Assembly: GCF_963921235.1 (NCBI RefSeq) | Contig: NC_086097.1 | Span: 61,940,001-62,004,000 of the forward strand | Reading direction: 5' to 3' | Length of the DNA: 64,000 nucleotides | Source of the DNA: Mobula hypostoma | Taxonomy: Eukaryota | Part shown: one piece after another, positions 1 through 64,000 of the stretch | Layout of the letters: every line of letters begins with the position of its first letter | How positions within the stretch are numbered: position 1 is the stretch's first letter | Notes under the pieces: generated by a model | Seen by the model: only the letters and a program-made list of their open reading frames with translations | Told to the model about the DNA's origin: nothing | Databases searched by the model: none | Made by a program: the position numbers and the translations under genes

Positions 1-301
1 TGATCAGCCCTCCAACACCAAATGCCGAGCACCATCTCTATCCAAACGCTTCAACCTCAGCCTCAGTCTCCAGCAGCAGGCAAAGCCGGGGATTTTGGGG
101 CGTTCCCTCCAGAGATTCTCGATCGCACAGTAGCAGCAGCAGCGAACCAGCATTTTAGAAATTTCTCCAGATGTTCCTCTGTGCTTTCACGTCTGTCTCC
201 ATCAAATCAGAATTGTCCATGGCCTGTATTTAACAGATACGTTATCATTTCGCTGGAGAGCTGCGCGCACTGTGTCGCGCTGCCATCTTTTCCTCCCACC
301 A

Positions 302-2634
302 AATAGAACATAGAACATAGAATAGTACAGCATATTACAGGTCCTTTGGCCCACAATGTTGTGCCGACCCTCAAACCCTGCCTCCCATATAACTCCCAAC
401 CTTAAATTCCTCCATATACCTGTCTAGTAGTCTCTTAAACTTCACTAGTGCATCTGCCTCCACCACAGACTCAGGCAGTACATTCCACGCACCAACCACT
501 CTCTGAGTAAAAAACCTTCCTCTAATATCCCCCTTGAACTTCCCACTCCTTACCTTAAAGCCATGTCCTCTTGTATTGAGCAGTGGTGCCCTGGAGAAGA
601 GGCGCTGGCTATCCACTCTATCTATTCCTCTTAATATCTTGCACATCTCTATCATGTCTCCTCTCATCCTCCTTCTCTCCAAAGAGTAAAGCCCTAGCTC
701 CCTTAATCTCTGATCATATTGCATACTTTCTAAACCAGGCAGCATCCTGGTAAATCTCCTCTGTACCCTTTCCAATGCTTCCACATCCTTCCTATAGTGA
801 GGTGACCAGAACTGGACACAGTACTCCAAATGTGGCCTAACCAGAGTTTTATAGAGCTGCATCATTACATCGCGGCTCTTAAACTCTATCCCTCGACTTA
901 TGAAAGCTAACACTCCATAAGCTTTCTTAACTACCCTATCCACCTGTGAGGCAACTTTCAGGGATCTGTGGACATGTACCCCCAGATCCCTCTGCTCCTC
1001 CACACTACCAAGTTTCCTGCCATTTACTTTGTACTCTGCCTTGGAGTTTGTCCTTCCAAAGTGTACCACCTCACACTTCTCCGGGTTGAACTCCATCTGC
1101 CACTTCTCAGCCCACTTCAGCATCCTATCATTGTCTCTCTGCAATCTTTGACAATCCTCTACACTACCTACAACACCACCAACCTTTGTGTTGTCTGCAA
1201 ACTTGCTAAATCCACCCTTCTACCCCCACATCCAGGTCGTTAATAAAAATCACAAAAAGTAGAGGTGCCAGAACAGATCCTTGTGGGACACCACTAGTCA
1301 CAACCCTGCAATCTGAATGTACGCCCTCCACCACGACCCTCTGCCTTCTGCAGGCAAGCCAATTCTGTATCCACCTGGCCAAACTTCCCTGGATCCCAAG
1401 CCTTATGACTTTCTGGATAAGCCTACCGTGCAGAACCCTGTCAAATGCCTTACTAAAATCCACTTAGATCACATCCACTGCACTACCCTCATCTATATGC
1501 CTGGTCACCTCCTCAAAGAACTCGATCAGGCTTGTTAGACACGATCTGCCCTTCACAAAGCCATGCTGCCTGTCCCTGATCAGACCATGATTCTCTAAAT
1601 GCCCAGAGATCCTATCTCTAAGAATCTTTTCCAACAGCTTTCCCACCACAGACGCAAGGCTCACTGGTCTATAATTACCCGGACTATCGCTACTACCTTT
1701 TTTGAACAAAGTGACAACATCCCTCCAATCCTCCGGTACCATTCCCGTGGACAACAAGGACATAAAGATCCTAGCCACAGGCTCAGCAATCTCTTCCCTC
1801 GCCTCGTGGAGCAGCCTGGGGAATATTCCGTCAGGCCCCGGGGACTTATCTGTCCTAATGTATTATAACAACTCCAACACCTCCTCTCCCTTAATATCAA
1901 CATGCTCCAGAACATCAACCTCGCTCATATTGTCCTCATCGTCATCAAGTTCCCTCTCATTGGTGAATACCGAAGAGAAGTATTCATTGAGGACCTCGTT
2001 CACTTCCACAACTTCTAGGCACATCTTCCCATCTTTATCTCTAACCGGTCCTACCTTCACTCCTGTCATCCTTTTGTTCTTCACATAAGTGAAAAATGCC
2101 TTGGGATTTTCCTTTACCCTACTCGCCAAGGCCTTCTCATGCTCCCTTCTTGCTCTTCTCAGCCCCTTCTTAAGCTCCTTTCTTGCTACCCTATTTTCCT
2201 CAATAGACCCATCTGATCTTTGCTTCCTAAACCTCATGTATGCTGCCTTCTTCCACCTGACTAGATTTTCCAGCTCAGTTGTTGCCCATGGTTCCTTCAC
2301 CCTCCCATTCTTTATCTTCCTCACCGGAACAAATTTATCCCTAACATCCAGCAAGAGATCCCGAAACATCGACCACATATCCAGAGTACATTTCCCTGCA
2401 AACACATCATCCCAATTCACACCCACAAGTTCTAGCCTTATAGCCTCATAATTTGCACTTCCCCAGTTAAAAATTTTCCTGTCCTCTCTGATTCTGTCCT
2501 TTTCTATGATAATGCTAAAGGCCAGGGAGTGGTGGTCACTGTCCCCCAGATGCTCATCCACTGAGAGATCTGTGACCTGACCCGGTTTGTTACCAGGTAC
2601 TAGATCTAGTATAGCATTCCCCCTAGTCGGCCTG
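302..2634 (-). mobile_element. CR1-clade LINE, young subfamily A, 3' part (RT, 3'UTR, (TTCTATG)n tail), disrupted
   Basis: ORFs 371-1144, 1206-1463, 1464-1778 and 1863-2642 give CR1 ORF2 motifs ([35 protein letters not shown]); ATAGAAC repeats at 302-322; stops and frameshifts present. Confidence 0.95.
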
Positions 2635-5600
2635 CAAACCATAGAACCATAGAATCGTAGAAACTACAGCACAGAAACAGGCCCTTTGGCCCTTCTTGGC
2701 TGTGCCGAACCATTTTCTGCCTAGTCCCACTGACCTGCACACGGACCATATCCCTCCATACATCTCCCATCCATGTATCTGTCCAATTTATTCTTAAATG
2801 TTAAAAAAAGAACCCGCATTTACCACCTCGTCTGGCAGCTCATTCCATACTCCCACCACTCTCTGTGTGAAGAAGCCCCTCCTAATGTTCCCTTTAAACT
2901 TTTCCCCCCTCACCCTTAACCCATGTCCTCTGGCTTTTTTCTCCCCTTGCCTCAGTGGAAAAAGCCTGCTTGCATTCACTCTATCTATACCTATCATAAT
3001 TTTATATACCTCTATCAAATCCCCCCTCATTCTTCTACGTTCCAGGGAATAAAGTCCTAACCTATTCAACCTTTCTCTGTAACTGAGTTTCTCAAGTCCC
3101 GGCAACATCCTTGTAAACCTTCTCTGCACTCTTTCAACCTTATTTATATCCTTCCTGTAATTTGGTGACCAAAACTGAACACAATACTCCAGATTTGGCC
3201 TCACCAATGCCTTATACAACCTCATCGTAACATTCCAGCTCTTATATTCAGTACTTTGATTAATAAAGGCCAATGTACCAAAAGCTCTCTTTACGACCCT
3301 ATCTACCTGTGACGACACTTTTAGGGAATTTTGTATCTGTATTCCCAGATCCCTCTGTTCCACTGCACTCCTCAGTGCCTTACCATTAACCCTGTATGTT
3401 CTACGTTGGTTTGTCCTTCCAACGTGCAATACCTCACACTTGTCAGTATTAAACTCCATCTGCCATTTTTCAGCCCATTTTTCCAGATGGTCCAAGTCCC
3501 TCCGCAGGCTCTAAAAACCTTCCTCACTGTCTACTACACCTCCAATCTTTGTATCATCAGCAAACTTGCTGATCCAATTTACCACATTATCATCCAGATC
3601 ATTGATATAGATGACAAATAACAATGGACCCAGCACTGATCCCTGTGGCACACCACTAGTCACAGGCCTCCACTCGGAGAAGCAATTCTCTACCACCACT
3701 CTCTGGTTTCTTCCATTGAGCCAATGTCTAATCCAATTTACCACCTCTCCATGTATACCTAGTGACTGAATTTTCCTAACTAACCTCCCATGCGAGACCT
3801 TGTCAAAGGCCTTACTGAAGTCCATGTAGACAATATCCACTGCCTTCCCTTCATCCACTTTCCTGGTAACCTCCTCGAAAAACTCCAACAGGTTGGTCAA
3901 ACATGACCTACCACGCACAAAGCCACGTTGACTCTCCCTAATAAGCCGCTGTCTATCCAAATGCTTGTAGATTCTGTCTCTTAGTACGCCCTCCAATAAC
4001 TTACCTACTACTGACGTTAAACTCACCGGCCTATAATTTCCCGGATTACTTTTCGATCCTTTTTTAAACAACGGAACAACATGAGCCACTCTCCAATCTT
4101 CCGGCACTTCACCCGTAGACAGCGACATTTTAAATATTTCTGTCAGGGCCCCCGCAATTTCAACACTAGTCTCCTTCAAGGTCCGAGGGAACACTGTCAG
4201 GTCCCGGGGATTTATCCACTTTAATTTTCCTCAAGACAGCAAGCACCTCCTCCTTTTCAATCTGTACAGTTTCCATGGTCTCACTACTTGATTCCCTCAA
4301 TTCCATAGATTTCATGCCAGCTTCCTTAGTAAATACAGACGCAAAAAACCTATTTAAGATCTCCCCCATTTCCTTTGGTTCCGCACAAAGCCGACCACTC
4401 TGATATGCAAGAGGACCAATTTTATCCCTTACAATCCTTTTGCTCTTAATATACTTGTAAAAGGTCTTTGGATTATCCTTCACTTTGACTGCCAAGGCAA
4501 CCTCATGTCTTCTTTTAGCCCTCCTGATTTCTTTCTTTAAGTACTTTCTTGCACTTCTTATACTCCTCAAGCACCTGATTTACCCCCTGTTTCCTATACA
4601 TTTCATACACTCTCTCTTTTTCTTTTTCAGAGTTGCAATATCCCTTGAGAACCAAGGTTCCTTATTCCTATTCAATTTGCCTTTAATCCTGACAGGAACA
4701 TACAAACTCTGCACTCTCAAAATTTCCCCTTTGAAGGCTTCCCACCTACCAATCACATCTTTGCCAGAGAACAACCTGTCCTAATCCACACTTTTTAGAT
4801 CCTTTCTCATTTCTTCAAACTTGGCCTTCTTCCAGTTCAGAACCTCAATCCTAGGACCAGATCTATCCTTGCCATGATCAAATTGAAACTAATGGTGTTA
4901 TGATCACTGGAACCAAAGTGCTCCCCTACACAGACTTCTGTCACTTGCCCTAATTCGTTACCTAACAGGAGATCCAATATTGCATCCCCTCTAGTTGGTC
5001 CCTCTATATATTGATTTAGAAAATTTTCCTGAACACATTTTACAAACTCTAAACCATCTAGACCCCTAACAATATGGGAGTCCCAATCAATGTATGGAAA
5101 ATTAAAATCCCCTACCACCACAACTTTATGTTTCCTGCAGTTGCCTGCTATCTCTCTGCAGATTTGCTCTTCCAAGTCTCATTGACTATTGGGTGGTCTG
5201 TAATACAATCCCACTAATGTGGCCATACCTTTCCTGTTTCTCTGCTCCACCCATAAGGACTCAATAGACAAGCCCTCTAATCTGTCCTGCCTGAGCACTG
5301 CTGTAATATTTTCCCTAACAAGCAATGCTACTCCCCCACCTTTCATTCCTCTGCCTTGATCACATCTGAAACATCGGAACCCTGGAATATTAAGCTGCCA
5401 GTCCTGCCCCTCCTGTAGCCAAGTTACACTAATTGTTACAACATCATAATTCCACGTGTCAATCCACGCCCTCAACTCATCCACCTTCCCTACAATACTC
5501 CTAGCATTGAAATATACCACCACTCACAACCTTTCTATCAGCGGATTTGCTTAAACTTACAACATCATTTATTTTCACCCCAGCCACACTGTCAGCTCTG

Positions 5601-5683
5601 GTACTGTGGTTCCCATCCCCCTGCAAATCTAGTTTAAAGCCCCCCCCCAATAGCATTAACAAACCTCCCTGCAAGGATATTGG
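2635..5683 (-). mobile_element. CR1-clade LINE, subfamily B, complete but frameshifted ORF2 (APE endonuclease + RT) plus end of ORF1, nested in the subfamily A copy
   Basis: ORFs 5179-5523 (YFNARSI, GGGVALLV), 4837-5175 (VGDFNFP, SSDH), 3511-4194 (KFADDTK), 2794-3495; own tail accatagaaccatagaa near 2638. Confidence 0.95.
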
Positions 5684-6066
5684 TCAGGTTCCAATATTAA
5701 GGAAAGTCACCCATGATAACAACCCTGTTATTTTTGCACCTTTCTAAAATCTGCCTCCCAATCTGCTCCTCGGTATCTCTGCTGCTACTGGCGGCCTATA
5801 GAATACCCCCAATAGAGTAACTGCTCCCTTCCTGTTCCTGACTTCCACCCATACTGACTCAAAAGATGATCCTGCTACATTACCCACCCTTTCTGTAGCT
5901 GTAATAGTATCCCTGACCAGTAATGCCACCCCTCCTCCCCTTTCTCCCCCACCTCTTTATCCCTTTTAAAGCACTGAAATCCAGGAATATTGAGAATCCA
6001 TTCCTGCCCTGGTGCCAGCCAAGTCTCTGTAATAGCCACTACATCATAATCCCATGTATGTATCCA
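5684..6066 (-). mobile_element. 5' continuation (APE region) of the CR1 subfamily A copy
   Basis: Near-identical to 18077-18419; ORF 5744-5929 ALLVRDTITA...GVFYRPP. Confidence 0.9.
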
Positions 6067-6228
6067 TCAGGCTTTGACTTCTGGAACACTTATTGAATTT
6101 TGGGTTCCATTCTTTGGTATCAATGCCTCCTGCTCATTTGGCTTTCAAGTGCAGAGTAGAGGCCTGTACTGCAGATGTGTTTTGTCACCCATCCACATTG
6201 TTGTCCTTCAAACATTAGGAAACAGAGA

Positions 6229-6340
6229 CCTGATCTCTAAATCCTCCACATCCCTGTCCCTAAAATTTAATCTGACTTCTAACTTCCCCACATCACTGTC
6301 CCTAAACCCTAACCTGACCTCTAATTTCCCTCTCTGTCCT
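6229..6340. repeat. Degenerate tandem repeat, unit about 42 bp, about 2.6 copies
   Basis: Units resembling ctgaYYtctaa..cacatcMctgtccctaaa repeat directly. Confidence 0.6.
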
Positions 6341-6544
6341 CAAGACCATTGATAACTTCAAAATAAAACAGCTAAGTCTGGGCCACAATATCAATAGGGA
6401 CCACAGCTCAGCACCATCCTGGCAGCATCAAGTCCTAGAAAGATCCCGAACAAAATATCCATTGAAATGGTCTGATCCATTTCACTTCGAAAAAAATGTA
6501 TTTGAAGACATTTGAAATTGCTGGAAGAGAGAGTGTATAGAGGA

Positions 6545-6580
6545 ACATACATCAAAGTTGCTGCAGAATTCCTGTTGTTT
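6545..6580. mobile_element. 36-bp Penelope-terminus mini-insertion with 12-bp TSD
   Basis: gtgtatagagga at 6533-6544 and 6581-6592; insert matches both termini of the 32509-33341 element. Confidence 0.8.
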
Positions 6581-6629
6581 GTGTATAGAGGATATCATTT
6601 CAGTGATGGTCATCTGCAAGCTCAAAGAT

Positions 6630-7600
6630 CAAAAGGGTCAGAGATGCTCATGACAGATAATGGGCCAAAGTTTACAGTAGGAAACTTTATGAGACTTCCA
6701 AAGGACTAGCAATTTAATCAGTGTCACTTTGTAGTAACAGAAAGGCAGAGAATACAATGAATATAACTGAGGAAATACAGAAGGCAGCTAGCTCATCTCA
6801 GCACACTCCTTTTTAAACCTCCTAGCTTTCCATTATGATCTAGCCCAAGGAACGATGAAAATTGCTGGACTCCAGACTTATGAGCAGGTGAACCAGAAAT
6901 GTTCTCCTGACAGAGAAGCTATTGCAAAAAGCAGTGCAGAAAAGTTAGAAGATTACAGACGCAAACGTCGACTCTACCTCTTCCTAGAGATGCTGCCTGG
7001 CCTGCTGCGTTCACCAGCAACTTTGATGTGTGTTGCGAGAAGATTACAGACAATGGTAGGGTTTTTTATTGCAGCAGAAATGCCAAAAAAACCTGAGTTT
7101 TGACAAAGTGAACCTGAGGCAATAATTTTGCTTCTCTTTCCACAGAAGATGCCAGCTTGCCGAGTTCTTTCAGCATCTGTATTTTCTTGTGATTTTTGTG
7201 TGTTAAAGTCCTGCTGCTTCTGAAAGATGGGGTCAGTGAGAATAAATTCAATGTGAGACCAACATCAAGCTTGATAGATGGAATATACATTCCACCCTCA
7301 AGGTCACACATTTCTATGAGAGTAAAGGATGTCCCATATTAAGGGAGCAGGTGGCATCACAGTTTAAGAGACTGAAGCAGAACGTAAGGTGATAGCAAAT
7401 TCACACCAGTTCTGCAGGGCGAGAATATCACAGCTCAGCAAGAGTCCTCTGGAGACCTACCATCATGTTGTGAGGGACAGTCCACAACCCAAGTGCTTGA
7501 GGACTATACAACTATCTAAATGTGTCTATTTTCCTATTTTCCCTTATTAAAGGATGGATGTTATATTTTTGTCATATGTAATTTTAGTCAATGGATAAAA
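6630..7600 (+). mobile_element. Highly decayed Gypsy integrase / PPT remnant
   Basis: EMLMTDNGPKFT resembles the integrase SDNGPQF motif; purine tract followed by TG near 7550-7560. Confidence 0.4.
6961..7037 (+). mobile_element. 77-bp Penelope terminal fragment with 14-bp TSD
   Basis: agaagattacagac at 6947-6960 and 7038-7051; insert matches 33269-33342. Confidence 0.85.
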
Positions 7601-8896
7601 CATTTGATGCTATCACTCTAATTGGATTATTACATATGACTAATCTTGGGATAGCACTGTAAAATTGTTTAACAAGGAATGTCCAGAAGAAAAGTGCTTT
7701 AAAGAAGCAACTGCCAAGATGCTGGCTGACTCTGCAAGGTGTTCAAAAGAACCAGCTCCTTACAGTTTCTAAGATAGTAGAGAAGTACTGTGACCCAAAA
7801 AGTTAGCAGCCTTCCAAGTTTCACTCTGCGGCTGCTGACTTACACTGTGAAGGAGCACTCAGGAAACCAACAGCAAAAACATTAAGAAATGCATAGGGCA
7901 ATCATTTGACATTTATAGGCCACGACACTGGTGCCAAGCTGTATGGGTTCTAATGCCCTTCCCTTGGACAACACTGGTGTCGTGGAGAGGGGAGACTTGC
8001 AGCATGGGCAACGGCTGGTCTTCCATGCAACCTTGCCCAGGCCTGCGCCCTGGAGAGTGAAGACTTTCTAGACGCAGATCCATGGTCTCGCAAGACTAAC
8101 GGATGCCTTTATTATTATATGGCATTTTGTAAATTTGATTTTGAATATTATCATTGTTGGCTTTTATGTTTGACTCCTGGCCAAGAGAATCAGCAGGAGC
8201 AGGAATGTAAGAATTGTGAAAATGTTCATCCAGAAAGACCATGCCTGATTTATCTCCCCTCTTCTTCTTCCTTTCTCCTCCCTTTCTTAGTCCTCCCTCT
8301 TCTTTGTTCTCTTTCCTTCTTCCCCCCATCCTTTTCTTCTGACTCTCTCACTTTTTCTCCATTCATCCTCTTCGCTTTATCCCTTTCCATTTCTCCTTTG
8401 AGGATTCAAAGTACATTTATCAAAGTATGCAAGCAGTGTACAACCCAGAGATTCATCTCCCCCACAAACAGCCACAAATCAAATGAGACCACGGAACCTG
8501 TTCAAAGAAAAACATCAAATCACCATCCACACAAAATAAAAACAAATTGTGCAAATGGCAACAACAAAAAAAAGTGAAATATACAGAATATAAAACACAA
8601 GATTGAAAGAGTCCAACCATATTTAGTTCAGCTTAGTGTTCATTACCTGCAGGCTGCTCAGATTCAAAGTCTCCCAAAATAGCAACAAGAAAAAGGAGAT
8701 TCAGTATGTCATGAAAGACATATGCAAATTTCTACGGAAGTACAGTGGAGAGCATTCTGACTGGTTGCATCACTGTCTGGTATGGAAGCTCTAATGTACA
8801 AGATCCAAAGATGCAGTAGAGAGTTATAGATTCAACCAGCTCCATTATGGGCACAAATCTCCCCACCAGCAAGGTCATCTCCAAAAGGCGGTGCCT

Positions 8897-9395
8897 CAAT
8901 TGAATTGACTTTATTTCTTACATCCTTCACGCACCTGAGGAATAAAAATCTTTACATTATGAATCCGTCTGAATGTGTAATGTACAAATTATAGTAATTT
9001 GTAATAAATAGTATGTACAGTAAGATATACAACAGAACTGTCAATATAACACAGAGATACAACTGTGTCAACGTGAATTAATCAGTCTGATGGTCTAGTG
9101 GAAGAAGTTGTCCCAGAGCCTGTTGGACCTGGCTTTTATGCCATGGTACTCTTTCCTGGATGGTAGCAGCTGGATCCGTTTGTGGCTGGGGTGACTCGGG
9201 TCCCTAAAGATCCTTCGGGCCATTTTTACACACCTGTCGCTGTGAATGTCCTGAATAGTGGGAAGTTCACATCTACGGATGCACTGGTCTGTCCTCACCA
9301 CTCTCTGCAGAATCCTGCAATAGAGGGAGGTAGAGTTCCCATACCAGGAAGTGATACAGCCAGTCAGGATGTTTTCAATTGTGCCTCTATAGAAT
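8897..9395 (-). mobile_element. Rex1/Babar-type LINE 3' fragment
   Basis: ORF 9095-9301 (DPSHPSHK..LLPSRK); aattgaattga tail. Confidence 0.7.
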
Positions 9396-9652
9396 TATGC
9401 CCTGTTGGTGGTATCCATCATACAGGACTCTCGCCAGCTGGGACATGCCCTCTTCTCATTACTACCATAAGGGAGGTGGTACAGGAGCCTGAAGACACGC
9501 ACTCAACATTTTAGGAACAGCTTCTTCCCCTCCACCATTAGATTGCGGATTGGTCCATGAACCCAAGAAGACTACATTGCTATTCTTTTTGTTTGCACAC
9601 TCAATCTATCTATTATTGTAACTTGTAGTAACTTTTTTATGTCTTGCACTGT

Positions 9653-9993
9653 ACTTTGTTCATTTGTTATGTGCTGTGTCATATGACATTGGTCTTTTCA
9701 TGACCATGATTGCTCTTGGCAAATTTTTCTACAGTAGTGGCTTGCCATTCCTTCTTCTGGGCAGTGTCTTTACAAGAAGGGTGACCCCAGCAATTATCAA
9801 TACGCTTCAGAGATTGTCTGCCTGGCCTCAGTGGTTGCATATCCAGGACGTGATGTGCACCAGCTGCACATATGACCATCCACCACCTAAGCCCATGCCT
9901 TCATGTGACCCTAACTACTGTGGGGGGGGGGAGCTAAGCAGGTGCTACACATTGCCCCAGGGTGCCCTGCAGCGTAGCAGAGGAAGAGAGCAC
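9653..9993 (-). mobile_element. SINE-like element with RTE-type 3' end, 10-bp TSD
   Basis: Minus strand gaaggaatggcaagccact...ttgccaag resembles RTE/BovB 3' ends; cttgcactgt at 9643-9652 and 9994-10003. Confidence 0.6.
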
Positions 9994-12417
9994 CTTGCAC
10001 TGTCTGCTGTCCTGAAACAACACATTTCTTGCCTTACAACAATGATAATAAACCTGAATCTGGTTCTCATTCTGATTCACTGTATCCTCCCATCCTTCCT
10101 CCTGCATTTCTTTTTCCTCTGCCTCCATTGAGTACAACAGACTCAATGGGCTAAATGGCCCCATTCTGCTCCTGTGACTTATGATCCACTTGTTCCTCAT
10201 TTCTCCTCATTGCCCCAGTTCAACAACTCTACATTGCATGGCAGATTACAGGGGCTGAGTCCGTATGATGACATTATTGTAAAGCATACATTTGGCTAAG
10301 AACTACAGTATAGGCTTCTTAATAAGCAGTTCAGATGACAAAATGTTGTTTAAGCAGACTGCCTGATCACATTTCATGTGATACCCGACCAGATGTTATG
10401 CACATGATGCCATGTGGACATGCAGTGGTATCAGGTGCCATGTCTGTTATAACCCAATTGGCCACTCTTTGGTTTAACATCATGGTTCAAGTGCAACTGA
10501 TATGACGGAATGGTGCAGAATGAAACAACATGACCACTGCCAGGATGCTAAACACAAGCTTCCATGAAGGATGTACTAATTGGTCACATACCAACTGGGC
10601 AGCCTTCCAGTGTGTGCATCTCCAGGTTGACTTGCAGTGTTCACAAACAAATGTGAGCCCAGTTATCTGTCCCCTCAACTATGAGATAAGATGCAACTGT
10701 CCTGATGTCACATGCTTTTCTCTGGCAAGAGGGTGGCAAGATCAGAGTTGTAGGTGAAATGTGTTTACAGTCCCACTGAAGCTCAGGTACTTTACTTTGT
10801 TCTCTTGTGCAGTTCAGAGAGGGGGTTTAGGTGATATGATCTTCTGTGAGAGCCCTTTTCTCATTTTTCCTTCATCTTCCCATCATCTATCACATTCTGC
10901 TCATTCTCCCAGTGCATGCACTGAAGAAGAGGCACTGGTCTGTACAAAGCCTTGGAGTCAAGTAAAACTACTCCACAGTGTGGCATATTGTTATCTGGAC
11001 TTCAGCCATTTTAAATAAGTCAAGTCAGTGCCAAATCTTCTTCAGATGAAATAACAATTAGAAGAAATGATTCAACTACTTATCTGCAAGAAGCTGATGA
11101 AGCCTTTTAATGCTGCTGGTAGATTTTCCTTCCTGCTGTTAGAAACGTACTTTACCATGTGCAGTTATTCTGGGTTAGGTCCATTTTGTCCCCTTTGGCA
11201 ACAAACCAATATAGCACGCCAGCTGATATCCCAATCTGTCTCTTCTGCACACTTCTTATGGTCAGTAGCATTACACTTATAACTTTCTCAACTCAAAGGC
11301 TAATGTAGCTCTGCTGTTCCAACCAGAGGCAGTAGCAAGGAGAATTTCTATTTACCTTTATTTCCTAACTTGTATGACCAAGCAGCACGCTATTCTCCCT
11401 ACTGTCTACGTCAGCTCTCCAACCATCCAGAATCCCCAATAATTTTCCCTGAGCCTATTCTGGCTGCATTACCATTACTTCCTCCCCACCCCTCCTAGAT
11501 TCTATCATTCACTTATACATACGAGATCATTTACAATATCCATTTAGCGTAGAAGTCCTTATGTCTTTGGGATGTGGGAGGAAATCCATACAGTCACAGG
11601 GAAAATGTTCACAGATAGCAAACAAGATCATAACCAAATCTGGTTGCTCGTGCTTGTGAGGCAGTGGCTCTCTCAGCTGCTCTGAACACAATCTGATTTA
11701 TTTCTGAAGCTTGTTCTACCTGTACCAGCCGTCTTTGATTATTTAACATTGCTTTGTTATCCATGCAAGATTGCATAGTTTTATTGTGTGCTTACCTATT
11801 CAAAGTCGGTGCATATATTGAAAGCTCAGTAAGATTATTCTAAAGGCTTTGTCTTCTTGACACATTACAGGTAAATATATCTCCTATTACATTAATTTAA
11901 ATTCTTTTATACTCTCTTGCATTAGGTACTTTTACAATTGCTAAGTAAATAGGATATTGCTGGAAAAAAACACAGTGGATTGGAATAATATAGACTAACA
12001 ATTTGTTGCTGTCCATAGCACCAATGAACATGCTCTGAAATGGAACAAATTAATAGAAATAAAATCTAAGACATTACAACAAAAGATCAAAATACAAAGA
12101 TAGAAAGCAGTCAAATACGGGTGGGCAGAGCTGTCTCTTCATGTAGACAATTCAGAAGATATGCAATAGGAATAACATGAAGAAAATGTTTATCAAACAT
12201 TGAACCCATTGGCAATTCAAAGTGGTGGTAGATTCTTTGCATTTCACAGGCGAATAAGTTGAAATAAAAATGTGTGGTGTTATTTTTATTACAGCTTTTA
12301 TGAAACTTTAAAATTTACAAGGAACAACCTGTCCTCATGTAGTGCCTTTAACTTCATGAAAATCTTATGGACAATCATCAGGGAATCTTTTACACCATGT
12401 TACAAGAGGATGTTGAA

Positions 12418-12955
12418 CGGAGAACATGGAACAGTACAAGTACAGGAACAGGCCTACCAGTCTATGTCATCTGTGCCGATCATTTTGCCAATTCAAACTG
12501 CACACCCTCAGTTCCCTTTTGGTTCACGTGCCTGGCTAAATGTGTCTTAAACATTGCTAAAGTACCTGCTTCCACCACTTCCTCTGGGACCGTATTCTAG
12601 TCACCAATCTCTGTGTAAAATCTTGCCATGTAAACCTCCATTAAACTTTCCCCCTCTCAATTTAAAGTTACATCCTCTAGTATTTATCATGCATATACTA
12701 GGAACTACCCTTTCTAGGTCTCTCATAACTTTATGTACAGTACTTCAGTCATGTAAACCCTCAGCCTCTGAAACTCCAGAGAAAACCGTCCAATTTTGTC
12801 CGTTTCCTTATATACTCTGTAATCCTGGCAACATCATGATGAACCTCTTCAGCACCCTCCCCAAAGCCTCCACATCCTTCCAGTAATGCAGCAGCCAGAA
12901 CTGTACTCAATGGTCCTGATATGGCCTAATCAAAATTTTATACAGCACTAACATG
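12418..12955 (-). mobile_element. Old decayed CR1 3' end
   Basis: agaacatggaacagtac tail and similarity to other CR1 3' ends in the window. Confidence 0.7.
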
Positions 12956-14559
12956 GTGAAAGGTCTCAGCCTGAAACTTCAACCATTCCTTTGACTCTAC
13001 AGATGCTGCTTCACCTGCTGAACTCTTCTGGTGGTTTATTTTGTTCTCTTTTATCTCCTAATACCAGCTGTCTATTGTGCCTTCTGAGAATGATTGATGA
13101 CTAAGAGCTAGTTAAAAGTGTTTCTAAAAAGACAACTATTTAAGGAAAAAAGAAAGGCTGGGAAAATTTCCATGCATGAAACCTCAGCTGCTAAAAACAA
13201 AGGTACCCACAGTAGAATCATGAAAATAAGGACTGCCAAATGCTGCTTCTGGAAGAGCAAAGAGATACTAAAGTCGTGGAGATCTAGAGGTTCATGGCTT
13301 TAGATGGCCTGGAAGAGATTACAGTGAAAGGCAGGAGTGAAATCATGCAGTGACTTGAAATTGAGGATTACAATATCCCATTTCAAAACATTAACCGAGT
13401 GAATCTCAATGTAAATCAATAGCAAATCAAGATAAAATGCAAACTTAATTATCTAAAATCAAATATTGAGAAATATCTTCAAAGAAATATGCAGACTCAA
13501 CCTTTGCTCTCAAAGGCTTTTACCAGTGAAGGTCAAAGCTATGTGAAATATACCAAGCATGAACACTATAATTTAAAAATAACTTGTATTAAGCAGTCCA
13601 TGAAAACAGGAAAATAGATCTCATCAAGATGCATCAACAAGTATGCAAGTTCTAAAGGATTTATTCAGAAGTTTGCTTGAATTTATAGATTTTTGAAGTT
13701 GCTACCACATTAGCAATCTGGTGCTCAGACATTATTTGATGTTGATGTGGATGTTTGGGATATAATGTTCAATATCTTCAGATCTTCAGAACTTCATAAT
13801 GTACCTAATGTGTTACATTGGCTGAAAAATGAATAAAATACCATTCAAAACTTTGAAAAACAGCAACTATGATAGCTTGCTCAGATTGAACAGGAAGTCA
13901 AAATGCAAGACAACTCTTGGAAAATTGTAAAAAATATACAGATTTTTGCAGCACATGGCCAAAAAAAACAATATAAATTTAAAGTTTCTAAACATAGCAT
14001 TGTAATTAATGGTTGCGTAAATTTGTAGCATTATACAATTAACCACAGTCATGCTGTACTATCACGATAGCAGCATAAAATTCACTGTAACTGAAAACAT
14101 TAAATTGCGACTGCAACATTCTTAACAGCGAGGGTGAGCAGCCAGAAGTCATGGTACATAATGATACCAACAACATCAGTAGGAAAAGGTTTGAATTCCT
14201 GAATAAAATTGTTAAGGTATGAAAAGTAGCAAGGTAGGAAACTAAAAGCAGGACCTCAATGGTAATAATCTGTGGATGGCTGTCTGTGTCATGCAGTTGT
14301 TGCAGTAAGAATAAAACTGTACGAATAAGCAGTTGATCATGTGGCTGAGGAAAATTGACTCAGGAAAGCTAGAAGGAGACATGAGAAGACCTTGAAGAGT
14401 AGGATTAAAGAAAACACACATGAAGATTGGATGACTGACTGGCAGGAGGCAAAGAGTGGAAATAAATGGGGCCTTTTCTGGTTGTCTGCCAGTAGCTAAT
14501 GGTGTTCCACAGGGATGGTGTTAGGACCACTTGTTTTCATATTATATGGCTCAGATTGT

Positions 14560-15365
14560 TCCATTTATTATCACAGAATGTGTATTATATAATTTGAAAT
14601 ACTTGACTTCACAGACATCCATGAAAACCAGAAGAACGCCAAAAGAATGAACGAAGGAAAAACACTAGAACCCCAAAGGCCCCTTGCAAGCAGCAGCAAG
14701 CATCAATTCATCAACCTCCCTCCTCCACCTGCCACCCTTTTCAGCAAAAAGCATCAGTCCCCACCACCAACAAAGTAACAGCAAAACACCCAAGGGAGAC
14801 CATGATCTGCAGTCAACAAAAACTTGTTTTCCCAACAGTTCGACAATCCACGTGCTCTCCCTCAGTAACAAGGACAGAGAAATATTATCCATTTTCACAG
14901 AGAAAGGGGAGACTGATAGCCTTTGTTATGATATCACAATCTGCCACTTCGCTTTTTATTCGGAGATTCTCCGAATTGGGAATCGGCAGCAAACGCTCCT
15001 CATCATTGAGAGAAAGCGAGTGAGTGTGTGACCACTCGACTACTGAGTCTTCCATCCATACATCTGCCCTAGAAAAATCCTAATGTTCCATTTCTCTCAG
15101 TTGGCAACAACAGCCCAGAATCATTTGTCTACAGGGCCGCACCCCAGAGGCACCATCTTCCAAGTCTGGAGAAGGTCGGAAAACAGTTGGCCAGAAATTG
15201 GAATTCATCCACCGTTAAAAAAAAGGCAGTTTAAGTGCCATTTGTAGATCAGGACCTCGACAGAACCCCAATCACCTTGAAAAGGAAAATAAGGAACATT
15301 AAAGAGACAAATTAAAACTGTTTCTGCAGATGAGTTCAAAGAGGCAGCCACTTGGCACCACCTTA
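14560..15365 (-). mobile_element. Non-coding interspersed repeat; related partial copies at about 48545-48910 and 50390-50690
   Basis: Shared blocks cacagacatccatgaaa, gaatgaa, caaagccc, agcagcag among the three loci. Confidence 0.6.
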
Positions 15366-15379
15366 ATTAATTGATAATA

Positions 15380-18300
15380 TTTCAATGATTTGGATGATTG
15401 TATAGATGGTTTTCTGGTCATGTTTGCAGATGACATGAAGATAGAAAGAGGGGCAGGTAGTGTTGAGGAAGCAGGGAGTCTGCAGAAGGTCTTAGGTAGA
15501 TTGGAAGAATAGGCAAAGAAGTGGCAGATGGAATATAATGTGGGGAAATTTATGGTCATGCATTTTGGTAGAAAGAATAAAGGTCTAGACTACTATATAT
15601 GTGGGGATAAAAGGAGAAAATACAAAATTCAGAGTTACAAACTCTGGCAGTCCTTGTGCATGATTCCCTGAAGGTTAATAGAACATAGAATAGTACAGCT
15701 CAGTACAGGCCCTTCAGCCCACAAGGTTGTGCCGACCCTCAAACCCTGCCTCCCATATAAGCCCCCACCTTCGATTCCTCCATATACCTGTCTAGTAGTC
15801 TCTTAAACTTCTCTAGTGTGTCTGCCTCCACCACTGACTCAGGCAGTGCATTCCACGCACCAACCACTCTCTGAGTAAAAAACCTTCCTCTAATATCCCC
15901 CTTGAACTTCCCACCCCTTACCTTAAAGCCATGTCCTCTTGTATTGAGCAGTGGTGCCCTGGGGAAGAGGCACTGGCTATCCACTCTATCTATTCCTCTT
16001 ATTATCTTGTACACCTCTATCATGTCTCCTCTCATCCTCCTTCTCTCCAAAGAGTAAAGCCCTAGCTCCCATAATCTCTGATCATAATCCATACTTTCTA
16101 AACCAGGCAGCATCCTGGTAAATCTCCTCTGTATCTTTTCCAATGCTTCCACATCCTTCCTATAGTGAGGTGACCAGAACTGGACACAATACTCCAAGCG
16201 TGGCCTAACCAGAGTTTTATAGAGCTGCATCATTACATCACGACTCTTAAACTCTATCCCTTGACTTATGAAAGCTAACACCCCATAAGTTTTCTTAACT
16301 ACCCTATCCACCTGTGAGGCAACTTTCAGGGATCTGTGGACATGTACCCCGAGATCCCTCTGCTCCTCCACACTACCAAGTATCCTGCCATTTACTTTGT
16401 ACTCTGCCTTAGAGTTTGTCCTTCCAAAATGTACCACCTCACACTTCTCCGGGTTGAACTCCATCTGCCACTTCTCAGCACACTTCTGCATCCTATCAAT
16501 GTCTCTCTGCAATCTTTGACAATCCTCTACACTATCTACAACACCACCAACCTTTGTGTCCTCTGCAAACTTGCCAACCCACCCTTCTACCCCCACATCC
16601 AGGTCGTTAATAAAAATCCCGAAAAGTAGAGGTGCCAGAACAGACCCTTGTGGGACACCACTTGTCACAATCCTCCAACCTGAATGTACTCCCTCCACCA
16701 CCACCCTCTGCCTTCTGCAGGCAAGCCAATTCTGAATCCACCTGGCCAAACTTCCCTGGATCCCATGCCTTCTAACTTTCTGAATAAGCCTACCATGTGG
16801 AACCTTGTCAAATGCCTTACTAAAATCCATGTAGATCACATCCACTGCACTACCCTCATCTATATGCCTGGTCACCTCCTCAAACAACTCTATCAGGCTT
16901 GTTAGACACAATCTGCCCTTCACAAAGCCATGCTGACTGTCCCTGATCAGACCATGATTCTCTAAATGCCTATAGATCCTATCTCTAAGAATCTTTTCCA
17001 ACAGCTTTCCCACACAGACGTAAGGCTCACTGGTCTATAATTACCCGGACTATCCCTACTACCTTTTTTGAACAAGGGAACAACATTCGCCTCCCTCCAA
17101 TCCTCCGGTACCATTCCCGTGAACAACGAGGACATAAAGATCCTAGCCAGAGGCTCAGCAATCTCTTCTCTCGCCTCGTGGAGCAGCCTGGAGAATATTC
17201 CGTCAGGCCCCGGGGACTTATCTGTCCTAATGTATTTTAACAACTCCAACACCTCCTCTCCCTTAATATAAGCATGCTCCAGAATATCAACCTCACTCAT
17301 ATTGTCCTCACCATCATCAAGTTCCCTCTCATTGGTGAATACCGAAGAGAAGTATTCATTGAGGACCTCGCTCACTTCCACAGCCTCCAGACACATCTTC
17401 CCACCTTTATCTCTAATCAGTCCTACCTTCACTCCTGTCATCCTTTTTTTCTTCACATAATTGAAGAATGCCTTAGGGTTTTCCTTTACCCTACTCACCA
17501 AGGCCTTCTCATGCCCCCTTCTTGCTCTTCTCAGTCCCTTCTTAAGCTCCTTTCTTGCTTCCCTATATTCCTCAATAGACCCATCTGATCCTTGCTTCCT
17601 AAACCTCATGTATGCTGCCTTCTTCCTCCTGATTATATTTTCCACCTCACTTGTCACCCATGGTTCCTTCACCCTACCATTCTTTATCTTCCTCACTGGG
17701 ACAAATTTATCCCTTACATCCTGCAAGAGATCTCTAAACATCGACCACATGTCCACAGTACATTTCCCTGCAAAAACATCATCCCAATTCACACCCGCAA
17801 GTTCTAGCCTTATAGCCTCATAATTTGCCTTTCCCCATTTAAAAATGTTCCTGTCTTCTTTGATTCTATCCTTTTCAGTGATAAATATAAAGGCCAGGGA
17901 GTGGTCACTGTCCCCCAGATGCTCACCCACTGAGAGATCTGTGACCTGACCCAGTTCATTACCTAGTACTAGATCTAGTATGGCTTTCCCCCTGGTCGGC
18001 CTGTCCACATACTGTGACAGGAATCCATCCTGGACACACTTAACAAATTCTGCCCCATCTAAACCCTTGGAACTAATCAGGTGCCAATCAATATTAGGGA
18101 AGTTAAAGTCACCCATGATAACAACCCTGTTATTTTTGCACCTTTCCAAAATCTGCCTCCCAATCTGCTCCTCTGTATCTCTGCTGCTACCAGGGGGCCG
18201 ATAGAATACACCCAGTAGAGTAACTGCTCCCTTCCTGTTCCTGACTTCCACCCATATTGACTCAAAAGAGGATCCTGCTACATTACCCACCCTTGCTGTA

Positions 18301-19120
18301 GCTGTAATAGTATCCCTGACCAGTAATGCCATCCCTCCTCCCCTTTTTCCTCCCTCTCTATCTCTTTTAAAGCACTGAAATCCAGGAATATTGAGAATCC
18401 ATTCCTGCCCTGGTGCCAGACTTGCAGTTTGACTTGTGGTAAGGAATCTAAATGCAATGTTAGCATTCATTTCGAGCGGACTAGAATATAAGAGCAAGAA
18501 TGTAATGCTGAGGCTTTATAAGGCATCGATCAGACTGCTCTTAGAGTATTGTGAACAGTTTTAGGCTCCTTATCAAAGAAAGGATCTGTTGGCATTGGAG
18601 TCAGTCCAGAGGAGGTTCATGAGAAAGATTCTGGGAAAGAAAGGGTTAACACATAAGGAGCTTTTGATGGTTCTGGGCCTGTACTCACTGGTTTTGAAGG
18701 ATGAGGAGGGATCTCATTGAACCTATTAAATCTTGAAAGGCTGAGATAGAATAAGTGTGAAGAAGATGTTTCCCACAGTGGGGGTGTCTAGGAACAGAGG
18801 ACACAGTCTCAGAATAAAGGGTTGTCCATTTAGAATAGAGATAGAAAAAACATGTCTTTAGTCAGAGGGTAGTGTTTCTGTGGAATTCATTGCAACACGA
18901 TAGCTGTGGAGGCCATGTCATTGTGTGCATTGAAAGCAGAGGTTGATAGGATCTTGATTTTTCGGGGTATAAAAGGTTATGGGGAGAAGGCAGGAGAATG
19001 GAGTTGAGAGAGGTAATAAATCACCCATGCAAAAATGGTATAGCAGACTCGAAGGGCTGAATAGCCTAATTCTGCCCTTCTGTCTTATGCTCCTATGGTC
19101 TGATGGTCTTATGATCTTAT
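15380..19120 (+). mobile_element. Older CR1 3' portion (15380-15678 and 18420-19120) split by a CR1-A insertion
   Basis: FADD region near 15423; aaggttaa|cttgcag rejoins across the insert; tcttatgg tail near 19085-19122. Confidence 0.8.
15678..18419 (-). mobile_element. CR1 subfamily A, 5'-truncated, ORF2 with one frameshift and RT motif mutated to FAED
   Basis: ORFs 16962-18497 and 15739-17013; near-identical to 302-2634; ATAGAAC tail. Confidence 0.95.
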
Positions 19121-19639
19121 GGTATTTCTTGTGGATAGGAAATTGGGTGACAGTCAAGAAAGGGAAGGGTGTTAAACAGCCAGTGCAGAGTACCCCTGTG
19201 TCATCCCCCTTAACAACAGGTATTCCACTTTGGAGGGGAGAATGTCCTAGCAGAGGAAAGTCATACTAGTCACGAATCTGGCACTGAGTCTGGCTCTGTG
19301 ACTCAGAAAGGAAAGGAGAAGAGGTGGTGATGGGGCGTTAATGGGGTGATATTACAGACCACCCAACAGTCTGAGGGATTTAGAGAAACAAATTTGTAAA
19401 CAGATCACAGACTGTTGCAAGAAATACAAGGTTGTTGTAGTAGGTGATTTTAACTTTCCACGTAGTGGCTGGGAATCTCATATTGTAAAAGGACTAGATG
19501 GGATAGAGTTTCTTAAATATGTTCAGGAATATGTTTAACATCAGTACATAGAAGTCCTAATGAGAAAGTGTGCAATACTTGATCTGCTATAAGGAAATTG
19601 GTCCCCTGGAAGATTGAAATAGTAGTCAATGCCTGGAGC

Positions 19640-20160
19640 AACACTTTCAGTACGCTGGATGAACTCAGCAGGTCGGGCAGCCTCAGTTAGAAATGATGAG
19701 TCGACGTTTCAGGCTGGAACCCTTCGTCAGGACTGAAGAATGAAAGATGGGGAAGGATTTGAAGAATGCTTGTAGCTTCAGTTGAAAGACCAGTAATTTG
19801 AACGACAAAGGGGTGGGGGAGGGGAAGCATTGACATCATAGCCCTTGAAAACAATGGGTAGTAGAAGAAAGAGGCGGAACTATAAGGGAGCTGGGGGAGG
19901 GGGTAGAGTGAAATAGGGATAGAGGAAGGAATGGGGAGGGAAATACCGGAAGTTGGAGAATTCTATGTTCATACCAAGGGGCTGGAGACTGCCTAGACAG
20001 TATATGAGGTGTTGCTCCTCCAACCTGAGTTTACCCTCATCATGGCAGTAGAGGAGGCCATGTATGGACATATCTGAATGGGAATGGGAAGCAGAGTTGA
20101 AGTGGGTGGCTACCGGGAGATCCTGTCTGTTGTGGCGGACGGAGTAGAGGTGCTCGACGA
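19640..20160 (-). mobile_element. Penelope-like element 3' fragment (GIY-YIG C-terminus + terminal repeat), 16-bp TSD
   Basis: EHLYSVRHNRQDLPVATHFNS...EEQHLIYCLGSLQPLGMN; agtcaatgcctggagc at 19624-19639 and 20161-20176. Confidence 0.9.
19699..19734 (-). ncRNA. Minimal type-I hammerhead ribozyme motif
   Basis: AGUC-CUGACGA-AGGGUUCCAGCCU-GAAA-CG-UC/GACU: intact core, stems I and II, palindromic ACGU stem III. Confidence 0.8.
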
Positions 20161-20909
20161 AGTCAATGCCTGGAGCCAGAAGAGATGGGGGAGAACTTAA
20201 ATGCATGTTTTGCACCTGTATTTACTCTGAAGACCGACACAGAGTCTGCAGAAGTAAGGCAAAACAGCATCAAATTAATGGACTCGGTACAGATTACAGA
20301 GGAGGAGGTGTTTGCTGTCTCAAAGCAGTTTAGGATGGATAAATCCCCATGGCTTAACAAGGTGTTCCCTTAGTCCCTGTAGGAAAAAGGTTCAGGAACT
20401 ACCAGGCCCTAGCAAAGATACTTAAGTAATCCTTAGTGACTGGTGAGGTACCAGAGAACTGGAGGATAGCCAATGTTATTCTATTGTTTAAGCAAGGTTC
20501 TAAAAATAAACCATGAAATTATAGGCTGGTGAGCTTGACATTAGCCATAGGAAAGTTACTGGAAGGTATTCTATGGGACCAGATTGATGAGTATTTGTTG
20601 GACATGGAGTGATTAAAGTTAGTCAGCATGACTTCATGCATGGTATGTTGTGTCTAACCAATCTTATAGACATTTGTGAGGAAGTTACCAAGAAAGCTGA
20701 TGAAGGCAAAAAAGTGGATATAGTCTACAAGGACTTTAGCAAGGCACTTGACAAGGTCCCACATGGGAGGCTGATCAAGAACATTAAGTCACTTGGCATT
20801 ACAGATGAGGTAAAAAATTGGATTTTGGCTTTGTGGGAGAAGCAAGAGAGTGGGAGTAAATGGTTGCTTCTCTAACCAGAAGCCTGTGACTAGCTGAGTG
20901 CTGCAGGAA

Positions 20910-22945
20910 CCAATCAAGAACCTATCAAGCTCTGCCTTAAACACACTCTGACATGACCTCCACAGCCTCCTGTGGTAACAAATTCCACAAATTCACCAGC
21001 CTCTGGCTAAAGAAATTTCAAGACATCTCTGTTTTAAATGGATGCCCCTCTATCCTGAGGCTGTGCCCTCTTGTCCTAAACTCCCCCACCATGGGAAACA
21101 TCCTTTCCACATCTCTGTCTAGGCCTTTTAATACTCAAAAGGTTTCAATGAGATCCTCCTTCATCCTTCTATATTCCAGCGAATACAGACCTGGAGCCAT
21201 CGAATGTTCCTCGTTTGGCAATCTTTCATTCGTGGAATGATTCTTGTGAATCTCCGCTGGACCCTCTCCAATGCCAGCACATCTTTTCTTAGATGAGGAG
21301 CCCAAAACAGTTCACAATACTCAAGGTGCGACCTCACCAGTACTTTATAAAGCCTCAGCATCATATTCCTGCTCTTATATTCAAGGCCTCTTGAAATGGA
21401 AGCGAAGATTGCATTTGCCTTCCTCACCACCTACTCTACCTGCAAGTTAACCTTTAGGTTGTTCTGCACAAGAAATCCCAAGCCCCTTTGCATCTCAGAT
21501 TTTTGGATTTTATCCCCGTTTGGTATTTAGTTCTACTACTGAAGTGTATGACCATGCATTTTCCGATATCGTATTTCATTTGCCACTTTCTTGCCCATTC
21601 TGCTAATCTGTCTAAGTCCTTCTGTAGACTACCTGTTTCCTCAACACCACCTGCCTCTCCACCAATTATCATACCATCTGAAAACTTAACAAGAAAGTCA
21701 TCTATTCCATCATCTAAATCATTGATGCACAGCATAAAATGAAGCAGTCCCAACATCAACCCCGGTGGAACACCACTAGTCACTGGCAGCCAACTGGACA
21801 AAGATCCTTTTATTCCCACTTGCTGCCTCCTACCAATTAGCCAATGTTCTAATTATAGAAACATAGAAACATAGAAAATAGGTGCAGGAGTAGGCCATTC
21901 GGTCCTTCGAGCCTGCACCGCCATTTATTATGATCATGGCTGATCATCCAACTCAGAACCCCGCCTCAGCCTTCCCTCCATACCCCCTGACCCCTGTAGC
22001 CACAAGGGCCATATCTAACTCCCTCTTAAACATAGCCAATGAACTGGCCTCAACAGTTTGCTGTGGCAGAGAATTCCACAGATTCACCACTCTCTGTGTG
22101 AAGAAGTTTTTCCTAATCTCGGTCCTAAAAGGCTTCCCCTCTATCCTCAAACTGTGACCCCTCGTTCTGGACTTCCCCAACATCGGGAACAATCTTCCTG
22201 CATCTAGCCTGTCCAATCCCTTTAGGATCTTATACGTTTCAATCGGATCCCCCCTCAATCTTCTAAATTCCAACGAGTACAAGCCCAGTTCATCCAGTCT
22301 TTCTTCATATGAAAGTTCTGCCATCCCAGGAATCAATCTGGTGAACCTTCTTTGTACTCCCTCTACGGCAAAGATGTCTTTCCTCAGATTAGGGGACCAA
22401 AACTGCACACAATACTCCAGGTGTGGTCTCACCAAGGCCATGTACAACTGCAGTAGTACCTCCCTGCTCCTGTACTCGAATCCTCTCGCTATAAATGCCA
22501 GCATACCATTCGCCTTTTTCACCGCCTGCTGTACCTGCATGCCCACTTTCAATGACTGGTGTATAATGACACCCAGGTCTCATTGCACCAATAATTATGT
22601 CAATAACTTTCCTGTAATACCACGGGCTCTTAACTTGGTAAGCAGCCTCATGTGTGACACCTTGTCAAAGGCCTTCTGAAAGTCCAAATATACAACATCT
22701 ACTGCATCTGCTTTCTCTGTCCCAGTTGTAATCTCAAGAATTCCAGCAAGTTCATAAGGCAAGATTTTCTCTTAAGGAAACCTTTATCCTACCTTGTCCT
22801 GTGTCACCAACTACTCAATAACTCATCCTTTACAATTGACACCAACATCTTCCCAATCACTAAGGTCAGGCTGACCGGTACATAATTTCCTTTCTGATGT
22901 CCTCCTCTTTTCTTAAGGAATGGAGTGACATTTGCAATTTTCCAA
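20910..22945 (-). mobile_element. Older CR1 RT region (20910-21855 and 22590-22945) split by another CR1
   Basis: ORFs 21161-21430 and 21454-21819; DFQKAFD near 22660-22685. Confidence 0.8.
21856..22588 (-). mobile_element. CR1 3' end of a third, young subfamily with (TTTCTATG)n tail
   Basis: ORF 21953-22552 is an open CR1 C-terminus; atagaaac repeats at 21855-21877. Confidence 0.9.
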
Positions 22946-23069
22946 ATGAAGCCTAGTCATTCATAGGTTCTTGAAGCAACTAGCAAAACCCTGATCACTA
23001 CCGGTTAACAATGAATGGAATTAGATTAGATTAGCTGAAATACAAATACAGAACTACAATCAGAGAAAT

Positions 23070-23970
23070 CATCTTTCTTCAAAGAATGGGGTTTCCCTTC
23101 CTCCACCATTGATGCTGCCCTCACCTGCATCTCCACCATTTCCTGGACATCCGCATTCATCCTATCTTCCCGCCGCCTTAACAGTGATAGAGTTCCTCTT
23201 GCCTTTCTCTACCACTCGATTAGCCTCCACACCCAGCACATCATTCTCCGAATCTTCTGGCACCTCCAAAGTAATCCTACCACCAAACTACAGTTTTACC
23301 TCCTGTTTTCACAGGGGGATCGCTCCCTCTGTGATTCTCTTGTCCACTTGTCTTTTCCTTCTGTCTTGTATCCCTGCAAGCAGCCAAAGTACTACACTTG
23401 CCAATTCAGCTCCTCATTCACCTCCATTCAGGGCCCAAAACAGTCTTCCAGGTGGGGCAACACTTCACCTGTGAATCTGCTGAGGTTGTCTATTATATTC
23501 GACTCTCCAGATGCGGCATCCTCTACGTTGGTGAGAACCGTCATACATTGGAGAACTTCTTTGTGAAGTACCTCCGCTCCATTTGCCAAAAGTGGAAGTT
23601 TCCAGTGACGCATCATTTTAATTCCAATTCCCATTGACATTCCGACATGGCTGTGCCTCAGGGTGGAGGAGCAGCACCTTGTATTCTGCCTGGGTAGCTT
23701 CTAATCTGATGGCATGGATATTAATTTCTCCTTCTGGTTAAAAAATATCCCGCCCCCTCCCCTCTTCTGCTATTCTCCAAACTGGCCTCTTTCCTCTTCT
23801 CATCTGCCTGTCCGTTCCCCCTGGGTCTCCTCCTCTTTCCCTTTCTCCTATGGTCCACTTTCCTCTCCTATGAGCTTCCTTCATCTCTGGCCCTTTACCG
23901 TTCCTACCCACCTGGCTTCACCTATCACCTTCTAGCCATCCTCCTTCCTCTCCCCTTACCTTTCTATTCG
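23070..23970 (+). mobile_element. Decayed Penelope-like element (RT C-terminus, GIY-YIG domain, pyrimidine-rich 3' region)
   Basis: FTCESAEVVYYIRLSRCGILYVGEN...HFNS (ORF 23398-23637). Confidence 0.85.
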
Positions 23971-24719
23971 GGTGTGACGAGTGTTGTCAGCAATTTTTGC
24001 CTTTATTTCAGTCCAGATCTTTTTGACTAGCAGAACTGATTTGATGAATAGGATAATCTTGTTCCTATTTATCATTTTCTCTGTAACACAGGAGATTCTG
24101 CAGATGCTGGAAATCCAGAGCAACACATTCAAAATGTTGCAAAAAATTCAGCAGGTCAGGCAACATCTATGGAGTGGGAGAATCTCAGTCCCAAACTGAG
24201 ACTATTTATTTTCCTCCAGAGATACAGCTTGACCTGTTGAATTCCTTTTCATTTTCTATTGTTATTATATGTCAAAAGCAGAAGAAATCTCATCATAAAT
24301 AATCACAAGTAATTACTTGATTAGTTAACTCAGGCAGAGAACATGAAAAAGTAAGGAGTGAAAACGAGAGTAAGCATTGCTCCTCCATTTGAACAGAATA
24401 GGGGATGGTCTTTTGCTTCAGCACTGTTGTCTTGTGTTAATCACATCCCCTAGAATTTTATAATATTAAGCAATCTGCCATGCAGCAATTGCAAAAATCA
24501 CATTGATATATTTAGTACTTTTTTTTTGAAGAAGTAATTAAACCTTGTAATCATTTTGGTAATAATAATAAAAGGAACACTTAACTCAGTTATGTGATGA
24601 TATTATTCTAGCAGATATATTTACCCATTTAAAATAAATGGAAGATATAATGGAGCAAGCGTATTAAATATTTAGCTGTCAAAGTCAAATCTATAATCCA
24701 TGACTTCCGGAGTTCCCTG

Positions 24720-25020
24720 AGAGCTTCTCAGCAAATTAAAAACTTCTGAAGTACAATCACTATTGTAATTGAGGGAAACTCAGCCATTAGTTTGCTCACA
24801 GCACTGTCTGACAAATAGTCAGAAGATTATCATTTTACTGACCTTGACAGAGTGATAAGTATTGACCAGAACAATGGGAGAATAGACAGCTCTTCATCAA
24901 ATAGTGCAGTGTAATTTTATCGTATGCTCTAAATATAGAAAAATTTAAACTCTCATCCAAAAGACAGCACAAGAATAGTGTTTCTGTACAATCTGGAATG
25001 AAAGTTCAAACCTCTGTAAC
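24720..25020 (-). mobile_element. Ancient Deu-domain SINE remnant
   Basis: Minus strand gtgctgtcttttggatgaga, cactatttgatgaagagc, ttctccc..tggtcaata, gctgtgagcaaa..tggctg resemble Deu-SINE as I recall it. Confidence 0.55.
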
Positions 25021-25746
25021 TATGATCTTTTCTAATATGAATGTTACAGTTAAACCAGAATGATAGGCAGGACACTGTATTGTTATTTCTCGCTCACAAA
25101 AGGGAGGTCAAATTTCCTCCTTCAGTGTCTATGAAATGCTAAGTATCAACTATGCCAAATATCCTAAGTATTTTTTTAATCAATAGACTGGGTAAACTTA
25201 ACTAACAAATGCTATTCTCTTCTAGGAAAAGGAGATTTGTCTCCTTTATCGTGGATCTGGAAGACTCACAAATTGAATCATTACTTGTCAAGTTCACAGG
25301 GAACAGTTTGGTAGGCCAGAAAGACAAAGGAAACAGTTACCTCTTCTGTCCCACTGTCCAAAGGAACAGAGTTGCTGAAGGTATCCAGTTTAGATGTTCT
25401 GCCCAGGAAGCAATGTCTACCAGGCTCAATAGCTCAATTCCACATTCATCAAATCCTTCAATATTAATACAGTGTTTTCAAGAAATACATTTTTGTGCAG
25501 AATAAAATAACACCAGGAAGAAGGACTAATGCTCTCCTCTCTGGAGAATATTCTGAAAATACTAGCCAAGAATCTATTCAAAATTAAAACTTACTATTTT
25601 GAATAAATGTTGTAGAGACTTCAAATTGTGTATGGCTTCAGGCAAACCAACAGTTTCCAATCTACACCCTCCAGTCCCGCACAGGCAAATAGTAAAGCTG
25701 TAAGCTGATAAGCAGTAGAATTCTCTCAAACAAAGAACTCAAAGAA

Positions 25747-26247
25747 GTCTGGGTAGCCTCCAACCTGAAGGCAGGAACATTGAATTCTCAAACTTCCGCT
25801 AATGCCCCACCTTCCCCTCGTACCCATCCGTTATTTATTTATATACACACATTCTTTTTCTCGCTCTCTCTTTTTTCTCCCTCTGTCCCTCTCACTATAC
25901 CCCTTGCCCATCCTCTGGGTTTTTTCCCCCCGTCCACCTTTTCTTTCTCCCTGGGCCTCCTGTCCCATGATCCTCTCATATCCCTTTTCCCAATCAACTG
26001 TCCAGCTCTTGGCTCCATCCCTCCCCTTCCTGTCTTCTTCTAACGTTTTGGCTCTCCCCCTCCCCCTCCTACTTCCAAATCTCTTACTAGTTCTTCTTTC
26101 AGTTCATCCTGATGAAGGGTCTCGGCCTGAAACATCGACTGTACCTCTTCCTAGAGATGCTGCCTGGCCTGCTGCATTCACCAGCAACTTTGATGTGTGT
26201 TGCTTGAATTTCCAGCATCTGTAGATTTCCTTGTGTTTGCGTTTTTA
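25747..26247 (+). mobile_element. Penelope-like 3' fragment, 11-bp TSD, degenerate hammerhead at 26105-26140
   Basis: LGSLQPEGRNIEFSNFR*; aactcaaagaa at 25736-25746 and 26248-26258. Confidence 0.9.
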
Positions 26248-26539
26248 AACTCAAAGAAACAATTGAATGCTAACCTGAATTTTATTATTTAAATCAAATA
26301 GATTTGTTTCAGAATGATCATCTATTAATTACTAACAAAATTTGGATTGTGTGAAATACTGGCTACAAGAAGAATGTGGGTAATTTGGAGAGAGTGTGGA
26401 AATGTTTTCCAGCATATTGCCTGGATTAGAAAGTATGAGCTACAAGGAGAAATTGGGTAAACTTTGATTGTTTTCTCTGTAGTTTTGGAGGCTTAGGGCA
26501 ACTTTACTGAAACATATAGAATTATGAGAGACAGCGAGT

Positions 26540-27815
26540 GTATTAGAGAGGTGAGAGTGGATATCGGACTGCTGAAGGATGATGCTGGAGAGGTAGTAAT
26601 GGGGGAGAACAGTGGAGTATTTTGCATCAGTCTTCACTATGGTGGCCACTAGCAAGATGGTGGAAGTTCCAGGTGTCAGGGGGCATGAAGTGTGTGAAGT
26701 TACCATAAATAGAGAGAAGGTTCTTGGGAAACTAAAAGATCTGAAGGTAGATAGGTCACCTGGACCAGATGGTATACACCCCAGAGTTGTGAAAGAAGTG
26801 GCTGAAGATATCGTACAGGCATTATATTGATCATTCAAGAATAACTAGATTCTAGAATGGTTCTGGAAGACTGGAAAATTGCAAGTGTCACTCCACTCTT
26901 CAAGAGGGGAAGGAGCCAGAAGAAACAAAATTATAAGTCATTTAGCCTGACATCAATGGTTGGGAAGATGTTGGTCTAGATTGTTAAGAGTGATGTTTTG
27001 GGGTACTTGGAGGCACATGATGAAATAAGCCAAAGTCAGCATGGTTGTCTTTAGGGGAAATCTTAGCTGACAAACCTGCTGGAATTCTTTGAAGAAGTAA
27101 CAAGCAGGATAGACAAAGGCGAATCAATTGATGTTACGTATTTGGATTTTCAGAAGGCCTTTGACAAAGTGCCACAAATGAAGCCACTGAACAAATTATG
27201 CACCAATAGTATTACAGGAAAGATTCCAGCATGGATAAAGCAGTGGCTGATTGGCAAAAGGCAAAGAGTAGGAACAAAGGGAGTATTTTCTGACTGGCTA
27301 CTGATGACTTGTGGTGTTGCACAGAGGTCTGTGTTAGGACCAATTCTTTTTACATTATATGTCAATGATTTGGATTATGGAATTGATGACTTTATTTCAA
27401 AGTCTGAAGATACATGGAGGGGCAGGTAGGTTTCAGGAAGTAGAGAGGTTACAGAAGGACTTAGACAGAATAGGAGAATGAGCAAATAAATAGATAGATG
27501 GATAGATACTTTATTGATCCCAAAGGAAATTACAATGTCACAGTAGCAGTACAAGTGCAGAGATTATAAATATTAGAAGAGAAGTAGAAAGGATTAAAAA
27601 AGTTACCGCAAACAGTCTAATAGGAGGGGGATCATCACGTCCCTGGCTATCGGTTAACTCATTTTAAGCCTAACGGCTGAGGGTAAGAATGACCTCAGAT
27701 AGTGCTCATAACGGCAGATGGAAGACAGTGTCGGGAAGTATATCGTCATGTACTTTGATAGAAGAAATAAAAGGGTTACCTATCCTCTAAGTGGAGAGAA
27801 AATACAAAAAAACTG
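26540..27815 (+). mobile_element. Decayed CR1 ORF2 with a minus-strand LINE tail inserted at about 27490-27710
   Basis: SPGPDGIHPRV and DFQKAFDKVP (ORFs 26612-26830, 27142-27429); (GATA)n tail at the insertion. Confidence 0.8.
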
Positions 27816-28761
27816 AATTATTTTATTTTACAGTCAATCCTAGTCCATTCAACTTACATTTGTATGTTGCCAGACCCACTTCCTTCATGTGCATTCTTTT
27901 TATATGATGGCTTAGAATATCATGAACAAATAGAGTTAATAGCCCATATTCTGAAAAAAGCAGTTTGTTCTGTCCCAGAAACAGAAATCTCTTGGTTAGT
28001 AATTAGTATGTGATAAGCACCATTTCCTTTACTAGGATTCTGACGGATTCAACAATTGTAAGTTATTTACAATACTTACAGGAAAAACCTGAAACTAATT
28101 AGGAGTAAAATAATTATCAGAGTGAAGGAAAAAAATATTGTGAGCAATTAAATCAAAATTCAATCAGGTGTAAGCATTCTCATTTACAAAAAAACAATGA
28201 TTGTCCAACTGAAGGAAACTCTGCCATCGCTGAAAATGAATTTGGTGATAATAGACTCCACACATAGCATCAGATAGTAACACCAGCAGAGAGTCAGCAC
28301 TAATGGATACGATTAATAATAGAAGGTTCAGCTGCTGTCTATAGTGAAGAAACTGCTTGGATAAGATTTTTATAATTAGAGTTTCAATGCATCTGATAGA
28401 ATCTCAGCTTAGCTCACTTGGTAATACTCACAGCCCTGAGCAGGTGTGTGTGTATCTCAGGCCACATTCCAATACTACTCTATCAGAATAGCTATCATCT
28501 GGATGAAACATTAAGATCTCTCCTGGTGGATCAGTAAGATGTAAACAATTTGATCACAGTTTAAAGAAAAGCTGATTTTTTTCCATGAGACGCCTAAAAC
28601 AATGTAGGTGCCTTCGTCTAGTTCCTTTTCAGCATCTGTTAAGTGACTAACTTGCCCTACGTGCAATTTTTGTAAGATTACATCATCTAGCGATGATTAA
28701 TTTTATCTTGAATTTATACCTAATACTTTTATCCTTATGACATGCTTTGGCCATTGTTTTC

Positions 28762-29135
28762 ATAGTTACTGAGCTGTACAGCACAAAGACAGGCCCTTTG
28801 GCCGTATCTGCAGCCAGACCCCATAGTGTTCCATATTCCTCTCAACTATATACCTATTCAAGTTTTCCTTAACTGTTACAATTAAACCCACATCTACCAC
28901 TACCAGTTTTTTCCACGTTTGCAACACCTTAAACCTATGACCTCTAGTTCTAGGTTCAACCAACTTTAGAGGAACATTACCACACGCATTCACCGTATTA
29001 TATACCCTCATAATTTTATGTAGCTCTGTAAGACCTCCCCTCACTCTCCTGCGCTGCAAGGAATAAAGTCCTAACCTATTCAACTATTCCTTATAAATCA
29101 AGTCCTTTAGTCCCAGCAACATTTCTCTGTACTCT
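28762..29135 (-). mobile_element. Old CR1 3' end
   Basis: ORF 28766-29083 LGLYSLQRRRVRG..RTRGH. Confidence 0.8.
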
Positions 29136-29391
29136 TTCAAGATTTCCTATCAGTAGTTGACCAGCATATTCACAATATTCTCTTACATTCATCATGCCTT
29201 TTAGAATTGTAATATCTTCCCTATATTCTTCCAATTATAACTTCTATTTTAGGCATTTCACCAAAGGATTTATGGTGCTCTGTGTCCGATGGTGAGCTTG
29301 GAGTTACACCTACTACCAAGACCCTGTTGTGATCATGAACAATATTCCTGATATGAGATACATGAGAATTCAAGAAGCCAGCAGTAGTCTG

Positions 29392-31760
29392 CAGTCAAAG
29401 TCAAGTCAATATAAATTTATTATCAAGGTACATTTACAGAATGTTATCATATACTACCGTGAGATTTATTTTCTTGCAGGCATTTAAAGGAAAATAAAGA
29501 AAAACGAAAGAATTTATAAAAAACTACTGTATATATAGATAAAAATTGACAAAAAACTAATGTGCAAAAGAAGATAAATTGTAGAAGTAAGAAAAATTAA
29601 TACTGTGAACTACTGTAGAGTCCTTGAAAGTTAGTCTGTAGGTTGTGCAGTCAGTTCAGAGTTGTGGTGAGTGAGGTTTTTCATGCTGATTAGTAACTGA
29701 TAAGTCAGTAACTTTAAATTCCTGGGTGTCACTACCTCAGTGGACTTGTCCTGGACCCATCATATAAATATTATTGCGAAGAAAGCAGGGCAGCACCTCT
29801 ACTTCCTCAGGAGTCTGTGAAGGTTCAGCATGACATTGAGAGTCCTGGCAAACTTCTGCAGATGTGTGGTGAAAAGTGTGCTGACTAGCTGTATTACAGC
29901 CTGGAATGGGAGTACTGATGCCTTCGAATGGAAAATCCTTCAAAGGTAGTGGATTTGGCCCGGTACATCACAGGCAAAGCCCTCCCAGCTATTGAGCACT
30001 TGTAAATGAATCATTGCCATAGAAAAGCAGCATCCATCATCAAAGATCCTCACAACCCAGGCCATGCTCTTTTCTCACTGCAGTCAACAGGTAAAAGGTA
30101 CAGGTGCCTCAGGACTTGCACCACCACGTTCAAGACTAGTTATTACCCCTCAACCACCAGGCTCTTGAACAAAAGGGGAGAGCTATACTCATTTAAGGAC
30201 TCTGTTTTATTGTTACTTCATGCTCATTATTTATTGTTATTTATTATATCTGCATTTGCACAGTTTATTTAAAGTTAACATGCCCTGATGTTTACTACAT
30301 GTATGCACTCTGATAATAAAGTTTACTTTGAACTTTGACCTAGAAGCCTGATGGTTGTCGGGTAATAAGTGTTTCTGATCTTAGTGGTGTGAAACCTAAG
30401 GCTGATGTACCTTCCGACTAATGGTAGTAGCAAAATGATAGTTTTGAGCATGGCCTGGATGATGGGGGTCCTTGATAATGGATGCTGCTTCCTTGTGTCA
30501 ATGCTTCATGCAAATATGCTTAGTGGTAGGGTGGATGCTTGTAAGGGACTGGGCTGTATCCACTACTTCTGTAGACTTTTCCTTCTCAGGGCATTGGTGT
30601 TTCTATATCAGTTAGAATATTTTCCATTATGTAACTTATAGAAGTTTGTTAAAGTTTTAGGTGACACAATGACTTTCTGCTAATTTCTAAGAAAATAGAG
30701 GTCCTTTCATGTCTTCTTTATGATGGCATTTGACGGAGCATATCGTTGTGAAGAGTAAGTCAAAAAAGAACCTCAGAAGTATCAGAAGTCAAATCAGGTG
30801 TATTTTATTGTCAGTTTATTTACATGTATAATAGAAATATGTGAAAATGAGACAACATTTCTCCGAAACTGTGTGTATAGCTCAGTAGTACGCATAACAG
30901 ACAATTTATGAAAGCAAGAATAAAATCTGCACATGGATCATACATAAATAAAAATTAAAGTGCATTAATATTAAATATTGTAAGATACAGAATAGATTAA
31001 CCAGTGACACTTTGAATACTACGCATGAGGGAGTTTAGAAGCCTGATGGCCTGGGGGAAGAAACTGTTTCTCATCCTGACCTTTCTTGTTTTTATGCTTC
31101 GTAGTCTCCTGCCTGATGGTAGGAAGTCAAAGAGGATACTTGACGGTTGGTGGGATTCTTAATAATACTGAGGGCCCTGTGTATACAGCACTCCTGATAA
31201 ATGTCCTCAATGGATGGCAGGGAGAGCCCTATGATCATCTTAGCGGTTCTTACAGTTCTTTGTAGGGACTTCTAGTCTGAAGCTCGACTGCTCCCATACC
31301 GTATGGAGATGCAACTTGTCAGGATGCTCTCAATTGTGCTTCTGTAAAACACATTTGAGATGGGGAGGTAGGAGCCTTGCTTTTCTCAGTCTTCTTAGAA
31401 AGTGGCGGCGCTACTGTGCCTTCCTGTTCAGGAAGGTGATACTGAGGGACGAGGCAAGATCATCCATGATGTGAACTCCCAGGAGGAGCCATGTATTCAC
31501 AGAGGAGAATGGGTTTGTCTGCACCTTCCTGAAGTCCACAATGATTCCCTTCGTCTTCTCCACATTCAGGCTTAGGTTGTTCTTCCCACACAAATCCACC
31601 AGCCGCTCCACTTCCTCTCTGTACTCCGTCTCATCATCATCCTCAATAAGGCCAACTACGGTGTGTCATCTGCAAACTTGGTGACATGGTTTGAGCTGGA
31701 TCCTGCGACACAGTCATGTGTCGGCAGTGAGAACAGCAGTGGGCTGAGCACACAGACTTG
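29392..31760. mobile_element. Cluster of Rex1/Babar-type LINE 3' fragments (about 29392-29690 and 30340-30730 minus; 29700-30337 plus; 30775-31760 minus)
   Basis: IIKDPHNPGHALFSL, NNLSLNVEKTKGIIVDFRK motifs; short tandem tails (agtca, ctttga, agaagt). Confidence 0.75.
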
Positions 31761-32602
31761 GGACAATGATACGAACAAGTAAAAGAGCTGAAAAGCCTAA
31801 AGCCCAGTAGAAATTGTTACATTCATTGACTCGGATCATTTTCCTGTTAGGTTTCTGGATCCGTTGTGAATGGACAGTTCCTCCTCTGGAAAACTCAGGA
31901 GGCTTATTTCCTCTGTTCCAGTTATAATACAAATCTAGCAATCAACCTAGTGAACTTCCTCACTCTGCCACCAAAGCAAGCACATCATGCCTCAAGTTTG
32001 GAGGCTCATACTTTATGCAATACTCCAAATGCTGTCTCACTAGAACCCTGCAAATTACATTAATATCCTAAATTCCTCAGAATAAAGGGCAATGTAGCAT
32101 TAAACCTTCCCAGCTACTTGCCAAACCTGCAGGCTGATCCAGTTTCATTTACTAGGGCACACAGACACTCTAAAAAAAAGTTATCCCAATCTACTTAGAG
32201 TATTACTTCCTATAGTATATCATTCTTTCTTCCAAAGTGAATAAACTTATATTTTCATATGTTATGCTCCTTTGGTCAACCTCTTGCCACTCCTCTATAC
32301 CTGCATCCTTTTCCAGTCTCTTATGTTTATTCCTGACAACTTGCCAACCCACCTTTTTTTTATAATCTGCAGATTTGGCTACAAAACACTTGGCCTTTTC
32401 ATCCAAGAAACCAATATAGATTATACATAGTAGAGACTGCAGCACTAATCTTTATGGCTCCCCACTAGTTATTGACTGCCGGTCCAAAAATGGTCCTTTA
32501 TAATTGACAACAGGAATTCTGCAGATGCTGGAAATTCAAGCAACACACATCAAAGTTGCTGGTGAACGCAGCAGGCCAGGCAGCATCTGTAGGAAGAGGT
32601 GC

Positions 32603-32638
32603 AGTCGACGTTTCAGGCCGAGACCCTTCGTCAGGACT
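32603..32638 (-). ncRNA. Minimal type-I hammerhead ribozyme motif
   Basis: AGUC-CUGACGA-AGGGUCUCGGCCU-GAAA-CG-UC/GACU. Confidence 0.82.
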
Positions 32639-33243
32639 AACTGAAGGAAGAGTGAGTAAGGGATACTGTCCGGTGCTCCCAATGTGGCCTTTTATATATT
32701 GGCAAGACCTGACGCAGACTGGGAGACCGCTTTGCTGAACATCTACGCTCTGTCCGCCAGAGAAAGCAGGATCTCCCAGTGGCCACACATTTTAATTCCA
32801 CATCCCATTCCCATTCTGACATATCTATCCACGGCCTCCTCTACTGTAAAGATGAAGCCACACTCAGGTTGGAGGAACAACACCTTATATTCCGTCTGGG
32901 TAGCCTCCAACCTGATGGCATGAACATCGACTTCTCTAACTTCCGCTAAGGCCCCACCTCCCCCTCGTACCCCAAGTGTTACTTATTTTTATGTACACAT
33001 TCTTTCTCTCACTCTCCTTTTTCTCCCTCTGTCCCTCTGAATATACCTCTTGCCCATCCTCTGGGTCACCCCTCCCCCGTCTTTCTTCCCGGACCTCCTG
33101 TCCCATGATCCTCTCGTATCCCCTTTTGCCTATCACCTGTCCAGCTCTTGGCTCCATCCCTCCCCCTCCTGTCTTCTCCTATCATTTTGCATCTCCCCCT
33201 CCCCCTCCAACTTTCAAATCCCTTACTCACTCTTCCTTCGGTT

Positions 33244-33279
33244 AGCCCTGACGAAGGGTCTCGGCCTGAAACGTCGACT
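33244..33279 (+). ncRNA. Hammerhead ribozyme motif with one stem-I mismatch
   Basis: AGCC-CUGACGA-AGGGUCUCGGCCU-GAAA-CG-UC/GACU. Confidence 0.7.
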
Positions 33280-33587
33280 GCACCTCTTTCTACAGATGCT
33301 GCCTGGCCTGCTGCGTTCACCAGCAACTTTGATGTGTGTTGCTTTATAATTGACTCTCTTTTTGCAGTTAGCTACTTCCCATCACTATTATCCCATGTAG
33401 TAGCCTATTATAAGGCACTTTATTGAACGCCTTCAAGAAATCCAAATACTCTAAGTCTGCTGAATCCTCTTTATCCCTTTAGGTAAAGAGCTGTAACGAA
33501 TTTCTCAAACATAAAAGCACACTATTCTGCTTGATTATCTTATGATTTACTGAATGTTTTGCTTTTAACTCCTTTATACTGAATCCT

Positions 33588-33840
33588 GACCCGGCTGGTA
33601 GCATAGTTTCATCAGCGCTGGACTGCAGGGTGGGAGGTCCCGAGTTCGAATCCAACTGGCTCCACCGCACGATTTTCATCTGTGCTGGGTTAATAGCTGG
33701 TGATCTCTTTGAAAAACTCACCCAGCAGAAGGCAGAAAACCACTGCTATAACTTGCCTCATACGCGATTTCCCACTAAGTCAGAGTGGCGCGGGGGGAAG
33801 TCGTCCACTAACTGGAAAAATTCCGGATGCGATGCACCTT
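33588..33840 (+). mobile_element. Full-length tRNA-derived SINE with 18-bp TSD
   Basis: A box-like tggtagcatagtt, B box gagttcgaatcc; tcctttaYactgaatcct at 33570-33587 and 33841-33858. Confidence 0.85.
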
Positions 33841-34331
33841 TCCTTTACACTGAATCCTATTAATTTCCAGTTACAGAATTTAGACCAACTGGCTTATGGT
33901 TTCCTCCTTTCTGTCTCATTGTTTTCTCAGCTGTTTGATATTTGTAGCCTTCAAATCCTTTTGGTCTGGCTCATCAAGTCCACTATGGAGAAAGAGGAGA
34001 TTTTCTGACTGATCCCCCTTACCAGCACTCAGTCCAAAGCTTGACAAGTTATGTCCCATTTTGTGAAAATCCTGGTGCTTTTAAAATATTGATGGTTTCT
34101 ATCTCCACCATTTTGTCAGATAGTAAACTTCACTTGAGTATAGTTAAACCAACTTAATCTACTTAAACGGACTACACTTTTGGTAAAAATATTTTTTTTT
34201 CCTCAGTTCTGCGTTAATCCTATTTACTGAAATCTATGCCTCTGCCAAAGTGAAATATATACTTCTTGATCGCCTTACCTAGGAAATAGGTACATTCATC
34301 TTAGTTTAGTTAAGGTGACAGGAAATTAACT

Positions 34332-34940
34332 AGAATCAGAATCAGAATCAGGTTGATTATGACTGATGTATGTTGTGAAATGTGTTGCTTTGCTGCAATG
34401 GAACAGTGCAATACATTAAAAATGATTCTACATTACAAAAAGAAATTTACAAAAGTAAATAAGTATTGCAAAAAGATAGCAAGATGTGAGGTGGTGTTCG
34501 TGGGTTCACTGTCCATTTAGAAATGTGATGGTGGAGGGAAAGGCGCTCTTCCTGAACAGATGAGTTCCAGGCTTGCCTCTCTGAAGGTAGCAATAAGAAA
34601 AGAGCATGCCCTGCATTGTGAAAGTCCTTCATGGTGGATGCTGCCTTCTTGAGGTGTTTCCTATTGAAGATGTCTCCATGCTGAGGAGGCTAGTGCCCAT
34701 GATGGAGCTGGCTGAGTTTCCAGTCTTCTGCAGCTTTTTACATTCCTGTCCATTTGTGCCTCCATAGGAGACAGTGATCCAACCAGTCAAAATGTGCTCC
34801 ATGGTACAGCTATATTAATTTGCTAGTTTTTGCTGACATACCAAATCTTAAACTCCTAATGAAACATTGTCACTGATGTGCCTTCTTCATAATTGCATCA
34901 ATATGTTGGGCCCAGGACAGATGACCGGAGATGTTGATAC
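34332..34940 (-). mobile_element. Rex1/Babar-type LINE 3' fragment
   Basis: (AGAATC)3 tail; GHALFLLLPS (ORF 34447-34632). Confidence 0.7.
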
Positions 34941-34999
34941 CTATTATTTACTGACAGAGGTGACATGTAAAAGAGAGATAAGTTGCACTTGAACCAGAG

Positions 35000-36945
35000 A
35001 GAGGCTGATATTTTTGAAGGGAAGTTTGCTCGTGCTGCATGGGAGGGTTTAGGCTAGATTTGTGTGGGGTGGGTGGGATCAATGTTTTGGGATAAAGCAG
35101 TAGCTTGCGTGAGTAAGTTTAAGCACTCAGGACAGCCAGGGGCACAGTAAAGCGAGTGAAAGGAATACTCAGTTAAACTGCATTTATTCAATGCATGAGG
35201 TTTAATCGTAAGGCAGACAAACTGAGGCCATGTATTGGCTCTGCTGACTGGGATGTTAGCTGTAACAGACGCATGGCTGAGATTGGCAGCATAGAGTTCC
35301 GGGATACAAATGCCGCACAAGTGATAGAGGTACAGGTAAGCAAGGAAAAAATTTTGCCTTTTTGACAAGAGCAGTGCTTAGAGTTAACATTCTTGGAATA
35401 TCATCCTGTGAGGCCATATAGATAGAACAAATGCACAAGAAGGGGAAGGTTAGAGATCAGTTAGGCTGCCTATGTCTTGAGCCAAAGCAAATGAGTGGGA
35501 TTTTTAAATGATATTTTCCCCTTGGTGTTTACCAAAGAGAAAATCAAAGTTGTTCAAGAGAAAAAGGATACAAGTGGAGAACTTTTGGAGGGTATTTGTA
35601 CTAGTAAGGAGGAGGTATTTGCAACCTAGTAGTGCATAAAAATTGATAAATCCTCACAACCTGAATGAATATATACATGAACTTCGTGGGAGGCTGGAAA
35701 AAAAATTGCAGAGGCCCTTGCAGAGATAGTTGCTTTATTGTTATCTACTTGCAAAGTTCACAAAGGCTTGAAGGTGGCTAAAGTTGTTCTGTAATTTAAC
35801 AAGGGCAGCAAAAACAATGTCAGACTGACATTAGTGTTAGACAAGCTACTGGAGGGAATTCAGAAGGACGGGAACAATAAGCATTTGGATAGACAGAGTC
35901 TGATTAGGAGGAATCAGCCTGGCTTCGTGCATGGAAAAATCATGCTTGATGAATCTTTTGGATTCAGTTGAAGTAGTATCTAAAGGGGTAGATGGGGGAA
36001 GGACAGTTATCTACTTGGATGTTAGTAAGGCCTTTGACAATGTTCCACATGGCAGGAATGTCTGGAGGGTTCGGTCCGATGGTATTCAAGGAGAGCTAGT
36101 TTAGTGGATTCAAAATTTGATCAGAGATAGCAAGCAGAGGGCAGCCATTGAAGTTTGTTTCTCAGAGTGGACACTGGTGAGCGGTGGTGAGACTCTTTTT
36201 TATTTGTTTTGTTATTGTGCACACTGGGCTTCTTCAGTCAGGGCATTGAGTATGAGTTAGGACATGGTGTTGCAGTTTTATAAATTGTTGGTGACGCTTC
36301 ATTTGGAGTATTCCATATACTTTTGGTCACCCTGCTACAGGAGAGATACTGTGTGGTTGAACTGGAAAGAGTGCAGAAAATATCTAAAAGGATTCTGCCA
36401 GAACTTGGAGTTGGCCAGCCTAGATAAGGACGTTAATTACATTCTTTACTCCAGGGTAGGGGAATCTGAAGCTAGGGTCATAAATTTAGGGTGAAAGGGA
36501 AGAACATTTAAATCAGACTCTGTCTATCCAAATGCTTATTGTTCCCGTCCTTCTGAATTCCCTCCAGTAGCTTCTCTAACACTAATGTCAGTCTGACATT
36601 GTTTCTGGTGCCCTTGTTAAATTACAGAACAACTTTAGCCACCTTCAAGCCTTTGTGAACTTTGCAAGTAGATAACAATAAAGCAACTATCTCTGCAAGG
36701 GCCTCTGCGATTTTTTAAAAAGGACCTCTGGGTCCACGTTTTCATCCAGAGGATGTGAGTATATGAAATGAAATGAAGTGGTTGAGGTAGGTATAATAGA
36801 TCATTTAAGAGGTACTTGGATAGGTACATGGAGTGGGGAAGCCTGAATGGATATGGACTGAGTGAAGGAAATTGGGACCAGCTGCATAGACAATATGGTT
36901 AGCATGGACTTGTTAAGCCAAAGAGTCGGTATCTGTGCTGTCTGC
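35000..36945 (+). mobile_element. Very decayed CR1 containing a 206-bp inverted self-copy
   Basis: APE and RT remnants (YLDVSKAFD near 36010; LHLEYSIYFWSP in ORF 36264-36494). Confidence 0.75.
36511..36716 (-). repeat. Inverted duplicate of 35700-35905
   Basis: Reverse complement matches with about 4 mismatches in 206 bp. Confidence 0.95.
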
Positions 36946-37452
36946 TTTATGGCAGCAAAGCTGTTTCAATTAGTGCCATCTTCCACTTCTCCGCTCTAAA
37001 GTATCACACTTACCCGCAAAACTAATCCATACCTTCACTCTGCAATGCTAATCACACTACTGATCTTGCGTTACTCTACCACGCGTTGCTCTCCGCTGGA
37101 TAAGGCCACTGCTCCTTTGCTTGTCTCTTTTTACATTGTCTGGAAAGTTCAGTGCAAGTATTCATGGACATCTCAGCCACCCTAGCTCATCTTCTACCAC
37201 TACTCTTTCTTCCTTACCAACCTTACACATTCTGTCCTGCTTTGCCCATTGTAATATATTCCCATTGATATCAATGATGAAGTTCACAGAAGAGCATTAT
37301 GTTGCTAAACGTATAGTGACAAGTTGCTCCCAGATGAAGTCTGGCATGAATTGCCTCACACCACATACATTCCTCCTAAATCTTCCCAGCAATGACAGTG
37401 TTATATTTGCAATTAAGACCTGTACGTATCTTGCAGGATTCCAAGATATATA

Positions 37453-38328
37453 AACATAGAACATAGAATAGTACAGCACAGTACAGGCCCTTCGGCCCAC
37501 AATGCTGTGCCGACCCTCAAACCCTGCCTCCCATATAAGCCCCCACCTTCGATTCCTCCATATACCTGTCTAGTAGTCTCTTAAACTTCACGAGTGTATC
37601 TGCCTCCACCACTAACTCAGGTAGTGCATTCCACGCACAAACCACTCTCTGAGTAAAAAACCTTCCTCTAATATCTCCCTTGAACTTCCCACCCCTTACC
37701 TTAAAGCTGTGTCCTCTTGTATTGAGCAGTGGTGTCCTGGGGAAGAGGCGCTGGCTATCCACTCTATCTATTCCTCTTATTATCTTGTACACCTCTATCA
37801 TGTCTCCTCTCATCCTCCTTCTCTCCAAAGAGTAAAGCCCTAGCTCCCTTAATCACTGATCATAATGCATACTCTCTAAACCAGGCAGCATCCTGGTAAA
37901 TCTCCTCTGTACCCTTTCCAATGCTTCCACATCCTTCCTATAGTGAGGCGACAGGAACTGTGGCCTAACCAGAGTTTTATAGAGCTGCATCATTACATCG
38001 CGACTCTTAAACGCTATCCCTCAACTTATGAAAGCTAACACCCCATAAGCTTTCTTAACTACCCTATCCACCTTTGAGGCAACTTTCAGGGATCTGTGGA
38101 CATGTACCCCCAGATCCCTCTGCTCCTCCACACTACCAAGTACCCTGCCATTTACTTTGTACTCTGCCTTGGAGTTTGTCCTTCCAAAGTGTACCACCTC
38201 ACACTTCTCCGGGTTGAACTCCATCTGCCATTTCTCAGCCCACTTCTGCATCCTATTAAAGTCTCTCTGCAATCTTTGACAATCCTCTGTACTACCTACA
38301 ACACCACCAACCTTTGTGTCATCTGCAA
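37453..38328 (-). mobile_element. CR1 subfamily A 3' fragment
   Basis: Near-identical to about 310-1200, with a small internal deletion near 37960. Confidence 0.95.
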
Positions 38329-38703
38329 AATATAATTTTCACTTTTACTTTTAGTGGCTTGCAAGATCCTCACATCATACCATTTAGCCATTATGCTAAT
38401 GCTGGCTTCTAGTTCCAATCCCCCTCTCTTTATTTCTCTGCAGCTCTGCAACTTTATCTCTCCTTTACAGATGCATCAACTTCCCTTTGATTCTTCATTC
38501 AATTAATTCCACCAAAACCAATTAACCATCCAATGTGTCCCTGGGGAAATGAGGGTGGGAAACAGGTGGAGGTCCCTGTGGTCACAGGGAGAAAGTACAA
38601 CGTACCACTATGCTGTCAGTGAAGCCCTGGTCCATTTGCCATGGGCATTTTTGAGATCACTGATTTGCATTTTAGGGACTGAGAGATATTAACTGAACTT
38701 TAC

Positions 38704-38888
38704 CTGAAGGCCCTAAACCCATTCGGATGGAGTTCCAACAGAAAACTAACGAAGTGGCTTTTCTCCCTGCAGTGTCGTTAGAGTTTGCCTTAGTCACAAA
38801 AATGAAAGTGTACTGACTCATTATGCTAATCAAATTTCCCACCAGCATGATTTGTGAGAGGTTTTCACAACATCCAAGCAATGACACC
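38704..38888 (-). other. Candidate spliced exon
   Basis: Acceptor tttgtgttaatctgttttcctcag, donor CAG|gtaaag; one open frame with no recognisable product. Confidence 0.35.
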
Positions 38889-39486
38889 CTGAGGAAAACA
38901 GATTAACACAAATGAGAATGATTGACGTGATTGAGAGATATTGTGGTGACAAGATTGAAAGGAACTGTTATGACTGTTAGCAATGAGCCATGATCAATAA
39001 AAACATTTTGTACCAAAACTTCAATATAAATAGAGCAGTGTAAAGCAATAATGTTGATCATTAAGCTTCTCCTAAGCCTAAAAATTATTTCTACTGTATA
39101 AGATCATAAGATATAGGCACAGAATTAGGCCATTTTACCCATCAAGTCTTCTCTGACATTTCATCATGGCTGATTCAGTTTTCCTTTCAGCCCCAATACC
39201 CTGCCTTCCCCCCATATCCCTTCATACCCTGACCAATCAAGAATCTATAAACCCCTGCCTTAAATATGCATAAAGACTTAGCCTCCACAGCTGCCAGTGG
39301 TAAAGAATTCCACTGATTCACCACTCTCTGGCTAAAAAAAAATCTTCCTCAACTCCATTCTAAAAGGATATCCCTTTATTCTGAGGCTATGTCCTCAGGT
39401 CTTAGACAGAGGGTACTGATCTGAGCCGACATTTACGTGCCGGGCAGCACTTAATTAATTAGCTTGTTTACTTTGGCTTTTTTCTT

Positions 39487-42400
39487 TCTTTCTTTTTAAA
39501 TCTTTTTATTGAATAAGTATACAAAAAGGTAAGCCATATAGACACTAATACACTGTTAGAATATAATAAAATTACAGAAGATATTAATACAAAAAATACT
39601 ACAAACAATGTAATTTAAACATAACATACCAAGGTAACATAATAGTATACTAATTTTTATATATATATCAATAGAGAAAAGGAAAAAAAAACCCCAAAAA
39701 AGCCACCGTGCAACTAACTAAAAGCAAAGCAAAGCAATGGGCTAACTTGAAACCAAACAGAGTTAAACTTAAAATCATGTCCTCAATCCCGACCTCCATT
39801 AAAAAAAGTAAAAAAAAAACAAGAAGGGTCTATATTACATTAAATAAAAATATTGAATAAAAGATCTCCAAGTCTGTTCAAATTTAAATGAGGAGTCATA
39901 AAGATTGCTTCTAATTTTCTCCAAATTCAAGCATAATATCGTCTGAGAAAACCAAAAAAAGGTAGTTGGAGCATTAAGCTCTTTCCAATGTTGTAAGATA
40001 CATCTTTTCACCATTAAAGTAAGAAATGCAATCATTCTACGGGCTGAAGGGGAAAGATTACTGGAAATTTTAGGTAGTCCAAAGATAGCAGTAATAGGGT
40101 GAGGAGAGATATCTATATTCAATACCTTGGAGATAATATTAAAAATGTCTCTCCAAAAAGTTTCCAAAGTAGGGCAAGACCAAAACATATGAGTTAAAGA
40201 GGCTATCTGCCCCGGACATCTATCACAAAAAGGATTAATATGAGAATAAAAGCGCGCTAACTTATCTTTGGACATATGTGCTCTATGAACAACTTTAAAT
40301 TGAATTAGGGAATGTTTAGCACAGATAGAGGAAGTATTGACTAATTGTAAAATCTGCCCCCAGTCATCCACAGAAATGGTAAACCCCAATTCCTGTTCCC
40401 AATCTACCCTAATCTTATCAAATGGAGCTTTCCTAAGTTTCATAATAATATTATAAATCATAGCCGATGCACCTTTCTGACATGGATTAAGGTTAATTAT
40501 AGTATCTAAAATGTATGTAGGAGGAAGCATTGGAAAGGAAGAAAGTATAGTACTTAGGAAATTTCTAACTTGTAGATATCTAAAAAAATGTATTCTTGAT
40601 AAGTTATATTTATTAGATAATTGTTCAAAAGACATAAGGGAACCATCTAAAAATAAATCCAAAAACCGTGAAATACCCTTAGTCTTCCAAATTTGAAAAG
40701 CACGATCCGTAAAAGAGGGAGGAAAAAATATGTTACCTAAAATAGGGATCGCTAACCCAAATTGATTACGATCAAAAAATTTTCTGAATTGAAACCAAAT
40801 ACGTAAGGTATATTTAACTATCGGGTTAGACACCTGTTTAAGGCGTTTCAAATCAAAAGGAAGAGAGGAACCTAAAATAGAGCCAAGTGTAAAACCCTGA
40901 ACAGATTGTAATTCCAATGCTACCCATTTAGAAATGGATAGTATATCCTGGTCAAGTAACCAGAATTTCATATGTCGAATATTAATTGCCCAATAATAAA
41001 ATCTAAAGTTAGGTAATGCTAAGCCTCCATCTCTCTTAGCTTTCTGTAAATGCATTTTACCCAGTCTCGGGTTTTTATTCTGCCAAATAAATGAAGAAAT
41101 TATAGAGTCAACTTTGTCAAAAAAAGATTTTGGAACTAAGATTGGTAATGCCTGAAATATATATAAAAATTTTGGCAAAAAAAACATCTTAACTGCATTA
41201 ATACGACCAATCAATGTTAAATATAAAGGAAACCATTTAGATGAAAGTTGAATAATATGGTCTATTAATGGTAAAAAGTTAGTCTTAAGTAAATCTTTGT
41301 ATTTACAAGTAATTTTAATCCCAAGATATGAAAAATAATTATTAATCAATTTAAATGGAAATTTATAATATAAGGGAAGTTGTTTATTAATCGGAAAGAG
41401 TTCACTCTTACTAAGATTTAATTTATAACCTGAAAAAAGACCAAATTGTGCTAATAGTTCTAAAACAGCCGGGATGGATTTTTGAGGATTAGAAATATAT
41501 AAAAGTAAATCATCAGCATAGAGTGATATTTTATGGGACTTTAAGCCCCGAGTTATCCCAGTAATATTTGGAGATTCTCGAGTGGCAATTGCAAGAGGTT
41601 CTAATGCAATATCAAGTAATAAGGGACTAAGAGGACAACCTTGTCGAGTACCTCGAAAAAGAGGGAAAAAAGGTGAATTTAAAGAGTTAGTACGGACCGA
41701 GGCCACAGGAGAATGATATAACAGTTTAATCCAGGATATAAATTTCGAGCTAAAATTAAACATTTCAAGCACCTTAAATAAATAAGGCCATTCTACTCTA
41801 TCAAAAGCTTTCTCAGCATCTAAAGAGATAACACACTCAGGAACATTTTGTGAGGGAGTATAAACGATATTTAACAGTGTGCGAATATTATAAAAAGAGT
41901 AACGACCTTTAATAAAACCCGTTTGGTCTTCCGAAATAATAGAAGGAAGTACTTTTTCTAATCTATTTGCTAATAACTTAGAAAAAGCTTTAGAATCAAC
42001 ATTTAATAAAGATATTGGTCTATAAGATGCACATTGAGCAGGATCTTTATCCTTCTTTAATATTAGAGAAATTGACACTCTATTGAAAGATTCAGGAAGT
42101 TTACCAAGTTTTAATGAAGCCTCAAAAACCCTACAGAGCCAAGGAATTAACGAAGGAGCAAAACATTTATAAAATTCTACGGTAAACCCATCAGGGCCAG
42201 GAGCTTTCCCCAAATTCATAGAGAAAATAACATTCTTAATCTCATCCATGGTAATGGAAGTATCTAACATAGAAGACATATCCTGTGAAATCTCAGGGAA
42301 GTCTAAATTATCTAAAAAATCATTCATATATTTAGAATCTCGAGGAGACTCTGATTGATATAAGGAAGAGTAAAAATCACAGAAGGTTTGATTAATCCCC

Positions 42401-45148
42401 ACATGATCAAGTATCAGTCGATCATTTTGGTTATAAATCTGATTAATTTGAGATTTAGCATAATTAGACTTCAATTGATTAGCCAACAGTTTGCCAATTT
42501 TGTCACTGTGTACATAAAATTCACTTCTTGTTTTCTTTAATTGGTTTACAATCGAGGATGAGAGTAATAAACTGTGTTCCATTTGAAGTTCAGTTCTTTG
42601 TTTATATAACTCCTCAGAAGGAGCTAAAACATATTTCTTATCAATTTCCTTAATCTTGTCCACAATTACCAACTCCTCCTGCTTCAGCTTCTTCCTCAAA
42701 GCAGCAGAATACGAGATAATCTGACCACAAATATAAGCTTTAAAAGTGTCCCAAAGAATGTTGACAGAAATATCCTCTGTATAGTTAATTGTAAAAAAAT
42801 AGATCAATCTGTTCATTCATAAAGTTAACAAAGTCCGAGTCCTGAAGCAACAGCGAATTAAAATGCCATTATCTATTATTTTGTATATTGGCCAGAATTT
42901 TAATAGAAAGCTTAAGTGGAGCATGATCCGAAAAGGTTCTAGAGTCATAATCACATTTAATCACTGAGGAAATAAGACGAGAATCAATAAAGAAATAATC
43001 AATTCTTGAATAGGAATGATGAACATGTGAAAAAAAAGAAAAATCTTTTTCCTGAGGATGCAAAAAATGCCAAATGTCCGTCGACCCAGAATCAGAAAGG
43101 AATGAATTAATCAAAGTTGCAGATTTATTAGGTAAGGTCCGTAGAGGAGCCGAACGGTCCAAAGATGGAGACAAACAGGTATTAAGATCTCCGCCCCAGA
43201 TCAATGAAAACTCATTCAAATTCGGAAACTGATTAAATAATGATTTATAAAATTCCGGACAGTCCATATTAGGAGCATAAACATTAACCAAAACTACTTT
43301 TTTATTAAATGGTAAACCACTAACCAATAGAAATCTACCATTCGGATCAGAAATAATATCATGTTGTATAAAAGTAACTGAGGAGTCTATAAAAATAGAG
43401 ATGCCTCGAATCTTAGCATTGGAGTTCGAATGAAACTGTTGTTCCTTCCAGAATTTGAAAAAACGTAATCTGTCCCCCCTCCGCACATGGGTCTCTTGTA
43501 AAAATAAAATTTGTGCTTTAAGTCTCAGGAACACTTTAAAAACCTTTTTCCTTTTAATAGGATGATTAAGACCATTAGTATTCCAGGAGACAAAATTAAT
43601 AATAGACTCCATAAACCCTAAAGTCAACCCGCAACAAGGAGGATTGACGATAGGCTCGACCCACGAACCCGGAAAGGGAACAGAACATACAAGAGATACC
43701 GGGAAGAAGAACGCAACCAATACTTCAATAATGTATATAGCCCAAGAAGAAAGAAACTAAAACGTGAAGCCCCTCCCACCACCCCTCACCCCATGACTCC
43801 AAGGCTAAATCTAACGCAGACCAGCCCAAAAGAAGCAAGCACTAAAACTACCCCCATGACTTCTGGTATACGCTCCCTAAAAAAAAGTGTAAATATAAAA
43901 AAGATCAGCTGATTATAAAACAGTAAAAGAATAAAAAAAGATAACTCAATTAAAATAAACACATAACAGAATAAAAGCCAGAAAATATAAAAAAAACTAC
44001 AATAAACCCCAGACCCATGAGTAAACAAAACAACAATAAAAAATGAGATTATTAACATAAACTAGTTATAAAAACCTACAAAACAAAATAGATTTAAAAA
44101 AAAACTACAAAATTTAAGGCCACAAAGGAAATACGTAAAATGACGATGAGGAAGTAACTACCCAGAATCCCCTGGGAAAAAGAAAGAAATGACGCAGTTA
44201 AAAAGAAAGTTTAGCAACCATATTAAGTAATCAAAAATAAACTTTTCTGCCCAAATAGGGCAAAAAAAAATTAAGACCGACAAATTCACAGCCTCCGATC
44301 AACGGAGATAGTTAAAATATTACGATTAAGATATTGAAGGTGAAAATTGATCCAGATAGCTCTGGGCATCCGATGGAGATTCAAAAAAATGGAGGGCTCC
44401 ATCCAGCGTACGAATCCTTAAACGTGCAGGGTAAAGCAGCGCTGGTTTTAAATCCATCTTGTAGAGTTCCGACATCACAGATCTGTAACGAACCCGTTGG
44501 TCCCGGATTGGTTTACTGAAATCCTCCACAAATCGGAACTTAAGATCCAAAAAATCAATGAAACCTTTAGATCGAACGAATCGAAACAGTTTCTCCTTGT
44601 CTTGAAAGTAATGAAAACGTAAAATGACATGTCTAGGTTTATCTGACCTAGGCGAGTATGATGGAACTCTGTGAACACGATCCAATAACGGTGGTTGGTC
44701 AGGAAATACAGTAGGAAATGCATCTTTTAAAAGTTGAGAAAAATACTTCATAGGGTTATCGGATTCAACAGCTTCACGCACCCCAATGATTCGAAGATTC
44801 TGCCGTCGCATTCTAGATTCTAAGTCAGAGTTTTTAAAGGTCAGAAAGTCGAGTTTCTTCTTCATTACATTAATTGTTTCTTCGATTTTCTCCATCTTGA
44901 GCTCACTTTGTTGAGTGGATTTTTGAAGATCAGATGTAGCCGACTGATGTTCCGTAATAGATATCTGTATCTTCTCGATTGAATCGGCAACTTTCTGGAA
45001 ACTAGTTGAAATTTCCGCACGAATCAGCTCCGTAACAGAGGTTGAAATTTCCCTTTGAATTAGCTCCGATATAGCTTTCAAAGTCACCGGTGGTTCAGTC
45101 GGAGGGAAATCAGTACCTTTCGGTCTAACCGGAGGTTTGCCATCCTTA
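39487..45148 (-). mobile_element. LINE-1 element lacking its 5'UTR, 12-bp TSD
   Basis: ORF1, spacer, ORF2, AATAAA and A-rich tail; ggcttttttctt at 39475-39486 and 45149-45160. Confidence 0.95.
39835..43612 (-). pseudogene. L1 ORF2 (APE endonuclease, RT, Cys-rich domain) with one stop and one frameshift near 42800-42870
   Basis: SWNTNGLN, LQETH, GGDLN, SDH; GTRQGCPLSPLL, LYADD; CDRC..LTHMFWSC. Confidence 0.93.
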
Positions 45149-45204
45149 GGCTTTTTTCTTAAAGACGTGCTGGGTGCATTCCAGCCACCGTTGCACCCCT
45201 GCAT
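44326..45204 (-). CDS. L1 ORF1p (coiled coil, RRM, CTD); open frame whose ATG and first residues come from the flanking MITE
   Basis: DLESRMRRQNLRIIGV, DRVHR, PRHVILRFH, LLYPARLRI. Confidence 0.85.
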   Translation of the reverse strand: MQGCNGGWNAPSTSLRKKPKDGKPPVRPKGTDFPPTEPPVTLKAISELIQREISTSVTELIRAEISTSFQKVADSIEKIQISITEHQSATSDLQKSTQQSELKMEKIEETINVMKKKLDFLTFKNSDLESRMRRQNLRIIGVREAVESDNPMKYFSQLLKDAFPTVFPDQPPLLDRVHRVPSYSPRSDKPRHVILRFHYFQDKEKLFRFVRSKGFIDFLDLKFRFVEDFSKPIRDQRVRYRSVMSELYKMDLKPALLYPARLRIRTLDGALHFFESPSDAQSYLDQFSPSIS

Positions 45205-46494
45205 GCTTCACGGCAATGTATCGGTCCACGGCCCGGAGGTTGGGGACCACTGTCTTAGACTCTCCAACCATACGAACCATCCTCTCCACAATTAAGGCCT
45301 TTCAGCATTTAATAGGTTTCAATGAGGTAATTCCTTATTCTTCTGAATTCCAGTGAATACAGGCCCAGAGCATCCAATACTTTTCACATGACAAGCCATT
45401 CAATAATGGAATCATTTTTGTGAATCTCTTTTGAACCGTCTCGAGCTTCATCACATCCATCTATGATAAGGAGCCCAAAACTGCTCATAATACTTCAAGT
45501 GAGGCCTCAGCAGTGCTTTATAAAGTGTCAACATTACATCCTTGCTTTTATATTCTAGTCCTCTTGAAATGAATGCTAACATTGCATTTGCCTTCCTCAC
45601 CATATACTCAACCTGGAAGTTAACCTTTAGGGAATGCTGCACAATAACTCCCAAGTCCCTTTGCACCACAGTATTTTTTGGATTCTTTCTCCATTTAGAA
45701 AATTGACCACCCTTTCATTTCTACTACCGAAGTGCGTGACCATACAATTTCCAAGACTGTATTCCATCTGCCACTTCTTTGCCCATTCTCCTAATCTGTT
45801 TAAGTCCTTCTGTATTCTCTCTACTTCCTAAAATCTACCTGCCCCTCCACATATCTCCATATCATCTGCAAACTTTGCAACAAAGCCATTAATTTCATCA
45901 TCCAAATCATTGACATATAATGTAAAAGGAACCGGTCCCAATTCAGACTATGTGGAACACCACTAGTCACCAGCAGCCAACCAGAAAAGGCTCCCTTTAT
46001 TCCTACTCTTTGCCTCCTGCCAATCAGCCACTGCTTTATCCATGCTAGAATCTGTCCTGTAATTCCCTGGGCTTGTAGCTTGTTAAACACTGTCATGTGT
46101 CGCTCCTCATCAAAGGCCTTCTGAAAATCCAAGTACACAACATCAACTAATTCTCTTTTGTCTGTCCTGCTTGTTATTTCTTCAAAGAATTCCAACAGAT
46201 TTGTCAGGCAAGATTTTCCCTTGAGGAAACCATGCTGACTATGGCCTATTTTATCACGTGCCTCCAAACACCCTGCGACTTCATCTTTAATAATCAACCC
46301 CAACATCTTCCCAACCCCTGACATCTGATGTATTCCAACAATTTATTTTTTTTCTTCATCCAATTATTTGAGACACATATGTTGATCCCACATTCCTCTT
46401 TTTATAAAAGCATTTTAGATGCAGCTAGTTACAAATAATCACGATCTTCTGAGTGAAAACCTTACCTCTTGAATCTTCTTTAAATTTGAGTGAT

Positions 46495-47790
46495 AGAGTC
46501 ATAGAGAAGTATGGTAGAGAAATGAAACAGGTCCTGTGGCCCAGCTAGTCCATGCAGGAACCATTTAAATAGCCCCACTGCCTTGCAGGCACCTTCAGGA
46601 GAGACAAAGGTGATGAGCATAAACTCTGGCAGCAAATCAGGAGTGGAGCCCCTAAGGCATTTGAACATCATTGAACATCCTTCCGGCAGCTCCTGCAGCC
46701 AAGCTGGTGCCATACATATTGCTGCAGAGGCTTTCCTTTGGACTGTACTAGTGAGGCCGAGAGGGGGATCTTGATGACAGACATCTCAGGATCTACGTAC
46801 CATCCGCCCAGGCTAATCATCACCCATTGTCGTTTGAGACACCTGGAATCCTAAGCTATTCAATTTTCCCCTCAGACCCAGCAGCATCTTTGTAGATTTT
46901 CTCTGCACGCTTTCAACCTTGTTTACATCTTCCCTGAAAGTAGGTGACCAAAACTGCACATAATACTCCAAATTGGGCCTCACCAACATCTTGTACAACT
47001 TCAACATAACATCCCATCTCCTATACGAAGCTTTCTACCTGTGACACCACTTTCAATGAATTATGTACCTGTATTCCCAGATGCTTTTATTCTATCACAC
47101 ACCTCAGTGAACTACCATTCACTGTGTAAGACCTCCCCTGGTTGGTCCTACTGAAGTGCAAAACCTCGAACTTGTTTGCATTAAATTCCATTTGCCATTT
47201 TTCAGCCCATTTTTTCCAGCTGATGCAAATCCCGCTGCAAGCCATGATAGCCTTCCTCATAGTCCACTGCACCCCCAGGCTTGGTGTTATCTGCAAATTT
47301 TCTGATCTAGTTAACCACATTGTCATCCAACTCATTGATACAGGTGACAAGCAACAACTGACCCAGCACCGATCCCTGCGGCACAACACTAGTCACGGAT
47401 CACCAGTCAGAGAGGCAACCCTCTGCCACCAGTCTCTGGCTTCTCCCACAAGCCAATGTCTAATCCAATTTACTACCTCATTTTGAATGCAAACCAACTG
47501 AACCTTCTTGTCCAATCTCCCATGTAGGACCTTGTCAAATGCCTTACTAAAGTCCATGTTGACATCTGCCTTGCCTTCATCCACTTTCTCCTTTATCACT
47601 TTAAAACTGTGACCTCTAGTTCTAAACACCTAATACATAGGGGGTAAATAACAAGATTCTCACCGTATATCTTAACTATGCCCCCCATAATTTTGTAAAC
47701 CTCTGTCAGGTCACCCACAGCCTCAAAAGTCCTGTGAGAATAAATTCAGCCTTTTCACCTAAATATACTTCAGGCAGCATCTTAGTGAAT
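46495..47790 (-). mobile_element. Decayed CR1 fragments with an unrelated insert at about 46580-46845
   Basis: ORFs 46813-47007, 47087-47389 and 47393-47629 carry CR1 RT motifs. Confidence 0.75.
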
Positions 47791-49023
47791 CTTTTCTGCT
47801 GTCTATGATCTATGTTCCTTTGCACTGTTGGATTAATACTATGCCTCTTATAGTACAGCAGCTCTCATTGGCTAACTGTCATGTTAAGTAATAACATAAC
47901 AATGTCCTCACTGTGTCCTTGTGGGTGCATAGTTGGAGCAATGGGCAAACCATCAAAACTGTGAGGTTTTCATCCAATTAACTAATACAGTGCATGTGCT
48001 AAAATGCATTGTGCTCTAATATTAATCAAGGGTATGCTATATGCCTGAAGGAGCTGATATACAATTTTGTGATGCACAGTCATGCTTGGTACAGGCAGCT
48101 CTCTGACTAAGGAGACAATCCAGCTGAGAACATGATTCTTAATGGCAGTGTGTGACAATTAAATGCGTGAGATGATTTTTTTTCCTTCTACGATCAAATG
48201 GCTGGTCAAAACATTGTGGAGTAATAGGTAGAGGATAAGTGCAGTGTATTTAATAATTCAGTAATATTTGAATAATGATGTAAACATGTTGTTTGATTAA
48301 GCTTTGTTTATATAATACATTATGGGTTATTTTTAAGTAGTACATGAATGGCATATGTCATTATGCATCCACGTCATATGTGAGCATTTCACTAAAGAAA
48401 AAAGTAAAGAAAAACTAAGTAGACAAATATCCCTGCTCTTGTGTTTTTCTTCTGGGTAGTTTCTGGAATTTCAAAACATAACAATAAGCTCAGCAAGAAC
48501 TCCCAGATTCTCAGCTGCAGCAGCACAGTATTCTGTTCAGTGCTGTCATTTAATATCAGAGAATGTGTACAGCATACAACCTGAAACTCGTGCTCTTCAC
48601 AGACATCCATGAAACAGAAGCAAAAACTCGAAGAATGAATGACAGACAAATATTAAAACCACAAAGCCCTCCCACCCTCTCCCGCCCACAAGCAGCAGCA
48701 AGGCAACAACCCTCTTCCATCTGCCCCCTCCCACTTGTTCCAGTGCCCACCACCCGCCAAGCCTCTAAAGGGAGAGGAATACGACTGTTAACCTAACAGT
48801 CTGGCATGCTACAGGCTTTCTCTCTCACTAACAAGGGAGGGAGAGGTGTCACCCCTTCTATAGCAAGACAGGAGATGAACAGATCACTGTTTCAATATTA
48901 CATTCTGAAGTGATGCTTATTCAAGCTCACCAGGGTGAAGCACCCCCACAGCATAAGGCAGCAACCACCACACTTCACGGTAGGATGGTGTGTTTGGCGT
49001 ACACCTAACATAGTGTTTAGTCT

Positions 49024-49213
49024 ACAGCTCTTGGCTCCATCCCTCCCCCTCCTGTCTTCTTCTATCATTTTGGATCTCCCCTCCCCCTCCAACTTTCAAA
49101 TCTCTTACTCACTCTTCCCTCAGTTAGTCCTGACGAAGTGTTTCAGCCTGAAACGTCGACTGCACCTCTTCCTAGAGATGCTGCCTGGCCTGCTGCGTTC
49201 ACCAGCAACTTTG
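49024..49213 (+). mobile_element. Penelope terminal fragment with hammerhead motif (49126-49161), 14-bp TSD
   Basis: atagtgYttagtct at 49010-49023 and 49214-49227; agtc-ctgacga...gaaacgtc-gact. Confidence 0.88.
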
Positions 49214-49739
49214 ATAGTGCTTAGTCTGATGGCCAAAAAGCTCAATTCTGGCTTCATCAGAGCATAAAACCTTCTTCCAGCTGACTTCAGAGTCTCCCAC
49301 ATGCCTTCTGGCAAACTCTAGCTGAGGATCATCATTTTTGTTGTATGCACAGTCTTGCCCATCTCAGCCACTGAAGCTTCTAACTCCTCCAGAGTTGTCA
49401 TAGGTCTCTTGGTGGGCTCCCTCACTCGTCCCCTTCTTGCACGGTCACTCAGTTTTTGAGGATAGCCTGCTCTAGGCAGATTTACAACTGTGCCATATTC
49501 TTTCCATTTCTTGATGATCAACTTAACTGTTCTCCAAGGGATATACAGTGACATGGAAATATTCTTGTATCCATCTCCTAACTTGTCCTTTTCAATATCC
49601 TTTTTGCAGAGTTGCTTGGAGTGTTCTTTTGTCTTCTAGTGTAGTTTCTGTCAGGATATTGACTCACCAGCAGTTGGAACTTCCAGATACAGGTATATTT
49701 TCACCACAATCAATTGAAACTCCTTGACTGTACGCAGGT

Positions 49740-50013
49740 CTGTCTGTCTGTCTGTATCTTGTTTTACGGCGGTTGGCATCCAGCTTAATGGTGCATTACC
49801 GCCACCCTCTGTTCCAGAATGTGCACTAGACATACATTCTAAATCCCTTCACCCAATCTCACACACACACACACACACACACACAAACCTACACTTCACC
49901 CTCCCATCTTTGACCATCCTAGTATCCTATTCCTGTTTATTCGTCATATTCTATAAAAAACCCCTGTACCCCTTAAAAATGCTAAAAATACCCGGACTTG
50001 TGCTCTCTCACCC
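49740..50013 (-). mobile_element. Nimb/I-group-like LINE 3' end with (CAGA)n tail, 13-bp TSD
   Basis: Ends FLAFLRGTGVFYRI*; 3' motif tggcggtaatgcacc...ggatgccaaccgcc; actgtacgcaggt at 49727-49739 and 50014-50026. Confidence 0.7.
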
Positions 50014-50687
50014 ACTGTACGCAGGTGATCTCCATTTAACTAATTATATGGGTTCTAAAACCAATGGGCTGCACCAATGATGATTTATATTTGTAATTAT
50101 TTTAGATCACTGTCGAGATTTGTTTTCACTTTAACATGAAAGAGACTTCCTGCTTTTCAGTGTCAGAAAAGCCAAATTAAATCCACTGTAATTCAATGTT
50201 GTAAAACAATAAAACATGAAAATGTTCAGGGGGGAAGGGGGGTAAATACTTTTTATAGGCACTGTATATACTCACTGTAATTTGCTTATTTATTTTTTTC
50301 TATATTGATCATGTATCGCATTGTACTGTTGCCACTAGTAACAAATTTCACAACATATGCCAGTGATATTAAAGCTGATTTTGATTCAATCCCAAATGAA
50401 TGACAGAAACATTGGAACCGCAAAGCCCCTTTCCCCACCCACACTCAAAACAGCAGCAGAAACATCACCTTTCCCCTTTCCCCAACCCCTCACATTCACC
50501 AGCATACCCACCATGTAAGCAAGAGCAAAACCCCCAAAGAGACTTTAAACTAGAATCCATCAAAAACTACAATCCATAACCCAGCACCTCACTCTCTCAG
50601 ATAGGCTCTCTCTCATCAGCAAGGAAGAGAGATCGGTCTTGCAACAACAAGAGCAGGAGACCATCAGCTCACTTTTCCGATGTTACA

Positions 50688-51346
50688 ACATTCCACAGCA
50701 CTCTGTGTGTAAAACTTACCCCTGACATCCCCCTTGTACCTTGCACCTTAAAAATAGAGCCCCTCATGTTAGCCATTTCAACCCTGGGAAAAAGCCTCTG
50801 GCTATCCACATGGTCAATGTCTCTCAGCATCTTATACAACTCTATCAGGTCACCTTTCATCCTCTGTCGCTCCAAGGAGAAAACGTCAAGTTCACTCAGC
50901 CTATTCTCATAAGTTACACTCTCCAATCTAGGCAACATCTTTGTAAATCTCCTCTGCACTCTATAGTATCCACATCCTTCCTGTAGTGAGGTGACCAGAG
51001 CTGAGCACAGTATTCCAAATGGGGTTTGACCAAGGTCTTGTATAGCTGTAACATTACCTCATGGCTCTTGAACTCAATCCCACAGTTAATGAATGCCAAC
51101 ACACCATACGCCTTCTTAACAACACTGTCTACCTGCACAATAGCTTTGAGTGTCCTATGGACATGGATCCCAACATCTCTCAAATCCTCCACACTGCCAA
51201 GAGTCTTACCATTATATATTATATTCTGTCTTCAAATTAAACCTACCAGAATGAACCACTTCACACTTATGGATCGAAGTCCATCTGCCACTTCTCAGCC
51301 CAGTTCTGCATCCTATCCATGTCCCACTGTAAACTCTGACAACCCT
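50688..51346 (-). mobile_element. Decayed CR1 RT C-terminal fragment
   Basis: ORFs 50669-50959 and 50914-51192. Confidence 0.85.
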
Positions 51347-52608
51347 TAACCTTGGATGTTAAGCTCCCAACTATGCTTTTCTTTCAGCCATGGCTCAGTG
51401 ATGCCCACAGCAGCGTTGAAAAATAGTCAGTGACCTGAGCAGAAGAATGTGTTTTTCACATCCTCTAACACTGTTCTTCAGCTCAATCTTCTTCTCTGCA
51501 TAGTACTACACCTTCCAAAATTAGACTTTTTATTCATTTTAACAGCACAAGGGTTACTAACAAAGCAATATTCATCGCCTAATTCTTACTGCTCTAGAAG
51601 GGAATTGTTTATTCAGCTATTTCAGGGGACAGTTAAGTGTTAAACACATTGCTATGCATGTCAAGCCACAAGTAGAACAGACCATGCCAAAATAATGCAT
51701 TTTCTTCTCTACTGGATTTCAGTAACCAGATGGGTTTTTACAATAATAATGTCTATTATCCTGATCCCAGTGTTTTAATTTTAGATTTATTTAATTTACT
51801 GAAATTATACTCTCCAGCTGTGATGATGGGATTTTACTAGCTCATTAGCTCAAGCCTTCTGGATCACAAGGCCAAGAAACATAACAGGTTTGCTTCAGTA
51901 TCTTCTCCAATAGCACTTTCAATTATTCCCTCCTTTACTTCCCTTAAATCCCTGGATGATAGTACTGAACATTGAAAAGACAGGTACATGGAGAGTAAAA
52001 GTTTAGAGATATATGGACTTACAGGTCTACCTTAGGTGTGTATCTTGTCCAGCAGGGCCTGCTTCCATATCATATGATTCTTTGTCTTTTTAGCGTGTCA
52101 TGCATCAGACCCAATTACTATCCTGAGCCTTCTTGGAAACCCCTACCATCTCTTTATGTTATCAACACACTAAGGAGAGCTCCCTTATAAAGTTTTAATA
52201 GAGTAGATACTGAAATGCTCACATTGCTCTTGCAAGAGAAGTAGCACTAAAAATTATCAATAAACACATGCAACTCTTACTTACATAGCAGAAATATTAT
52301 GCCCTTTTCTTTCAGATTTATTAAAACATCCTATTTCTTAGCAACTTTTGAAAGAAAAAGTTCTCATTTATATTATACATCTACAGCATATTCAGTTGAA
52401 ATTAAGTTTGAATGTTATGATTTGTGAAGCGTGTAATGGCTGTTTGGAATTCAGTGTAAAAGTTGGAACTTCCAAAAGTCTGTGTCTTTCATTGAAAACA
52501 CTGCAAACCAGCAGGTGACTGGGTGAAGCCATCAGACCAAGCAGACAGATTCAAGTAAATGACAGAATGAGAGGATGATATTGGACATAAAGTACTGTGA
52601 TACCTTAC

Positions 52609-52876
52609 CAGATTCATCTTGTTTACAATGGGCAGAAGGGCAGGGATCAGCAGATCAATGTTGAAGTGACCACTGAACGTGGTGTTTTACACTCTGCTGA
52701 ATGTCTCCGCAGGTATTGATGTGGTTCACAGATACATTTTGTGCTTTGCGGCACAGGTGCATTTTCACAGGCTGCTTCGAAGCACCGTTCGCCTCAGTCA
52801 TTTTATTTCCAACTGACAGTACCATGCCCTGCCAGTGAATCCCTATCAGCATTCTCTAATTTCCTCTAAATGGAGT
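52609..52876 (-). other. Candidate spliced exon (non-coding or 5'UTR)
   Basis: Acceptor ctttttctccttgcttttattcag, donor CTG|gtaagg; stops in all three frames. Confidence 0.4.
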
Positions 52877-53714
52877 CTGAATAAAAGCAAGGAGAAAAAG
52901 CGACACTGCCTCAGGACAGAAAAGAAAAAGAAAATGAGGCCTACATTAGGTGCATGCTTTCACTCAAGCTTATAAGCCCTGCAGCTCCTTCGAGGATATA
53001 TTTAAGGAGGTATACTTAAACCAGCAATGCTTTCATAAAGAAACACTAAAGGGTTTTTTTTTCTTGGTCCTACTGCACCCAATTGTGCCTCTAACTTGGC
53101 ATGTTACTTTTGAAGGAACTTTACATTAAAAGGCTTGAGGATTTTGAGTGCAGCATAAAGGTATTAAACTGTTTACCTGTGTCAATGTCCAATTAAGTGC
53201 TGATATGTTGAATAAAGCTATAGAGGTGCAGTCAGATTTGGTAAATGAAGAAGCTCATTTTATCCACTTTGAAATTGATGCCAGGATCAGATTAGCGAGC
53301 TATAATTGAATGACAGACCAGACTTGAGGCATCCTATAGTCCATTCCAGTTCCTGCTTCTTATATTCTTATGCTCACCTAGACAAGTGGAAAAAAAACGC
53401 AGAAGTAAAGCACAAGTGCCATCTTATGAACCAATCCTTCCCAAAATCTATTTTTTTTATCACTATTTCTCAGCTTCTCTTGAGACTGGTGTAATTGGGA
53501 TATTGGACAGCAAGAACTGCTTACTGCTTGAATGCTGTAACTACCTGAAAAACTATTCATGGTAAAAAAAAAAGAAAGAAGTGTCTGACTGCAGGGGGAA
53601 ATGAACCATGAGGAGATTGAGACTTTGGGGCAGAATTAAAGTTAGCACAAGGAAACCTAATTATGGAGCATGTTGATGGACAACCCTTTGTGACCTGCAT
53701 GACTCATCAATTTG

Positions 53715-53852
53715 TCAGCCCCTGGACTGAGGGGGAGGGGCAAGGCGAAATCACCTTTATACAGGACTCTGTGGGAGGAGCCACAGGGGCAGTCAGCAGA
53801 GGGGGGTGTCCAGACAGGTAACCCAGTTACAACATATATATGGTTTACCACA
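53715..53852 (-). repeat. 3' LTR, distal about 90 bp missing
   Basis: Direct repeat of about 57945-58078, immediately after the PPT. Confidence 0.9.
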
Positions 53853-56800
53853 TTCACCCCTCGTTTTTAAAAAAGAGTCCCGCGGGGTGAAGTGACTGAC
53901 AATATTTAAAACAAGTATATTTACAGGTCAAGTCTATCAGGCGGTCGAGTCCGTCGCTGTGATCTACGTAGCACCGGCGGTGATTGCACAGGCGATGGCG
54001 GTTATGCTGGCTCCGGCCTGACTTGATGTGCCAGCACGTTAGGCGTTGGTAATCCCTCGTGCGTGTGTGTCGCGCCTGGTATGGGAGTGTCGTGTGGTGT
54101 CTGTGTAGGGCTTGGAGTGTGTGGTGTCTCATGGGTACATATATCAGTGGGTACGGGATCAATAGTCACCATGGAGTGTTCAGGGTAGGGGCCTGGAGCT
54201 CCTGCGGGTGCCAGGTCACAGATGGAGACCGTGTCCTCCCACCCATCAGGTAAAACAATGTAGGCATACTGGGGGTTCGCATGAAGTAAGTGAACCCTCT
54301 CGACCATCGGGGAGTATTTATTGCTCCTCACATGTTTCCGGAGCAACACTGGCTCCGGGGACATTAGCCAAGTTGGTAGGGTGGTCCCAGTGGTCGACTT
54401 CCTGGGAAAAGAAAAGAGTCGCTCATGAGGGGTGGCATTGGTGGCTGTGCATAACAGGGAGCGGGATGGAGTGGAGTGCCTCAGGAAGGACCTCCTGCCA
54501 GCGGGAGACCGGCAGTCCCTTTGACCTGAGGGCTAAGAGTGTGGCTTTCCACACCGTGCCATTCTCCTTCTCCACCTGTCCATTCCCCCGGGGATTACAG
54601 CTCGTGGTCCTACTAGTTGCAATTCCCCTAGCCAGTAGGTATTGGCGCAGCTCGTCACTCATAAACGAGGACCCTCTGTCACTGTGGATATAGCATGGGT
54701 ATCCGAACAGAGTGAAGAGCTTGTGCAGGGCTTTTATAACTGACGTGGTAGTGGTGTCGGGGCAGGGGATGGCGAAGGGGAACCACGAGTACTCGTCGAT
54801 AACGTTAAGAAAGTACACATTGCAGGCAGTGGAGGGAAGGGAGCTCTTAAAGTCAACACTCAGTTGCTCAAAGAGGCGGGTGGCCTTGATGAGTTGTGCC
54901 TTTTCGGGTCGGTAGAAGTGCGGTTTGCACTCTGCGCAGACTTGGCAGTCCCTGGTCATCATCCTGATCTCCTCAAGGGAGTAAGGCAGATTCCAGGCTT
55001 TCATGAAGTGGAAAAGCCGGGTGACTCCCGGGTGGCAAAGATCTACATGTAGGGCGTATAGCCAGTCGATCTGCCTGCTGGCGCACGTTCCCCAGGATAG
55101 GGCATCGGAGGGCTCGTTGAGCTTCCCAGGCCTGTACATGATGTCAGAGTTGTAGGTGGAGAGTTCAATTCTCCACCTCAGAATTTTATCATTTTTGATT
55201 TTGCTCCGCTGTTGTTTATTAAACATGAATGCGACTGAGCGCTGGTCAGTTTGCAGGGTAAACCTTTTGCCGGCAAGATAGTGCCTCCAGTGCCTAATAG
55301 CTACCACTATGGCCTGTGCCTCTTTCTTTACTGCAGAGTGCTGAATTTCAGGGCTTTGAAGGGTACGGGAGAAGAACGCCACTGGTCTTCCTGCCTGGTT
55401 GAGGGTAGCAGCCAGTGCAAAGTCGGAGGTGTCACTCTCCACTTGGAAGGGAATGGCCTCATCCACCGCATGCATTGCTGCTTTGGCAATGTCCCCTTTA
55501 ATGCTGCTGAAGGCTGCTCGGGCCTTGGCTGAGAGGGGGAATGTGGTGGACATGACCAGGGGGCGGGCCTTGTCTGCATAGTTAGAGACCCATCGGGCTT
55601 AATATGAAAAGAAGCCCAGGCACCTCTTGAGGGCTCTGAGGGTGTTGGGAAGAGGAAGATCCAACAGGGGGTGCATACGGTCGGGGTCAGGGCCAATGAC
55701 TCCGCTCTCCACGACACACCCAAGGATAGCAAGTCGGGTGGTCCCGAATACACACTTGTCCTTGATATAGGTGAGGTTGAAAGATTTGGCCGCTTGGAGA
55801 AATTTTTGGAGGTTGTTGTCGTGATCCTGCTGGTTGTGACCACAGATGGTGATGTTATCCAGATATGGGAATGTGGCCTTCAGTTGGCACTGGTCCACCA
55901 TTCGGTCCATTGCCCTCTGGAAGACAGATACACCATTCGTGACACCGAAGGGGACGCGCAGGAATTGATAAAGCCTGCCGTCCACCTCAAAGGCGGTGTA
56001 AGGGCAGTCTCTCCGGTGGATGGGGAGCTTATGGTAAGCGGATTTTAGGTCTATGGTCGAGTACACCTTGTACTGTGCTATCTATTGACCATATCCGTGA
56101 TGCGGGGTAGAGGGTACGCGTCGAGCTGCGTGAACCTATTGATGGTCTGGCTATAGTCCATGACCATCCTATTCTTCTCCCCGTTCCGAACAACCACCAC
56201 CTGCGCCCTCCAAGGATTTGTGCTTACCTCAATGACCCCCTCCCTGAGCAGCCGCTGCACCTCCGACTTAATGAAAGCTCTGTCCCCCGCGCTGTACCTC
56301 CTGCTTTTAGTTGCCACAGGTTTACAGTCGGGGGTCAGGTTGGCGAACAGCGGTGGGGGAGAGATCCTGAGGGTGGAGAGGCCGCAAGTGGCGTTGGTAG
56401 TGCGGCAGTTGGCATGGTGTTGGATGTGCGGGTTGGTGTGTGTGTGTGTGGTCAGTAGCGGGGTATGTGACGTATCCCTACAAAACTGGGGATTTACGAC
56501 AGTATTGGTGGGAGGGGCCCATCGTACTTCATTGTCATGCTTTTCAGGTGGCTCTGGAAGTCGAGCCCCCATGGCACAGGGGCACACAGTTGAGGCATGA
56601 CCAGTAACGTAAAGTCTCGATATTCTGTGCCCTGCACTACTGGCGTTGCTACACAACCCCCCCGGATGTCTATTGTATGTGACCCGGAAACCATGGCGAC
56701 CCTCTGACTTACCGGCCGTATCACGAGTCTGCAATGCTGCACCGTGTCCGGGTGGATAAAACTCTCCGCGCTGCCTGTGTCAAACAGGCAGCTTGTCCTG

Positions 56801-57849
56801 CGCCCCTCCACCAGGATGTCCATCATTGACCTTGCAAGCTGGTGGGAAGAGCTTTGGTCGAGGGTCACGGAGGCCAGGGTTGAGTCGCTGTCTTGGTCCA
56901 GCACGGTGGGGTGCCCTGTGAGCACCTGTTGGTCATAGGCGGTGGGAAGGGGCGCCGACCAAGATGACCACCCCCATGTCTCGCATGTGGTGGCGGCGTG
57001 CAGGGAAGATGGCGACCCCCCGTGTCTCTCACGGGGTGGCGGTGTGCAGGGAAGATGGCAGCAGGCACGATGGTGACCCCCACATCTTGCTTGATCCCGC
57101 TCGTGGTTTGGACTTACAGACCTTGGCGAAGTGGCCCTTCTTTCCGCAACTGGAGCAGGTAGCTTATCGAGATGGGCAGCATTTCCGGGGGTGCTTCTCC
57201 AGTCCGCAGAAGTGGCACTTCATAGCAGCCGAGGTCAATTCGGCGGCGGGTTGCGGGGTCTGCGGCGCCAACGAGCCGTCGGGGGATCACGTGCCTGGAG
57301 AGTCTCGGAGTTATGCACAGCAGCCTCCAGCATGTTGGCCAGCTCAATCGCCAAACTTAAGGTAAGATCGGCTCTTTCCAACAGCCGCTGGCATACATAC
57401 ACTGACCTGGTCCTCATTACAAAGGCGTCCCTCACTAGGAGTTCTGCATGTTGCGCCGCCGTCAGCTCCTGGCAATTGCAGGCTCTCACGAGTGTCCGTA
57501 GGGCCTGGACGAACTCAGCACTTGATTCCCCGGGCCGTTGTTGCCATGTTGCTGAGTGATGCCGAGCATAGATGCTGTTTATCGGCTGCAGGTATTGGCC
57601 TTTGAGGGCGCTCATCGCGCCGTCATAGCTCGGCTGGTCTCTGATCAGCGAATAGACCCGTGGGCTTACCCTGGAGAGTAGAACTCTGCACTTCGCTACA
57701 GGGTGGGTCGCTCTAATCTCCTCTAGGTACGCTTCGAAGCAAGCCAGCCAGAGTTCAAAAACGTTTCCAAATTCAGGCCTTTGTGGATCAAGGTCTAACT
57801 TGTCGGGTCTCAGAGTGTTCCATGCATTAAAATTTACAGTGAATAAAAT

Positions 57850-58078
57850 TGAAGCACCTTCAATAACTCCAAAAGACTGAAGTTGGGTAAGATACTGAAA
57901 GGCTTTTATTCGCTGTACAATACGACCTCCATGCTGAGTGTCTTCCCCTGGACTGAAGGGGAAGGGCAAGGCGAAATCACCTTTATACAGGATTCTTTGG
58001 GAAGAGCCACAGGGGCAGTTAGCAGAGGGGCGTGTCCAGACAGTTAACCCAGTTACAACATATATATGGTTTACCACA
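57850..58078 (-). repeat. 5' LTR (TG...CA, about 229 bp)
   Basis: Matches 53719-53852 with 8 mismatches in 134 bp; TATAAA at 57982-57987; AATAAA at 57905-57910; inner boundary inferred. Confidence 0.85.
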
Positions 58079-58113
58079 GAAGGGTTGATGATACATACAA
58101 TTTTTTCTCTATT

Positions 58114-58116
<3 letters not shown>

Positions 58117-58148
<32 letters not shown>

Positions 58149-58152
58149 GTCT

Positions 58153-58187
<35 letters not shown>
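58117..58187. repeat. (CT)n microsatellite
   Basis: Seen directly. Confidence 0.97.
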
Positions 58188-59799
58188 TGCTTCTATCTGC
58201 AGACACATTACAGGATGAGAACCAGCCTCGCATACCAAATGAGGGTAAAAACACGGAAAGTCTGCCAAGGTCATGATTTCACATTTCAGGCAAACAAAAA
58301 GCCCACAGCTTCCTGAGACTGCTGCTTCAGAGCTGAGAGCAGAAAGTATATTTTCTTTATCCCTACTTGTTAAAAGATAACATTGTTGAAATCACACCCA
58401 AGATGAATGTTATGGGATTAAAAGAATGAAAGAAGAGCACTGCGTTTATAGAATCATTAGATTTTACAATGCAAATGTCAGTCGTTTAACCTGTTTGGCC
58501 ATCAATTTAATTGTACCTTTAAACAGAGAGGAGAAGATTGCTTGAACCTCTTTAGATTATCCTACGGTCCATAGATGGCTGCAGCCAGGACATTATTATC
58601 ATTTACACAAGCACCATTGCTGCTTAATGCCTAGATGCCTGCTTGTGGCATGGAGGGTGGCTAAGTTATTTCCATGACCACTGAAGTACTTGGGTACCTT
58701 AGATGTTAGAAGAGCTGAATACTTATGAATAAATATCCAGCACCTCTGAAACATGGTCTGGAGTGAAAAGGAAAACACTTATCAACACAAAATGTCTGAA
58801 GAATTTCAGAGGGGGCAGCAAGCCATCAGACAACACTTTGCAAGTTCTAGCTCAGACAGTGAGAACACTTTCTCTGTCATCTCACACACAAGGAGCAGTG
58901 GAAGAAGTAGGAAAGAATATTAATATTAAAGACATAGCCAGGACATGACGCAATACTGAATCTCATTTGATGACCTCACCAGAACTGCCGATGTATACAA
59001 ATTATTCTTTTCCATCTCCAGCCTCACATTAATTCATTCATTTGGTATCTTGCACCATTCTATAAGTATTTCAGTTCAAATCACTCCATTTCCTTTTCCT
59101 TCAAGCTCAAGTACGCACCAGTGTAACACTTCCTCACACCACCTGTCTTCCAAACCGCATGCCACATATTCAACCACAACAGGGACTTTCATTGGACATC
59201 ACACAAAGCTCACTACCACACATCCTCTCGGTTAAGAACCTAACACAGTGGAAACACATCAATGCAGCGTGGCTTATGCTCTGTAAGTATGTAACGGTAT
59301 GTCAGTACCATTGTCACCTGTTTAGCCAACCAGCAAAATTATTTGAGTAAACAAGTGTACAAGTTCATCTGGACATTCAGTGTCTTCATTAACATTGTGT
59401 TGCGTGAAATGCCTGAGTCTTGGCCGATGCCAAAGAGGAGACTGCAGACTATTTGTACATAGGAAGAAAGAGGCTATTCATCTGAAGGATCAGCTCCGAC
59501 AATAGAGGCCACTCCTGCTCCTTCACCCTCTCCTCTTCTACTTCCTCTTCCATCAAAGTTATTCAATTCTACCACCTGCATTTTCTCCAATTGTCCTTCT
59601 CTTCCACTTCCTTCATCTTTCCTTCAGCTTTTCCTCCTCTAGTTTTCCCTCCACATACAGCTACTTATTTTTTATTCCTTCACCCTAATCTTCTCCATTT
59701 TTATGTCTTTCTATTCTTCCACCTTTACCTTCTCCATCTGCTATTACTATGTTATCCTCCTTCTGGGTCTTTTTTCTCCTTTGGAGGTTTTTTTAGGAC

Positions 59800-60416
59800 A
59801 ACACAGTGGTGTAGTTATCAGCATAATACAGAGCCAATGATCACCAGTTGGAGTTCAATTCCCTCCGCTGTCTGTAAGGAGATTTTGCACTCTCTCATGA
59901 TTGTGTGGGTTTCCTCCAGGTGCTCAGGTTTCCTCCCATATTTCAAAAACATATGGTTGGGGTAGTACAATGTGAGCATGCTATGTTGGTGCCAGAAACC
60001 TAGCGACACAATTAGATTAGATTTGACACCGACAACTCATTTCACTCTATGGCTTAATGCAGTGGTCCCCAACCTCCAGGCCGCAGACCGATATGGGGCC
60101 GCGAAGAATGCAGCGGTAGCTGGAACGCACCCAGCGCATCTTTAAGAAAAGAGCCGAAATAAACAAGCTAATTAATTAGGTGCTGCCCGGCACATAAATA
60201 TCGGCCCAGATCAGAGGCAACGCAATCAGCAAATGCCTGTGATCTGGGCCAACATTTATGTGCCGGGCAGCACCTAATCAATTAGCTTGTTTATTTCAGC
60301 TTTTTCCTTAAAGATGTGCTGGGTGTGTTCCGGCTGCCGCTGCACCCAGTATCGGTCCGTAGCCTGGAGGTTGGGGACCACTGGTTTACTGTACATGTGG
60401 CAAATCAAGCTAATCT
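59800..60416 (+). mobile_element. tRNA-derived V-domain SINE (HE1-like), tail interrupted by a MITE
   Basis: B box gagttcaattcc; V core gtgggtttcctccaggtgctcaggtttcctccca; tail resumes tacatgtggcaaatcaagct after the MITE. Confidence 0.7.
60060..60383. mobile_element. Palindromic hAT (Charlie-like) MITE, 324 bp
   Basis: TIR cagtggtccccaacctccagg / cctggaggttggggaccactg; arms about 150 bp; degenerate 8-bp TSD gcttaatg / gtttactg. Confidence 0.9.
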
Positions 60417-62699
60417 TCCTCCCCCCTCCTTCTCTATGTACTCTCCTCCATTTAAATTTGCTGAGGCTCAGATGATTTTCTTTACATGAAAAGAATGAAC
60501 TTTTGTGTTTTTTTCTGGGCTGACTCAATGTACTAAGATTACCTGCTGAGTGCAATAATCAAAATAGCACTTAACTCCCACGTCTTGCAAGCTGGCCAAT
60601 ATGCAATGGTGTACGATGGCAGTAATTCCCAATTCTCTTTCTCCACTGTTCCAAAATGTTATCAGCAAAGTATGGGCCTATGGTGAGTTAGGAACATGCC
60701 CCTCTCCTTGAATTGCAATCATATGAGCACTCAGTCCTCTATGCCAAGCTTACTTGCCAGCACGAGTATGATAAAGACATAAGGAAGTAAGTTATATGCA
60801 AATAGATTTTGCCACTTAGTCTCACACTGAATTTTGTTGGCTCTCCCACAGGGAGAGTCTCTGTTTAGTGCCCACATTTTTACTCCCACACTATAATAAT
60901 CTTGTTTGTTACTGGCAGCCAGAAATTTCATTTGAGGAATGTTGATGCAGTTATTAGTAAGGGCCTACATGACCATGCAGTTTGTTAAGAAATTCTTAAA
61001 ATTTCTCTGGAGTAGATTGAACTCTCATGGCTGCACATAAATTCTAAACCTGCTATGAATTGTTCTATTCTTTTACAAATTTATCCACAGCACAATTGTT
61101 TCAGTCTACCCTTGAATGATGTGTGAATGATTTATGGTTCTGTAATTTTAAATAAGTTCCATTATTTTTGTGTATATTTATGAGAAAATTTTATCTTAGA
61201 TAAGCATAGTAATTTAGACTGTGTAGCTATGAATAACAACATTATTACTGATGAGTCTTGATGAAGGGTCTCAGCCTGAACTATCGATTCTTTATTCCTT
61301 GATCTCTGCCTGCCCTACTGAATTCCTTCAGTATTTTGTGTGTGCTGATCAAGATTTCTGGCATCTGCAGAATCTCTTGTGTATGCAACATTCTTACCAT
61401 TGAATTGGCTAAATTTATCTTTGATGTGGTTCAATTAGTGTAAACTCACTTCCTGTAGGATTTTTGTTCCCTACTCCATACTCAATCACAACTAAATCTT
61501 AGTATTTATATTTTGCTTTGTTAGAAATGAATATACTTGAGATGTTCTGAATCTCACTCAAAATACTTACAGCAGAACAGCTGCAAGTGTGAAGTTCATC
61601 AGCACTGAAGAACACAGCCCCCAAGAGCTATTTTCGCAAATGATATTAACATAAAATGTCATAACAGGATCATTTGTTATAATGACTTCACCGTACATTT
61701 TGCAAACATTTTAATCAACAGTATTTGTGATGCAATTTACATGAATTGCTTAGACTATTACATAATTAATTTCACAATGTGTTCTAATCAGATCATTTGC
61801 CTTTTAGCTTAATTTAATGAAATTCCATCATCATGACTTGTTAATTTGATTATAATGGAATACCACAACATTTTGTCTACACACCATCTAAAAGATGACA
61901 ATATAGTTGTTTGCTTATTTTAACTATCATTTCCCTGATTTGCATAACCATTAGCTTGTGCTACCAGCTTTCAATGACACGGTGTTGAAAGTGGTACATT
62001 TATTCACACACATCTATTACACTGATATTTGTAGACATCAAGTTAAGCAACCTCTATACCAAGAAACATGGTCTACATGCCCATTTAATGCTGGACTGTG
62101 ATTTTCCACATGAAAGAATGCAGCTTAACAGGCAGAAGAATCTTATAGTCGTTACTTCCAGTTGGATTTCTGCCCAGATTGCTGGGATGTCGTGTCAGTA
62201 ATTTAATTTATGCTTCATCCTGTGCTCTTTTCTGATTTCTATCGCACAGATACATCTATGGAGGTCTTTGTGATTCCATATAAATCAAGATATACTCTTA
62301 TTTGTTGCAGTAGAAATAAAAACCTTTATTAACTTTCTTTGTTATATTTACCAGTGAAATAAAACAAAGGACTTTCTTAAATAACATATTTCACATTCTA
62401 GTCAGTATGGAAAGTTCCACGGCTGAAACCTTGGGAACAAAAATAAAAAGTAAGATCTAGAGTTAATGGAAGTAGTGCTCAGAGTGTGATAATATTTAAT
62501 ATAATTAATATTACTCAATTTATAGAAAGTAAATGGGATAATTTAAGAGCAATTCATAGCAGGATAGCTCATTCAAATTGGAAAGCTCATCTTGTGAATT
62601 ATGGGAGGCAAGGGACTCCACCAGTGTCCAGGGTGAAAATGTCAGCAGGAAGCGTCTTCAGCCACAGCCACTTGTAATCTACATGTTGGAGCTGGAGCT

Positions 62700-64000
62700 G
62701 CAAATGGAGTCATCATGGCACAAGTGACAGGCTGAGATCTCTGTGGATAGCACATGTATTGAGATAGTCACACCCTAAGCAAAGACTACACAAGCAGAGA
62801 GGTAATGGGTGAATGGAATGAGGAAAAGACAAAGTATGGGAAGACAGATAGACCAAGAGTCCCCTGCACTACCCCAAGCTCCCAAACAGATACACTGTTC
62901 GGTTACCCTTCGAGGGGAGGACTTCTCAGGAGAATATCACAAAAATCAATTTTCTGGCAACACAGATGGCTCATCTGCACAGGAGAAGAGGAGGAAGAGT
63001 AGTAAAATCTATAGTGATAGCGGAATTGATGGGTGTTTCTGCAGTTGCGCTGTGTGATTCTGAGTGAACTGGTGCTGAAGTTCCTAATTTCATGGAACAG
63101 ATGCTGGAGCTTTTGGTTTAGGATGATCAAGTTAAGGGTCATGGTACATATTGGGCCCAAAAAGGTAAGTGGAAAAGGAGATGAGTCCTTCACACTGCAT
63201 AAAGAGAGTTAGGAAATAAATTGAAATGCAGGACCTCAAAGGCAGTAATCTCCGAATTATTCCCAGTATCTCCAACATTGAATAACAGAAATCAGAGAAT
63301 GGAAAAGATGAAACTATGACTATAGGGATGGTGTAGGAGGTATGAGGAACTGAAATGCTAATTTTAGGGTATTAACCTCAGTCTGTGGGGGAGGTGGTGT
63401 GGTGAAAAAAAACTAGAAAGTTTATATTAACTCAGTTCTGGGACTGATATTCTCTTCAGGATGTTTGCTGATGTTATTGGAAAAGATTTAAACAGTACAG
63501 CAGGGGGTGTTTACTAAGCAGGGACAGAGAGGGAAGGTAGGTTAGAAATAAAACACAGAAAATAGCAAAGGAAGAACGAAGGGAAAAGAAGGAAGAACTA
63601 TAGAAAGCCACAATAGACACAACTGATGAAGTTAATGTAAGGAAAAATGATGGAAAACAACCTTCAGTAGTCTGTATCACATAATATCCAAAACCCAATC
63701 AATAAACTAATAACTCAAATAGAGGTAAATATGTATATGTATGATCTTACACTCTCTGTGTTGACATGGTCACAGGATCAAAGCTGGGAATTCAATATCT
63801 TGGGATATTTGACTTTTAGGAAGAACATTCAGTAAGAAAACAGTGTTGGGTAGTTCTGATAATAAGAAATGAAATAAATACAGCTGGGAGTGATGATCTA
63901 AGTTTAGAAAATATAGTCCATTTGAATAAAAGGAAAGGAAGGTTAAGGAATTAGTAGCATGCAGTCGCACATTGCCGCAGTGTGGAAAAGAGTAGAAGTC
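62700..64000 (+). mobile_element. Very decayed CR1 5' region (esterase-type ORF1 and APE start)
   Basis: Remnants VMVHIG, RTSKAVISELFP, WEFNILGYLTFRK. Confidence 0.6.

Follow-up and report, generated by a model that had tools for sequence, protein, structure and literature searches.

LTR retrotransposons are, in most cases, primed by a tRNA that anneals to a primer-binding site (PBS) starting with TGG. Self-priming, in which the element's own RNA provides the primer, has to our knowledge been demonstrated only in the Tf-type elements of fission yeast, being otherwise inferred for their chromoviral relatives and for some plant lineages. In Tf1, the mRNA's initial 11 bases anneal to the PBS, and cleavage by RNase H falls between bases 11 and 12 (PMC7175516), and a similar self-priming is described for Tj1, from S. 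japonicus (PMC4600332). Neumann et al. 2019 (PMC6317226) further ascribe self-priming to the vertebrate Tf1/sushi group and predict it for the plant lineages Tcn1 (Gypsy) and TAR (Copia).

The element analysed here, from the ray Mobula hypostoma, can be set beside these systems. Like Tf1 and Tf2 (Schizosaccharomyces pombe) and Tj1, it has no tRNA PBS, the PBS just past its LTR complements the element's 5' R, the two partners are separated by a structured U5 region, and the 3' end of the primer would have to arise from cleavage where the duplex ends. There are, however, differences: the Tf1 primer consists of the first 11 nt of the mRNA (PMC7175516), whereas the ray duplex comprises 14-16 nt and probably lies some 36 nt from the RNA start; the ray primer ends in the poly(A) hexamer; its cleavage is proposed by analogy; and the element, with an LTR of 229 nt and a length of about 4.4 kb, resides in an animal and carries no chromodomain. 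The known principle of self-priming seems to operate in a chromodomain-less animal Gypsy lineage as a variant of the Tf1 trick, with two probable departures from it, namely the internal position of the primer and its ending in the poly(A) hexamer. The Tf1/sushi group (sushi-ichi and relatives) consists of vertebrate Gypsy elements that are likewise said to have self-primers, but those elements are chromoviruses. The missing chromodomain, which had already been remarked upon in a sequence-only reading of this DNA, is borne out by two copies with open integrase C-terminal ORFs (L063 and L065), in which Pfam finds rve and no Chromo domain (E up to 0.1), and by the precomputed Pfam lists of the homologues, where PF00385 is absent among the 120 matches listed; the ray lineage therefore lacks the one defining chromovirus feature examined. 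With Tcn1 and TAR the ray element shares a complementarity of at least 10 nt between the first bases past the 5' LTR and a site inside the 5' LTR (PMC6317226, accessible sections). They differ from it in superfamily or clade and in their hosts, and they are predictions only, fossil by-products not being reported in those sections.

Within the window, that is, the whole stretch of 64,000 nucleotides analysed, sequence reading and ORFs delineate a decayed LTR retrotransposon on the minus strand, to which all the following coordinates refer. Its 5' LTR (57850..58078; 229 nt, TGTGG...CTTCA) has its start set by the match to a truncated 3' LTR and its end by 3' LTR copies elsewhere in the genome. 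The proposed self-primer segment, TGTACAGCGAATAAAA (57904..57919, with a 14-nt core at 57917-57904), is the complement of the PBS, includes the AATAAA poly(A) signal (57905..57910) and is directly followed by GCC, while the LTR end forms the U5-end hairpin TTGAAG-gtg-CTTCAA (57849..57863). A single A at 57849 lies between the LTR end, ...GCTTCA (57850), and the putative PBS, TTTTATTCACTGTA (57835..57848), with no TGG; comparison of copies gives TTTTATTCGCTGTA as the ancestral PBS form, which reaches 16 nt in copies with CTGTACA. The gag start codon (57821..57823), 26 nt past the LTR end, is placed by other copies and by the N-termini of homologues, which start M..LRP..LD.DP; relative to other copies, the window copy has a 2-nt deletion immediately after this ATG, and it bears an additional, mutational ATG at 57827-57825. 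The decayed gag-PR-RT-RH-IN coding region (53869..57820; ORFs and Pfam) contains several frameshifts and shows the Pfam order Asp protease, RVT_1, RT_RNaseH and rve. It is followed by the polypurine tract AAAAACGAGGGGTGAA (53853..53868), which precedes the truncated 3' LTR (53713..53852), comprising only the first 140 nt and 93% identical to the 5' LTR. On re-reading of the sequence, the PBS, the AATAAA-bearing segment, their 13/14 pairing, the hairpin and the ATG spacing were all found where the sequence-only reading had placed them. The best solved structures matching the RT-RNase H region are those of Ty3 Gag-Pol (7q5b, E 1.6e-49; 4ol8, 6.7e-44), which places the ray lineage in Ty3/gypsy.

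The domain order is the same in Ty3, from Saccharomyces cerevisiae, which uses a tRNA primer. The order PR-RT-RH-IN, the TG...CA LTRs, the polypurine tract and a target duplication of 5 bp at a full element, a length that recurs at the inverted dimers described below, are likewise those of Ty3/gypsy elements (Metaviridae). Copies of the family are numerous in the 3.48-Gb host genome, with 2729 candidate matches to the LTR plus leader and 1975 to the polypurine tract/LTR junction, 40 of each having been scored in a first look, and the full-length elements retrieved from it measure 4.36-4.56 kb (n=5). Other copies settle the LTR boundary, which cannot be fixed from the window alone because its own 3' LTR is truncated: by BLAST, the match to the window LTR stops exactly at 57850 in 17 of 29 own-genome loci with a 3' LTR and ends at query positions 277-292 in 26 of the 29, and past that end the aligned flanks of different loci are unrelated. 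The LTR end assumed in the sequence-only reading is thereby upheld, and so is its statement that a tRNA-type PBS is missing, since ...CTTCA is followed by A plus a TTTTATTC-like sequence, with TGG absent, in all 30 copies with a 5' LTR. Taken together, the element is probably a decayed copy of a high-copy, compact Ty3/gypsy retrotransposon of about 4.4-4.55 kb, devoid of a chromodomain, that would use its own RNA to prime minus-strand DNA.

This proposal draws on the pairing between the PBS and the LTR. In the window copy, TACAGCGAATAAAA (57917-57904, holding AATAAA at 57910-57905) pairs with the PBS at 13 of 14 positions, and the sole mismatch, a G>A change at a CpG, is CpG decay. The pairing is complete (14/14) in eight of the 30 copies with a 5' LTR, a count made up of six copies plus L004 and L017, which had been set aside solely for an alignment gap; most departures from it are CpG transitions. 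Several copies extend the pairing to 16 nt (TGTACAGCGAATAAAA with TTTTATTCGCTGTACA), so that the complementarity to the LTR's own poly(A)-signal region that was first noticed in the window is perfect over 14-16 nt in other copies. By our own arithmetic, the chance that a 14-mer past the LTR has a reverse complement of at least 13/14 anywhere in a 229-nt LTR is about 216 x 43 / 4^14, or 3.5e-5. The two partners also change together. All 30 copies of subfamily A pair TACAGCG with CGCTGTA, while the five full elements of subfamily B pair TACTGCG with CGCAGTA, carrying TTACTGCGAATAAAA in the LTR and TTTTATTCGCAGTAA past it, so that an A>T change is matched by a T>A change. A further G>T/C>A pair occurs in both LTRs of L061, and L065 has a CA/TG pair with both LTRs changed; the U5-end hairpin behaves similarly, TTGATG...CATCAA in L061 and L062 being compensatory with respect to TTGAAG/CTTCAA. 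In four of the five subfamily-B elements, GAATAAA replaces TATAAA. The leader of one copy (L006) has a minimum free energy of -54.1 kcal/mol (z -4.74), and the duplex is part of its predicted fold.

Does the duplex persist beyond the ray genome? The longest natural ORF (612 aa, in L062) has homologues 76-83% identical to it, named from two rays, and others about 55-62% identical from a sea anemone, nematodes (whipworms) and a damselfly; among the 120 matches listed, the majority are polyproteins some 1100-1300 aa long. Metagenome contigs, searched with a profile, added 80 loci with 39-62% amino-acid identity. In relatives with definable LTR pairs, 13-17 nt past the LTR (offset 0-2) are the perfect complement of an LTR segment that stops 40-56 nt short of the LTR end (77 nt in a single case), and in this LTR-anchored test none of 500 internal control windows per element equalled the observed match length. 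A second, boundary-independent test set the 50 nt that precede the gag ATG against the upstream 340 nt, using 200 coding windows as controls: the duplex exceeds all 200 in 25 of 33 relatives, 24 of these having at least 11 nt, with the partner 40-87 nt upstream (42-68 nt in 22), and a significant duplex is absent by this test in the other eight, some of which resemble decayed versions. The duplex sequence itself varies between relatives. Among the 24 distinct ones listed, the partner ends in AAA in 17, often as ATTAAA or AATAAA. The layout is shared, with an LTR in ...CA, an A and then a PBS starting TTTAA, TTTTA or TTTAT; the partner ends in ATTAAA, AATAAA(A) or GTTAAA, GCC(T) or ACC(T) comes next in most, and a small hairpin (GCCTA...TAGGC) often adjoins it.

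The covariation was quantified on a plain MAFFT alignment of 21 leaders, in which a 14-pair helix was scored. In it, 97.3% of the cells are paired, a percentage inflated by the choice of leaders, picked for an already-found perfect duplex, which leaves the covariation of homologous columns unaffected; registers slid along the same alignment give 29-49%. Double-sided changes affect 10 of the 14 pairs (68 cells), and the covariation score is 0.646 versus 0.154 in shuffles, with 0 of 500 shuffles as high. Covariation of the two 14-mers, proposed as a check of the sequence-only reading, is hence present both between the subfamilies and single copies of the ray and among relatives. It should be borne in mind that reverse transcription copies the primer into the PBS, so the covariation follows from primer use and is no measure of selection. 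Since the pairing is conserved and covarying, self-priming is the most economical interpretation: with a PBS that follows the LTR of the individual element, no host tRNA common to all could be the primer, and the 26-nt gap between the LTR and gag holds no other candidate priming site. We put the probability of self-priming as such at roughly 85%.

An independent trace of the duplex is found in the genome as inverted LTR dimers. One contig from the sequencing runs joins 57849 to 57904 on opposite strands, and the genome was therefore searched with a junction query made of the U5 end, 14 free bases and, in reverse complement, the sequence lying upstream of the partner, allowing up to two mismatches. 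This U5-A-PBS-rc(leader) junction has 58 genome matches (control 12), with a PBS-like middle in 57, compared with 878 (control 31) for the normal LTR-PBS-leader junction, i.e., the dimers amount to about 6% of the normal LTR-PBS junctions in the host genome. They consist of a full LTR, the A, the PBS and an inverted LTR 1-161, from the partner back to the U3 terminus. All five complete solo dimers (389-426 bp) have identical 5-bp flanks, and these target duplications imply that the dimers integrated as units; their arms are 86-99% identical to each other. Subfamily B has dimers of its own, with its own pairing variant, and copies such as L151 show internal sequence, polypurine tract and LTR (1-175) running straight into an inverted LTR. 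In the small sample of metagenome loci inspected, dimers were not found. The simplest path to these structures would be that plus-strand strong-stop DNA whose end lies in the PBS, whether or not it carries a leader copy, pairs with the partner in the R of its own or another molecule, and that extension from the annealed PBS to the U3-terminal 5' end yields integration-competent inverted LTR dimers. The dimers show that the duplex forms and is extended in replication complexes; this concerns annealing at the DNA level, the RNA priming step being a separate matter.

The position of the RNA 5' end bears on how the primer would be made. The U3 holds a TATAAA (57982..57987), putatively functional, and 33 nt past its T comes an initiator-like TTCAGTC (57951..57957; also read as TCAGTCC) whose A at 57954 is the candidate transcription start, a site recorded before the dimers were inspected. 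Fifty junction-bearing copies were then examined, 10 of them as long loci and the other 40 as stretches of 109 nt. The inverted arm runs on in 44 of them and is truncated in six. Three of these six (L147, L181 and L185) stop at the complement of 57953/57954, after which each goes on differently: into sense pol with a CGGAC microhomology in L147, into antisense gag in L185 and into unrelated DNA in L181. Of the remaining truncated arms, that of L161 ends 5 nt further on, that of L157 at an internal deletion and that of L187 where the sequence switches into inverted U5. The end point shared at the initiator would be due to run-off where the RNA template had its 5' end, and from these three rearranged copies the start at 57954, some 36 nt upstream of where the primer segment lies and with the primer thus internal to the leader, appears slightly favoured. 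A possible CCCCC/GGGGG hairpin, if the polymerase paused in its loop, could produce an end point resembling run-off. The suggestion of the sequence-only reading that the partner, about 70 nt past the TATA, is not at the cap site gains in this way from the initiator at TATA+33 and from the three inverted leaders stopping there. Three other sources were considered for the transcript ends. The contigs of four sequencing runs, fragmentary and of uncertain kind, yielded neither starts nor ends nor a strand. Terminal repeats of short metagenome contigs proved to be assembly overlaps or circular permutations, uninformative on the start, and a search for poly(A)-tailed retrocopies marking the R/U5 border (pattern AATAAAAGCCTTTCAG plus 0-24 nt plus A12) gave no matches.

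The complementarity, its covariation and the DNA fossils joined at the duplex are observations, onto which a sequence of steps may be fitted. The R segment UGUACAGCGAAUAAAA (57919-57904) in the 5' leader would fold onto the 14-16 nt past the LTR (PBS at 57848-57835), closing a structured R/U5 domain; the element's RNase H would nick the RNA after ...AAAA and before GCC, by analogy with Tf1; the new 3'-OH would be extended across the A, U5 and the short rest of R; and the strong-stop DNA would move to the 3' R. If transcription starts at 57954, the primer segment would lie at about +36 to +51, and the self-primer would be a 51-nt capped fragment, unless it were trimmed by a second cut or the replicative RNAs started elsewhere. 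A 51-nt primer would explain the frequent snap-back, through a 50-nt inverted repeat, but it would also leave a 3' flap on the plus-strand strong-stop DNA and hinder the second transfer, a point in favour either of a start at the primer or of a second cut.

That last point leads to the classical Tf1-type arrangement, in which replicative transcripts would start at about 57919-57917, with the primer as their first 14-16 nt. The TATA/initiator, 36 nt further upstream, would go unused or drive a second transcript that does not serve replication, comparable to the alternative starts known in Tf2. A 5'-terminal primer would end the plus-strand strong-stop DNA exactly at the PBS, as the second transfer needs; in the relatives no TATA is seen at a fixed distance upstream of the partner, the GAATAAA of subfamily B points the same way, and among the alternative starts of Tf2 only one supports self-priming, according to PMC5341516. 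Against this stand the 33-nt spacing between TATAAA and TCAGTCC and the inverted leader of the three independent rearranged copies, which passes the primer by 36 nt and stops at the initiator, implying that RNAs with that 5' end served as templates; the arrangement, itself a form of self-priming, is judged rather unlikely here. A different source of the primer would be the 3' copy of R, if the partner in the 3' R of the same or a co-packaged RNA annealed to the PBS, were cut and primed. With a start at 57954 the partner would lie in R and hence at both RNA ends, and a U3-carrying primer would yield structures such as the L151-type copies. The same structures would, however, result if plus-strand strong-stop DNA folded back or annealed in trans, and this would also account for arms ending exactly at the U3 terminus; nothing observed requires the 3' copy, and priming from it is judged very improbable.

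The remaining alternatives dispense with self-priming. The duplex could be purely structural, acting in occlusion of the 5' AAUAAA, packaging or dimerisation, with a host RNA as primer: the pairing covers the poly(A) hexamer and is possible only at the 5' end, where the PBS follows the LTR, and in HIV-1 an RNA structure occludes the 5' poly(A) signal, which provides a precedent. Yet only 26 nt separate the LTR from the gag ATG, with no other candidate site, and a PBS that varies among relatives together with their own LTRs is incompatible with a shared host primer. Moreover, the partner of L072 ends in GTTAAA with a separate AATAAA further downstream, and several relatives likewise combine a partner hexamer of non-canonical form with another AATAAA downstream, so occlusion cannot be the conserved reason for the duplex, and a solely structural role is very improbable. 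Least credible of all is priming by a tRNA, or a fragment of one, at a PBS of non-canonical type; half-tRNA primers do occur in Copia lineages (PMC6317226), but there is no TGG past the LTR and the A/T-rich site changes among relatives together with the LTR. ARAGORN finds no tRNA genes in the 64-kb window. Under self-priming, the preferred reading, masking of the 5' AAUAAA by the same duplex stays plausible for the ray element, because the duplex would cover the hexamer and would form only at the 5' end.

Whether all these features make up a self-priming mode in its own right, belonging to a Gypsy lineage that would be old and metazoan-wide, can be answered tentatively at best: an internal R primer ending in the poly(A) hexamer, the same duplex hiding the 5' AAUAAA and a snap-back of the 50-nt inverted R giving the dimers may go together, as a possibility held with less than even confidence. 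The literature searched contains no account of self-priming in the lineage of the ray element, of a primer overlapping the poly(A) signal or of inverted LTR dimers flanked by target duplications, an earlier mention of any of the three being possible. What is new here is the inverted LTR dimers joined exactly at the primer duplex, an unusual genomic trace.

If the lineage does self-prime, tRNA-independent priming would be broader in animals than assumed, reaching rays, a sea anemone, nematodes and a damselfly, and the elements concerned would escape silencing by tRNA fragments directed at the PBS (a topic of PMC7472051). Furthermore, the Tf1 model with its single cut at base 11 would need extending if the primer overlaps the poly(A) signal and sits inside the leader, and, were the internal primer true, the approximately 36 extra nt at the 5' end would mean that the plus-strand strong-stop DNA often gains a 50-nt inverted copy of R. 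Finally, inverted dimers flanked by target duplications, as natural by-products, make the primer-template duplex and the RNA 5' end readable in the genome sequence by itself, which offers a route to study priming in organisms without genetics.

The inverted LTR dimers found in the genome of Mobula hypostoma itself, approximately 57 in number and each of about 400 bp (for example, those at loci L146, L148, L149, L150 and L152), have as their joint the duplex formed between the PBS and its partner segment in the LTR, with the U3 ends making up both termini and 5-bp target duplications flanking the dimers. Among the related elements from metagenome contigs (L066-L136), a small hairpin, either GCCTA...TAGGC or ACCTA...TAGGT, adjoins the duplex directly 3' of the partner segment, and it is found again, together with matching changes, across many of these relatives. 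This hairpin possibly corresponds to the U5-IR stem-loop. One metagenome relative, L083, carries the U5 end and the PBS duplicated in tandem ahead of gag (L083:130-260). In the window element, two tandem 43-nt units, 88% alike and 46 nt apart, lie in the gag/protease region (56971-57059). The 5' LTR is immediately preceded by a lengthy (GA)n/(AGAGAC)n microsatellite (58101-58230), through which the ORF scan of the window runs on.

Regarding the coding region, motif C of the reverse transcriptase (RT) was located in the 55770-55800 region, inside the ORF at 55599-56081, where it reads FPYLDNITICG, that is, with YLDN instead of YxDD at the active site. The same departure is found in most of the motif-bearing homologues listed for the 612-aa ORF of a genomic copy (L062): Y[LMVI]DN is present in 57 out of 79 and Y[LM]DD in the remaining 22. 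This holds despite the amplification of the family to thousands of copies. An Asn in place of the second catalytic Asp of the RT is unexpected.
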